Shown here one piece after another: positions 1 through 64,000 of a stretch of 64,000 nucleotides of DNA. The first letter of the stretch is position 1. Each line of letters opens with the position of its first letter. Where the stretch lies: the NCBI RefSeq assembly GCF_024521635.1, contig NW_026250405.1, positions 1,116,001-1,180,000 on the forward strand, given 5' to 3'. The notes under the pieces were generated by a model that saw only the letters and a program-made list of their open reading frames with translations, did no database searches and had not been told where the DNA came from. This stretch comes from Tricharina praecox. Lineage: Eukaryota. Position numbers and translations under genes: made by a program.

Positions 1-1
1 G

Positions 2-691
2 ATTGCCACTCTGTAGGGGCATGCTCGCAGGTCTTCGCGTCTCTCCTATGCTCCTGTTCATCCCGGCGTCGGGTTTTGATGACGCCTTCCTTAGCATTAT
101 CGCAAGGGTGGGACTGGTAGGGCGATGCTTGTGCAAACTGGTTGATTTTCGGACGCGATTAGATAACCCATCCGATGGAGTGTCTTCAAGGCTCGACCTT
201 GAAGATTGCTGTGAAGGGAGCTCTGGTAGAGGCTTTGACGTCCGGTCAAGAGATTGTGTTCGTTGTGTTTTTGGTGAAGAAGTGACGTTCGCTTGAGGTG
301 TGTGTTGTGGCGGTTCTGAGGAAAGACCGCTCTCTGGTGCATCAGATAGCGTCGATTTGGGCGGCACTGGCATGAGCCCGACCAGCGGTGCCGAGCGATT
401 ACTGTGTAGAAAGACTGGTGGTTGGTATACCGGCATCCCGTAGAACCCGCAATGAGTGAGAGGTCTCTGTCGTCGTTCCGACGATGGGCGGGGAATGGGA
501 CTCGAGGGAGGATGAACTTCTGGAACGCGCGGAAGTTTTGCGGTGGCCGGCGGCGGCAGTGGCGACGGTGACAGTGATTGATTCTGCGACCGATAGTTAG
601 GTATCTCGGCTCCTTTCCAACCCAACAGCCACGACCATGTCCGCCTCCGAGCGGGCGAGTCATCGTCTGGAGGCGTTCGTAGTGACGCCAT
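2..691 (-). CDS. Partial gene for a Ser/Pro/Thr-rich, probably disordered hypothetical protein; runs off the left edge
   Basis: Manual translation gives a stop-free minus frame from 727 to 2, first ATG at 691 (MASLRTPPDDDSPARRRTWSWLLGW...SPSPLPPPATAKLPRVPEVHPPSSPIPRPSS...). It is missing from the ORF track because its stop lies outside the window. Additional upstream exons cannot be excluded. Confidence 0.55.
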   Translation of the reverse strand, partial: MASLRTPPDDDSPARRRTWSWLLGWKGAEIPNYRSQNQSLSPSPLPPPATAKLPRVPEVHPPSSPIPRPSSERRQRPLTHCGFYGMPVYQPPVFLHSNRSAPLVGLMPVPPKSTLSDAPESGLSSEPPQHTPQANVTSSPKTQRTQSLDRTSKPLPELPSQQSSRSSLEDTPSDGLSNRVRKSTSLHKHRPTSPTLAIMLRKASSKPDAGMNRSIGETRRPASMPLQSGN

Positions 692-2208
692 GCATTGAAA
701 TGGACGAATCCTCAGGTGTATCGTCTGTCAACAGAGAACGAAAAGAGGAGACGATTGCACCGGTTCTTTAATATGAATTATCAGCGACTGCAGGTCGCCG
801 TGCCCCGGCCGTTTTTGTGGCGGATATATTGATGTTCCTGCATACGGCAGCGCGCCAGGTAGTACCTGCATCCGAAGCCGAGGCCAGCCATCATCCCCAC
901 CTGCCAAATCATAGTAGCCGATCGAAGGGTTCGGTCGCCAAACGTCGTAGCGTGGGCTATATGACTATTGTATTCTGCGCGATGCGGAAGTCGCCATGGG
1001 TGCGGAGATCATAGTGCGGCGTCCGGTCCCGGTTGAGTCGTTATTCTGGAAGGGAGAAAGGGTCAGGCTGTGCGCGTCTTTTGTCTCGTCAGGCGTTGCC
1101 GCAACCGTAAGAACTAATGGGGGCGGCTGGCTAATGTTCCGAAATTCGAATGTCGGTAGTGGTGGTTCGACCGGGATGACGGCATCTAAATTTAGCCTAT
1201 GTTTATAGATTGCATTGGCCGTTACAATTTACTGGTACTTCTGGGCAGTCGACGTAGAATCGGTGAAACGTACTTGGCTGTTCAATGAAACCTGGAGAGC
1301 CGCTTTGTACTAGGTATTCATGTCGCCTACAAGCACTCGTAAGCCGTTGAGAATGATGAAACATAAAACAACAAAAACAAAGCGGAAGTCACCTTTAGGA
1401 CCGATAATATGATGGAAAGGACCACAAAACATAGCTGGATACGAATTCCCAAAGATAATCCTCCCGCCGGAACAACCATGACCATGTGTCATGCCGCCGA
1501 ACATCAATAAATAATCCCTTCCACCCTTAGGTTGCACCTTCTCCGTCAACATCTCCATAATCATGCCGTAGCCTTTCCGCTTTGCGGATGATGGCGACGT
1601 CTGACTAATTTTGTTGACAGGGCTCCGAGTCAAATCTTCCGGCATCACGAGCATTGCCGCCTGATCTTCTAAGCTTCACCTTGCAGCACTCGAGAGGACC
1701 GTATTACCGTCGCTTCACATTCAGAGCTGCTCTGTCGAGGAGAAGCTTCAGGACCTCGTTGTGCCTCTTCCGACTAGTGTCGATGCTTGTCGGCCGGAAC
1801 AAATAAAGACGGTTAAAGCATTAGCGAACTGAGATAGGTAATACGACGGGGTGTTGATGTCGATACCGTGGTAGGCGAGTAACAACCTGATCACCTCGAC
1901 AAAGCTAGAGCCTAGGCATAGATCCGAGTAAGTCAGGGCCGCATCTAAGCTACAGTTTTTTGGATGTTGCCGTTGGTTTCCCAAGGGATCAGCACTGACC
2001 GGACTGTCTCCGTGTGACCATAATATATAAACCAGCTCAGAGGAGTATCTTGTATGTCGTCTCACGAGTTGACAATCACATAATGGCGAACAACAACAAG
2101 CTTCTCAATCGCCGGCGATGACTCCCAACAGTGAAAGACAGAGGCGTACTGTTAAGGTTCCGACGGCCGAGTGATCGGCAGTGGAACGCCGGAGCGGCGG
2201 CGGATAGC

Positions 2209-2268
2209 AGAGCCTAGATGTGGATTCGGCATCAAGAGCCTAGATTTGGAATCGGCACCAAGAGTCTA
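2209..2268. repeat. 26-bp imperfect tandem repeat, about 2.3 copies
   Basis: AGAGCCTAGATGTGGATTCGGCATCA / AGAGCCTAGATTTGGAATCGGCACCA / AGAGTCTA. Confidence 0.85.
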
Positions 2269-2380
2269 CTTTAGTCGGTATCTAAGTTTTCACTGTCAAT
2301 ATAACACACTGTCCTTTCCATAGTATCAATCTATTCACATTCGCATCAACGCGTACGACCCTTCTCATCCCTGCGGTTAG

Positions 2381-2524
2381 CCTCGATTCCCGGTTGGCCT
2401 CGATTCCCGGTTGGCCTCGATTCCCGGTTGGCCTCGATTCCCGGTTGGCCCGATTCCCGGTTGGCCTCGATTCCCGGTTGGCCTCGATTCCCGGTTGGCC
2501 TCGATTCCCGGTTGGCCCGATTCC
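2381..2524. repeat. 17-bp minisatellite CCTCGATTCCCGGTTGG, about 8.5 copies
   Basis: Units start at 2381, 2398, 2415, 2432, 2449 (16-bp variant), 2465, 2482, 2499 and 2516 (partial 16-bp variant); no spacers. Confidence 0.95.
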
Positions 2525-4562
2525 AGGTCAGCTCGATATCATCGCTGAAATGCCCAGGAGGAATACATTCTGTGAACTTGCTGGTACTGGCGGAATACCC
2601 AACCGTTCCGGATCCCTAGTGATTACGAACCGAGCAACTTCTTCGGTCGCTAGTGGCGGCGCGAGTAGCTCAGCGGCGACTGCGTACCGGATCCGAGCAT
2701 TCTTCCAGGGCCTCGAGTACCACCGTTACTCTTCACGGGAATTCTTGGAAAATCCTGACAAAGATATCCCGAAGAGTTGTGAAGTTTGTCCTTCCCCAAT
2801 CGGAAAACCAGCGTTTTTACTGATTGTTATCTCTCTGATCGCCATTAATTGCCTTCGAAGGCCTTAGCTCTGTTGGGTAACCAGACCGGGAGGTTGCAGT
2901 GCAAAATAAGTCAGCTCTTCCGGCTGGGACGTCTTCGTCGCCGTCCCTGAAGGAGAAGTACAGACATTTTTCCTCTGCTACTTTCCGTAAATCATTCCCG
3001 AGCTACAGCCTACGGAAATGGCTACAAGAACAGATTCCAGCACATGTAGCCACTATTATTCCGTGTAGATGCCACTGTAGGAAAGCGACAGAGCTGAACT
3101 GGGTTTCCGGCAGCCTACATATTTTGCGGTCCGGTACCCGCCCCCCGGTTTCCATTACTGATATCCCCGAGCATCGAGAAACTACTCGCATGTATCTTGA
3201 ATCCGGCGGGTTTGTTCTTGAGAATTCCTCGTTTGGGTTCTGGAGGTCAAGCCACTACGAATTTGACCATCATGCTCAGAAAGGGTTCAGTACCGTAGTA
3301 ATCTACTGCTGATGCAGAAAAGAAGAGGGGACTCGCGGTCCTGCCTTTCTGGTAAAGCTGCTATAGTCTCGGTACTTTTACACACTTCTTCGGCGTGTAA
3401 ATCTGGGGATTACTTGCTTGTGATATGTCGGTGAGGTGCAGGAGAGGGTGCCGTTTGGTATTTTCTCAAAAGAAACCGTTTTGGCTTTCAATTCGCTAGC
3501 GGCGGAGGAAGTTTCCTATAGCCTCTTCAGGATCTCCTTCACAGTTTGTCAGTTAAAGGCGTAAATTCGGGTTGTGTGATGCGAAGAACGTTCGTGAATT
3601 GGAGTGACAGCGGGCTACTACCTGGTACGACACTGACTTCGCCCCGATTGACGCTCGCCTCGACTAGCCGCTACAGGGAGCATGATTGGCGGTCGCCATC
3701 ATGGGATTAGTTTTGAGAACTGGTGGCCGGCCCCCGGGACAGTACGCGAAACACGGGTGATGGTGACTTACTGATGTACGTGGGACTGATACATACTCGT
3801 AAGAAGTGGGGTGAAAGAAGGTTGTTTTCTCTTACTCTCGCGGTAGTTGATATGGTGCCCCTCTCATCGCTCACCACCCAATTCCTATATATGGGTTAGC
3901 CGAATTGCGAGTGGCTTCACCGAAGAGATCACGCCTTTGAAAATAGCCGCGTAAGCTTCACTGGAATTCCTATGCAATGGGGGGTTGGTTACCCACTGGA
4001 ACGGATAACTGTTTCCAAGTGCGCCAGCTTTAATGGTGATTATTATAATTGCTGCGTACAGCTTGGGATGCGTATTTTCCAATTCATCGGCGAGAATGAC
4101 TGTGGTTGATCTGGCTAGAGCTTCATCATCCGAAAGCACTCCGCGTGTTCGGCCCGAAGACTTCGCAAGTCGGCAGTGATGATTGTCGACTAATGCCTCC
4201 AAGGCCTCAACGCGAATGTGAAAGATCTTCGTGTTCTCGTATAAATACCGGAAGATATGTATAGAGGGCCTCTGGATGTCAGGCTAGCATCTTACTGGCA
4301 GAGAGAACGAATGTCAGGGAATCTCTGGAAGCGACGAAACAAATGGGCGGAGGCTCTTCCATTGCCGAGTACGTACGAGGAAATCGGGGGAGTTCTGTTC
4401 GCGCTAGGGCTACCAAGCGAGGGTGCTCGCTGAGCCGGTTTTGCAGACCGCTCTTTTGCCAACACCCCTCCAGGCCGAAGGCAGGATCGAGAGGAGAGTG
4501 CACACAGAAGAAAAAGGGGATATAGAGGTTGACCGTCAATTCGGTAGATGATGCTCGAGATA

Positions 4563-4601
4563 GAAGAAGAAGAAGAAGAAGAAGAAGAAGAAGAAGAAGA
4601 A
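4563..4601. repeat. (GAA)13 microsatellite
   Basis: Perfect trinucleotide run read directly. Confidence 0.97.
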
Positions 4602-7600
4602 GACGACCCCGCAATGGCCGCCAACTTTGATTTCCGCCAACGTTGATTCCCACTACTGACCGCATTGGTTTTCGCCCGCCGACAGGTCCTCCTCTCGCTC
4701 CGCCACACCGGTATGATGCAAAACCAATCGTATCCTGATAGATTACGGTGCGCCGGTAGCACTGCCTACACTAAGCAGGTAAACTGGATTTATGGGAAAC
4801 CTGCGTCGCAGAACGGTCGGGATATCTGCCACGCCAGATGCGATACGGAGGGACACCGCGGGGTGTGGGAGAGTTATTATACCCGAACAAGAGATCTTCC
4901 CGCAATGGTGCTCCGGGAAAAGAAAAGGGACAGCGAAGGATCGCGCACAGGAGTGATACGCCGGGCAGAAAATACCATACATACGATAGCTCTGCTAGAT
5001 AAGTTTGCGATCGCGTCGGAAGCGCGGAACCGTATTCCACGTCAATCAGTACTGGCCTGCACGACGCGTGGTGGCGAAGAACGTGAGGGTAGGGTTATTG
5101 TCGGTGTCATCCTACGAGGGGATGGTCTCGAGGGCATGCTTTGCGGGAACGAATGAACTCCGGATCGAGCAGGACAAGCGCGACACCCTTGCACGCAAAT
5201 GGCAACCAGGATGTTCCGAGTGCTGTGATGGAACATTCCTAATGTGGGTTCATTGTGGTTAAAGATTCCTGGGTGTGGAGGGGTATGGGGAAGAAGTACT
5301 CAGGTGATGGCTTGCGGGTGTCTGCAATTCGCGCTGCCCCTGGTGTGGTTCGCCGGCTCTGGTGTTGAGCGTGTGGCGTTGTGAATTGAACCGTTGTTGC
5401 AGCGACAATTGCACGGGAATCAAATCAATGGTGAGTACGATCGAAAAATCTCCAGATTTGGTAGTCGCTGGGCTGTGCCGTTTTGACGTCCGCCACACTT
5501 TGCCGTGGACCTCACAGGCCATGGGCCTACTAGATGCCGATATTCTCTGCAGCTGCGAAAGGAGATGGACGCATGGTGATGCCTCTCCCTATGAGGAGGT
5601 TGATGCCGCTTGCCAGAGCGTGCTGAAACCGAGGGAACCGAGTAGTATGCAGGCACTGCTGATATACGTACAGGTTAGGCCACCAGGTTCGTCACTCGTG
5701 AGTCGTGATCCTAGGAAAGAAAGTAATCCATCGTAGCCGCACGGCTAGATTTTAAATGCATGGCGATAAACCAGAACAAAGTTGGATAGCTGCCTGAGGA
5801 CATGTGTGTGATGGAGTTCGCTAATTCTGCGCACAAATGTGGGTGCTTGTGAGAAACGACCCACCAGTAGTATTAGCCCTGTGAAAAATGGAGAACTGAA
5901 TCGTGAGTTTCGACGTGTGTTTCGTATTGGCCTGTGTGCCGCGTGCTGCTTCATCTGTTGCGGGCGAACAAATGATTCTGAGGAGGATATTGCAGATGTA
6001 TTATTATATAGACCTCTTGACGACTTCGCTTGAAAATTTCGCCCTGGCTCTGTACGGAAGCGCCCCCTGCTGCAAATTGAAAACCTCACCTAATAGGCGG
6101 AAGCCTCGTCTCCGTGCGATCGAGGGATAGTCGGGTTACCTTGAGGCTTGATGGGTGAATCTGTGGATAAGTATGTAGGTTTAAGGAGTGCTGATGTTGC
6201 GCTGTGGGTCCTGGTTTTCGGCGGTACTATTACTCTCGAGGGAGAGCAACTGTGCTGTGGGATACTGAGTTTCGTACCTATTGGTTCCATCGTGGCACGG
6301 CGTTCGCTTACAAGTTACATGTGGTATTCCGAACGAAGATTATGTTGTAGCCGGCGGCAGATGGAAACGACGAGACCACCGCGCCCTACGAAGTACGCAT
6401 CGTTCATCAGGATAAGATGATGATGACTGAACAGGACTCTCGGCGATAGCTAAGCCAAAGTTGCCGACGAGCTGTATATTTAGTTCGGTAGCTCTGACTG
6501 GACAGGTGACCTAACTGTCTGAAAAGCTGGGTTGCGCGAGGAGCAATAATTGCGTGTGACTGAACTGCAATTACGTGTCGTTCTGGTGTCGCTTCGGGGT
6601 AGTGGACGGAGCCGTGACTGAGCCGAGGTGAGCTGCATTGGCCTGCAGAAATTGTATTACTTCGATCTGTGGGAATATGAGGGACCATGAAATCTAGTAC
6701 CGTTGGGGTTTCGATGGACGTTGAAACTCCGGCTCTGCACTGCTTGTACCAAGCGAATGCGAATCAAGCTGTATCGAATTTGTGGGAACGAGTGTGTTCC
6801 TGTGAGTAGTCCACTAGCCGTTCGGAGGACCGGTGGTGGGGTTTGGAATATTCGGTGCGGTAGCGGGTCCAAGTTTGGTTTTCTTTCTCTCTCAATTTCT
6901 CTCTCTTACACCTGTAGCTCGTAGACGCGAATATACCACTCCACTCCTCTCCATCTCGATCTTTCCAGTGAATCACCCCCACGAGTCCTTCCAGCAGAAC
7001 TGTCCGGACAGTTAACTGAGCTAGTAAACAGCTGTTGGTTAACAGTTCCACCGCAAGGGGCTGACTGAGTGATCGAACTTGTCCCGCTACCGAGACGTAG
7101 CTGCTTTGCTTTTCATATGTGTATGATCTTCTAGTGACCAAACACGGTCTCCCGCTCCGTGTGCTGCCGCTTGTAATCATTAAGAGCGTTCTACAGTCGT
7201 TGCTTATCACAAGTAATCAGCGTTATGCACGGTGAACATCGTTACACGATTGTGTGCCGCTGGCCGCCGAGCCGGCCGGCACCTGCAATGGGGATTAGCA
7301 TGAATCTAGCACGAAAGGGAGAGCTTACGCCGAATACTGGTTGAAGTCTGTCGGCTGCGCGGTGTCTCGGAGTAGAATCTGCGAAGCGTGGGTTCACCGT
7401 TATTTCGTCCTCAAAGCTAATTACACAGCATTAATGATTAGTTATTAGTTATCAGTGATGCTCCCACCAATAGCGAGAGGCGCGGCCAGGCTGGGGCTAT
7501 ATCCCTTTCGGCTTGGGGTTGGATATGATTAATTCAGGAGGATGTGTCGGCATCGATTGTCATCGCTGAGCTGATGCTCAAAGCTGGCAATGGAACTGCA

Positions 7601-7618
7601 GCTCGAGCATCGCCCGGA

Positions 7619-7625
7619 TATATAA
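7619..7625 (+). promoter_or_regulatory. Putative TATA box of the adenylation-domain gene
   Basis: TATATAA about 55 nt upstream of ATG 7681. Confidence 0.55.
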
Positions 7626-7680
7626 GAGCCAGCCTGTGCCTCTGCTAGGTGTAGTGCAACTCGCAACCAAACGAAGCACA

Positions 7681-9544
7681 ATGACACACCTTCTCTCGCA
7701 TTTGACGGTTCTTCAAGCGGCTTCTCACAAATACCCTTTTGCAATCGCTTTCCAGATAGCCCGGGGAACCCCCTCTACCCCCGAGTCGATCTCATGGGAG
7801 CCGATTTCTTATCAGAGATTTCAGCAGGATGTTGAGATTGCCGCTCGCTATTGGTCTCACAAGCTGTCGGCTGATGGTGCAATTCCGCGGGATGTAGTTG
7901 GTCTCTGGTCAGTGTTCGCGCCAAAATAACGCCGATGAATATATGCAGTATTGCCGCGATTGACTGCTGACTGTTTGCCTAAAGGCTGACAGGGCTGCAC
8001 TACAACGATGTCGTCACCATATATGGCGTGTCTCGTGCCGGATACGTTCCACAGCTACTAAGCCTACGCTTGACGTGTCTGAAAGTAGTATTCGACCTGT
8101 TGCGAGCAGCGGGGGCAAGAGCCCTAGTGATCGATCCCGCGTATTCTCTTGACGCTGCCGAGAATGTGCTGTCTTTACCTATTCACCGTTCTTTGGCAGT
8201 CCAATCGATGGACGAGGATAGCCTCGCACCGCTTGCCCCGCTTCCGGTACCAGACTCCAGGGACGAGACAGTTATGATATTTCATACCAGCGGCTCGACG
8301 GCGGGAAGCCCCAAGCTAGTCTTGTGTTCGGCTGCGTGGATTGACAGTGTCGTCTTCAAGTCACACGAGGCGTGCGCCCCGGTTGATCCAAATCGGCAGG
8401 ATGTGGGCACCTGGATGTGAGCCCCTCTGTCACTCATAACAAAATTTGTCGAATTTATGATCCTGATGGTGAAATCACGTTCAGCGGCAGCATGTGCCAC
8501 ATCGCCCAGAATTTCGTCCTCGTCGGCTCAATGGGGCACGGGTCCTGTGTGATCCAGCCGATGGAGCTCGCTTTCGGCGCCTCGGAGTTGATGATGATGG
8601 TCACTCACTGCCGTTTGAATCGTCTCCATATGTTTGCCACCGCTCTAAGTGGCCATATCAGAAATTCGAGAAGCGATAAGAATCTGTTGGCATGTCTCAA
8701 GCAGCTGGATACTTTGATGTATACCGGACTCCCGCTGGCTGTGGAGGAGCAGCGTTTTGCATACGAAGCAAAAATGAAACTACTTGTCAGTTTTCATCGA
8801 CTTAGGACATTGGTACCCCCTCTAACGAATCTGCAGAACATCTTCGGTAGCACTGAATGCAATGGTATGCTGATCTCCCGCCGCTCCGGTCCGGGTGCCC
8901 ACATTCTCCGACCGCTTGCGGGAGTCGAGTACCGTTTCCAACACATCGAAAGCGGTGATGCCAAAGAGTGCCTTCAGGAGCTCGTCGTCTGCAAGTCCTC
9001 TCCCGATTGCCCATCGCCGGCTCTCGGTCGCAACCCATCATCTGGCGACTTCCACACAGGGGATCTGTTCACCGAGACGGAGTCTGGCCATTACATCTTC
9101 CGCGGGCGCGCTGACGACTGGATCAAGACATGTAACGGGCTCCGCTGCGATGCAGGTGCCATTGAAGAGAACATTCTTTCCGCGTGCAAGGGGCTTGTCA
9201 GCGCTTGTGTGGTGGTGGGGTGGGGACGGCCGAACCCAGCGGTGTTTGTTGAACCAGATGGCAATACGGATATGACCAACGACGACTTGAGGAATGTGAT
9301 CGTAAGCAGGACCCGTGACTTTCATGTCCGCAGATATATGCATGAGCGTATCGACAGCCCGGAGTTCGTCGTGGTCGTTCAACCTGGGAGGTTGCCGAGA
9401 ACCGCGGTGAGTTTTCTTTACTGGATCCGAGGAAGGCCGGGTCCTTTTGCTGACGGGCGAGTACAGACGAAAGGGAATTTGCAGAGAAAGATGGTGGAGC
9501 TGGAGTATAAGGAGTTGTTGGATGAAGTATATGGCGTGCATTAG
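7681..9544 (+). CDS. Stand-alone adenylate-forming enzyme (ANL superfamily; acyl-CoA synthetase-like / NRPS-like A domain), about 535 aa, 5 exons
   Basis: Exons 7681-7907, 7985-8416, 8485-8785, 8837-9406, 9467-9544 total 1608 nt in frame. Introns: GTCAGT..GCTGAC..AAG, GTGAGC..CAG, GTCAGT..CTAAC..CAG, GTGAGT..GCTGAC..CAG. Motifs: FHTSGSTAGSPK, FGSTE, FHTGDLF, FRGRADDWIK, LPRTATKGNLQRK. Confidence 0.92.
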
Positions 9545-10329
9545 TTTCTATGTCATGCACTTTGTAATCTTGAGCTCCGATGATTGGAAACATGACGGTG
9601 TAGAATCGAGCGACGCTCTTCCCGTGCACCTGAGTGAAGCTGTTGTAGAACTCGGTGATGCGGTGGTGGTGGATGTGCAAGGCCCAAGGGGAGGTGTATT
9701 TGGCGGAGACGTTGGTGATGGATTCGGAGCTGCGAGCGTAGGCAAAGAACCGTCTGGTATCAATTTCGCAAACCGCCTTCGGATGTTAGGAATCTGTGAA
9801 AGAAAGCCATAGCAGGACCGCTCTGTATCTCGCAGTACTGACCATTACGCTGCTGAACCACTCAATTTATCCTGCCAACCGCGCCTGCAGCCACTAATCA
9901 TAAGTGGAGCAGGGCGAGTTGACGATAGCTGTACCAGTTTGCACCGAGGGGTACTGATCACTACACTGTACCATCAGCATATGGCCTCGCTCCAGCCCAT
10001 CGCCCACGGCTACTGCCTCTACGCTTCAATATGGTCAGCAGCAAGACGCCGATAACAGTACCGCTCTGTAACGTGCAGCACTGATGGTTTTGCAGCTGTA
10101 CCACCCATCAGGAAAAATATTTCTCTGTCAACGTAGTCGGCTGTGTGTATAATATTTGCTACGTTCGGCGCGTCGAGTGAGTTGGGAGGGTATGAACGGA
10201 CCCACGCCACCATATTCCCTGGGAACGACGTTAGCTGGGGTGTTTGAACGTTCGTTGGAACGCTGTTGGTCAAAACATACCCAGAAATCAGTGATTTTTG
10301 TGGTATTTATTGCTAGCATGTGGCCTACC

Positions 10330-11930
10330 TGGACAATGGTAGTATCTACACCCCATCTGCTCCCACAACTCTCCCCCAGCCTCGCCCCTGACCGGCCTGT
10401 TCCCAAAACTCTTCCCCTGCCTCGCCCTTGACTGGCCCGTTCCCGCAATTCGTCCCCAGCCTCGCCTTGCTCTCACAACTCTTCCCCAGCATCACTCTTC
10501 CCCAGCATCGCCCTCGACCGCCCGTTCCCTGGGCTCTTCCGCGCCCTCGCCGTGCTCCCTGTATTCTTCGCTGGTCTCGCTCTTGACTGAACCATTCCCT
10601 CAATTCTTCCCCACACTTGACTTGCTCTCTGGGATCTTCCGAGGCCTTGCCTTGCTCCCTGGGCTCTCCCGCGGCCTTGAAATGTTCCGACAACGCTTCT
10701 GGGGCCTTGACTCTTCCGGGGCATTAACCCTTCCACTCCATGGAGTAGGCCACTCTGTCAACTGTTCCGGGGCCTTGACTTGGCTGCGCCCACGACTCTA
10801 CCAAGACCTTGACCCTTCCGGAGCCTCGAAGCTTCCGCTCCCTTGAATCCACCACGCCCTCGGCACTTCCGCGCCCTTGACCGGCCACTCCTTCAACTCT
10901 TCCGTACTCGCAGAACTCTTCCGTGCCGTGATCTTTTCCGGCGCCGTGATCTCTTCTGTGCTGATAACTCGCCGGCACCGTCAACCCGTCGGTAGCATCA
11001 ACTCTTCCGTACTCCCTCAAGCTTTCAGTACTCCCTCGACTCTTCCGCTCCCTCGACTCTTCCGGGCCGTCAACTCGTCGGTGCCGAGAGCTCGACCGTT
11101 CCGTGCTGTCGTCGTCGGTGCTGTCGCCGACGGTGCCGTACTTGTCGTTGCCGTCAACGTTTCCACTCCCTCACTCTTCCACGCAGTCGTTTCATCGGTG
11201 CCGTCAACTCTTCCGTGCTCCCTCACACTCCTTTGCTCCCACGGCTCTTCCGCTCTTTGACTCTTCCACCACCTCAACTCTTCCGCTCCATCAGGTCTTC
11301 CGCTCCATTAGCTCGTCTGTGCCGTCAACTGATCCGCGCCATCACCTGTTTGCCGCCCTTACCCTTGACTTGCCCTCTCCCTTGACTCATTAGGGGCCAT
11401 GACTCTTCCGCTCCCTTGATCTCGACTGTGACTTCTCCATCAACTCTTCCGTGCTTCCACAACTCTCCCGTGCCGTCAACTCTTCCATGCCGTCAACAAG
11501 CTGCCTCAACCCTTCCTTTCCTTGACTCTTTTGCACCTTGACGTCCTCCCTCGACTCTTCCGCCCCCTTGACTAGGCCAGTCCCCCAACTTTTCCAGGGC
11601 CTTGAATCTTCCGGGATCTCTACCCTTCCGTTCCTTGACTAGGTCGCGGCATCGAACTCCTCCCTCAACGCTTCCGCGCCCTTGGGTGAGTCAGGGTACT
11701 GCCGCAACAGTTCCCAGGCCTTGACCCTTCCGGGTCCTTGACTCTTCCTTGCCCTGGTGTTGCTCCCTCGCGTCACCCGTTCCCACAACTCCTCAGCGTC
11801 AGGATGAACTGGCCGCTCCCCCAGCTCATTCGTGCCGTCAACTAATCCATGCCGTCGACTCGCCTGTGCCATCAACTCATCGTTGAAGTCAAATCTTCGG
11901 TGCCGTCAACTCTTCGACACCGGCCCGCGA
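10330..11930. repeat. Pyrimidine-rich cryptic (degenerate) repeat region
   Basis: Many shuffled copies of CTCTTCCG, CCTTGAC, GCCGTCAACTC and CCTCGCC; strong C/T strand bias; only short ORFs. Confidence 0.8.
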
Positions 11931-12177
11931 GATCACTCTGGTGTAATAATTGCTGTGGGGTAATAGGTTTTCTGGGGTAATAGTTACTCTGGGGTGATAG
12001 TTGCTCTGATATGATTGGTGAGAGAGGAATATGGTTCTCGACACATGTCGATAGTTGGCTGTTAACCTTTGGACGCGCCATGCTGACATCACCCAGCACC
12101 ATGAATACCCCGCTGGCAGCACCGCGAATGCGTTCTCACTCTACTCCTCCTCACCCTGCCCGGCCCGACTGAACAGA

Positions 12178-13610
12178 TTACTGGTCGGCCATAGGCGATC
12201 TGGTTGCTCCACAGTGTTTCTCTACAGCCCAGCAGGATCGAAAACAGCTATATCGCAGTCAGTATTCGACTGTTTCTCAGTGAGTAGGTATTCGCCTGTT
12301 TCGCTCGACTAGACACTCGTTGGGACCCCCACGATATACTCATTCCACTGGGCACGTCGCTGGCCTCGCCCTGCCTCGCCCTGCCTCGCCTTGCCTCGCC
12401 CGGCCTCGCCCGGCCTCGTCTTGCCACAAAAACAGCGATTTGGGCATCCCATAGCCCAAGAGCACCCTCGAATAGCGGTACCACATGAAACATTATGTGA
12501 TAAAAACGATTACCGTAAGTGCGGAGACAGATGTCGTCATCCGGTAGCCAAACGATGAGAATTCGCTGAGCAGCGCCCTCCAGTACCAGCAAAACAGCGA
12601 TTTGACCTCGCCCAGCCCAAGAGGACCTCAAATGCAGTCCCACGACGTCGTCTCGCTCGTAGGGGGCGGTACCCTCTCACAGACCTGCGTCCTGGTAGTC
12701 CCTGCCCAACCTCTCGCTCGGTGGTAGGAGCGCCCTGCCACAATCCTGCGACCTCGTCTCGCTGCGTGACGGGAGTCCTCTGCCACATTCCTGAGACCTC
12801 GTCTCACTCGGTGGTGGGAGTGCTTTGCCAACGTCCTGAGTAGAGAAACAATAACAGCAAGTCCTGTACCGCGTCCCTGACAGCGAATCCAGTACAGAGC
12901 CGGTAATGGTAACTAGGATTGGCTAGCGAGTATGAGTTTCTTTGCCGTTTTCTGGGCTCACCTACAAACTAAAGCCACATTATCTCACCAGAAATCAAAT
13001 GCCGTCACGGCGTTTGAGTTTCTGGTCTGAGCTAGTGTGTTTAGGGGAACAGTCAGATTATCCTGACTGTTTCTCTCGACCATAGGCTCGTTGAAATACC
13101 CAAGGTACGCACATTCCACTCCGCGTATCGTTCTGTGGGTCAGACGCAATTTACTGGTCGGCCGTAGGCGATCTAGTTGCTCCACAGCCCAGCAGGACCA
13201 AAAATTGCTATATCTCAGTCAGTATTCGCCTGTCTCTCTCGACCAGACACTCGCTGGAATCCCCAAGGTGAATTCATTCCAGACTCTTCGCTTGCCTCGC
13301 CCTGCCTCCCCCTACCTCTCCTTGCCTCCCCCTACTTCGCCCTGGCTCGGCCTTGATCGGCCCGATCCCTCGACTATTCCCTAGCCTCTCCCTCGAGTAT
13401 TCATTCCCTCAAATCGTCCATGCCCTCGCCCGTGAGTACCCATTCCCTCGACTCTTCACTGGACTCGCCCTACCTCACCCCGCCTCGCCCTACCACCGAA
13501 ACAGTGATTTCAGCCACCCCAGCCCAAGAGCCACATTAAATAGCGGTTTCACAGAGAACTTTGTATGACCAATATGATTTTACTATGCATGAGGATGGAT
13601 GTCGTTGCGG
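12178..13610. repeat. Diverged direct repeat: about 12178-12545 vs about 13151-13610
   Basis: Both copies start TTACTGGTCGGCC(A/G)TAGGCGATCT..TTGCTCCACAG and share CCCAGCAGGA, CAGTCAGTATTCG, AGACACTCG, a CCTCGCC tract, AGCCCAAGAGC and AATAGCGGT. Confidence 0.8.
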
Positions 13611-13767
13611 TTTCAAAACTCCTGGCTACAAATGGTGTGTACTTTAAAGCAAGCGAGTGATACATGTTTTTTTTTTGTTTGATCATTGATTGCATGCGAC
13701 TTAGCTAGATCATGGCAATATCACCCTGTCCACCCCCCGTTTCCACGCCACTGTCCAACCCAGCTTG

Positions 13768-14106
13768 TGTAACGGCACGGTCGGGCTAGGCTCCAGGTAG
13801 CGAAGACAGGTGGGCAGGTGAACAGAAATTGGGCTGGGCGAGGGCGAGGCGAGACCGGGAAACGAGGCAAGACAGGACACAGTGCAGACGGCAACTGAGA
13901 AACAAGGGTGGAGACAGGAACTACGGCACAGACGGCAGCCAAGGCAAAGACAGAGGTAACAGTTGTTGTATTAACAAGTTGTTGCGTGAAGAACTAAATA
14001 CAGAGGGGCAATGGCCCATTTATATAGAAAATCCTCCACTTCTTCCCGCAACATGATAATGAGCATGGGCGTGTGCAAGACCCTGACAAATCCACCTTGC
14101 CGGTAC
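13768..14106 (-). mobile_element. Family-A LTR fragment (divergent U5 variant), interrupted by a family-B LTR
   Basis: Starts TGTAACGGCACGGTCGGG; contains GTTGTTGCGTGAAGAACTAAAT and the TATA region; breaks at 14106. Confidence 0.88.
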
Positions 14107-14244
14107 TATGACACCCCGATAGGTATCGGAGGTCACGACAGTCGCAAGAGATGTGATTAGATAGTTTGGGTGATTAGAATAGAGTTGCGAGCCGAAGGGA
14201 TAGTTAGAAGCGATCAAGGACAAGATAGGAAGGAGGAAGCAAAC
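14107..14244 (+). mobile_element. Family-B LTR 5' fragment, interrupted by element E1
   Basis: T(A)TGACACCCCGATAG...GGAAGGAGGAAGCAAAC is the reverse complement of the ends of the B LTRs finishing at 20912, 47893 and 55229. Confidence 0.88.
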
Positions 14245-14793
14245 TGTCACGGCTCGCGACGGGACGTTCGAGGAAGAGTCGGAACAGGGGTGGGAAGGCA
14301 GCGCGGGGGCAGTGCAAGGGGCTGCGTGGGCGGCAATGCAGGAATGAGCCGGAGGAATTGGGGCTGTGTGCAGTAAGCAGGGGTAGTGCGGCTGCGCAGG
14401 GTATGAGTCACGGAAGCGGGGTACTGGCAAGGTGGATTTCTCAGGGTCTGGCACACGCCCACGGTTAGTGTCAGGTTGCGAGAAGAAGTGGAGGGTTTCC
14501 TATATAAACGGGCCGTTGCCCCTCTGTACTTAGTTCTTCACGCAACAACTTGTTAATTCAATCACTGTTACCTCTGTCCTTGCCTCGGCTGCCGTCTGCG
14601 CCGTAGTCCTTGTCCCTGCCTCTGTTCCCAGTTGCCGTCTGCACTGAGTCCTGCCTCACCTGGTCCCCTGAACCCGTCTTGCCTCTGCTGAACCCAGAAC
14701 CCGATCCCCAGCCCGACTTCGCTACCTGGAGCCTTGCCCGACCGTGCCGTTACACTTTGTTGCGTCGCCCATCTCTCCACCTAGCGAAGAACC

Positions 14794-15984
14794 ATGGCCA
14801 CCAATACCCCAGCACCAGACCCTCCCCAGCAGGAGGAAGTACTGGTGGCACCCCCCTACTGTCGAGAAATTCTCGCCACCGTCTACGAACAACTCGAGAT
14901 CATCGTTAACCACGACTCACCCGCCGACAATGCAACACTGTCGGGGTTGTATAACCAGTTCCAAATCATAGCCTGTGCAATCACCCAATCCCCCACAGCA
15001 GCACCCACCTGGCGAATAGACGACCTCGAAGAACAACTTGCCAACTCCCGTCGTATCGCCAACCGTCTCGCCACACTAGAAACCCAACCCCAGGGCCGCG
15101 CCGAGCGCGTCCCGGAGCCAGCCATGTTCGATGGCACTCGAGAGAAGCTCGAAGGGTTCGTTGCCCAGCTTCGACTCAAACTATACAGCGACCCTACCCG
15201 TTTCCCGTCCCCAGCACTCAGAATGGCCTACACCTTCAACCGTCTCGAAGGCCGTGCCCAAGCCCAGATACTGCCGTACATCCAGAACAACGTGATCAGC
15301 TTGACCGACGCCGATGCCATGGTCACCATCCTCGAAAACGCCTTCGGCGATCCCGACCCAGCAGCCACCGCACGCGCCGAACTTCACCGCCTCAAGCAAG
15401 GAAACAAGGACTTTACGTCTTACTTTGCGGAGTTTCAAAGACTCGTGTCCAAGCTGAACTGGGACGAGCATGCCAAACTCGACGCACTCCGCGAAGGAGT
15501 CTCCATTGAGCTCCACCGACAACTGGTGGGCCGCACTCAGGGACTCACCTACAACCAGTTCGTGGCTCTCTGCCAGAGCCTAGATTCCGAGCTACGTTCC
15601 CTGCAACTCCGTGAAGGCCGCCGCAACCCCCCGCGACAAAACCCCACCCCGCAACCCCCAGCTCCGCCGAGGAATCAAACCCATAACAGTACACCACCGG
15701 CAACCACTGCAACCGGAACAGCCCCAGGGGCTATGGACCTCAGCGCGAACAGTCGCAAGATCTCTGATCAAGAACGAGCTGCGCGTCTCCGCGAGGGTCG
15801 CTGCCTATACTGTGGAGGCAGTGGCCACATGGCCCGACACTGCCCGAACAAGAATCGGAACCCTTTTCGTGCCGCAGCTGCACAGCTGACGCACGAGCAA
15901 CCTGGAACCCTGACCCCCGACCACCCATACCACAATTGCAACCAGAATTGTGGCGACAACCAAGGGCAGTCGGGAAAAGCCTAG
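14794..15984 (+). CDS. gag: Gag of E1 (396 aa; capsid domain, CX2CX4HX4C knuckle)
   Basis: Intact ORF; PAMFDGTREKLEGFVAQL, LKQGNKDFTSYFAEF, CLYCGGSGHMARHC. Confidence 0.93.
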   Translation: MATNTPAPDPPQQEEVLVAPPYCREILATVYEQLEIIVNHDSPADNATLSGLYNQFQIIACAITQSPTAAPTWRIDDLEEQLANSRRIANRLATLETQPQGRAERVPEPAMFDGTREKLEGFVAQLRLKLYSDPTRFPSPALRMAYTFNRLEGRAQAQILPYIQNNVISLTDADAMVTILENAFGDPDPAATARAELHRLKQGNKDFTSYFAEFQRLVSKLNWDEHAKLDALREGVSIELHRQLVGRTQGLTYNQFVALCQSLDSELRSLQLREGRRNPPRQNPTPQPPAPPRNQTHNSTPPATTATGTAPGAMDLSANSRKISDQERAARLREGRCLYCGGSGHMARHCPNKNRNPFRAAAAQLTHEQPGTLTPDHPYHNCNQNCGDNQGQSGKA

Positions 15985-18900
15985 ACCAACAACTGCTTGA
16001 TGGCACCGTTGTTGGTCGTACCCAGGATAAGTCTTTTTCTCCCTTTTCTACTCATTTTCGTTTGTCCAATTTGTCAGTGTCTGGGATGGTAGTGGAGGAA
16101 TCATCAATGGAAGGAAAACATCTCGTTGTACTATGTAACCTTTCGTTTGGTGACAAAACCATTGCCACGCATGCGCTGATCGATTGTGGAGCAACCGGAA
16201 TCGCCTTTGTAGATAAAGACTTCGCCCGCCATCACAACCTACCCCTTGTACCCCTTGAATCCCCGCGCGCCCTTGAGGTCATCGACGGCCGCCCCATCGA
16301 GTCCGGCGACATCACACACGTTGCCACCACCACCCTGTCAATCCAAGAGCACCACGAAGAACTCCCAATGTTCGTCACCAAACTGGGGCACTACCCAATC
16401 GTACTCGGAATTCCCTGGATGGACCTACACGACGTGGCCATCCGATTCAGCTCACGCACCCTCACCTTTGGTTCCCAATATTGCACAGCACACTGCAATA
16501 CGGTACCCACAGTAGCCCACGGTATCACCACAGACCCACCGGAACTACCTTACGCTCTCGCACCATACGTAGCTCTGGAGGAGCCAGCGGTAAGCGCGGG
16601 GGCCGGCGACATCGTGGCCCGATGCGTTACGTCTCCAGAGATCAATGAACACCAGCAGGATGCTAACCAGAGAAAACCCACGGTCAGAATCTCAGCCCTC
16701 CGAATGAAGCCTTTCCAGCAGATGGCAGGAAAGGAGAACCTCACCATCTTCACCACGACCCTGAGGGAGATCAATGAAGTTCTATCTGAAGAAAAACAGA
16801 GCTCAACCGCCCACATTCCCCCCGAATATCACGAATTTCTCCACCTCTTCTCCGAAAGGTTGGCGCAGATCCTACCACCCCATCGGCAATACGACCACAA
16901 GATCCCACTAAAGGAAGGATTTGTGCCCCCTTACGGACCCCTCTATTCGCTCTCGAAAACCGAGCTGGTCGCACTCAAGGAATGGCTTGACGACAATCTG
17001 AGCAAGGGATTTATCCGTGTGTCCTCATCACCAGCGGCATCACCGATCCTGTTTGTCAAAAAATCGGACGGCTCCTTGCGACTGTGTGTGGACTATCGAG
17101 GCCTGAACGAAGGAACCATCAAGAACCGCTACCCACTTCCCCTGCTCCAGGAAACCTTGATGCGACTGTCCGGTGCAAAGTATTTCACAACACTGGATAT
17201 CCGCGGTGCTTACAACCTGGTACGAATGGCAGAAGTGGAGGAATGGAAAACGGCCTTCCGGACCCGCTACGGACTTTTCGAATCATTGGTAATGCCTTTC
17301 GGGCTAACCAATGCGCCAGCCGACTTCCAAGCCTTGATCAACGACGTTTTACGACCGTTCCTGGACGACTTCTGTACCGCCTTCCTAGATGACGTCTTTA
17401 TCTACAGCGCATCACTGGAAGAACACCAAAAAGAGGTCACCAAAGTGCTACGCGCCCTTTCATCGGCCGGACTGCACTTAAAACCGGAGAAATGCCACTT
17501 CCACCAGACGGAGGTCAAATACCTGGGCCTGATCATAACCACGGAGGGTATTAAGATGGATCCTGCCAAAGTCTCTTGCGTACTCGAATGGGAAAAACCG
17601 ACGACGGTAACGGATGTGCAATGTTTCTTGGGCTTTGCGAACTTCTACCGACGCTTTATCCAGGACTACTCTAAGGTGGTATCTCCCCTGACGGCAATGA
17701 CAAAAAAGGAAAATGGGAAGTACGTCCCCTTCGAATGGGGTATTGACCAACAGCAAGCCTTCGACACTCTCAAGACTGCCTTCACTACTGCCCCGATACT
17801 CCGACATTTCGACTACGACCGAGAAATAGTGGTGGAAACTGATGCCTCGGATTACGTATCGGCCGGTATTCTCTCCCAGTACGACGACGATGGAATCTTG
17901 CATCCGGTTGCCTTCTATTCAAAGAAACACTCCCCGGCGGAATGCAATTACGAAATCTACGACAAAGAATTGTTGGCAATCATTCGGGCCTTTGAGGAAT
18001 GGAGACCACACCTTGAAGGAGCCGCGCACCCGATCCAAGTCCTGAGCGATCACAAGAACTTGGAATACTTCATGTCAACCAAGTTGCTCAACCGCCGGCA
18101 AGCACGATGGTCGGAATTCCTGTCCCGTTTCGACTTCAAAATTGTCTATCGACCTGGTAAAGCAGGAGGGAAACCGGATGCATTGACAAGGAGGTCAGGA
18201 GACCTCCCTAAGGAGGGGGATGAAAGACTGCTGGCAAACCAACAAGCAGTCCTCAAGCCCCAAAACCTGCCGGAAGAATTGAGATTGTCAGCAACCAACC
18301 CGTTGGAAGTACCCCGTCCCGCACTCTCTACCCTGATAACCGAAGCATATCAGGCAGATCCAGCACCGAACAAGATCCTCCAACTGCTCAGAAACGGAAC
18401 ACGCCACTCCAAGGACATCTCGCTCGCCGATGTCACGGCACGGTCGGGCATGGCTCCAGGTAGCGAAGTCGGGCTGGGGATCGGGTTCTGGGTTCGGTAG
18501 AGGCAAGACATGTTCAGGGGACAAGATGAGGCAGGACTCAGTGCAGACGGCAACTGAGAACAGAGGCAGGGACAAGGACTACGGCGCAGACGGCAGCCGA
18601 GGCAAGGACAGAGGTAACAGTGATTGAATTAACAAGTTGTTGCGTGAAGAACTAAATACAGAGGGGCAACGGCCCGTTTATATAGAAAATCCTCCACTTC
18701 TTCCCGCAACCTGACAATGACCGTGGGCGTGTGCCAGACCCTGAGAAATCCACCTTGCCAGTACCCCACTTCCGTGACTCATACCCTGCGCAGCCGCACT
18801 ACCCCTGTTTCCTGCACACAGCCCCAATCTCCTGCGGCTCATTGCTGCGCTATCCCTGCTCCCTGCACACAGCCCCAAATCCTCTGCGACTCATCCTTGC

Positions 18901-20043
18901 ACTGCCGGTGCACTGCCTCTGCACTGCCCCCCAACTCTCCCGATCCTTGTGCCGACCCTCCCTTCGTCATTCCATCGCGAGCCGTGACAGCCGACTGCAG
19001 CGAAGTCAACGGACAATTACATTACCGCGGTTGCCTCTACGTTCCTGAACACGACCCACTCAGACTTCGCCTGATCCAGGACCACCACGACCCGCCGGCT
19101 ATGGGCCATCCCGGAAGAGCAAAAACCTTGGAACTCCTGGCCCGGAACTACTACTGGCCCCAGATGCGGAAGGACGTTGACCGATTCGTGAGGAACTCCC
19201 ACACTTGCAGACGAACCAAAGCAACAAGACACGCCCCCTACGGTGTGCTCCGCCCACTCCCAGTACCCGAGAAACCCTGGCAACATATATCCATCGACTT
19301 CGTAACCGGACTCCCTCCCTCAAAAGGATTCGATGCCATTTGCGTATTTGTGGACCGCCTCCTATGCGATATTTGAAGCCCACGGCCACCCACACATTGC
19401 TGATGCGCCGCAAATCCATCCGTCGTCGCTGCAGTCACCAAGCAACGACAGCTGCTCCCCTGCAACACGACCATCACCTCCGAGGGACTCGCCGAACTGT
19501 TCTGCGATCGGATCTTCAGATACCACGGACTACCTGACACCATCGTACCGGACAGGGGCCCCCAGTTTGCCTCACGATTTTGGAAAGATCTATGCTCTTG
19601 CCTCAAGATCGACGCACGGCTTGCCACAGCGTTCCACCCGCAGACAGACGGTCAAACAGAGAGGATGAATGCGGTAATGGAACAACACCTCCGGGCATAC
19701 GTGAGCTACCTGCAGGACGACTGGGTCGACTACCTATTCTTAGCAGAGTTCGCTGGCAACAACCAGGCATCCGACACCACTACCCTGTCCCCGTTTTTTG
19801 CTAACCTAGGCTACCACCCCCGTTGCGACTTCGAGCTTGACATCCGAACCGACACGAACGAAGAGCGACAGGCGCAGACAGCGGCAGAGCGACTCCAGCA
19901 GATCCACGACGTTGCCCGAAGTGAGATGCGCTACGCCCAAGCACGGCAGCAGGACAACATGGACCAGCACCGAACCCCCGCACCGGCCTTCCAGCCTGGA
20001 GATATGGTATGGGTGGACGGCCGAAACTGCCGGACGGAGCGAC
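15972..20043 (+). pseudogene. pol: Pol of E1 (-1 frame relative to gag), disrupted
   Basis: LIDCGAT protease, [11 protein letters not shown] / [10 protein letters not shown] / FLDD RT, ETDASD RNase H, integrase zinc finger and core. Broken by a solo LTR (18431-18989), a 75-bp insert (19362-19436) and a C LTR at 20044. Confidence 0.93.
18431..18989 (-). mobile_element. Solo family-A2 LTR (559 bp), antisense inside E1 pol
   Basis: TG...CA ends; 5-bp TSD GCCGA at 18426-18430 and 18990-18994; pol resumes (ADCSEVNG...). Confidence 0.96.
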
Positions 20044-21288
20044 TGTGAGACTGGAACGATTTCGGTCGTCGGAGCCGATTGATAGAATGGGGTTTAGAAT
20101 GAAAATAGATAGTATTCTTTTCACAAGCGGAATAATCTTAAGGGGTAGTGTCGATGGTTTTCTGGTTGCTGATTCTGATGATGAATCTTTCGCCGTGTCG
20201 TCGGAAGTCTATATAGTTGGGTGTGAGACTGGAACGAGTTTGTGTCGTCGGAGTCTATGGTAATATCGAGTGCAGAATAAAAGTCAGGGATTTCGATAAT
20301 TCACAACGGAATAATCTTAAGGGTGTTTCTTCGATGGTTTGTTCGGTGCGATGATTGTGGTTTGGTTCGGTTTGCCTGCTCGGTTCGACTTATAGTCGTT
20401 CCGATCCTCAGCACGTGATTCCTCTAGAGTGCGGCCTAACGTAGCTCCGTTGCTTCCTTTGCATCGGAGTTCCGCGGCCTAGCCTCGAGTCGTCGTCAGC
20501 TCTCTTCGGATAGTCTTCTCGACTAGGCAGGTGGTAAACACCACGCGCCCAAGATAGATCGGAGTTTCCGAGCAATTATCTCCCTCATGCGCCGGCAGAG
20601 TTCTTCGCTCGAAGTTGTCTGCCCCCATCGGTCGATGTTCGATTCTCTCGTCATAACAGTTTTTCCCTGGATCGGAGTTCCTACTGCGGGGCCCTATGAA
20701 CGGAGATCTCAAAGTCCTCTGGACTGTTATCCCGATCTCCCGTATCTCCGATCACTGTCTAGACTCTGGAATCCGTTTGCTCCCTCCTTCCTATCTTGTC
20801 CTCGATCGCTTCTAACTATCCTTTCGGCTCGCAACTCTATTCTAATCACCCGGACTATCTAATCACATCTCTTGCGAACGTCGTGTCCTCCGATAGCTAT
20901 CGGGGTGTCACATTGGGTGATTTGGTCGGGTCACGTGCCAGCCGTTGCCGTAGCTTGTTGCCGGATGGAACCCTGGCGTGAAATCTCTGCACCTGGTGCG
21001 GAGACTTTCTCCGCCATGTCATCAGAGTCGTCGTAAGCCTTCAGGATAGTTTATACAAACTAGGCAGGTATGGCGCACCAATCCTTACCCGAGCATAGTC
21101 CGGTTTCAGCTATCTTTTCGCTGGGCAACGGCCGCGCCTTTCGGCACGGCTCTTATTTGCTTAAGACGCGAGAAGAGAGGCAACACTCGTCATAGTGGTT
21201 TTTCTCCGATCAGAGTTTTTCTCTGCGTTTGTTCGCGATTCGCCTGCCTCAAGTCGAGCATGACTGTATCGGACTTTTCGTGTGTATC
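20044..21288 (-). mobile_element. Family-C LTR (partial), split by a solo B LTR and ended by the mini-element
   Basis: TGTGAGACTGGAACGATT start; 20044-20221 plus 20913-21288 match the reverse complement of LTR 57819-58555. Confidence 0.92.
20222..20912 (-). mobile_element. Solo family-B LTR (691 bp)
   Basis: TGTGAGACTGG...GGGGTGTCACA; TSD TTGGG at 20217-20221 and 20913-20917. Confidence 0.96.
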
Positions 21289-21659
21289 TGTAATACAGTA
21301 CACTGGGAAAGTACTATACCACTCGACCAAAAGGTATTTTGATGGCTGATGGCCATCATCCCAGTAGCTACTTAAAGCCGGATTTCTGAACTGTGACAGT
21401 ATCCCCTCTTTAGGGGCTTACTCCAGGAAGCCTTCAAGTAGTTAACCCCCAATGAGTGATAATTCATGATAGGAATCATGAACCGTCACTCACTGTAAGC
21501 CATGCAATTCCTGAACAACGCTGCAGCAGAGGAATGTAACTGCTCGCAGTGAAAATTGAACTCATGACCTTTGCAGCCATCAAACTGTAATAAAGTACAC
21601 TGGGAAAGTACTATACCACTCGACCAAAAGGTATTTTGATGGCTGATGGCCATCATCCC
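21289..21659 (-). mobile_element. Non-coding mini LTR retroelement (TRIM-like); 5' LTR cut by E2
   Basis: 110-bp TG...CA repeat at 21289-21398; second copy at 21586-21659 (one mismatch in 74 nt); 187-bp internal region; minus-strand PPT AAAGAGGGGATAC abutting the 3' LTR. Confidence 0.85.
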
Positions 21660-22067
21660 TGTAACGGCACGGTCGGGCAAGGCTCCAGGTAGCGAAGTCG
21701 GGCTGGGGAACGGGTTCTGGGTTCGGTAGAGGCGAGACGGGTTCGGGGAACAAGGTGAGGCAGGGCTCAGTGCAGACGGCAACTGAGAACAGAGGCAGGG
21801 ACAAGGACTACGGCGCAGACGGCAGCCGAGGCAAGGACAGAGGTAACAGTGGTTGAATTAACAAGTTGTTGCGTGAAGAACTAAATACAGAGGGGCAACG
21901 GCCCGTTTATATAGAAAATCCTCCACTTCTTCCCGCAACCTGACAATGACCGTGGGCGTGTGCCAGACCCTGAGAAATCCACCTTGCCAGTACCCCACTT
22001 CCGTGACTCATACCCTGCGCAGCCGCACTACCCCTGTTTCCTGCACACAGCCCCAATCTCCTGCGAC

Positions 22068-25000
22068 TCATTGCTGCGCTATCCCTGCTCCCTGCACACA
22101 GCCCGAAATCCTCTGCGACTCATCCTTGCACTGCCGGTGCACTGCCTCTGCACTGCCCCCCAACTCTCCCGATCCTTGTGCCGACCCTCCCTTCGTCATT
22201 CCATCGCGAGCCGTGACAGTAGTCCCTCCTAAGGCTCGAGTTCCCACGAGAGCAAGTTCGACTGGTCCAGGCTGCATGGGGTATCGTCGATGGAAGTCGT
22301 CCACAGCTTGTACCTCGGTAAGGTTCTCCTCTGGTTCCCATGTTGGTGCCGCGTAGCCTCTCCATTTCACCAGGTACTGGAGTTTGCCCCTGAGGTTCCG
22401 GCTGTCGAGGACCTCTTCAACCTCCCATTCTTCTTGGTCGTCCACGATTACCGGAAGTGGTGGCGGTGGAATTTGTCCAGGGAAGGGATCGTCAGCGGAG
22501 GCATGAAGGAGGGATACAGGAAATGTTCGGTGCTTCTGAACGGTGTCCGGGATGTCCAATTCGTAGGCGTGGGTTCCGATTATCCGAATCACACGGTAGG
22601 GACCATGGTGTTTGTTTTCCAGCTTGCGACTGGGTCTCTCGGTGCGCCAGTTCCGACCATCCACCCATACCATGTCGCCTGGTTGGAAGGCTGGCGCAGG
22701 GGTTCGGTGTCGGTCGGAGTCGTCCTGTTGCCGTGCCTGGGCATACCGCATTTGGCTGCGGGCGACGTCGTGGATTTGATGCAACCGTTCCGCTGCACTC
22801 TGAGCTTGATGTTCCTCCTTGGTGTCGACACGGATATCCAGCTCAAAGTCACACCGTGGGTGGTATCCTAGGTTAGCGAAGAATGGGGACAGGGTAGTCG
22901 TGTCGGAGACCTGGTTGTTGCCGGCGAATTCGGCCAAGAAGAGGTAGTCGACCCAGTCATCCTGGAGGTAGCTGACGTACGCACGGAGGTGCTGTTCCAT
23001 GACGGCGTTCATCCGTTCGGTTTGGCCGTCGGTCTGGGGGTGGAAGGCAGTTGACAGGCGTGGCTCGATCTTGAGGCATGAGCATAGGTGTTTCCAGAAT
23101 CTCGAGGCAAACTGGGGACCCCTATCCGAGACGATGGTTTCTGGCAACCCGTGGTACCTGAAGATCCGGTCGCAGAACAGCTCGGCCAGTCCTTCCGAGG
23201 TGATGGTCGTGGTACATGGTAGGAGATGGCGTTGCTTGGTCAGTCGGTCAACAAAAACACAGATGGCGTCAAACCCCTTTGAGGCCGGTAAGCCAGTGAC
23301 AAAGTCGACTGAGATGTGTTGCCATGGCTTCTCGGGTACTGGGAGGGGGCGCAGGACACCATAGGGTGCGTGCCGGGTGGCCTTGGTTCGTCGGCAGGTG
23401 TGGCAGTTTCGGACAAACTGGTCAACGTCCTTTCGCATCTGTGGCCAGTAGTACCTTCGAGCAAGTAGTTCCAGGGTTTTTGCGCGCCCTGGGTGCCCCA
23501 TGGTCGGTGGGTCGTGGTGGTCCTGGATCAGTCGTAGTCGGAGTCGGTCGTACTCTGGAACATAGAGGCAGTCTCGGTAGATCAGTCGCCCGTTGACTTC
23601 ACGGCATTCGGCCAAAGAGATCTCCTTCGAGTGGCGTGTACCATTTCGGAGTAGCTCGAGGATTCGATTTGGGACGGGGTCTATGTCGTAGCCTTCTGTT
23701 ATCAGTGACGTGAGGAGGGGACGGTCTTGTTCGGGTGTGTTGGTTGCTGCCAACCGGAGCTCTTCCGGTAGGTTATCCGGTTTCAGGACTGCCTGCTGGT
23801 TGGCAAGCAGTCTTTCATCCCCTTCTTTAGGGAGGTCTCCTGACCTCCTGGTCAGTGCATCCGGTTTTCCTCCCGCTTTGCCTGGTCGGTAGACAATCTT
23901 GAAATGGAAACGGGAAAGGAACTCTGACCATCGCGCTTGTCGTCGGTTGAGTAGTTTCGTTGTCATGAAATACTCCAGATTCTTGTGGTCGCTTAGGACT
24001 TGGATGGGGTGAGGAGCGCCCTCCAGGTGTGGTCTCCACTCCTCAAAGGCGCGGATGATTGCAAGGAGTTCTTTGTCATAGATCTCGTAGTTGCATTCTG
24101 CCGGGGAGTGTTTCTTGGAATAGAATGCCACTGGGTGCAGGATTCCCTCGTCGTCGTACTGAGATAGGACTCCGGCAGAGACGTAGTCGGAGGCGTCAGT
24201 TTCCACTACTATCTCCCGATCGTAGTCGAAGTGCCGGAGGATCGGGGCCGAAGTGAATGCTGTTTTTAGTTCGTCGAATGCTTTCTGCTGTTCCGGTCCC
24301 CACACGAAGGGAACATACTTTCCATCCTCCTTCTTGGTCAATGCTGTCAATGGGGATACCACCTTGGAATAGTCTTGGATGAATCGCCGGTAGAAGTTCG
24401 CAAATCCCAGAAAGCATTGCACATCGGTGACGGTACTCGGCTCCTCCCATTCCAGTATGCAGGAGACTTTCGATGGGTCCATCTTGATCCCGTTTGTTGT
24501 AATGATCAGTCCCAAATACTTGACTTCCGTCTGGTGGAAATGACATTTTTCGGGTTTGAGATGCAGACCGGCTGCTGATAAGGCCTGAAGTACTTTCCTG
24601 ACATGTTTCCGGTGTTCATCTAAGGATCCGCTGTAAATGAAGACGTCGTCGATGAATGCGGTACAGAAGTCGTCGAGGAACGGGCGTAGCACATCATTGA
24701 TCAGAGCTTGGAAGTCGGCAGGGGCGTTGGTGAGGCCGAAGGGCATGACGAGGGATTCGAAGAGCCCATAGCGTGTCCGGAAGGCAGTTTTCCACTCTTC
24801 TCCTTCCGCCATCCGCACAAGGTTGTAGGCACCACGGATATCCAGGGTAGTGAAGTATTTTGCCCCGGATAGCCGCATCAGAGTTTCTTGGAGGAGTGGG
24901 AGTGGGTACCTGTTCTTGATTGTTCCTTCGTTCAGGCCCCTGTAATCCACACACAGGCGTAGGGAGCCGTCCGATTTCTTGACAAACAGGATTGGCGATG

Positions 25001-26070
25001 CTGCTGGAGAGGAAGAGGCACGGATGAAACCTTTGCGGAGGTTGTCGTCAAGCCATTCCTTCAGTGCGACAAGCTCCGTTTTCGAAAGTGAGTACAGGGG
25101 TCCGTATGGGGGCGTAAATCCCTCCTTGAGTGGAATCTTATGGTCGTAGTGTCGGTGCGGGGGCAGGTTCTGGGCAAGGGCTTCAGAGAATAGCGGTAGG
25201 AACTCGTGGTATTCGTGAGGGATATGTGCCGTGGGGTCCTTGTTTCCTTCCAGTGCGCCGTTGACCTCGGCAAGCGTGGTGTTGAAAATCGTGAGGCTTT
25301 CCTTGTTGACCAGTTCTTGGAATGACTCCATCTGTAAGGCTGAGATTCTGACTGTGCTTTCCCTTGAAAGGTTAGTGCATTCTTGGTGATTCTTCCTTGG
25401 GGGAGACGTAATGTAGCGGGCCACGATGTCGCCGGCCCCCGCGCTTACCGCTGGCTCTTGCTGAGCTGCTTTTGACGCGAGAGCATAGGTGGATACGTCA
25501 GGTGGGTCGGTGGTGATTCCATGTGCAACTGTGGGCACCGCATTGCAGTTGGCTGTGCAGTATTGGGAGCCGAAGGTGAGGGTTCGGGAGCTGAACCGGA
25601 TGGCCACATCGTGGAGGTCCATCCAGGGGATTCCGAGTACAACGGGGGTAGTGGCCTAGTTTGGTGACAAACATAGGGATTTCCTCGTGGTGTTCCTGTA
25701 TGGACAGGGTGGTGGTGGCAACATGTGTGATGTCGCCTGACTCGATGGGACGGCCATCGATGACTTCGAGACTTCGCGGGGATTTCAGGGGTACGAGGGG
25801 TAGGTGGTGATGGCGGGCGAAGTCTTTGTCTACAAATGCAATTCCGGTTGCCCCACAGTCGATCAGCGCATGCGTGGCAATAGTTTTGTCACCAAACGAA
25901 AGGTTACACAATACAACAAGATGTTTTCCTTCCATTGATGATTCTTCCACAACCATTCCTGACACTGAAAGACTAGACAAACGAAAAATAGGGGACATAG
26001 GAGACAAAGACTTATCCTGGGTACGACCAACAACAGTGCCATCAAGCGGTTGTTGGTCTAGGCTTTTCCC
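22068..26070 (-). CDS. pol: Pol of E2 (PR-RT-RH-IN-chromodomain); single +1 indel in a G run near 25645
   Basis: ORFs 25498-26094 and 22068-25622; FIDD, HHCC finger, GPY module, [29 protein letters not shown]; the frame continues 150 nt into the 3' LTR. Confidence 0.9.
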
Positions 26071-27254
26071 GACTGCTGGGAGGTCTCGCCGCAATCCTGG
26101 TTGCAGTTGTGATAGGTGTGAGTCGGGGTGGTGTTGGTGGGCTGGGCTGACTCCAGCCGGGCAACGGCTGCTCGGAACGGATTTCGGTTCTTGTTGGGGC
26201 AGTGCCTGGCCATGTGGCCACTTCCCCCACAGTACAGGCAGCGGCCTTCGCGGAGCCGGGCAGCACGCTCTTGGTCTGGGATCCTGCGGCTGTTGGCACT
26301 CAAGTCCATGGCTCCGGGGGCCGTTCCTGTGGCAGTGGTCGTCGCGGGCATGGTGTTGTGGGTGGTGTGCCTGAGCGGCGCCGTTGGGTGTGGGGCGCTA
26401 CTCTGCCGAGGGGGGTTGGTGGTGCGACGTCCCTCACGAAGTTGGAGGGCACGCAGCTCGGAGTCAAGGCGTTGACAGAGGGCCACAAACTCATCGTAGT
26501 TGAGGCCCTGAGTACGGCCCACAAGTTGCCGGTGGAGTTCGATGGATACTCCCTCTCGCAGCGCGTCAAGTTTCGCATGCTCGTCCCAATTGAGCTTGGA
26601 GACAAGCATCTGGAATTCCGCAAAGTAGGAGGTGAACTCCTTATTGCCTTGTTTCAGGTGGTGTAGCTTGGCTCGAGCGGTGGCCGCTGGGTCAGGGTCA
26701 CCAAATGCGTTGTTCAGGAGTGTGATGATCGCATCAGCGTCGGTGAGGGTGATGTTGTGATTCTCGATGTACGGCAGGATCTGGGCTTGGGCGCGGCCTT
26801 CCAAGCGGTTGAAGGCATAGGCCATTCGGAGTGCTGGAGTTGGGAAACGGGCTGGGTCGCTGTACAGCTTGAGTCGAAGTTGCGCAACGAACCCTTCCAG
26901 TTTCTCGCGTGTTCCGTCGAACATGGCTGGCTCTGGGACACGCTCAGCGCGGCTTTGAGGTTGGGTTTCGACGGTTGCGAGGCGGTTGGCGATGCGGCGG
27001 GCGTCGGCAAGTTGTTCTTCGAGGTCGTCGAATCGCCAGGTCGGTACGGCTATTGGGGACTGGGTGATTGCGCGGGCGAGGATTCTGAATTCATTGTACA
27101 ACCCCATCAGGGTTGCATCATCGGCGGGTACATCATGATTGACGATGATTTCGAGTTGTTCGTAGATGGCGGCGGGAATTTCTCGGTAGAAGGGGGGTGC
27201 CACTGGTACTTCGTCCTGCTGGGGGACGTCGGGTACCTGAGTGTTGGTGGCCAT
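26058..27254 (-). CDS. gag: Gag of E2 (398 aa)
   Basis: Intact ORF with CCHC knuckle, ending SGKA*. Confidence 0.94.
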   Translation of the reverse strand: MATNTQVPDVPQQDEVPVAPPFYREIPAAIYEQLEIIVNHDVPADDATLMGLYNEFRILARAITQSPIAVPTWRFDDLEEQLADARRIANRLATVETQPQSRAERVPEPAMFDGTREKLEGFVAQLRLKLYSDPARFPTPALRMAYAFNRLEGRAQAQILPYIENHNITLTDADAIITLLNNAFGDPDPAATARAKLHHLKQGNKEFTSYFAEFQMLVSKLNWDEHAKLDALREGVSIELHRQLVGRTQGLNYDEFVALCQRLDSELRALQLREGRRTTNPPRQSSAPHPTAPLRHTTHNTMPATTTATGTAPGAMDLSANSRRIPDQERAARLREGRCLYCGGSGHMARHCPNKNRNPFRAAVARLESAQPTNTTPTHTYHNCNQDCGETSQQSGKA

Positions 27255-27293
27255 GGTAGTTCGCTAGGTGGAGAGATAGGGGACGCAACAAAG

Positions 27294-30200
27294 TGTAACG
27301 GCACGGTCGGGCAAGGCTCCAGGTAGCGAAGTCGGGCTGGGGAACGGGTTCTGGGTTCGGTAGAGGCGAGACGGGTTCGGGGAACAAGGTGAGGCAGGGC
27401 TCAGTGCAGACGGCAACTGAGAACAGAGGCAGGGACAAGGACTACGGCGCAGACGGCAGCCGAGGCAAGGACAGAGGTAACAGTGGTTGAATTAACAAGT
27501 TGTTGCGTGAAGAACTAAATACAGAGGGGCAACGGCCCGTTTATATAGAAAATCCTCCACTTCTTCCCGCAACCTGACAATGACCGTGGGCGTGTGCCAG
27601 ACCCTGAGAAATCCACCTTGCCAGTACCCCACTTCCGTGACTCATACCCTGCGCAGCCGCACTACCCCTGTTTCCTGCACACAGCCCCAATCTCCTGCGA
27701 CTCATTGCTGCGCTATCCCTGCTCCCTGCACACAGCCCCAAATCCTCTGCGACTCATCCTTGCACTGCCGGTGCACTGCCTCTGCACTGCCCCCCAACTC
27801 TCCCGATCCTTGTGCCGACCCTCCCTTCGTCATTCCATCGCGAGCCGTGACAGTAGTCCCTCCTAAGGCTCGAGTTCCCACGAGAGCAAGTTCGACTGGT
27901 CCAGGCTGCATGGGGTATCGTCGATGGAAGTCGTCCACAGCTTGTACCTCGGTAAGGTTCTCCTCTGGTTCCCATGTTGGTGCCGCGTAGCCTCTCCATT
28001 TCACCAGGTACTGGAGTTTGCCCCTGAGGTTCCGGCTGTCGAGGACCTCTTCAACCTCCCATTCTTCTTGGTCGTCCACGATTACCGGAAGTGGTGGCGG
28101 TGGAATTTGTCCAGGGAAGGGATCGTCAGCGGAGGCATGAAGGAGGGATACAGGAAATGTTCGGTGCTTCTGAACGGTGTCCGGGATGTCCAATTCGTAG
28201 GCGTGGGTTCCGATTGTCCGAATCACACGGTAGGGACCATGGTGTTTGTTTTCCAGCTTGCGACTGGGTCTCTCGGTGCGCCAGTTCCGACCATCCACCC
28301 ATACCATGTCGCCTGGTTGGAAGGCTGGCGCAGGGGTTCGGTGTCGGTCGGAGTCGTCCTGTTGCCGTGCCTGGGCATACCGCATTTGGCTGCGGGCGAC
28401 GTCGTGGATTTGATGCAACCGTTCCGCTGCACTCTGAGCTTGATGTTCCTCCTTGGTGTCGACACGGATATCCAGCTCAAAGTCACACCGTGGGTGGTAT
28501 CCTAGGTTAGCGAAGAATGGGGACAGGGTAGTCGTGTCGGAGACCTGGTTGTTGCCAGCGAATTCGGCCAAGAAGAGGTAGTCGACCCAGTCATCCTGGA
28601 GGTAGCTGACGTACGCGCGGAGGTGCTGTTCCATGACGGCGTTCATCCGTTCGGTTTGGCCGTCGGTCTGGGGGTGGAAGGCAGTTGACAGGCGTGGCTC
28701 GATCTTGAGGCATGAGCATAGGTGTTTCCAGAATCTCGAGGCAAACTGGGGACCCCTATCCGAGACGATGGTTTCTGGCAACCCGTGGTACCTGAAGATC
28801 CGGTCGCAGAACAGCTCGGCCAGTCCTTCCGAGGTGATGGTCGTGGTACATGGTAGGAGATGGCGTTGCTTGGTCAGTCGGTCAACAAAAACACAGATGG
28901 CGTCAAACCCCTTTGAGGCCGGTAAGCCAGTGACAAAGTCGACTGAGATGTGTTGCCATGGCTTCTCGGGTACTGGGAGGGGGCGCAGGACACCATAGGG
29001 TGCGTGCCGGGTGGCCTTGGTTCGTCGGCAGGTGTGGCAGTTTCGGACAAACTGGTCAACGTCCTTTCGCATCTGTGGCCAGTAGTACCTTCGAGCAAGT
29101 AGTTCCAGGGTTTTTGCGCGCCCTGGGTGCCCCATGGTCGGTGGGCCGTGGTGGTCCTGGATCAGTCGTAGTCGGAGTCGGTCGTACTCTGGAACATAGA
29201 GGCAGTCTCGGTAGATCAGTCGCCCGTTGACTTCGCGGCATTCGGCCAAGGAGATCTCCTTCGAGTGGCGTGTACCATTTCGGAGTAGCTCGAGGATTCG
29301 ATTTGGGACGGGGTCTATGTCGTAGCCTTCTGTTATCAGTGACGTGAGGAGGGGACGGTCTTGTTCGGGTGTGTTGGTTGCTGCCAACCGGAGCTCTTCC
29401 GGTAGGTTGTCCGGTTTCAGGACTGCCTGCTGGTTGGCAAGCAGTCTTTCATCCCCTTCTTTAGGGAGGTCTCCTGACCTCCTGGTCAGTGCATCCGGTT
29501 TTCCTCCCGCTTTGCCTGGTCGGTAGACAATCTTGAAATGGAAACGGGAAAGGAACTCTGACCATCGCGCTTGTCGTCGGTTGAGTAGTTTCGTTGTCAT
29601 GAAATACTCCAGATTCTTGTGGTCGCTTAGGACTTGGATGGGGTGAGGAGCGCCCTCCAGATGTGGTCTCCACTCCTCAAAGGCGCGGATGATTGCAAGG
29701 AGTTCTTTGTCATAGATCTCGTAGTTGCATTCTGCCGGGGAGTGTTTCTTGGAATAGAATGCCACTGGGTGCAGGATTCCCTCGTCGTCGTACTGAGATA
29801 GGACTCCGGCAGAGACGTAGTCGGAGGCGTCAGTTTCCACTACTATCTGCCGATCGTAGTCGAAGTGCCGGAGGATCGGGGCCGAGGTGAATGCTGTTTT
29901 TAGTTCGTCGAATGCTTTCTGCTGTTCCGGTCCCCACACGAAGGGAACATACTTTCCATCCTCCTTCTTGGTCAATGCTGTCAATGGGGATACCACCTTG
30001 GAATAGTCTTGGATGAATCGCCGGTAGAAGTTCGCAAATCCCAGAAAGCATTGCACATCGGTGACGGTACTCGGCTCCTCCCATTCCAGTATGCAGGAGA
30101 CTTTCGCTGGGTCCATCTTGATCCCGTTTGTTGTAATGATCAGTCCCAAATACTTGACTTCTGTCTGGTGGAAATGACATTTTTCGGGTTTGAGATGTAG

Positions 30201-33200
30201 ACCGGCTGCTGATAAGGCCTGAAGTACTTTCCTGACATGTTTCCGGTGTTCATCTAAGGATCCGCTGTAAATGAAGACGTCATCGATGAATGCGGTACAG
30301 AAGTCGTCGAGGAACGGGCGTAGCACATCGTTGATCAGAGCTTGGAAGTCGGCAGGGGCGTTGGTGAGGCCGAAGGGCATGACGAGGGATTCGAAGAGCC
30401 CAGTAGCGTGTCCGGAAGGCAGTTTTCCACTCTTCTCCTTCCGCCATCCGCACAAGGTTGTAGGCACCGCGGATATCCAGGGTGGTGAAGTATTTTGCCC
30501 CGGATAGCCGCATCAGAGTTTCTTGGAGGAGTGGGAGTGGGTACCTGTTCTTGATTGTTCCTTCGTTCAGGCCCCTGTAATCCACACACAGGCGTAGGGA
30601 GCCGTCCGATTTCTTGACAAACAGGATTGGCGATGCTGCTGGAGAGGAAGAGGCACGGATGAAACCTTTGCTGAGGTTGTCGTCAAGCCATTCCTTCAGT
30701 GCGACAAGCTCCGTTTTCGAAAGTGAGTACAGTGGTCCGTATGGGGGCGTAAATCCCTCCTTGAGTGGAATCTTATGGTCGTAGTGTCGGTGCGGGGGCA
30801 AGTTCTGGGCAAGGGCTTCAGAGAACAGCGGTAGGAACTCGTGGTATTCGTGAGGGATATGTGCCGTGGGGTCCTTGTTTCCTTCCAGTGCGCCGTTGAC
30901 CTCGGCAAGCGTGGTGTTGAAAATCGTGAGGCTTTCCTTGTTGACCAGTTCTTGGAATGACTCCATCTGTAAGGCTGAGATTCTGACTGTGCTTTCCCTT
31001 GAAAGGTTAGTGCATTCTTGGTGATTCTTCCTTGGGGGAGACGTAATGTAGCGGGCCACGATGTCGCCGGCCCCCGCGCTTACCGCTGGCTCTTGCTGAG
31101 CTGCTTTTGACGCGAGAGCATAGGTAGATACGTCAGGTGGGTCGGTGGTGATTCCATGTGCAACTGTGGGCACCGCATTGCAGTTGGCTGTGCAGTATTG
31201 GGAGCCAAAGGTGAGGGTTCGGGAGCTGAACCGGATGGCCACATCGTGGAGGTCCATCCAGGGGATTCCGAGTACAACCGGGGTAGTGGCCTAGTTTGGT
31301 GACAAACATAGGGATTTCTCGTGGTGTTCCTGTATGGACAGGGTGGTGGTGGCAACATGTGTGATGTCGCCTGACTCGATGGGACGGCCATCGATGACTT
31401 CGAGACTTCGCGGGGATTTCAGGGGTACGAGGGGTAGGTGGTGATGGCGGGCGAAGTCTTTGTCTACAAATGCAATTCCGGTTGCCCCACAGTCGATCAG
31501 CGCATGCGTGGCAATAGTTTTGTCACCAAACGAAAGGTTACACAATACAACAAGATGTTTTCCTTCCATTGATGATTCTTCCACAACCATTCCTGACACT
31601 GAGAGACTAGACAAACGAAAAATAGGGGACATAGGAGACAAAGACTTATCCTGGGTACGACCAACAACAGTGCCATCAAGCGGTTGTTGGTCTAGGCTTT
31701 TCCCGACTGCTGGGAGGTCTCGCCGCAATCCTGGTTGCAGTTGTGATAGGTGTGAGCCGGGGTGGTGTTGGTCGGCTGGGCTGACTCCAGCCGGGCAACG
31801 GCTGCTCGGAACGGATTTCGGTTCTTGTTGGGGCAGTGCCTGGCCATGTGGCCACTTCCCCCACAGTACAGACAGCGGCCTTCGCGGAGCCGGGCAGGCA
31901 CGCTCTTGGTCTGAGATCCTGCGGCTGTTGGCACTCAAGTCCATGGCTCCGGGGGCCGTTCCTGTGGCAGTGGTCGTCGCGGGCATGGTGTTCTGGGTGG
32001 TGTGCCTGAGCGGCGCCGTGGGTGTGGGGCGCTACTCTGCCGAGGGGGGTTGGATGGTACGGCGTCCCTCACGAAGTTGGAGGGCACGCAGCTCGGAGTC
32101 GAGGCGTTGACAGAGGGCCACAAACTCATCGTAGTTGAGACCCTGAGTACGGCCCACAAGTTGCCGGTGGAGTTCGATGGATACTCCTTCTCGCAGTGCG
32201 TCAAGTTTCGCATGCTCGTCCCAATTGAGCTTGGAGACAAGCATCTGGAATTCCGCAAAGTAGGAGGTGAACTCCTTATTGCCTTGTTTCAGGTGGTGCA
32301 GCTTGGCTCGAGCGGTGGCCGCTGGGTCAGGGGTCACCAAACTGCGTTGTTCAGGAGTGTGATGATCGCATCAGCAGTCAGGTGAGGGTGATGTTGTGAT
32401 TCTCGATGTATGGCAGGATCTGGGCTTGGGCGCGGCCTTCCAAGCGGTTGAAGGCATAGGCCATTCGGAGTGCTGGAGTTGGGAAACGGGCTGGGTCGCT
32501 GTATAGCTTGAGTCGAAGTTGCGCAACGAACCCTTCGAGTTTGTCGCGTGTTCCGTCGAACATGGCGGGCTCTGGGACACGCTCAGCGCGGCTTTGAGGG
32601 TGGGCTTCGACGGTGGCGAGGCGGTTGGCGATCCGGCGGGCATCGGCAAGTTGTTCTTCGAGGTCGTCGAATCGCCAGGTTGGTATCGCTGTCGGGGACA
32701 GGGTGATTGCGCGGGCAAGGATTCTGAATTCGTTGTACAACCCCATCAGGGTTGCATCGTCGGCGGGTGCATCGTGATTGACGATGATTTCGAGTTGTTC
32801 GTAGATGGCGGCGGGAATTTCTCGGTAGAAGGGGGGAGCCACCGGTACTTCGTCCTGCTGGGGGACGTCGGGTACCTGAGTGTTGGTGGCCATGGTAGTT
32901 CGCTAGGTGGAGAGATGGGGGACGCAACAAAGTGTAACGGCACGGTCGGGCAAGGCTCCAGGTAGCGAAGTCGGGCTGGGGATCGGGTTCTGGGTTCGGT
33001 AGGGGCAAGACGGGTACAGGAGACAAGGTGAGGCAGGGCTCAGTGCAGACGGCAACTGAGAACAGAGGCAGGGACAAGGACTACGGCGCAGACGGCAGCC
33101 GAGGCAAGGACAGAGGTAACAGTGATTGAATTAACAAGTTGTTGCGTGAAGAACTAAATACAGAGGGGCAACGGCCCGTTTATATAGAAAATCCTCCACT

Positions 33201-33441
33201 TCTTCCCGCAACCTGACAATGACCGTGGGCGTGTGCCAGACCCTGAGAAATCCACCTTGCCAGTGCCCCACTTCCGTGACTCATACCCTGCGCAGCCGCA
33301 CTACCCCTGCTTACTGCACACAGCCCCAATTCCTCCGGCTCATTCCTGCATTGCCGCCCGCGCAGCCCCTTGCACTGCCCCCCGCTGCCTTCCCACCCCT
33401 GTTCCGACTCTTCCTCGAACGTCCCGTCGCGAGCCGTGACA
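27294..33441 (-). mobile_element. E3: family-A2 element, array unit 2; LTRs 27294-27852 and 32933-33441 both shared with neighbours
   Basis: PPT directly follows LTR end 27852; pol 27702 to about 31704 and gag 31692-32893 with several single-base frameshifts. Confidence 0.95.
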
Positions 33442-36400
33442 GTAGCCCCTCCTAAGGCTCGAGTTCCCACGAGAGCAAGTTGAACTGGTCCAGGCTTCGT
33501 TGGGTAACGTTGGTGGAAGTCGTCCACTGCCTGTACGTCCACAAGGTTCTCCTCAGGTTCCCACGTCGGTGCCGTGAAACCCCCCTTGACTAGGTACTGG
33601 AGTCTTCCCCTCAGCGTTCTGCTGTCCAGCACTTCCTCCACCTCCCATTCTTCTTGGTCGTTCACAATTACCGGTAACGGTGGCGGCAGGATCTGGCCGG
33701 GGGGGGGTCGGCCGATGCATGGAGGAGGGACACTGGGAAGGTGCGGTGCTTTTGGATGGTGTTCGGGATGTCCAGTTCGTATGCGTGGGTTCCGATGGCT
33801 CGGGTAATCCGATAGGGTCCGTGGTGTTTGTTTTCCAGTTTTCGGCTTGGTCGCTCCGTCCGCCAGTTTCGGCCGTCCATCCATACCAAGTCTCCAGGCT
33901 GGAAGGCCGGTGCGTGGGTTCGGTGTGAGACTGGAACGATTTCGGTCGTCGGAGTCGATTGATAGAATAGGATAAGAATGAAGATAGATAGTATTCTTTC
34001 TTTCACAAGCGGAATAATCTTAAGGGGTAGTGTCGATGGTTTTCTGGTTGCTGATTGTCATGATGAATCTTTTGCCGTGTCGTCGGAAGTCTATATAGTT
34101 GGGTGATTTGATCGAGTCACGTGCCAGCCGTTGCCGTAGCTTGTTGCCGGATGGAAACCCTGGCGTGAAATCTCTGCACTTGGTGCAGGAGACTTTCTCC
34201 GCCATGTCATCAGAGTCGTCGTAAGCCTTCAGGATAGTTTATACAAACTAGGCAGGTATGGCGCACCAATCCTTACCCGAGCATAGTCCGGTTTCAGCTA
34301 TCTTTCGCTGGGCAACGGCTGCGCCTTTCGGCACGGCTCTTATTTGCTTAAGACGCGAGAAGAGGGGCAACACTCGTCATAGTGGTTTGTCTCCGATCAG
34401 AGTTTCTCTGCGCTTGTTTCGCGATTCGCCTGCCTCAAGTCAAGCATGACTGTATCGGACTTTTCGTGCGTATCGCTGCGCCTCCGATCCCACCTAGACT
34501 CTGGTTCCGTTTGCTTCGGTGCCGGTCCGTGTTGTCCTGCTGCCGTGCTTGGGCGTAGCGCATCTCACTTCGGGCAACGTCGTGGATCTGTTGGAGTCGC
34601 TCTAGCCGCTGTCTGCGCCTGTCGCTCTTCGTTCGTGTCGGTTCGGATGTCAAGCTCGAAGTCGCAACGGGGGTGGTAGCCTAGGTTAGCAAAAAACGGG
34701 GACAGGGTAGTGGTGTCGGATGTCTGGTTGTTGCCAGCGAACTCTGCTAAGAATAGGTAGTCGACCCAGTCGTCCTGCAGGTAGCTCACGTATGCCCGGA
34801 GGTGTTGTTCCATTACCGCATTCATCCTCTCTGTTTGACCGTCTGTCTGCGGGTGGAACGCCGTGGAGAGCCGTGCGTCGATCTTGAGGCAAGAGCATAG
34901 ATGTTTCCAAAATCGTGAGGCAAACTGGGGGCCCCGGTCCGATACGATGGTGTCGGGTAGTCCGTGGTATCTGAAGATCTGATCGCAGAATAGTTCGGCG
35001 AGTCCCTCAGAGGTGATGGTCGTGTTGCAGGGGAGCAGGTGTCGTCGCCTGGTGAGGCGGTCCACAAATACGCAAATGGCATTGAATCCTTTTGAGTGAG
35101 GAAGCCCGGTGACGAAGTCGACGGAGATATGTTGCCAGGGTTTCTCAGGTACTGGGAGTGGGCGGAGCACACCGCAGGGGGCGTTTCTTGTTGCTTTGGT
35201 CCGTCTGCAAGTGTGGCAGTTTCTCACGAATCTCTCAACGTCCTTCCGCATGTGGGGCCAGTAGTAGTTCCGGGCCAGGAGTTCCAAGGTTTGTGCGCTT
35301 CCGGGATGGCCCATAGCAGGTGCGCTGCGGTGGTCCTGGATCAGGCGAAGTCTGTGTGGGTCGTGTTCAGGAACGTAGAAGCAATCGCGGTAATGTAATT
35401 GTCCGTTGACTTTGCTGCAGTCAGCGAGCGAGATGTCCTTCGAGTGGCGTGTTCGGTGTCTGAGCAGTTGGAGGATCTTCTTCGGCCGTGGATCTGCCTG
35501 ATATGCTTAGGTTATCAGGGTAGAGAGTGCGGGACGGGGTACTTCCAGCGGGTTAGTCGCTGACAATCTCAATTCTTCCGGCAGGTTTTGGTGCTTGAGG
35601 ACTGCTTGTTGGTTCGCCAGCAGTCTTTCATCCCCCTCCTTAGGGAGGTCTCCTGACCTCCTTGTCAATGCATCCGGTTTCCCTCCTGCTTTACCAGGTC
35701 GATGGACGATTTTGAAGTCGAAACGGGACAGGAATTCCGACCATCGTGCTTGCCGGCAGTTGAGCAACTTGATTGACATGAAGTATTTCAAGTTCTTATG
35801 TTTGTTCAGCACTTGGATCGGGTGCGCAGCTCCTTCAAGGTGTGGTCTCCATGCTCAAAGGCTCGAACAATCGCCAACAATTCTTTGTCGTAGATTTCGT
35901 AATTGCATTCCGCCGGGGAGTGTTTCTTTGAATAGAAGGCAACTGGATGCAAGATTCCATCGTCGTCGTACTGGGAGAGGATACCGGCCGATACGTAATC
36001 CGAGGCATCAGTTTCCACCACTATTTCTCGGTCGTAGTCGAAATGTCGGAGGATCGGGGCGCTAGTGAAGGCAGTCTTGAGAGTGTCGAAGGCTTGCTGT
36101 TGGTCAATACCCCATTCGAAGGGGACGTACTTCCCATTTTCCTTTTTGTCATTGCCGTCAGGGGAGATACCACCTTAGAGTAGTCCTGGATAAAGCGTCG
36201 GTAGAAGTTCGCAAAGCCCAAGAAACATTGCACATCCGTTACCGTCGTCGGTTTTTCCCATTCGAGTACGCAAGAGACTTTGGCAGGATCCATTTTAATA
36301 CCCTCCGTGGTTATGATCAGGCCCAGGTATTTGACCTCCGTCTGGTGGAAGTGGCATTTCTCCGGTTTTAAGTGCAGTCCGGCCGATGAAAGGGCGCGTA

Positions 36401-39400
36401 GCACCTTGGTGACCTGTTTTCGGTGTTCTTCCAGTGACGCGCTGTAGATAAAGACGTCATCTAGGAAGGCGGTACAGAAGTCGTCCAGGAACGGTCGTAA
36501 AACGTCGTTGATCAGGGCTTGGAAGTCGGCTGGCGCGTTGGTTAGCCCGAAAGGCATTACCAATGATTCGAAAAGTCCGTAGCGGGTCCGGAAGGCCGTT
36601 TCCATTCCTCCCCTTCTGCCATTCGTACCAGGTTGTAAGCACCGCGGATATCCAGTGTTGTAAAATACTTTGCACCGGACAGTCGCATCAAGGTTTCCTG
36701 GAGCAGGGAAGTGGGTAGCGGTTCTTGATGGTTCCTTCGTTCAGGCCTCGATAGTCCACACACAGTCGCAAGGAGCCGTCCGATTTTTTGACAAACAGGA
36801 TCGGTGATGCCGCTGGTGATGAGGACGCACGATAAATCCCTTGCTCAGATTGTCGTCAAGCCATTCCTTGAGTGCGACCAGCTCGGTTTTCGAGAGCGAA
36901 TAGAGGGGTCCGTAAGGGGGCACAAATCCTTCCTTTAGTGGGATCTTGTGGTCGTATTGCCGATGGGGTGGTAGGTTCTGCGCCAACCTTTCGGAGAAGA
37001 GGTGGAGAAATTCGTGATATTCGGGGGGAATGTGGGCGGTTGAGCTCTGTTTTTCTTCAGATAGAACTTCATTGATCTCCCTCAGGGTCGTGGTGAAGAT
37101 GGTGAGGTTCTCCTTTCCTGCCATCTGCTGGAAAGACTTCATTCGGAGGGCTGAGATTCTGACCGTGGGTTTTCTCTGGTTAGCATCCTGCTGGTGTTCA
37201 TTGATCTGGGGAGACGTAACGTATCGGGCCACGATGTCGCCGGCCCCCGCGCTTACCGCTGGCTCCTCCAGAGCTACGTTTGGTGCGAGAGCGTAAGGTA
37301 GTTCCGGTGGGTCTGTGGTGATACCGTGGGCTACTGTGGGTACCGTATTGCAGTGTGCAGTGCAATATTGGGAACCAAAGGTGAGGGTGCGTGAGCTGAA
37401 TCGGATGGCCACGTCGTGTAGGTCCATCCAGGGAATTCCGAGTACGATTGGGTAGTGCCCCAGTTTGGTGACGAACATCGGGAGTTCTTCGTGGTGCTCT
37501 TGAATTGACAGGGTGGTGGTGGCAACGTGTGTGATGTCGCCGGACTCGATGGGGCGGCCGTCGATGACCTCAAGGGCGCGCGGGGATTCAAGGGGTACAA
37601 GGGGTAGGTTGTGATGGCGGGCGAAGTCTTTGTCTACAAAGGCGATTCCGGTTGCTCCACAATCGATCAGCGCATGCGTGGCAATGGTTTTGTCACCAAA
37701 CGAAAGGTTACATAGTACAACGAGATGTTTTCCTTCCATTGATGATTCCTCCACTACCATCCCAGACACTGACAAATTGGACAAACGATAATGAGTAGAA
37801 AAGGGAGAAAAAGACTTATCCTGGGTACGACCAACAACGGTGCCATCAAGCAGTTGTTGGTCTAGGCTTTTCCCGACTGTCCCTTGGTTGTCGCCACAAT
37901 TCTGGTTGCAATTGTGGTATGGGTGGTCGGGTGGTCAGGGTTCCAGGTTGCTCGTGCGTCAGCTGTGCAGCTGCGGCACGGAAAGGGTTCCGATTCTTGT
38001 TCGGGCAGTGTCGGGCCATGTGGCCACTGCCTCCACAGTATAGGCAGCGACCCTCGCGGAGACGCGCAGCTCGTTCTTGATCAGAGATCTTGCGACTGTT
38101 CGCGCTGAGGTCCATAGCCCCTGGGGCTGTTCCGGTTGCAGTGGTTGCCGGTGGTGTACTGTTATGGCGTTTGATTCCTCGGCGGAGCTGGGGGTTGCGG
38201 GGTGGGGTTTTGTCGCGGGGGGTTGCGGCGGCCTTCACGGAGTTGGAGGGCACGTAGCTCGGAATCGAGGCTCTGGCAGAGAGCCACGAACTGGTTGTAG
38301 GTGAGTCCCTGAGTGCGGCCCACCAGTTGTCGGTGGAGCTCGATGGAGACTCCTTCGCGGAGTGCGTCGAGTTTGGCATGTTCGTCCCTGTTCAGCTTGG
38401 ACACAGGCCTTTGAAACTCTGCAAAGTAAGACGTAAAGTCCTTGTTCCCTTGCTTGAGGCGGTGGAGTTCGACGCGTGCCGTGGCCGCTGGGTCGGGATC
38501 GCCAAAGGAGTTTTCGAGATTGGTGACCATGGCATCGGCGTAGCTCAAGCTGATCAGGTTGTTCTGGATATACGGCAGTATCCGGGCTTGGGCAGGCGTT
38601 TGAGACGGTTCAAGGTGTAGGCCATTCTGAGTGCTGCGGACAGGAAACAGGTAGGGTCACTGTACAGTTTGAGTCGAAGCTGGGCAACGAACCCTTCAAG
38701 ATTCTCTCGAATGCCATGGAACATGGCTGGCTCTGGGATGCGCTCGGCGCGGCCCTGGGGTTGGGTTTCTTGTGTGGCGAGACGGTTGACGATACGGCGG
38801 GAGTTGGCAAGTTGTTCTTCGAGGTCGTCTACTCGCCAGGTGGGTGCTGCTGTGGGGGATTGGGTGATTGCACGGCCTATGATTTGGAACTGGTCATACA
38901 ACCCCAACAGAGTCGCAACGTCGGCGGGGGAGTCCTGGTTGACGATGATCCCAAGTTGTTCGTAGATGGTGGCAGGAATTTCTCGATAGTAGGGGGGTGC
39001 CACCAGTACTTCCTCCTGCTGGGGAGGGTGTGGTGCTGGATTGTTGGTGGCCATGGTTCTTCGCTAGGTGGAGAGATAGGCGACGCAACAAAGTGTAACA
39101 GCACGGTCGGGCAAGGCTCCAGGTAGCGAAGCCGGGCTGGTAATCGGGTTCTAGGTTCGGCAAAGGCAAGACGGGTTCAGAGGACAAGGTGAGGCAGGGC
39201 TCAGTGGAGACGGCAACTGAGAACAGAGGCAGGGACAAGGACTACGGCGCAAACGGCAGCCGAGGCAAGGACAGAGGTACCAGTGATTGAATTAACACGT
39301 TGTTGCGTGAAGAACTAAATACAGAGGGGCAACGGCCCGTTTATATAGGAAATCCTCCACTTCTTCCCGCAACCTGACAATGACCGTGGGGGTGTGCCAG

Positions 39401-39653
39401 ACCCTGAATAATCCACCTTGCCAGTACCCCACTTCCGTGACTCATACCCTGCGCAGCTGCACTACCCCTGCTTCCTGCAGCCAGCCCCAATCTCCTGCGG
39501 CTCATTGCTGCGCTATCCCTGCTCCCTGCACACAGCCCCCAATCCTCTGCGGACTCATCCTTGCACTGCCGGTGCACTGCCTCTGCACTGCCCCCCAACC
39601 CTCCCGATCCTTGTGCCGACCCTCCCTTCGTCATTCCATCGCGAGCCGTGACA
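32933..39653 (-). mobile_element. E4: family-A1 element, array unit 3, degenerate
   Basis: Gag and pol match E1 (QQEEVLVAPP, PPEYHEFLHLFSER, FLDD); many indels and stops; LTRs 32933-33441 (509 bp, A1 U3) and 39094-39653 (560 bp, A2 U3). Confidence 0.95.
33924..34517 (-). mobile_element. Truncated solo family-C LTR in E4 integrase
   Basis: TGTGAGACTGG start; TTCGG at 33919-33923 and 34515-34519; about 140 bp of the LTR end is missing; host sequence resumes seamlessly. Confidence 0.92.
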
Positions 39654-42600
39654 GTAGTCCCTCCTAAGGCTCGAGTTCCCACGAGAGCAAGTTCGACTGG
39701 TCCAGGCTGCATGGGGTATCGTCGATGGAAGTCGTCCACAGCGTGTACTTCGGTAAGGTTCTCCTCTGGTTCCCATGTTGGTGCCGCGTAGCCTCTCCAT
39801 TTTACCAGGTACTGGAGTTTGCCCCTGAGGTTCCGGCTGTCGAGGACCTCTTCAACCTCCCATTCTTCTTGGTCGTCCACGATTACCGGAAGTGGTGGCG
39901 GTGGAATTTGTCCAGGGAAGGGATCGTCAGCGGAGGCATGAAGGAGGGATACAGGAAATGTTCGGTGCTTCTGAACGGTGTCCGGGATGTTCAATTCGTA
40001 GGCGTGGGTTCCGATTGTCCGAATCACACGGTAGGGACCATGGTGTTTGTTTTCCAGCTTGCGACTGGGTCTCACGGTGCGCCAGTTCCGACCATCCACC
40101 CATACCTTGTCGCCTGGTTGGAACGCTGGCGCAGGGGTTCGGTGTCGGTCGGAGTCGTCCTGTTGCCGTACCTGGGCATACCGCATTTGGCTGCGGGCGA
40201 CGTCGTGGATTTGATGCAACCGTTCTGCTGCACTCTGAGCTTGATGTTCCTCCTTGGTGTCGACACGGATATCCAGCTCAAAGTCACACCGTGGGTGGTA
40301 TCCTAGGTTAGCGAAGAATGGGGACAGGGTAGTCGTGTCGGAGACCTGGTTGTTGCCAGCGAATTCGGCCAAGAAGAGGTAGTCGACCCAGTCATCCTGG
40401 AGGTAGCTGACGTACGCGCGGAGGTGCTGTTCCATGACGGCGTTCATCCGTTCGGTTTGGCCGTCGGTCTGGGGGTGGAAGGCAGTTGACAGGCGTGGCT
40501 CGATCTTGAGGCATGAGCATAGGTGTTTCCAGAATCTCGAGGCAAACTGGGGACCCCTATCCGAGACGATGGTTTCTGGCAACCCGTGGTACCTGAAGAT
40601 CCGGTCGCAGAACAGCTCGGCCAGTCCTTCTGAGGTGATGGTCGTGGTACATGGTAGGAGATGGCGTTGCTTGGTCAGTCGGTCAACAAAAACACAGATG
40701 GCGTCAAACCCCTTTGAGGCCGGTAAGCCAGTGACAAAGTCGACTGAGATGTGTTGCCATGGCTTCTCGGGTACTGGGAGGGGGCGCAGGACACCATAGG
40801 GTGCGTGCCGGGTGGCCTTGGTTCATCGGCAGGTGTGGCAGTTTCGGACAAACTGGTCAACGTCCTTTCGCATCTGTGGCCAGTAGTACCTTCGAGCAAG
40901 TAGTTCCAGGGTTTTTGCGCGCCCTGGGTGCCCCATGGTCGGTGGGCCGTGGTGGTCCTGGATCAGTCGTAGTCGGAGTCGGTCGTACTCTGGAACATAG
41001 AGGCAGTCTCGGTAGATCAGTCGCCCGTTGACTTCACGGCATTCGGCCAAGGAGATCTCCTTCGAGTGGCGTGTACCATTTCGGAGTAGCTCGAGGATTC
41101 GATTTGGGACGGGGTCTATGTCGTAGCCTTCTGTTATCAGTGACGTGACGAGGGGACGGTCTTGTTCGGGTGTGTTGGTTGCTGCCAACTGGAGTTCTTC
41201 CGGTAGGTTGTCCGGTTTCAGGACTGCCTGCTGGTTGGCGAGCAGTCTTTCATCCCCTTCTTTAGGGAGGTCTCCTGACCTCCTGGTCAGTGCATCCGGT
41301 TTTCCTCCCGCTTTGCCTGGTCGGTAGACAAATTTGAAATGGAAACGGGAAAGGAACTCTGACCATCGCGCTTGTCGTCGGTTGAGTAGTTTCGTTGTCA
41401 TGAAATACTCCAGATTCTTGTGGTCGCTTAGGACTTGAATGGGGTGAGGAGCGCCCTCCAGATGTGGTCTCCACTCCTCAAAGGCGCGGATGATTGCAAG
41501 GAGTTCTTTGTCATAGATCTCGTAGTTGCATTCTGCCGGTGAGTGTTTCTTGGAATAGAATGCCACTGGGTGCAGGATTCCCTCGTCGTCGTACTGAGAT
41601 AGGACTCCGGCAGAGACGTAGTCGGAGGCGTCAGTTTCCACTACTATCTGCCGATCGTAGTCGAAGTGCCGGAGGATCGGGGCCGAGGTGAATGCTGTTT
41701 TTACTTCGTCGAATGCTTTCTGCTGTTCCGGTCCACACACGAAGGAAACATACTTTCCATCCTCCTTCTTGGTCAATGCTGTCAGTGGGGATACCACCTT
41801 GGAATAGTCTTGGATGAATCGCCGGTAGAAGTTCGCAAATCCCAGAAAGCATTGCACATCGGTGACGGTACTCGGCTCCTCCCATTCCAGTATGCAGGAG
41901 ACTTTCGCTGGGTCCATCTTGATCCCGTTTGTTGTAATGATCAGTCCCAAATACTTGACTTCGGTCTGGTGGAAATGACATTTTTCGGGTTTGAGATGTA
42001 GACCGGCTGCTGATAAGGCCTGAAGTACTTTCCTGACATGTTTCCGGTGTTCATCTAAGGATCCGCTGTAAATGAAGACGTCATCGATGAATGCGGTACA
42101 GAAGTCGTCGAGGAACGGGCGTAGCACATCGTTGATCAGAGCTTGGAAGTCGGCAGGGGCGTTGGTGAGGCCGAAGGGCATGACGAGGGATTCGAAGAGC
42201 CCATAGCGTGTCCGGAAGGCAGTTTTCCACTCTTCTCCTTCCGCCATCCGCACAAGGTTGTAGGCACCAGCGGATATCCAGGGTAGGTGAAGTATTTTGC
42301 CCCGGATAGCCGCATCAGAGTTTCTTGGAGGAGTGGGAGTGGGTACCTGTTCTTGATTGTTCCTTCGTTCAGGCCCCTGTAATCCACACACAGGCGTAGG
42401 GAGCCGTCCGATTTCTTGACAAACAGGATTGGCGATGCTGCTGGAGAGGAAGAGGCACGGATGAAACCTTTGCTGAGGTTGTCGTCAAGCCATTCCTTCA
42501 GTGCAACAAGCTCCGTTTTCGAAAGTGAGTACAGGGGTCCGTATGGGGGCGTAAATCCCTCCTTGAGTGGAATCTTATGGCCGTAGTGTCGGTGCGGGGG

Positions 42601-45288
42601 CAAGTTCTGGGCAAGGGCTTCAGAGAATAGCGGTAGGAACTCGTGGTATTCGTGAGGGATATGTGCCGTGGGGTCCTTGTTTCCTTCCAGTGCGCCGTTG
42701 ACCTCGGCAAGCGTGGTGTTGAGAATCGTGAGGCTTTCCTTGTTGACCAGTTCTTGGAATGACTCCATCTGTAAGGCTGAGATTCTGACTGTGCTTTCCC
42801 TTGAAAGGTTAGTGCATTCTTGGTGATTCTTCCTTGGGGGAGACGTAATGTAGCGGGCCACGATGTTGCCGGCCCCCGCGCTTACCGCTGGCTCTTGCTG
42901 AGCTGCTTTTGACGCGAGAGCGTAGGTGGATACGTCAGGCGGGTCGGTGGTGATTCCATGTGCAACTGTGGGCACCGCATTGCAATTGGCTGTGCAGTAT
43001 TGGGAGCCGAAGGTGAGGGTTCGGGAGCTGAACCGGATGGCCACATCGTGGAGGTCCATCCAGGGGATTCCGAGTACAACAGGGTAGTGGCCTAGTTTGG
43101 TGACAAACATAGGGATTTCCTCGTGGTGTTCCTGTATGGACAGGGTGGTGGTGGCAACATGTGTGATGTTGCCTGACTCGATGGGACGGCCATCGATGAC
43201 TTCGAGACTTCGCGGGGATTTCAGGGGTACGAGGGGTAGGTGGTGATGGCGGGCGAAGTCTTTGTCTACAAATGCAATTCCGGTTGCCCCAGAGTCGATC
43301 AGCGCATGCGTGGCAATAGTTTTGTCACCAAACGAAAGGTTACACAATACAACAAGATGTTTTCCTTCCATTGATGATTCTTCCACAACCATTCCTGACA
43401 CTGAGAGACTAGACAAACGAAAAATAGGGGACATAGGAGACAAAGACTTATCCTGGGTACGACCAACAACAGTGCCATCAAGGTGTTGTTGGTCTAGGCT
43501 TTTCCCGACTGCTGGGAGGTCTCGCCGCAATCCTGATTGCAGTTGTGATAGGTGTGAGTCGGGGTGGTGTTGGTGGGCTGGGCTGACTCCAACCGGGCAA
43601 CAGCTGCTTGGAACGGATTTCGGTTCTTGTTGGGGCAGTGCCTGCCCATGTGGCCACTTCCCCCACAGTACAGGCAGCGGCCTTCGCGGAGCCGGGCAGC
43701 ATGCTCTTGGTCTGGGATCCTGCGGCTATTGGCACTCAAGTCCATGGCTCCGGGGGCCGTTCCTGTGGCAGTGGTCGTCGCGGGCATGGTGTTGTGGGTG
43801 GTGTGCCTGAGCGGCGCCGTCGGGTGTATGGCGCTTCTCTGCCGAGGGGGGTTGGTGGTGCGGCGTCCCTCACGAAGTTGGAGGGCACGCAGCTCGGAGT
43901 CAAGGCGTTGACAGAGGGCCACAAACTCATCGTAGTTGAGTCCCTGAGTACGGCCCACAAGTTGCCAGTGGAGTTCGATGGATACTCCTTCTCGCAGCGC
44001 GTCAAGTTTCGCATGCTCGTCCCAATTGAGCTTGGAGACAAGCATCTGGAATTCCACAAAGTAGGAGGTGAACTCCTTATTGCCTTGTTTCAGGTGGTGT
44101 AGCTTGGCTCGAGCGGTGGCCGCTGGGTCAGGGTCACCAAATGCGTTGTTCAGGAGTGTGATGATCGCATCAGCGTCGGTGAGGGTGATGTTGTGATTCT
44201 CGATGTACGGCAGGATCTGGGCTTGGGCGCGGCCTTCCAAGCGGTTGAAGGCATAGGCTATTCGGAGTGCTGGAGTTGGGAAACGGGCTGGGTCGCTGTA
44301 CAGCTTGAGTCCAAGTTGCGCAACGCACCCTTCCAGTTTCTTGCGTGTTCCGTCGAACATGGCTGGCTCTGGGACACGCTCAGCGCGGCTTTGAGGTTGG
44401 GTTTCGACGGTTGCGAGGCGGTTGGCGATGCGGCGGGCGTCAGCAAGTTGTTCTTCGAGGTCGTCGAATCGCCAGGTCGGTACGGCTATTGGGAACTGGG
44501 TGATTGCGCGGGCGAGGATTCTGAATTCATTGTACAACCCCATCAGGGTTGCATCATCGGCGGGTACATCATGATTGACGATGATCTCGAGTTGTTCGTA
44601 GATAGCGGCAGGAATTTCTCGGTAGAAGGGGGGTGCCACTGGTACTTCGTCCTGCTGGGGGACGCCAGGTACCTGAGTGTTGGTGGCCATGGTAGTTCGC
44701 TAGGTGGAGAAATAGGGGACGCAACAAAGTGTAACGGCACGGTCGGGCAAGGCTCCAGGTAGCGAAGTTGGGCTGGGGATCGGGTTCTGGGTTCGGTAGA
44801 GGCAAGACGAGTTCAGGGGACAAGGTGAGGCAGGACTCAGTGCAGACGGCAACTGAGAACAGAGGTAGGGACAAGGACTACGGCGCAGACGGCAGCCGAG
44901 GCAAGGACAGAGGTAACAGTGGTTGAATTAACAAGTTGTTGCGTGAAGAACTAAATACAGAGGGGCAACGGCCCGTTTATATAGAAAATCCTCCACTTCT
45001 TCCCGCAACCTGACAATGACCGTGGGCGTGTGCCAGACCCTGAGAAATCCACCTTGCCAGTACCCCACTTCCGTGACTCATACCCTGCGCAGCCGCACTA
45101 CCCCTGTTTCCTGCACACAGCCCCAATCTCCTGCGACTCATTGCTGCGCTATCCCTGCTCCCTGCACACAGCCCCAAATCCTCTGCGACTCATCCTTGCA
45201 CTGCCGGTGCACTGCCTCTGCACTGCCCCCCAACTCTCCCGGTCCTTGTGCCGACCCTCCCTTCGTCATTCCATCGCGAGCCGTGACA
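39094..45288 (-). mobile_element. E5: family-A2 element, array unit 4
   Basis: LTRs 39094-39653 and 44730-45288; pol has a frameshift near 42285 and a CGA>TGA stop at 40823-40825. Confidence 0.95.
43494..44690 (-). CDS. gag: Gag of E5 (398 aa)
   Basis: Intact ORF, near-identical to E2 Gag. Confidence 0.92.
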   Translation of the reverse strand: MATNTQVPGVPQQDEVPVAPPFYREIPAAIYEQLEIIVNHDVPADDATLMGLYNEFRILARAITQFPIAVPTWRFDDLEEQLADARRIANRLATVETQPQSRAERVPEPAMFDGTRKKLEGCVAQLGLKLYSDPARFPTPALRIAYAFNRLEGRAQAQILPYIENHNITLTDADAIITLLNNAFGDPDPAATARAKLHHLKQGNKEFTSYFVEFQMLVSKLNWDEHAKLDALREGVSIELHWQLVGRTQGLNYDEFVALCQRLDSELRALQLREGRRTTNPPRQRSAIHPTAPLRHTTHNTMPATTTATGTAPGAMDLSANSRRIPDQEHAARLREGRCLYCGGSGHMGRHCPNKNRNPFQAAVARLESAQPTNTTPTHTYHNCNQDCGETSQQSGKA

Positions 45289-45665
45289 GTCCTGGATCGT
45301 ATAAGCCGAACGAAGCTCGCGAGGACAAGTCATCGACGCACAGCGCAACAACATTGAAAGAAACACCCTTAAGATTATTCCGTTGTGAATTATCGAAATC
45401 CCTGACTTTTATTCTATACTCGATAATACCATTAATTCCGACGTCCTGAACTCGTTCCAGTCTCACATTTGCTCACTCCTGCCCAACTTGTCTCTATGCT
45501 ATGACTATTTATTCTTGTGTTTCAATCACTTCTGAATAAACCACTCTTGCTGTGATTTCGCGAGCGTCGATCGGGGTGTCACACAAAGTTGATTGTCAGG
45601 TTCTAGCACACGCCCATAGTCATAGTCAGGTTGCTCGAAGATGTGGAGAATTTTCTATATACTTG
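45289..45665. mobile_element. Patchwork of old LTR fragments
   Basis: B-like LTR 3' part on + ending CCAGTCTCACA at 45467; another LTR end GGGGTGTCACA at 45583; diverged A-LTR piece at 45584-45665. Confidence 0.75.
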
Positions 45666-46402
45666 GACAACCAAGAAGAATGGGAGGTTGAAGAGGTCCT
45701 CGACAGCCGGAACCTCAGGGGCAAACTCCAGTACCTGGTGAAATGGAGAGGCTACGCGGCACCAACATGGGAACCAGAGGAGAACCTTACCGAGGTACAA
45801 GCTGTGAACGATTTCCATCGACGATACCCCATGCAGCCTGGACCAGTCAACTTGCTCTGGTGGGAACTCGAGCCTTAGGAGGGACTACTGTCACGGCTCG
45901 CGACGGAACGACGAAGGGAGGGTCGGCACAAGGATCGGGAGAGTTGGGGGCAGTGCAAAGGCAGTGCACCGGCAGTGCAAGGATGAGTCGCAGAGGATTG
46001 GAGGCTGTGTGCAGGGAGCAGGGATAGTGCAGTAATGAGCCGCAGGGGATTGGGGCTGTGTGCAGGAAGCAGGGGTAGTGTGGCTACACAGGGTATGAGT
46101 CACGGAAGCAGGGTACTGGCAAGGTGGATTTCTCAGGGTCTGGCACACGCCCACGGTGATTGCCAGGTTGCGGGAAGAAGTGGAGGATTTCCTATATAAA
46201 CGGGCCGTTGCCCCTCTCTATTTAGTTCTTCACGCAACAACTTGTTGATTCCACAACTGTTACCTATGTCCTTGCCTGGGCTGCCATCTACGCCGTAGTT
46301 CCTGTCTCCTCCCTTGTTTCTCAGTTACCGTCTACAGTGTGTTCCGTCTTGTTCTGTCTTCCCGACTCCTCTTGCCCAAGGCCAACCCAGTTCGTGTCCA
46401 CC
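45666..46402 (+). mobile_element. 3' end of a family-A element: chromodomain, PPT and LTR (45889-46402, interrupted)
   Basis: [49 protein letters not shown]5 resembles the 13768 variant. Confidence 0.9.
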
Positions 46403-47204
46403 TGTAACGGCACGGTCGGGCAAGGCTTCAGGTAGCGAAGCCGGGCTGGGGATCGGGTTCAGGGTTCCGCAGAGGCAAGACGGGTTCAGGGGACAAGGTG
46501 CGGCAGGGCTCAGTGCAGACGCCAACTGAGAACAGAGGCAGGGAGAAGCACTACGGCGCAGACGGCAGCCGAGGCAAGGACAGAGGTAACAGTGGTTGAA
46601 TTAACAAGTTGTTGCGTGAAGAACTAAATACAGAGGGGCAACGGCCCGTTTATATAGGAAATCCTCCACTTCATCCCGCAACCTGGCAATGACCGTGGGC
46701 GTGTGCCAGACCCTGAGAAATCCACCTTGCCAGTACCCCACTTCCGTGACTCATACCCTGCGCAGCCGCACTACCCTTGCTTCCTGCACACAGCCCCAAT
46801 CTCCTGCGACTCATTACTGCGCTATTTCTGCTCCCTGCACACAGCCCCCAATGGAAATCGTTCACAGCTTGTACCTCGGTAAGGTTCTCCTCTGGTTCCC
46901 ATGTTGGTGCCCGCGTAGCCTCTCCATTTCACCAGGTACTGGAGTTTGCCCGTGAGGTCCCGGCAGTAGAGAACCTCTTCGACCTCCCATTCTTCTTGGT
47001 CGTACACGATTACCGGAAGTGGTGGCGGTGTAATTTGTCCAGGAAAGGGATCGTCAGCCCAGGCATGAAGGAGGAATACAGGAAATGTTCGGTGCTTCAG
47101 AACGGCGTCTGGGATGTCCAACTTGTAGGCGTGGCTTCCGATTGTCCGTATCACGCGGTACGGACCATGGTGTTTGTTTTCCAGCTTGCGACTGGGTCTC
47201 TCGG
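46403..47204 (-). mobile_element. 3' end of a family-A element: LTR (46403 to about 46850, internally deleted) fused to GPY/chromodomain coding sequence
   Basis: TGTAACGGCACGG start; ORF 46822-47154 ([17 protein letters not shown]); PPT and distal U3 are missing. Confidence 0.88.
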
Positions 47205-48035
47205 TGTGAGACTGGGACGGGTTCGTGTCGTCGGAGTCTATGGTAATATCGAGGATAGAATAAAAGTCAGGGATTTCGATAATTCACAACGGAATAATCT
47301 TAAGGGTGTTTGTTCGATGGTTTGTTCGGTGCGATGATTGTAGTTTGTTCGGTTGCACGCTCGGTTCGACTTATAGTCGTCCCGATCCTCAGCACGTGAT
47401 TCCTCTAGAGTGCGGCCTGACGTAGCTCCGTTGCTTCCTTTGCATCGGAGTTCCGTGGACTAGCCTTGAGTCGTCGTCAGCTCTCTTCGGATAGTGTTCT
47501 CGACTAGGCAAGTGGTAAACACCACGCGCCTAAGATAGATCGGAGTTTCTGAGCAATTATCTCCCTCATGCGCCGGCAGAGTTCTTTGCTCGAAGTTGTC
47601 TGCCCCCATAGGTCGATGTTCGATTCTCTCGTCATAACAGTTTTTCCCTGGATCGGAGTTCCTACTGCGGGGCCCTATGAACGGAGATCTCAAAGTCCTC
47701 TGGACTGTTATCCCGATCTGCTGCATCTCCGATCACTGTCTAGACTCTGGAATCCGTTTGCTCCCTCCTTCCTATCTTGTCCTTGATCGCTTCTAACTAT
47801 CCTTTCGGTTCGCAAGTCTATTCTGATCACCCGAACTATCTAATCACATCTCTCGCGACCGTCGTGACCTCCGATGCCTATCGGGGTGTCACACCATCTC
47901 CCCTCCCACGAGGCTTTGGCCCGAAGCACCCAAGTCCTCGCCTTTATCCTAACTTTGATAGCTGTGGATGAAGTCCTCCATCCCCTTCATCCTACTACCT
48001 GCCCAAGTTCGAGAAAACCACGTGGGAAAAAACTC

Positions 48036-51000
48036 TTACTCATCTGTGAGCCGGTAGTCCCTCGGCGCATCGGGATTTTTGCGATGAAACTCGCGTAGCT
48101 TTTCCCGACCGCCTACTGAGAAGTTGTCGAATGGCTCGTTCGTCCAGTCCCGTCGTTCGGGGTAGTTGAGCCATTTCACGAGGTAGAGCACTCGTCGACC
48201 TTTCTTCGAGCTGCCCATAACCTCATCGACGTTGTATTCTTCATTGCCTTTCACATCATCGGCCTCTCGTAAGATTTGAGAGGGATCCGGTGGTACTCGG
48301 GTGCCGGCTCCGAACGGTTCAACGAGCGAGACGTGCAAGACATTATGAATCTTCCACTTCCTTGGCAGAGTGAGCTTGACAGCGAGCGGCGATACGATCT
48401 TCTCGATTTGAAAGGGACCATGGTTCTTGTGGTCCAACTTCCGCGAGGGTCGGCGGGTTTGAATGTTCCGCCCATTGAGCATTACCAAGTCTCCTACTTG
48501 ATAAGCCGGTGCCTCCTGACGATGTTGATCTGCATACTTGCGCATTCGTTCGCGCGTTCGTTCGAGGGTCTTGATGTTTTCCTCGTGGACTGTATGCATC
48601 CAGTGAGCGTAGACCTTGCTGGCGGGGTTGAGAGAATTTGCCGCAGCAGGGTTTGTCGCCGACGGGTGGTATCCGAAATTCGCATAGAAGGGCGACATTC
48701 CGGTTGCCGATGTAACCGAGTTGTTGTAGGCAAACTCAGCCATCGGTAGGAGATTCACCCAATCGTTCTGTTCGTAGTTGACGAAGGAGCGGAGGTATGC
48801 TTCGATCGTCTGGTTGAGGCGTTCGTTTTGTCCATCCGTCTGTGGGTGGAACGCTGTTGACATCCGGGGCTTAATGCCTAGCAGCCGGATGAATTCTTTC
48901 CATGTACCCGAGGTAAACCGTGAGTCTCGATCCGACACTATGCCTGCTGGTAATCTGTGAAAGCGCCATATCTCGCGGGCAAAAATCTTCGCGAGATCCT
49001 TGGCTATCTTTCCATCCTTAGGTAGGGGGATGAAATGCGCCATCCTGGTGAAGCGGTCGACGACCACCCATAGCTGGTCGCATCCGTTGGATTCTGGTGG
49101 GTCGGTAATGAAGTCCATGGCTAAAGATTGCCATGGGGTGTATGGTAACTCGAGGTGATTGAGTAGTCCATACGGCTGATGCCTAGTTGCTTCGTCCTTC
49201 TAACACTGCGCGCAACTCCGGACGAAGTCTATAATCTTCTCGTCCATCTTCGGCCACCAGAAATTGCGCCGGATAAGTTCGATAGTCTTGTCCTGGCGCA
49301 TATGCCCTGCGACTTTCATATCGTCTTCCGACTCGAGGATGTGTCTGACGAGTTCCTTGTCGTTTGGTACCCATAGCCTTTCTTTCCTATACAGGCACCC
49401 CTCCTCCATCCTCAAAATCCTGGCCTTTCGACCCATCCTGCCACAGTCCCTACTCTTGGCGGCCAGTTCCCAGGCCTTGCTGCCCTCCGACTCAGTGTCC
49501 TTCTGAGCCGCGTCCTCGTTCGTGTCCTTGATGCTACTCAGAGCCTCCTGATACCCAGCATCTTCCTTTCCTGCCTTCCTGACCCAAATGAGAAATTCTT
49601 CATTCCACTTTGGCACGGGGATTGAATGTAGCCGAGTTGACGAAGCCAGGAACACGGTGCTCTCGCCTCCGGTGCTGATTGATGAAACTCTCAAATCGTC
49701 GCCTGCAAAGTGTGATTTATGCAGGATCATTGTAATCGGCTGATCTTCACCCCCCCCTTTTTCAGGGCGGTACTCCGGGCGCCTGGATAATGTGTCAGGC
49801 TTGCCGTTCTGGCTGCGGGCCCGTAGTAGATTTTGAAGTCGATGCCAGCTAGTTCTTGTGCCCATCTCGCCTGCCGTCGATCGAGTACTTTCGTAGTTGT
49901 GAAGTACTCAAGTTGAAATTGCGTCGGATGAGTTCGATAGTCTTGTCCTGGCCCATATGCCCCGCGACTTTGGTATCGTGTTCCGGCTCGAGGATGTGTC
50001 TGACGAGTTCCTTGTCTTCTGGTACCCATAGCCTTTCTTTCCTATACAGGCACCCCTCTTCCATCCTCAAAATCCTGGCCTTTCGACCCATCCTGCCGGA
50101 GTCCCTACTCTCGGCGGCCAGTTCCCAGGCCTTTCGGCCCTCCGACTCAGTGTCCTTCTGAGCCGCGTCCTCGTTCGTATCCTTGATGCTACTCAGAGCC
50201 TCCTGATACCCAGCATCTTTCTTTCCTACCTTCCTGACCCAACCGAGAAATTCTTCATTCCACTTTGGCACGGGGATTGAATGTAGCCGAGTTGACGAAA
50301 CCAGGAACACGGTGCTTTCGCCTCTGGTGTTGATTTATGAAACTCTCGAATCGTCGCCTGCAAAGTGTGATTTATGCAGGATCGTCGTAATCGGCTGATC
50401 TTCACCCCCCCCTTTTTTCAGGGCGGTACTCCGGGCGCCTGGATAATGCGTCAGGCTGGCCATTCTGGCTGCCGGGCCGGTAGTAGATTTTGAAGTCGAT
50501 GCCAGCGAGTTCTTGTGCCCATCTCGCCTGCCGTCGATTGAGTACTTTCGTGGTTGTGAAGTACTCAAGGTTCTGGTGGTCGCTGTACACCTGGATCTGG
50601 TGTTTTGCTCCCTCGAAGTATTGCCGCCAGCGTTTGAAAGAGTCTACTATCGCGAGTAGTTCCTTATCGTGAATCTCGAAGTTGATTTCGGCTGGGGTAA
50701 ACTTTCTTGAGTGGAACGCAAACGGGTGTAACTTCCCATTCTCTGCACTTTGAGAAAGGACTGCGCCCAACACGAAGTCTGAAGCGTCGGATTCCACCAC
50801 GACAGGTAGTTCTGGGTTGCAGTGCCCTAGAATCGTTGCCGTGGTGAACCTAGACTTCAGCTCTTCGAATGCCAGTTCCATCTCCCCTGTCCATCTCCAA
50901 TCTTTCCCTTTTTCTTTCTTGCTCTCGGTCAAGGGTCTCGTGATCTTTGAGAAATCCTTGATGAAGCGCCTGTAAAAATTGTGGAACCCAAGAAAGGCTT

Positions 51001-52506
51001 GTACTTCCTTGAGCGACCGCGGCGCCTCCCACGAGAGCACAGATTCCAGCTTGTCCTTAGCCATCTCAATTCCATCTTGGGATATCACGTATCCTAGGAA
51101 CTCGACTCTCCCTGTCGACCAGACACACTTCTCTGGTGAGATTGCCAACTGATTTTCTTCCAACCTCTTTAGTACCTCGATGACTATCGTGTCATGCTCC
51201 TCCTGCGTCTTCGCATAGATGAGGAGGTCATCGATGTACGCGGCCAGTCCCAGGTCCAACATATCCCGAAATATGTGGTTAATCATGTCCTGAAACGTCG
51301 CTGGAGCGCTGGTCAGCCCAAACGGCATGACCAAAAACGCAAACAGTCCGTATCGACAGCGGAAAGCCGTCTTCCACTCGTCACCTTCCTTGATGTGGAT
51401 AAGGTGATAGCCATTCTTCAGATCAATCTTGGTGAAGACTTTCGCACCCCTGACTCGGTCTTGCAACTCTGCCATGATCGGGAGTGGGTAGCGATTGACT
51501 ACGGTAATCTTGTTGATACCGCGATAGTCGACACACAATCGGAGACCCCTGCCGTGCGCCTTTGGTACAAATAATATCGGCGCCCCGGCTGGTGATTTGG
51601 ATCTTCGTATCTTGCCTGTCTGGAGCATCTCCTTGAGCCACACACTGAGGGCCTCAAGTTCTTTCTCTGACAGCGCATAGATAGGACCCCATGGAGGAGT
51701 CTCTCCTTCCTTGAGATCGATTGCGTGGTCGTAGGAGTTGTGGTCGGGAAGCTTATCGGCTGCTTCCTTGCTCATGATGTTGGCATATCGTCTGAACTTC
51801 TCCGGAAGCAGATTTATGGGTGGATCTGATTCCGGGCCAGCTGAGACGTATCCAATAATGCGAGCCTCCGAATTGTGAATGACAGACGTGTCAAGTTCCA
51901 TCGGAAAGCTGGTTGCTTGTTGCAAGGTGCATTGTTCCTTGCATCGGGTGCTGGTGAAGCGAATTTTCTGTGCTTCTTTCTCCCACAACCCTGTCGGTTC
52001 ATGCTTAGCCATCCACCAATACGGGAGGTAGGCATCGCAGTCGTCCAAGGGAGCCACTTCGAAGGTTTCGTTGGTGTAGTGTCTCCGGTGTTGGAGGAGC
52101 ATCGGCATTGTATAATATTCCCCGCTCCATCCACTATGGTTCCGTGGAAGTCCTCGATTTCCACCGGCTTGGGCCGTTGGATGAGGGGCAACCCAAGTTC
52201 TCGTGCAAGGCTTCGTTTGATGAATGGAATGGCACATCCTGTGTCGAGGAGTACTCGGATCCGTCGTCGCTTGTGCTCAGACCAGAGGAGCATCATTTCT
52301 ATGATTGGTCGTGGTCCGCTGACAGGTTTTGGGGGCTCACACCCTGAGGCGCTCGGCGCGGTTGGACTCGTAGAAATAGGTTGGTCCGTTCGTCTTCGCT
52401 TATCTCTGGATTCGCTGTCGATATCCTGAGGCCGTGGTCTCTTCGTTCCGCAAACATATACACTTGGCCGTCCAGTCTGCGGAGTGCTGGGGCCGCTCAA
52501 AAATCC
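48036..52506 (-). pseudogene. pol: Pol of E6 with frameshifts and an internal duplication
   Basis: ORFs 51814-52500, 50402-52237, 49849-50310, 49200-49865, 48036-49118. Confidence 0.92.
49260..50571. repeat. About 656-bp tandem duplication inside E6 pol (RNase H end, linker, zinc-finger start)
   Basis: 49260-49914 vs 49915-50571; both encode SSTRLHSIPVPKWNEEFL..KDTNEDAAQKDTESEG..QDKTIELIRRNF. Confidence 0.93.
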
Positions 52507-54499
52507 TCTGGCTCACTCTCATTCCTTTCCCAGAATGGAGGGACCTCCGTCATTGCTTCATCCTCCACCACAACCGCCGCAGCCTTGTGTTGCTTGGACC
52601 TCGGTCGAGTGGGTTCGGCATCCTGGGTGTCCCGCTTTCTCTTTGTCACGGATGACACCTTTGGACTCTCGGGGAGTTCGGTACCCGCGACTGTTTTTCT
52701 GGCGTAGCATTGGAAGGTCGGTGGCCATCTCGTCCGCAACGCGAACAGTCGCATTTGGATGCTTTGTGGGCATCGATCTCCTTCTGGGGAACCCCTACCA
52801 GAGCCTCCTTTGCTCCTGCGTAGATGTCCCCTTCCCTTGTCCTTCCCTTTCTTACTCCTGTTGCTTCCTTGGCCTTTCGGCCCTCCGGGGACTCCCCGCT
52901 TTCCTTGCGGCCCCCGGGGTCTCTTCCCTTTCCTTGGCCCTGCCGGCCGTTGCCAGGTCCCTTCCGGTCGCCGCCGGAACCCTGGCTACCCGATTCCCCT
53001 TTCCTCATTGCCTTTGCCTTTTTCAGCGCGTCCCGTCGTTCCACATGGTTGCCAGCCCTGAGCACCGTTTCCAGGAAGTCTTCATCGTCTTCGTAGGGTT
53101 CGGTGTGCTGGTTGAAGCACATATTGACGATGTCGGTAGTCATGGCCTGGTTGACTATGTCTTGTAGCGGTTCGCCGATGGCGGGAGCGATCATGTTGAG
53201 CGATCGGAAGGAGGTCATGTAAGCCTGAATGTCTCCTTTGTATTCGAGGGCCCACATCCTTCTTAATGCGTTCGCTCCTTCCTGCGTGTCGCGGTACGCC
53301 TCCTTGAGTGCCTCTTGGTACGCCCGCCAGGTATCTTCCAAGTGTAGCTGCCTCAGGCTTTTTCGACGGGCCTGATGCCATTCTGCCGCTGTTCCTTCCA
53401 GTCGGGATCCCACCCGCGCTATCTTCTGCTGCTCGTTTGCCTCTGGGTGGAACTCAAAATATTCTTCGACTGAGTCCCACCATGGACGGAAGGCTGTCCT
53501 TTGCTTGCCATCGAACGGTTTGGGCTCTTTCATTTTAAGCTTGATGGCCCTCGGGTTCGATGCGGAGACGGCAGCAGCGATTATCCGAGCGAAGCGACTC
53601 TCTTCGTCTTCGCCGTCTTCTCTTGGTAGCGGAGCGTGTCGGTGACGGGGCGGGGAACGACGCGGCAAAGGGATGCAATCGTCATCATCCGATGGTTCCT
53701 CATCCGAGGGCTCACCTCCAAGATTAGTCACCGGACGTCTTAGGGGTGGAGGAGGAGGGAACATTCCTGCAACTGCCGGAGTTTCCCTTGTTGCTGATCT
53801 TTCTGCCCTCGATCCTCCTCTTGGGGTGGTGTTCACCCACTCTGGGGCCTTTTCCTTCGCCTTCCCTGTCTTTACCTCTACAGCCTTCAATTTTTTCTCT
53901 GCTGCAGCGATTTTTTCCTTGATTCGCTGTTGCTCCTTGTAGAGGTACTCTGCCTTCTCTTCCTGTTTCCCTGCCCAAATTTCCACGTTGCGGTTGTACA
54001 CCGCTTGCTCCCTGCGTTGTTCGACTTGCGCCGTTTCGAGGAACACGATGGCGTTTTGTAGCCGAGCGTTTGCGACGCTTCGCAACTCGCGGTTGTCTTC
54101 ATCTTTCTGGTTACGTTCTCAAATGACTGCCCATACGTCGCTGCTCAGGGCGTGCGTTGCGTTCGCTACCGTTGACAGCTCGGTGCGAAGCCATTCTGTA
54201 TTCATTTCGGCATTGTGAGCGTAGAGGTTGTACACATACTTGACCCCATCGCAGAGTTGTTCGTAGTTCCTTCCGATTTCCTGCATTCTGGAGTCCTGTT
54301 CGTTGAACATCTGATCGCATGCTTGGTAAAGTTGGCGCAGGTCTCTTTGTGCCGTTTGGTATTGGTGGTTCATCAGCCTGAGCCAAGCTGCTGGGTTTTG
54401 TACTTCGACAGTTTCGGATGCTTGCGGAATGCTAACGAGCGCATTGCTTAGGGTCTGAGGAAGTTCGAGGCGGAGCATGTCGAGGTTTGAGGAGGACAT
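52497..54499 (-). pseudogene. gag: Long Gag of E6 (about 670 codons; one premature stop, one frameshift)
   Basis: ORFs 54119-54499 and 52646-54085 are in the same frame; PKPFDGK..FRPWW capsid motif; CSRCGRDGH knuckle; ends EPEDF*. Confidence 0.88.
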
Positions 54500-55229
54500 T
54501 TCGATAGAAATCGGTGACTGTAACCTTTAAGATTATAGTGTGAGACTGGGACGGGTTTGTCTCGTCGGAGTCAATAGTAAAGTCGAGGATAGAATAAAAG
54601 TCAGGGATTTCGATAATTCAGAACGGAATAATCTTAAGGGTGTTTCTTCGATGGTTTGTTTGGTGCGATGATTGTTGTTGGGTTCGGTTTGCCTGCTCGG
54701 TTTGACTTATAGTGGTTCCGATCCTCAGCACGTGATTCCTCTAGAGTGCGGCCTAACGTAGCTCCGTTGCTTCCTTTGCATCGGAGTTCCGTGGCCTAGC
54801 CTCGAGTCGTCGTCAGCTCTCTTCGGATAGTCTTCTCGACAAGGCAGGTGGTAAACACCACGCGCCCAAGATAGATCGGAGTTTCCGAGCAATTATCTCC
54901 CTCATGCGCCGGCAGAGTTCTTCGCTCGAAGTTGTCTGCCCCCATCGGTCGATGTTTGATTCTCTCGTCATAACAGTTTTTCCCTGGATCGGAGTTCCTA
55001 CTGCGGGGCCCTATGATCGGAGATCTCAAAGTCCTCTGGACTGTTATCCCGATCTCCCGCATCTCCGATCACTGTCTAGACTCTGGAATCCGTTTGCTCC
55101 CTCCTTCGTATCTTGTCCTCGATCGCTTCTAACTATCCGTTCGTCTCGCAACTCTATTCTAATCACCCGAACTATCTAATTACATCTCTTGCGACCGTCG
55201 TGTCCTTCGATAGCTGTCGGGGTGTCACA

Positions 55230-56145
55230 ACGAATCCCTCAAGCTTTTCCCTGGTGCCGTCGAACATGGCAGGTTCCGGGACAGGTTCTGCACGGCCCTG
55301 GGGTTGAGTTGCCAGGATGGCAAGTCGGTTAGCGATGCGACGGGAGTTGGCAAGTTGTTCTTCGAGGTCGTCTACTCGCCAGGCTGGTGCTGCTGTGGGG
55401 GACTGGGTAATTGCGCATGCGATGATTTTGAATTGGTTATACAACCCTTTCAGGGCCGCATTCTCGGCGGGTGTATCATGGTTAACGATGATTTCGAGTT
55501 GTTCGTAGATGGCGGCGGGAATTTCTCGGTAGTAGGGTGGTGCCACCGGTACTTCCTCCTGCTGGGGAAGGTCTAGTGCTGGGGTGTTGGTGGCCATGGT
55601 TTTTCGCTAGGTGGAGAGATGGGCGACGCAACAAAGTGTAACGGCACGGTCGGGCAAGGCTCCAGTTAGCGAAGTCGGGCTGGGGATCAGGTTCTGGGTT
55701 CGGCAGAGGCAAGACGGGTTCAGGGGACAAGGTGTGGCAGGGCTGAGTGCAGACGGCAACTGAGGACAGAGGCAGGGACAAGGACTACGGCGCAGACGGC
55801 AGCTGAGGCAAGGACAGAGGTAACAGTGGTTGAATTAACAAGTTGTTGCGTGAAGAACTAAGTACAGAGGGGCGCCGGCCCGTTTATATAGGAAATCCTC
55901 CACTTTTCCCGCAACCTGACAATGACCGTGGGCGTGTGCCACACCCTGAGAAATCCTCCTCGCCGATAGCCCGCTCCAGTGACTCACAGCCTGCGCTGCC
56001 GCGCTACCCCTGTCTCCAACACACAGCCCCAATTCCTCCATCTCATTCCTGCATTGCCGCCTGCGCAGCCCCCTGCGCAGCCGCTGCGCTGCCTTCCGGC
56101 CCCTATTCCGACTCTTCCTCAAACGTTCCGTGGTGAGCCGTGACA
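55230..56145 (-). mobile_element. 5' end of a family-A1-type element: LTR 55637-56145 plus gag N-terminus
   Basis: MATNTPALDLPQQEEVPVAPP...EKLEGFV, cut by the E6 LTR. Confidence 0.92.
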
Positions 56146-56745
56146 CTTGATGCGTACCAGGTGACACCCATTCTTCAGGTCAATCGTGGTGAAGAACTGT
56201 GCTCCACGGATCCTGTCTTGTACCTGAGACATGAGGGGAAGTGGGTATCGATTGGCGATAGTGATGTGGTTGAGTCCTCGATAGTCGACGCAAAGGCGAA
56301 GACCACGTCCATGTGCTTTCGGGACGAAGAAAATGGGGGCTCCCGCTCTGGTGGTGGACCGACGTATCTTTCCTGTCCGTAGCATGTCCTTCAACCATTC
56401 TCAGAGGGCTTTGAGCTCTGCTTCCGAGATGGCATAGATCGGACCCCAAGGAGGTGTGGTATCTTCCTTGAGCCGGATCTCGTGGCTGTAGGAGCGGTGT
56501 TCCGGAAGTGCATCTGCGGCTTCTTTTGCCATGATATCTCGGACTTTTCGTGCGTATCGCTGCGCCACTGATCCCACCTAGACTCTGGTTCCGTTTGCTT
56601 CCCTCCTTCCTATCAAGTCTCTCACTAGCTACGACTAATCTAAAGGTTTTCTCCTGCTCCCGGATCAATCTAACTATTTTTCCCGAACTTCCGTTGGTAA
56701 AAAGCCGGACCCTGAAGTCCAGCCGGCAGCGATCAGGGTGTCACA
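56146..56745 (-). mobile_element. Internally deleted family-C fragment: RT piece (56146-56537) fused to the LTR 5' end (56539-56745)
   Basis: [20 protein letters not shown] end CAGGGTGTCACA. Confidence 0.85.
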
Positions 56746-56789
56746 CTAGCCTTAAGTCATGGTCAGCTCTCTTCCGAAAGTCTTCACGA

Positions 56790-57818
56790 CATCTGATTCT
56801 GGGCCGGCTGAGACGTATCCGATAACGCGAGCATCCGGATTGTGAATGACAGACGAGTCAATTCCATCAGAAACCTGGTCGCTTGACGCAGGGCGCATTG
56901 TTCCTTGCATTGGGCACTGGTGAAGCTGATTTTCTGGGCGTCATTGTTCCAGAACCCGGCTGGTTCATGCTTAGCCATCCATCAATATGGGAGGTAGGTG
57001 TCGCAGCCGTCCAAGGGAGCCACTTCGAAGGTTTCGTTGGCGTAGTGTCTCCGGTGTAAGAGGAGCATCGGCATTGTATAATATTCTCCGGCTCCTTCGA
57101 CTATGGTTCCGTGGAAGTCGTTGATCTCCACCGGCTTAAGTCGTTGAATGATGTCACAGCCCGCGACGGAATGACAAAGGGAGGGTTGGCGCAAGGATCG
57201 TGACAGTTGGGAGGCAGTGCACAGGCAGTGCAGCGGCAGTGCAGGATGAGCTGCAGAGGATTGGGGGCTGTGCGCAGGGAGCAGGGATAGCGCAGTAATG
57301 AGCCGCAGGGGACTGGGGCTGTGTGCAGGAAGCAGGGGTCGTGGGGCTGCGCAGGGTATGAGTCACAGAAGCAGGGTACTGGCAAGGTGGATTTCTCAGG
57401 GTCTGGCACACGCCCACAGTCATTGTCAGGTTGCGGGAAGCAGTGGAGGTTTTTCTTTATGAACGGGGTGTCGCCCCTCTGTATTTAGTTCTTCACGCAA
57501 CAACTTGTTAATTCAATTACTGTTACCTCTGTCCTTGCCTCGGCTACCGTCTGCGCCGTAGTCCTTGTCCCTCCCTCTGTTCTCAGTTGCCGTCTGCACT
57601 GAGCCCCGCCTGACCTTGTCCCCTGAACCCGTCTTGCCGATACCGAACCCAGAACGCGATCCCCAGCCCGGCTTCGCTACCTGGAGTCTTGCCCGACCGT
57701 GCCGTTACAAATGATGGCCAACCCAATTTGTCGTGCAAGGCTTCGTTTCATGATTGGTATGGCACATCCTGTGTCGACGAGTACACGAATCCGTCGTCGC
57801 TGGTTCTTAGACCACGGG
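56790..57818 (-). pseudogene. Family-B-like protease-region fragment, split by a solo A LTR
   Basis: RIRVLVDTGCAIP (57720-57800) and VEGAGEYYTMPMLLLHRRHY (56990-57150). Confidence 0.85.
57152..57709 (+). mobile_element. Solo family-A2-type LTR (558 bp)
   Basis: TGTCAC...GTTACA; TSD AATGA at 57147-57151 and 57710-57714. Confidence 0.95.
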
Positions 57819-58606
57819 TGTGACACCCTGGTCGCAGTTGGCCCGGCTTCAGGGTTCGGCTTCTTACCAACGGAAGTTCGGCAAAAATAGTTAGATAGAT
57901 CGGGGAGCAGGAGGAAAACCTTTAGATTAGTCGTAGCTAGTCGGAGACGAGATAGGAAGGAAGGAAGCAAACGGAACCAGAGTCTAGGTGGGATCAGAGG
58001 CGCAGCGATGCGCACGAAAAGTCCGATACAGTCATGCTCCACTTGAGGCAGGCGAATCGCGAACAAGCGCAGAGAAAACTCTGATCGGAGAAAAACCACT
58101 ATGACGAGTGTTGCCCCTCTTCTCGCGTCCCAAGCAAATAAGAGCCGTGCGGAAAGGCGCAGCCGTTGCCCAGCGAAGAGATAGCTGGCACCGGACTATG
58201 CTCGGGTAAGAATTGGTGCGCCATACCTGCCTAGTTAGTATAAACTATCCTGAAAGCTTACGGCGACCCTGATGACATGGCGCAGGAAGTCTCCGCACCA
58301 AGTGCAGAGATTTCATGTTCGGGCTTCAATCCGGCAACAAGCTACGGCAACGGCTGGCACGTGACCCGACCATATCACCCAACTATATAGACTTCCGACG
58401 ACATGGCGAAAGATTCATCATCAGAATCAGCAACCAGAAAACCATCGACACTACCCCTTAAGATTATTCCGCTTGTGAAAAGAAGGCTATCTATTTTCAT
58501 TCTAAACCCCATTCTATCAATCGACTCCGACGACCGTAATCGTTCCAGTCTCACACTATAATCTTAAGAAAAATCGATCCTTTTCTAAAGAATTACCACC
58601 TACGAA

Positions 58607-60594
58607 ATGGGCTCCCCCTCCAGACCGATTGCCGCACCCTCCTCCAACGTGGATATACTCTGGCTGGAGCGCCCACGATCTCTCCAAGCGGTCATCAATG
58701 ATACCTCTATTGATAACTCAACAGTCGAAGTTCGTAGCCTCGCAGACTGGGTCCGGATGATGATCAACCTCCCTCGCACGGCGCAAAGGGACCTCCGATC
58801 CCTCTACGTCGCCTGTGACAAAACCTTCGACCACGGGAACCGACGAATGCGAGAAATCGAACAAAACTATGAGGCACTCTATCGCAGTTGCCAGTACCTG
58901 TTCGACCTCCAGAACTCAGACGCAACGGTCCAACAAGAATGGTTGCGCACGGAGCTATCCGCAATCGCGAACGCGGCGCAGGCCTTCAGTAGCAATGTCT
59001 GGGAAATGATCACTGAAAAAACGAACGATGCCACACGGCGAATCTTCATCCAGGAAGAAGCGAATGCACGCATGAAAGACGCGATGGTATTCCTCCAGAC
59101 GGCAGATCTCGAACGCCAACGGGAGCAGGCCCAGTACCGACAAAACCTGGAAAGATGGGCAGCACAGTAGGAAGCGGAGACAGCTCGGCTCGCGTCAGAA
59201 CAGAAGAAACTCGCAGACGCATTAGCCAAAACAAAAAGGGCAACCCGAGAAGTCTCCCTTCGCGGCCGGGCACCCCGCGGCGCTGCACCCCCGTGGGCCC
59301 ACAGGAGCCCGCGAAGATCTGAGTCAACGGACTCTCATCCACCACCTCAGAGTAGTGGCACCGGAGGAGGAGGAGCACCCCCAATCCCCCCGAGACCTCC
59401 AGTAATTCCCCCAGGTGGGCCGCCATCGGACAACGACCCGATGGACGAAGACAACAGGCATTCATCAAGCCCTCCTCCACGCCGACCGAGGGAGACTCGC
59501 GCATCTCCCGAACCTAACGAGACTGACAAACGTCGCTTCGCTAGAGTTCTCTCGGAAGCATTCAGAGCTTCCCAAGAAGAAGTGCAAAAGCTCCGTCTCA
59601 GCAATCCAAAGAGCTTTGACGGGAAGCCTACCACCCCCTTCCGCCCTTGGTGGGACGCGGTGGAAGAATACCTTGACTTCTATCCACGGACCGAGGACCG
59701 CCAGCGCATCGTGTGGATAGGCACATTGCTTACCCATGCGGCACTGGAATGGCACCAGGCACGGCGAAGGACGTTCCGACAACGGGACACCTGGCAAGCG
59801 TACGCAGACGCTATTCAGGAAGAATACCTGGACCCCCGTGAGGCCGGAGAGGCATTGGACAAGATGTGGACCCTTCGTTACAAGGGAGATATCAAATCAT
59901 ACCTCACCTCATTCAGAGCGTTGAATCTCCACGCTCAAGTCACTGGAGAAGCCTTGCAGGACATGATCGATAAAGCCATGCCTGCTGATATCATCGATAT
60001 GCGCTTTGCCCAAAATGCGGGAATCTTTTGAGAAGACGAGCCGTTCCTACACGCGGCCTACGAAGCAGGACGGCACGTGGAGCGCAAGAAGGCGCTGCTG
60101 AAATCAAAAGAGAGGGGTGGATCGGGTGGCCAGAGTTTGAGTGGTAGCTCGAAGGAATCTGGCAAGGGGCTGAAAAGCCAGGGAAAGAAAAGGAGGACCA
60201 CCGGCCGACGGGAGATTCGAGCCGAGGTGGTCAGTCCGGTTCACGGACAGGTAAAGAGGAGGGGATCTGGGATGGGATGAAGGCAGCATTGGATGGGGTC
60301 CCTCAGCAGGAAATAGATGCCCACAAGAAGTCCGGTGGCTGCATGAGATGTGGAAGAGAAGGACACCGAGCGCTTGCCTGCTATGCAGCGAAGACGGTCG
60401 GTAACACCCAACTTCCCCCAGCCCCACGAAAGGTCGCAGGCGCAAACAAGCGAAAGCGCGGCGCAAATGACTCGTCGGAACCACCAAAATCCAAGGCACC
60501 CAAAACCGCTGCAGTGGATATGAGGGACGAGGCCATGAGAGATGCCCCTCCCGTCTGGGCGGAAGGTTCGGACGAGGAGCAGGATTTTTGTTAG
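58607..60594 (+). pseudogene. gag: Long Gag of E7 with stops and frameshifts
   Basis: ORFs 58607-59170, 59441-60031, 60077-60280, 60277-60594; NPKSFDGK..FRPWW; CMRCGREGHRALAC. Confidence 0.88.
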
Positions 60595-63500
60595 GTCAAG
60601 GCACGCCGCAGCCTAAGACCACGATGTATATATGCGGCACATCCAGAAAACGACTGGGCCCCGAACCCGAAAAAAACGAACGGGATAAGCGAAGACGCAC
60701 AACCGCTACGTCCGCGCCCAAGCCAAGAAACGGAAACCGACCGATAGTGGAGATGATGTTACACTGGGGCAACAAACAACAAAGCCGAATCCGAGTGTTA
60801 CTAGACACCGGCTGTTCTACCCCACTCCTGGACTCCTCCCTATCGTTGCGGTTAAAAATTCCCTGGCAGAAGCACGAACAAGCCGTCAGGTTGCGTGGCT
60901 TTACCGGCGAAACCATCAAAGAAAGCGGCCAATATTATACAATGCCCCTTCTCCTCCAACACCGGAACCACTACTCCCAAGAAGTCTTCGAGATGACCTC
61001 CCTCGAACCGGGAGTGGACGCGTTCCTCCCCTACTGGTGGATAGCCAAGCACACCCCACAAGGTGCTTGGGACACCCCCGAACTCCGCTTCAACAGCCCC
61101 TCCTGTTTGAAGAACTGCACCAAGCACACAGCGACGGAGTTTCCCCTAAGCTATGACCTGGAGATTGCAAACAATCCGGACGCTGGGGTAATAGGATACG
61201 TCGCGGCCGTTGAGCTGGCGACGGACCCCTTGGAACAGATACCAGAAGAATTGCGCGACTTTCTTGATATCATGGGAAAAGAAGCCGCAGATGCACTTCC
61301 GGAACACCGCTCCTACGGCCACGAGATCCGGCTCAAGGAAGATACCACACTTCCTTGGGGTCCGATCTATGACCTCTCGGAAGCAGAGCTCGAAACCCTC
61401 CGAGAATGGTTGAAGAACATGCTACGGACCGGAAAGATACGCCGGTCCACCTCCAGCGCAGAAGCCCCCATTCTCTTCGTCCCGAAAGCCCATGGACGTG
61501 GTCTTCGCCTTTGTGTCGACTATCGAGGACTCAACTGCGTCACTATCGCCAATCGATACCCACTCCCACTTATGTCTGAACTACAAGACAGGATCCGTGG
61601 AGCACAGTTCTTCACCAAGATTGACCTGAAGAATGGGTATCACCTGGTACGCATCAAAGAAGGGGACGAGTGGAAGACAGCATTCCGAACACGTTATGGC
61701 CTCTACAAATTTCTCGTTATGCCGTTTGGGCTGTCCAACGCACCTGCTACCTTCCAGGACATGATTAATCATATCTTCCGGGATATGATTGATCTTGTCC
61801 TCGTTGCCTATATTGACGATCTTCTCATCTACGCCTCTACCAGGGCGGAGCATGATGAAATAGTCAAAGAAATCCTGCAACGTCTGACGGCTAACAAACT
61901 TGCCGTATCAGCGGAAAAATGCGAGTGGAGGAAGCATGAGGTCTTATTTCTCGGCTACATAGTGGGCCGAGAAGCAATCAAGATGGCAGGGGACAAATTG
62001 GAAAGTGTGCTTGAGTGGGAAGTACCCCGGTCCCTGCGAGACGTTCAATCCTTTCTGGGCTTTGCTAACTTCTATCGCCGCTTTATCAAGGGCTACGCGA
62101 GGGTCGCGCGCCCGTTGACGGTGTCTACGAAAGGCGATAAGAAGGGTTGGCAATGGACGCCCGAGATGCAGGAATCCTTTGACGATCTGAAGAAACGCTT
62201 CACTACCGCTCCGATACTGGCCCACTTCCAACCCAATGAACCAGTTATCGTTGAAAGAGACGCATCGGATTTTGCCCTCGGTGCCGTCCTATCCCAGAAG
62301 GATGAAGAAGGAAGACTGCACCCTGTTGCCTACTATTCGAGGAAATTCTCTCCCGCAGAAATCAACTTCGAAATCCACGACAAAGAGCTACTTGCCATTG
62401 TCGACGCTTTCAAGCACTGGAGACGATACCTCGAAGGTGCACAGCATCAAGTGCAAGTCTTTAGCGACCACCAGAACCTCGAGTACTTCACAACCACAAA
62501 AGTACTCAATCGACGCCAGGCACGATGGGCACAGGAGCTCGCCGGCATTGATTTCAAGATCTACTACCGACCTGGAAACCAGAATGGAAAACCTGATGCT
62601 CTTTCCCGGCGCCCTGAATACCGCCCTGAAAAAGGGGGGGTGAGGATCAACCAATCACGACGATCCTGCACGACAAACACTCTGCAGGAAAGAACAATGT
62701 CTCTTCAATCAGTACGGCTGGACACGGTACCTCGTTTATGATCTCGTCGGTACGGCTAACCTCTACCCCAACACGGAAATGGTCTTCGGAATTTTTGGAG
62801 TTGGTGCGCGAGAAGGGAGGATCTGACGCTGAGTGGGAGAAAGCTATCAAAAGCGTTGGTGAAGCGGCTTCTGAGGAACAAGAGCCGAATACCGGAAAGG
62901 CTAAGGAGGTAGCGGCACGTGGGAATTCCGTGCCGAATGACTGCAAGGTCAAGGAGGATGCCGTTCGCAGCAGAGACTCTGAACGGATGAGCCGAAAGGC
63001 TAGGATACTGAGTGTGGAAGATGGATGTGTGTACCGGAAGGAGAAGTTGTGGATACCGAACAACAAAGGTCTGATCCAGCAGATCCTGGAGTAAGAACAC
63101 GATACCAAACTCGCCGGCCATATGGGCCAGGGCAAAACGATCGAGTTGATTCGACACAACTTTTGGTGGCCAACAATGGACGAAGCCATCATCGACTTCG
63201 TGTGGGGCTGTCCTGAATGTCAAAAAAACAAGACAGGGCGACACCAAACCTATGGACTCCTAAACCCCCTCGAACTGCCGTACGCTCCATGGCAATCCAT
63301 CGCTATGGACTTCATAACTGATCTACCCGAGTCCGAGGAATGCAACCAACTCTGGGTAGTCATCGACCGATTCATCAAGATGGCGCATTTCATTCCTCTA
63401 CGAAAAGACGACAACACGGCCAGCGACCTCGCGAAGATCTTTGCCCGCGAAATCTGGCGCTTCCACAGCCCACCTCGGATATCGTATCGGACAGATGTTC

Positions 63501-64000
63501 CCGCTTCACGTCGGATACGTGAAAGGAATTTATGAAACTTTTAGGCATCAAGGCAAGGATGTCTACGGCGTTTCACCCCCAAACAGACGGGCAAACAGAA
63601 CGCCTGAACCAGACGATCGAAGCATATCTCCGCTCCTTCGTCAACAAAGACCAAGACGACTGGGTTAGCCTTCTCCCCATGGCTGAGTTTGCCTACAATA
63701 ACTCAGTCACCACGGCTACTAAATTCTCGCCGTTCTACGATCACTACGGAGTCCACCCAACAGCTAGCGGACCTGCTGCGACGGACCCCCTCAACCCCGT
63801 CAGCACGGTCTATGCGCACTAGATGCAGAGTGTGCACAAGGAGACCATCAAGTGTCTTGAGCAAACACAGGAACGCATGCGCCGCTACGCCGACTAACGC
63901 CGCCAAGAGGCCCCCGCTTATCAGGTAGGAGACCTGGTAATGCTCAGCGGACGGAACATACAAACCCGTCGCCCCTTGAGGAAACTGGACCACAAAAATC
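60582..64000 (+). pseudogene. pol: Pol of E7 (PR-RT-RH-IN), disrupted, partial
   Basis: LLDTG, YIDD, DASDFALGAVL, STAFHPQTDGQTER; frameshift near 62640; stops near 63094, 63822 and 63897. Confidence 0.92.

Follow-up and report, generated by a model that had tools for sequence, protein, structure and literature searches.

We propose that a short stretch of minus-strand DNA is probably a copy, now dead, of a very small, non-coding, TRIM-like LTR retrotransposon that primed its own reverse transcription in the manner of Tf1/sushi elements and was mobilised by A-type chromoviruses. It lies within the 64-kb stretch of DNA that was analysed here, which we call the window. Read on the minus strand, this mini-element consists of a truncated upstream LTR, a short interior and a complete downstream LTR, and it lies between a host LTR on one side and a family A LTR on the other. 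Its parts and its two neighbours are the following, with positions counted from the first letter of the window:

21289..21659, minus strand: the mini-element, 371 bp present, presumably 407 bp when whole.
21289..21398, minus strand: complete 3' (downstream) LTR, 110 nt, TGTCAC...ATTACA, a direct repeat.
21586..21659, minus strand: truncated 5' (upstream) LTR, 74 nt, equal to LTR positions 37-110.
21399..21585, minus strand: non-coding interior of 187 nt, in which PBS, PPT and a spacer G (21585) are counted.
21574..21584, minus strand: PBS, TTTGATGGCTG, the exact 11-nt complement of an LTR word, one base past the 5' LTR.
21399..21411, minus strand: PPT, AAAGAGGGGATAC, adjoining the TGTCAC of the 3' LTR.
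21369..21376, minus strand: TATA-like motif of putative function, TTTAAGTA, LTR positions 23-30, in the 3' LTR copy only.
21338..21348, minus strand: self-primer word CAGCCATCAAA of the 3' LTR, LTR positions 51-61.
21635..21645, minus strand: self-primer word CAGCCATCAAA of the 5' LTR, the putative first bases of the element RNA.
21450..21495, minus strand: imperfect hairpin of ~20 bp with G-U pairs, found by repeat search and also part of the minimum-energy fold.
20913..21288: part of the host 'C' LTR, 96% identical to 34099-34474.
21660..22218, minus strand: family A LTR that cuts the mini-element, the first LTR of a tandem array.

The original prediction had described two 110-bp LTRs, the second cut after 74 nt, around a 187-bp interior without an ORF of its own, and this anatomy was reproduced. 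A repeat search pairs 21288-21366 with 21585-21663 as direct repeats, and the LTR copies themselves (21289-21362 and 21586-21659) differ at a single one of 74 positions. No gag/pol similarity of the interior was found in comparison with the proteins of the window (best blastx E 0.9), and the frames that lie wholly inside it span only 23 to 44 aa from stop to stop. The TATA-like motif, which had been placed about 20 nt before the LTR word, ends 20 nt upstream of it in the 3' LTR. The G+C content of the mini-element is 44%, compared with 54% for the window.

Among the features by which TRIMs are recognised, the mini-element has terminal direct repeats in the range of ~100-250 bp, a whole length below 1000 bp, a non-coding interior and a PPT before the 3' LTR. 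As regards a tRNA-type PBS, there is no TGG directly past the LTR; a TGG stands at offset 7, and the window is without tRNA genes. What the element has is the hallmark of Tf1/sushi self-priming, a PBS that stands one base past the LTR and is complementary, at all of its 11 nt, to the element's own LTR. The gag and pol genes with chromodomain that characterise an autonomous Tf1/sushi chromovirus are absent from the mini-element and present in the neighbouring family A. Two further repeats were noticed in the LTR. A perfect 10-nt palindrome, GATGGCCATC, occupies 21351-21360 and 21648-21657, immediately 5' of the putative transcript start, and the 7-mer GCCATCA is tandemly repeated beside it and overlaps the primer word.

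The mini-element sits in a 595-bp 'C' LTR, 43 bp before the end of that LTR. The outer edge of its 3' LTR (21288/21289) coincides with the exact break of the 'C' LTR homology, as seen against the two other copies of this LTR, and the continuation, 34475-34517 in one of them, is missing at the 21288 side. A host LTR broken off so exactly, to the base, bears the mark of an insertion and not of a local duplication. At the other end, positions 1-36 of the upstream LTR, the TATA-like motif included, have been removed where the family A LTR starts (21660), and because of this loss the present copy is dead. The missing outer 36 nt have no match elsewhere in the window; since they and their flank are absent from it, no target-site duplication can be read. 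The pentamer GTATC (plus strand) at 21284-21288, in the host LTR, is identical to 21399-21403 at the PPT end (GATAC on the minus strand), and this match on both sides of the 3' LTR may be a coincidence or may reflect microhomology at integration.

The surroundings are rich in related elements, the window from 13.7 to 64 kb being a nest of Ty3/gypsy chromoviruses. Besides the mini-element, the following members are referred to here:

21660-45288, minus strand: family A tandem array with five LTRs and four internal regions.
21660-22218, 27294-27852, 32933 to about 33441 (shortened), 39094-39653 and 44730-45288: the five LTRs of the A array.
47.2-55.2 kb: coding element B.
From 57.96 kb, plus strand: coding element C.

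The pol ORF of family A encodes reverse transcriptase (RT), RNase H, integrase, an SH3 domain of Tf2 type and a chromodomain; its match to the structure of Ty3 Gag-Pol has an E value of 3e-129. The best relatives of a flanking AMP-binding gene fragment are found in Agaricales fungi (39-44% identity). The first two LTRs of the A array are identical except at 1 of 559 positions. The flanks outside the array (ATCCC and GTCCT) form no target duplication, and ends unmatched in this way point to two insertion sites joined by recombination, which suggests that the array has grown or been joined by LTR recombination. Solo LTRs nearby retain their 5-bp duplications, namely TCGGC around a family A LTR at 18431-18989, inside an inverted A element, and CCCAA around a family B LTR at 20223-20912, inside the 'C' LTR. 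The third internal region of the A array contains an inserted 595-bp 'C' solo LTR (33923-34517), and the inverted A element shows the empty site of this insertion at 19968-19974, with an overlap of about 5-7 nt. Just 3' of the stop codon of family A gag, at about 26034-26049, lies a conserved local inverted repeat of 10-11 nt that has paralogues near 16000, 31670, 37840 and 43475; it may be a gag-pol read-through or frameshift signal.

Central to our reading is the PBS, which had been claimed to be the exact 11-nt complement of a word in the element's own LTR, with no canonical TGG, and which proved to be so. The primer/PBS pairing of Tf1 is 11 nt as well. In the 64 kb, the 11-mer or its complement occurs three times, always inside the mini-element (the PBS and both LTR copies), where 0.03 occurrences would be expected, and none of 100 shuffles reached three. 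When a 15-nt stretch was compared with the preceding 110 nt as a chance control, an exact complement of 11 nt was found at 5 of 18,250 positions sampled on both strands (0.03%). A full scan for complements of at least 10 nt returned about eleven loci in the window, three of them where LTR and PBS meet in the mini-element, in B and in C, the rest inside LTR retroelements.

The neighbouring families show the same design. In family A, ACGCAACAA forms a 9-nt pair with TTGTTGCGT at all four 5'-LTR junctions, ~30 nt past TATATAAA; family B has a 10-nt PBS/LTR pair at its one 5' junction and family C a pair of 11 nt. At four control junctions other than 5' LTR/interior, the complement did not exceed 7 nt. 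All 12 A-like LTR copies, some of them only ~80% identical, keep the primer word of family A intact, and all 6 junctions keep its PBS 9-mer. Judged from sequence, self-complementary priming is the local rule among the families of the window, matching the literature on Tf1/sushi elements, and the presence of this design in A, B and C makes self-priming of the mini-element credible. As a separate observation, B (54529-54538) and C (about 58557-58567) have a common self-primer word, TTAAGATTAT, and a PBS beside their 5' LTRs, despite LTRs that are only ~74% alike over the first 120 nt.

The minus-strand termini had been described as nearly those of family A. Indeed, the LTRs of both start with TGTCAC and end with TTACA, whereas the termini of B and C differ (TGTGAC...CTCACA). 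The likeness that had been noted between the PPTs also held, AAAGAGGGGATAC standing at the place where family A has AGGAGGGACTAC. The inner edge of the mini-element LTR, set by TGTCAC and the PPT, is akin to the family A junction, and over the 27 nt of the PPT/LTR junction its identity to the family A junctions is 78-81% (21/27). The PBSs of the two elements are in the same register and agree at 7 of 11 positions; at three of the four positions that differ, the LTR of each element carries the matching complement, which restates that each keeps its own pairing. Beyond the 27-nt junction of LTR edge and PPT, neither the LTR body nor the interior matches anything else in the window, A, B and C included, in agreement with the earlier description of the LTR body as unrelated to these families. 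The LTR is also about one fifth as long as those of the nearby autonomous elements (110 nt versus 559-692 nt). Given the A-like termini, PPT and PBS and the differing termini of B and C, we take the likely helper to be an A-type chromovirus.

The predicted RNA structure is consistent with self-annealing. The 81-nt leader folds with -26.4 kcal/mol (z -3.6; none of 200 shuffles as good), and the 11-bp primer/PBS duplex is the closing stem of its minimum-energy fold, enclosing two hairpins. The 247 nt of minus-strand RNA that extend between primer word and PPT are predicted to be almost wholly paired, the hairpin at 21450-21495 included, with -91.7 kcal/mol and z -6.7 (again 0 of 200 shuffles as good). 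The plus strand of the same region reaches -70.5 kcal/mol and z -3.5, a poorer fold, as would be expected if G-U pairs count on the sense strand. Control windows of 247 nt, taken on both strands at 36 positions between 501 and 37,251 (n=72), gave a mean z of 0.18 (sd 1.13) with a minimum of -2.9; computed by this script, z was -5.4 for the mini-element and -4.5 for its interior when the PBS was left off. The 241-nt leader of family A shows no unusual structure (z -0.32; 75 of 200 shuffles fold as well), so that strong structure is no general mark of self-priming in these elements. Rfam returned no family and only matches to miRNA models with E above 2, a mere reflection of the hairpins.

A three-duplex 'pretzel' leader is described for Tf1-type elements in PMC10085805. 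Its two side duplexes, which adjoin the PBS, can be drawn for the mini-element with 6 bp each, but 661 and 826 of 1000 shuffles gave equal length. A 6-bp pairing of the bases after the primer with those after the PBS was also considered as a pseudoknot and was discarded, since a linker of 1 nt is too short to bridge an 11-bp helix.

In the mechanism that we propose, the RNA would begin within the 5' LTR, at CAGCCATCAAA or beside it and about 28 nt from where the TATA-like motif starts, which would give a U3 of 50 nt and an R-U5 of 60 nt. Its first 11 bases would fold back on the PBS, one base past the LTR, as both the complementarity and the predicted fold suggest. On the model of Tf1, RNase H activity of the helper RT would then cut off the 5' segment, which would prime the synthesis of minus-strand DNA, and the PPT before the 3' LTR would prime the plus strand. 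The helper integrase would recognise the TGTCAC...TTACA ends that the element has in common with family A; Gag, RT and integrase would all be supplied in trans by an A-type chromovirus. As to the history of the locus, we read it as an insertion of the mini-element into the 'C' LTR and a later one of a family A element into the mini-element, with recombination within the array removing the outer 36 nt together with the flank.

Other explanations of the locus have to be weighed against this reading. It could be a one-off internal-deletion derivative of an autonomous chromovirus with 110-nt LTRs that is absent from the window, from which it would have inherited its self-priming signals. Deletion derivatives of LTR elements are common, and both the single copy in the window and the lack of relatives among the metagenome contigs, viral contigs and proteins of 31-100 aa that were searched would fit such an origin. 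However, the interior holds no coding remnant (the blastx E of 0.9 being the best), the LTR is only about one fifth as long as the nearby autonomous LTRs, and the interior RNA is more structured than any of the 72 controls, with a bias to the sense strand. A chance remnant of leader and pol would not be expected to be so structured, and we consider this origin unlikely, though it keeps some weight.

Far less probable is a tRNA-primed LTR element whose true PBS would be the TGG-starting TGGCTGCAAAGG... found 7 nt past the LTR, the 11-nt self-complement being incidental. Besides the TGG near the LTR end, this explanation can appeal to the tRNA primers of described TRIMs, the typical state of affairs also in the original prediction and in three papers (PMC6934838, PMC3532108, PMC10886601). 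However, 7 nt is a long offset for a tRNA site, an exact self-complement of 11 nt is very unlikely to arise by chance, and the PBS is in register with the self-complementary sites of A and B, which have no TGG. Nor is there a tRNA-like sequence or tRNA gene in the window: ARAGORN found no tRNA at its default, 95% and intron settings, and no Rfam tRNA match was obtained in the mini-element at E values up to 10. The idea of a tRNA-like LTR, as in the fungal TRIMs named Helenus, was likewise abandoned; a match at the LTR/interior junction appeared at the 80% threshold of ARAGORN, where the background is 52 per 64 kb, and a match at background rate does not make this a Helenus-type TRIM. Hardly more credible, and if anything slightly less so, is that the locus was never mobile and is a 297-bp unit duplicated locally in tandem, later cut by family A, with PBS- and PPT-like motifs by chance. 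As the second repeat is truncated, 1.25 units and an LTR-interior-LTR order are the same thing on repeat evidence alone. What distinguishes them are the outer repeat edge, which falls exactly at the break of the 'C' LTR and carries a TG/CA-type terminus, the family A-like inner LTR edge and PPT, the 11-nt complement adjoining the repeat edge, and the G+C content of 44% against 54% for the window, all of which argue against a duplication.

A self-priming, TRIM-like element with an A-type helper is the reading that we prefer. Its earlier interpretation as a minimal parasite of self-priming chromoviruses is supported in part, namely for the small LTR-element anatomy, the PBS complementary to its own LTR, the A-like termini and PPT and the neighbours of self-complementary design. 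The 64-kb window contains one copy, which is truncated, and a single broken copy gives the case the weight of a lead only. A scan of metagenome contigs with a 22-mer of the LTR hit a single locus with a bare 22-nt match, which was rejected as a relative because the rest of the element and of the window is unmatched there, as expected of a chance hit. Viral contigs contained 0 matches to the primer-gap-PBS pattern and 0 to a 23-mer, and a collection of proteins of 31-100 aa offered no candidate for the 57-aa frame that runs through LTR, PBS and interior.

More tentatively, we speculate that the copy represents a dedicated family of ~400-bp protein-less retroelements that carry their own primer. 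Such a family would be a TRIM of the Tf1/sushi lineage that uses the Gag, RT/RNase H and integrase of a helper, its primer and PBS having diverged from those of the A-type helper and yet stayed complementary, and its RNA being compact and almost fully paired. If this is true, the RNase H of the helper would accept a foreign self-primer duplex for nothing but its shape, and self-priming retrotransposons, like tRNA-primed ones, would have miniature parasites. A parasite with its own primer would show that the Tf1-like RNase H self-priming step can act in trans on unrelated sequence. TRIM finders that require a tRNA-type PBS would miss a class of fungal elements, and the case argues for a test of self-complementarity in the LTR and TRIM annotation of fungal genomes.

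The claim of novelty made in the original prediction holds in one respect and has to be tempered in another. In full-text searches of the literature, no description emerged of a self-priming site in an LTR element that is miniature or non-autonomous. The combination is, however, to be expected from known TRIMs and known self-priming: since fungal TRIMs are known and self-priming is usual in Tf1/sushi elements, it is a corollary of the two. Self-priming is the rule in Tf1/sushi chromoviruses (PMC10085805, PMC6317226), and self-primed members include Tf1, Tf2, Tj1, Tosmo1-3, Maggy, Skippy and others (PMC10085805, PMC4600332, PMC6934838). A paper on bivalve TRIMs mentions self-priming only as a possibility for other elements (PMC6934838). 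TRIMs are routinely annotated in basidiomycetes (PMC5689174).

Known miniature elements give a scale for the one described here. The SMART elements of plants represent an extreme miniaturisation of an LTR retrotransposon, as does the mini-element, in another lineage. They are non-autonomous LTR elements of 292 bp and are mentioned in PMC10886601. That paper presents Helenus as fungal TRIMs of 311-583 bp with tRNA-like LTRs and 5-bp duplications, which occur also in Agaricomycetes; Helenus-1_HemVas, with an LTR of 116 bp and an interior of 79 bp, totals 311 bp (PMC10886601). Three k-mers of the mini-element were absent from one supplementary file of that paper. Helenus resembles the mini-element in its size class, its fungal host and its lack of coding capacity, but differs in the type of primer and in the tRNA-like sequence of its LTR, which the mini-element LTR does not have.

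In comparison with TRIMs in general, the mini-element agrees in its length below 1 kb, in terminal repeats of ~100-250 bp, in an interior that begins with the PBS and ends with the PPT, and in its presumed mobilisation in trans. It differs in that the primer sites of TRIMs, in the descriptions consulted, match a tRNA, either its 3' end or, in the fungal Helenus, an anticodon-loop half, whereas the site of the mini-element matches its own LTR. With the Tf1/sushi chromoviruses it has in common a PBS just past a 5' LTR that ends in CA, the complementarity of this PBS to an LTR word downstream of a TATA-like motif, a primer/PBS stem that encloses a U5 stem-loop in the predicted fold, and chromovirus neighbours of the same design. 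From these it is set apart by encoding nothing, by an LTR of only 110 nt and by 'pretzel' side duplexes that are not above chance.
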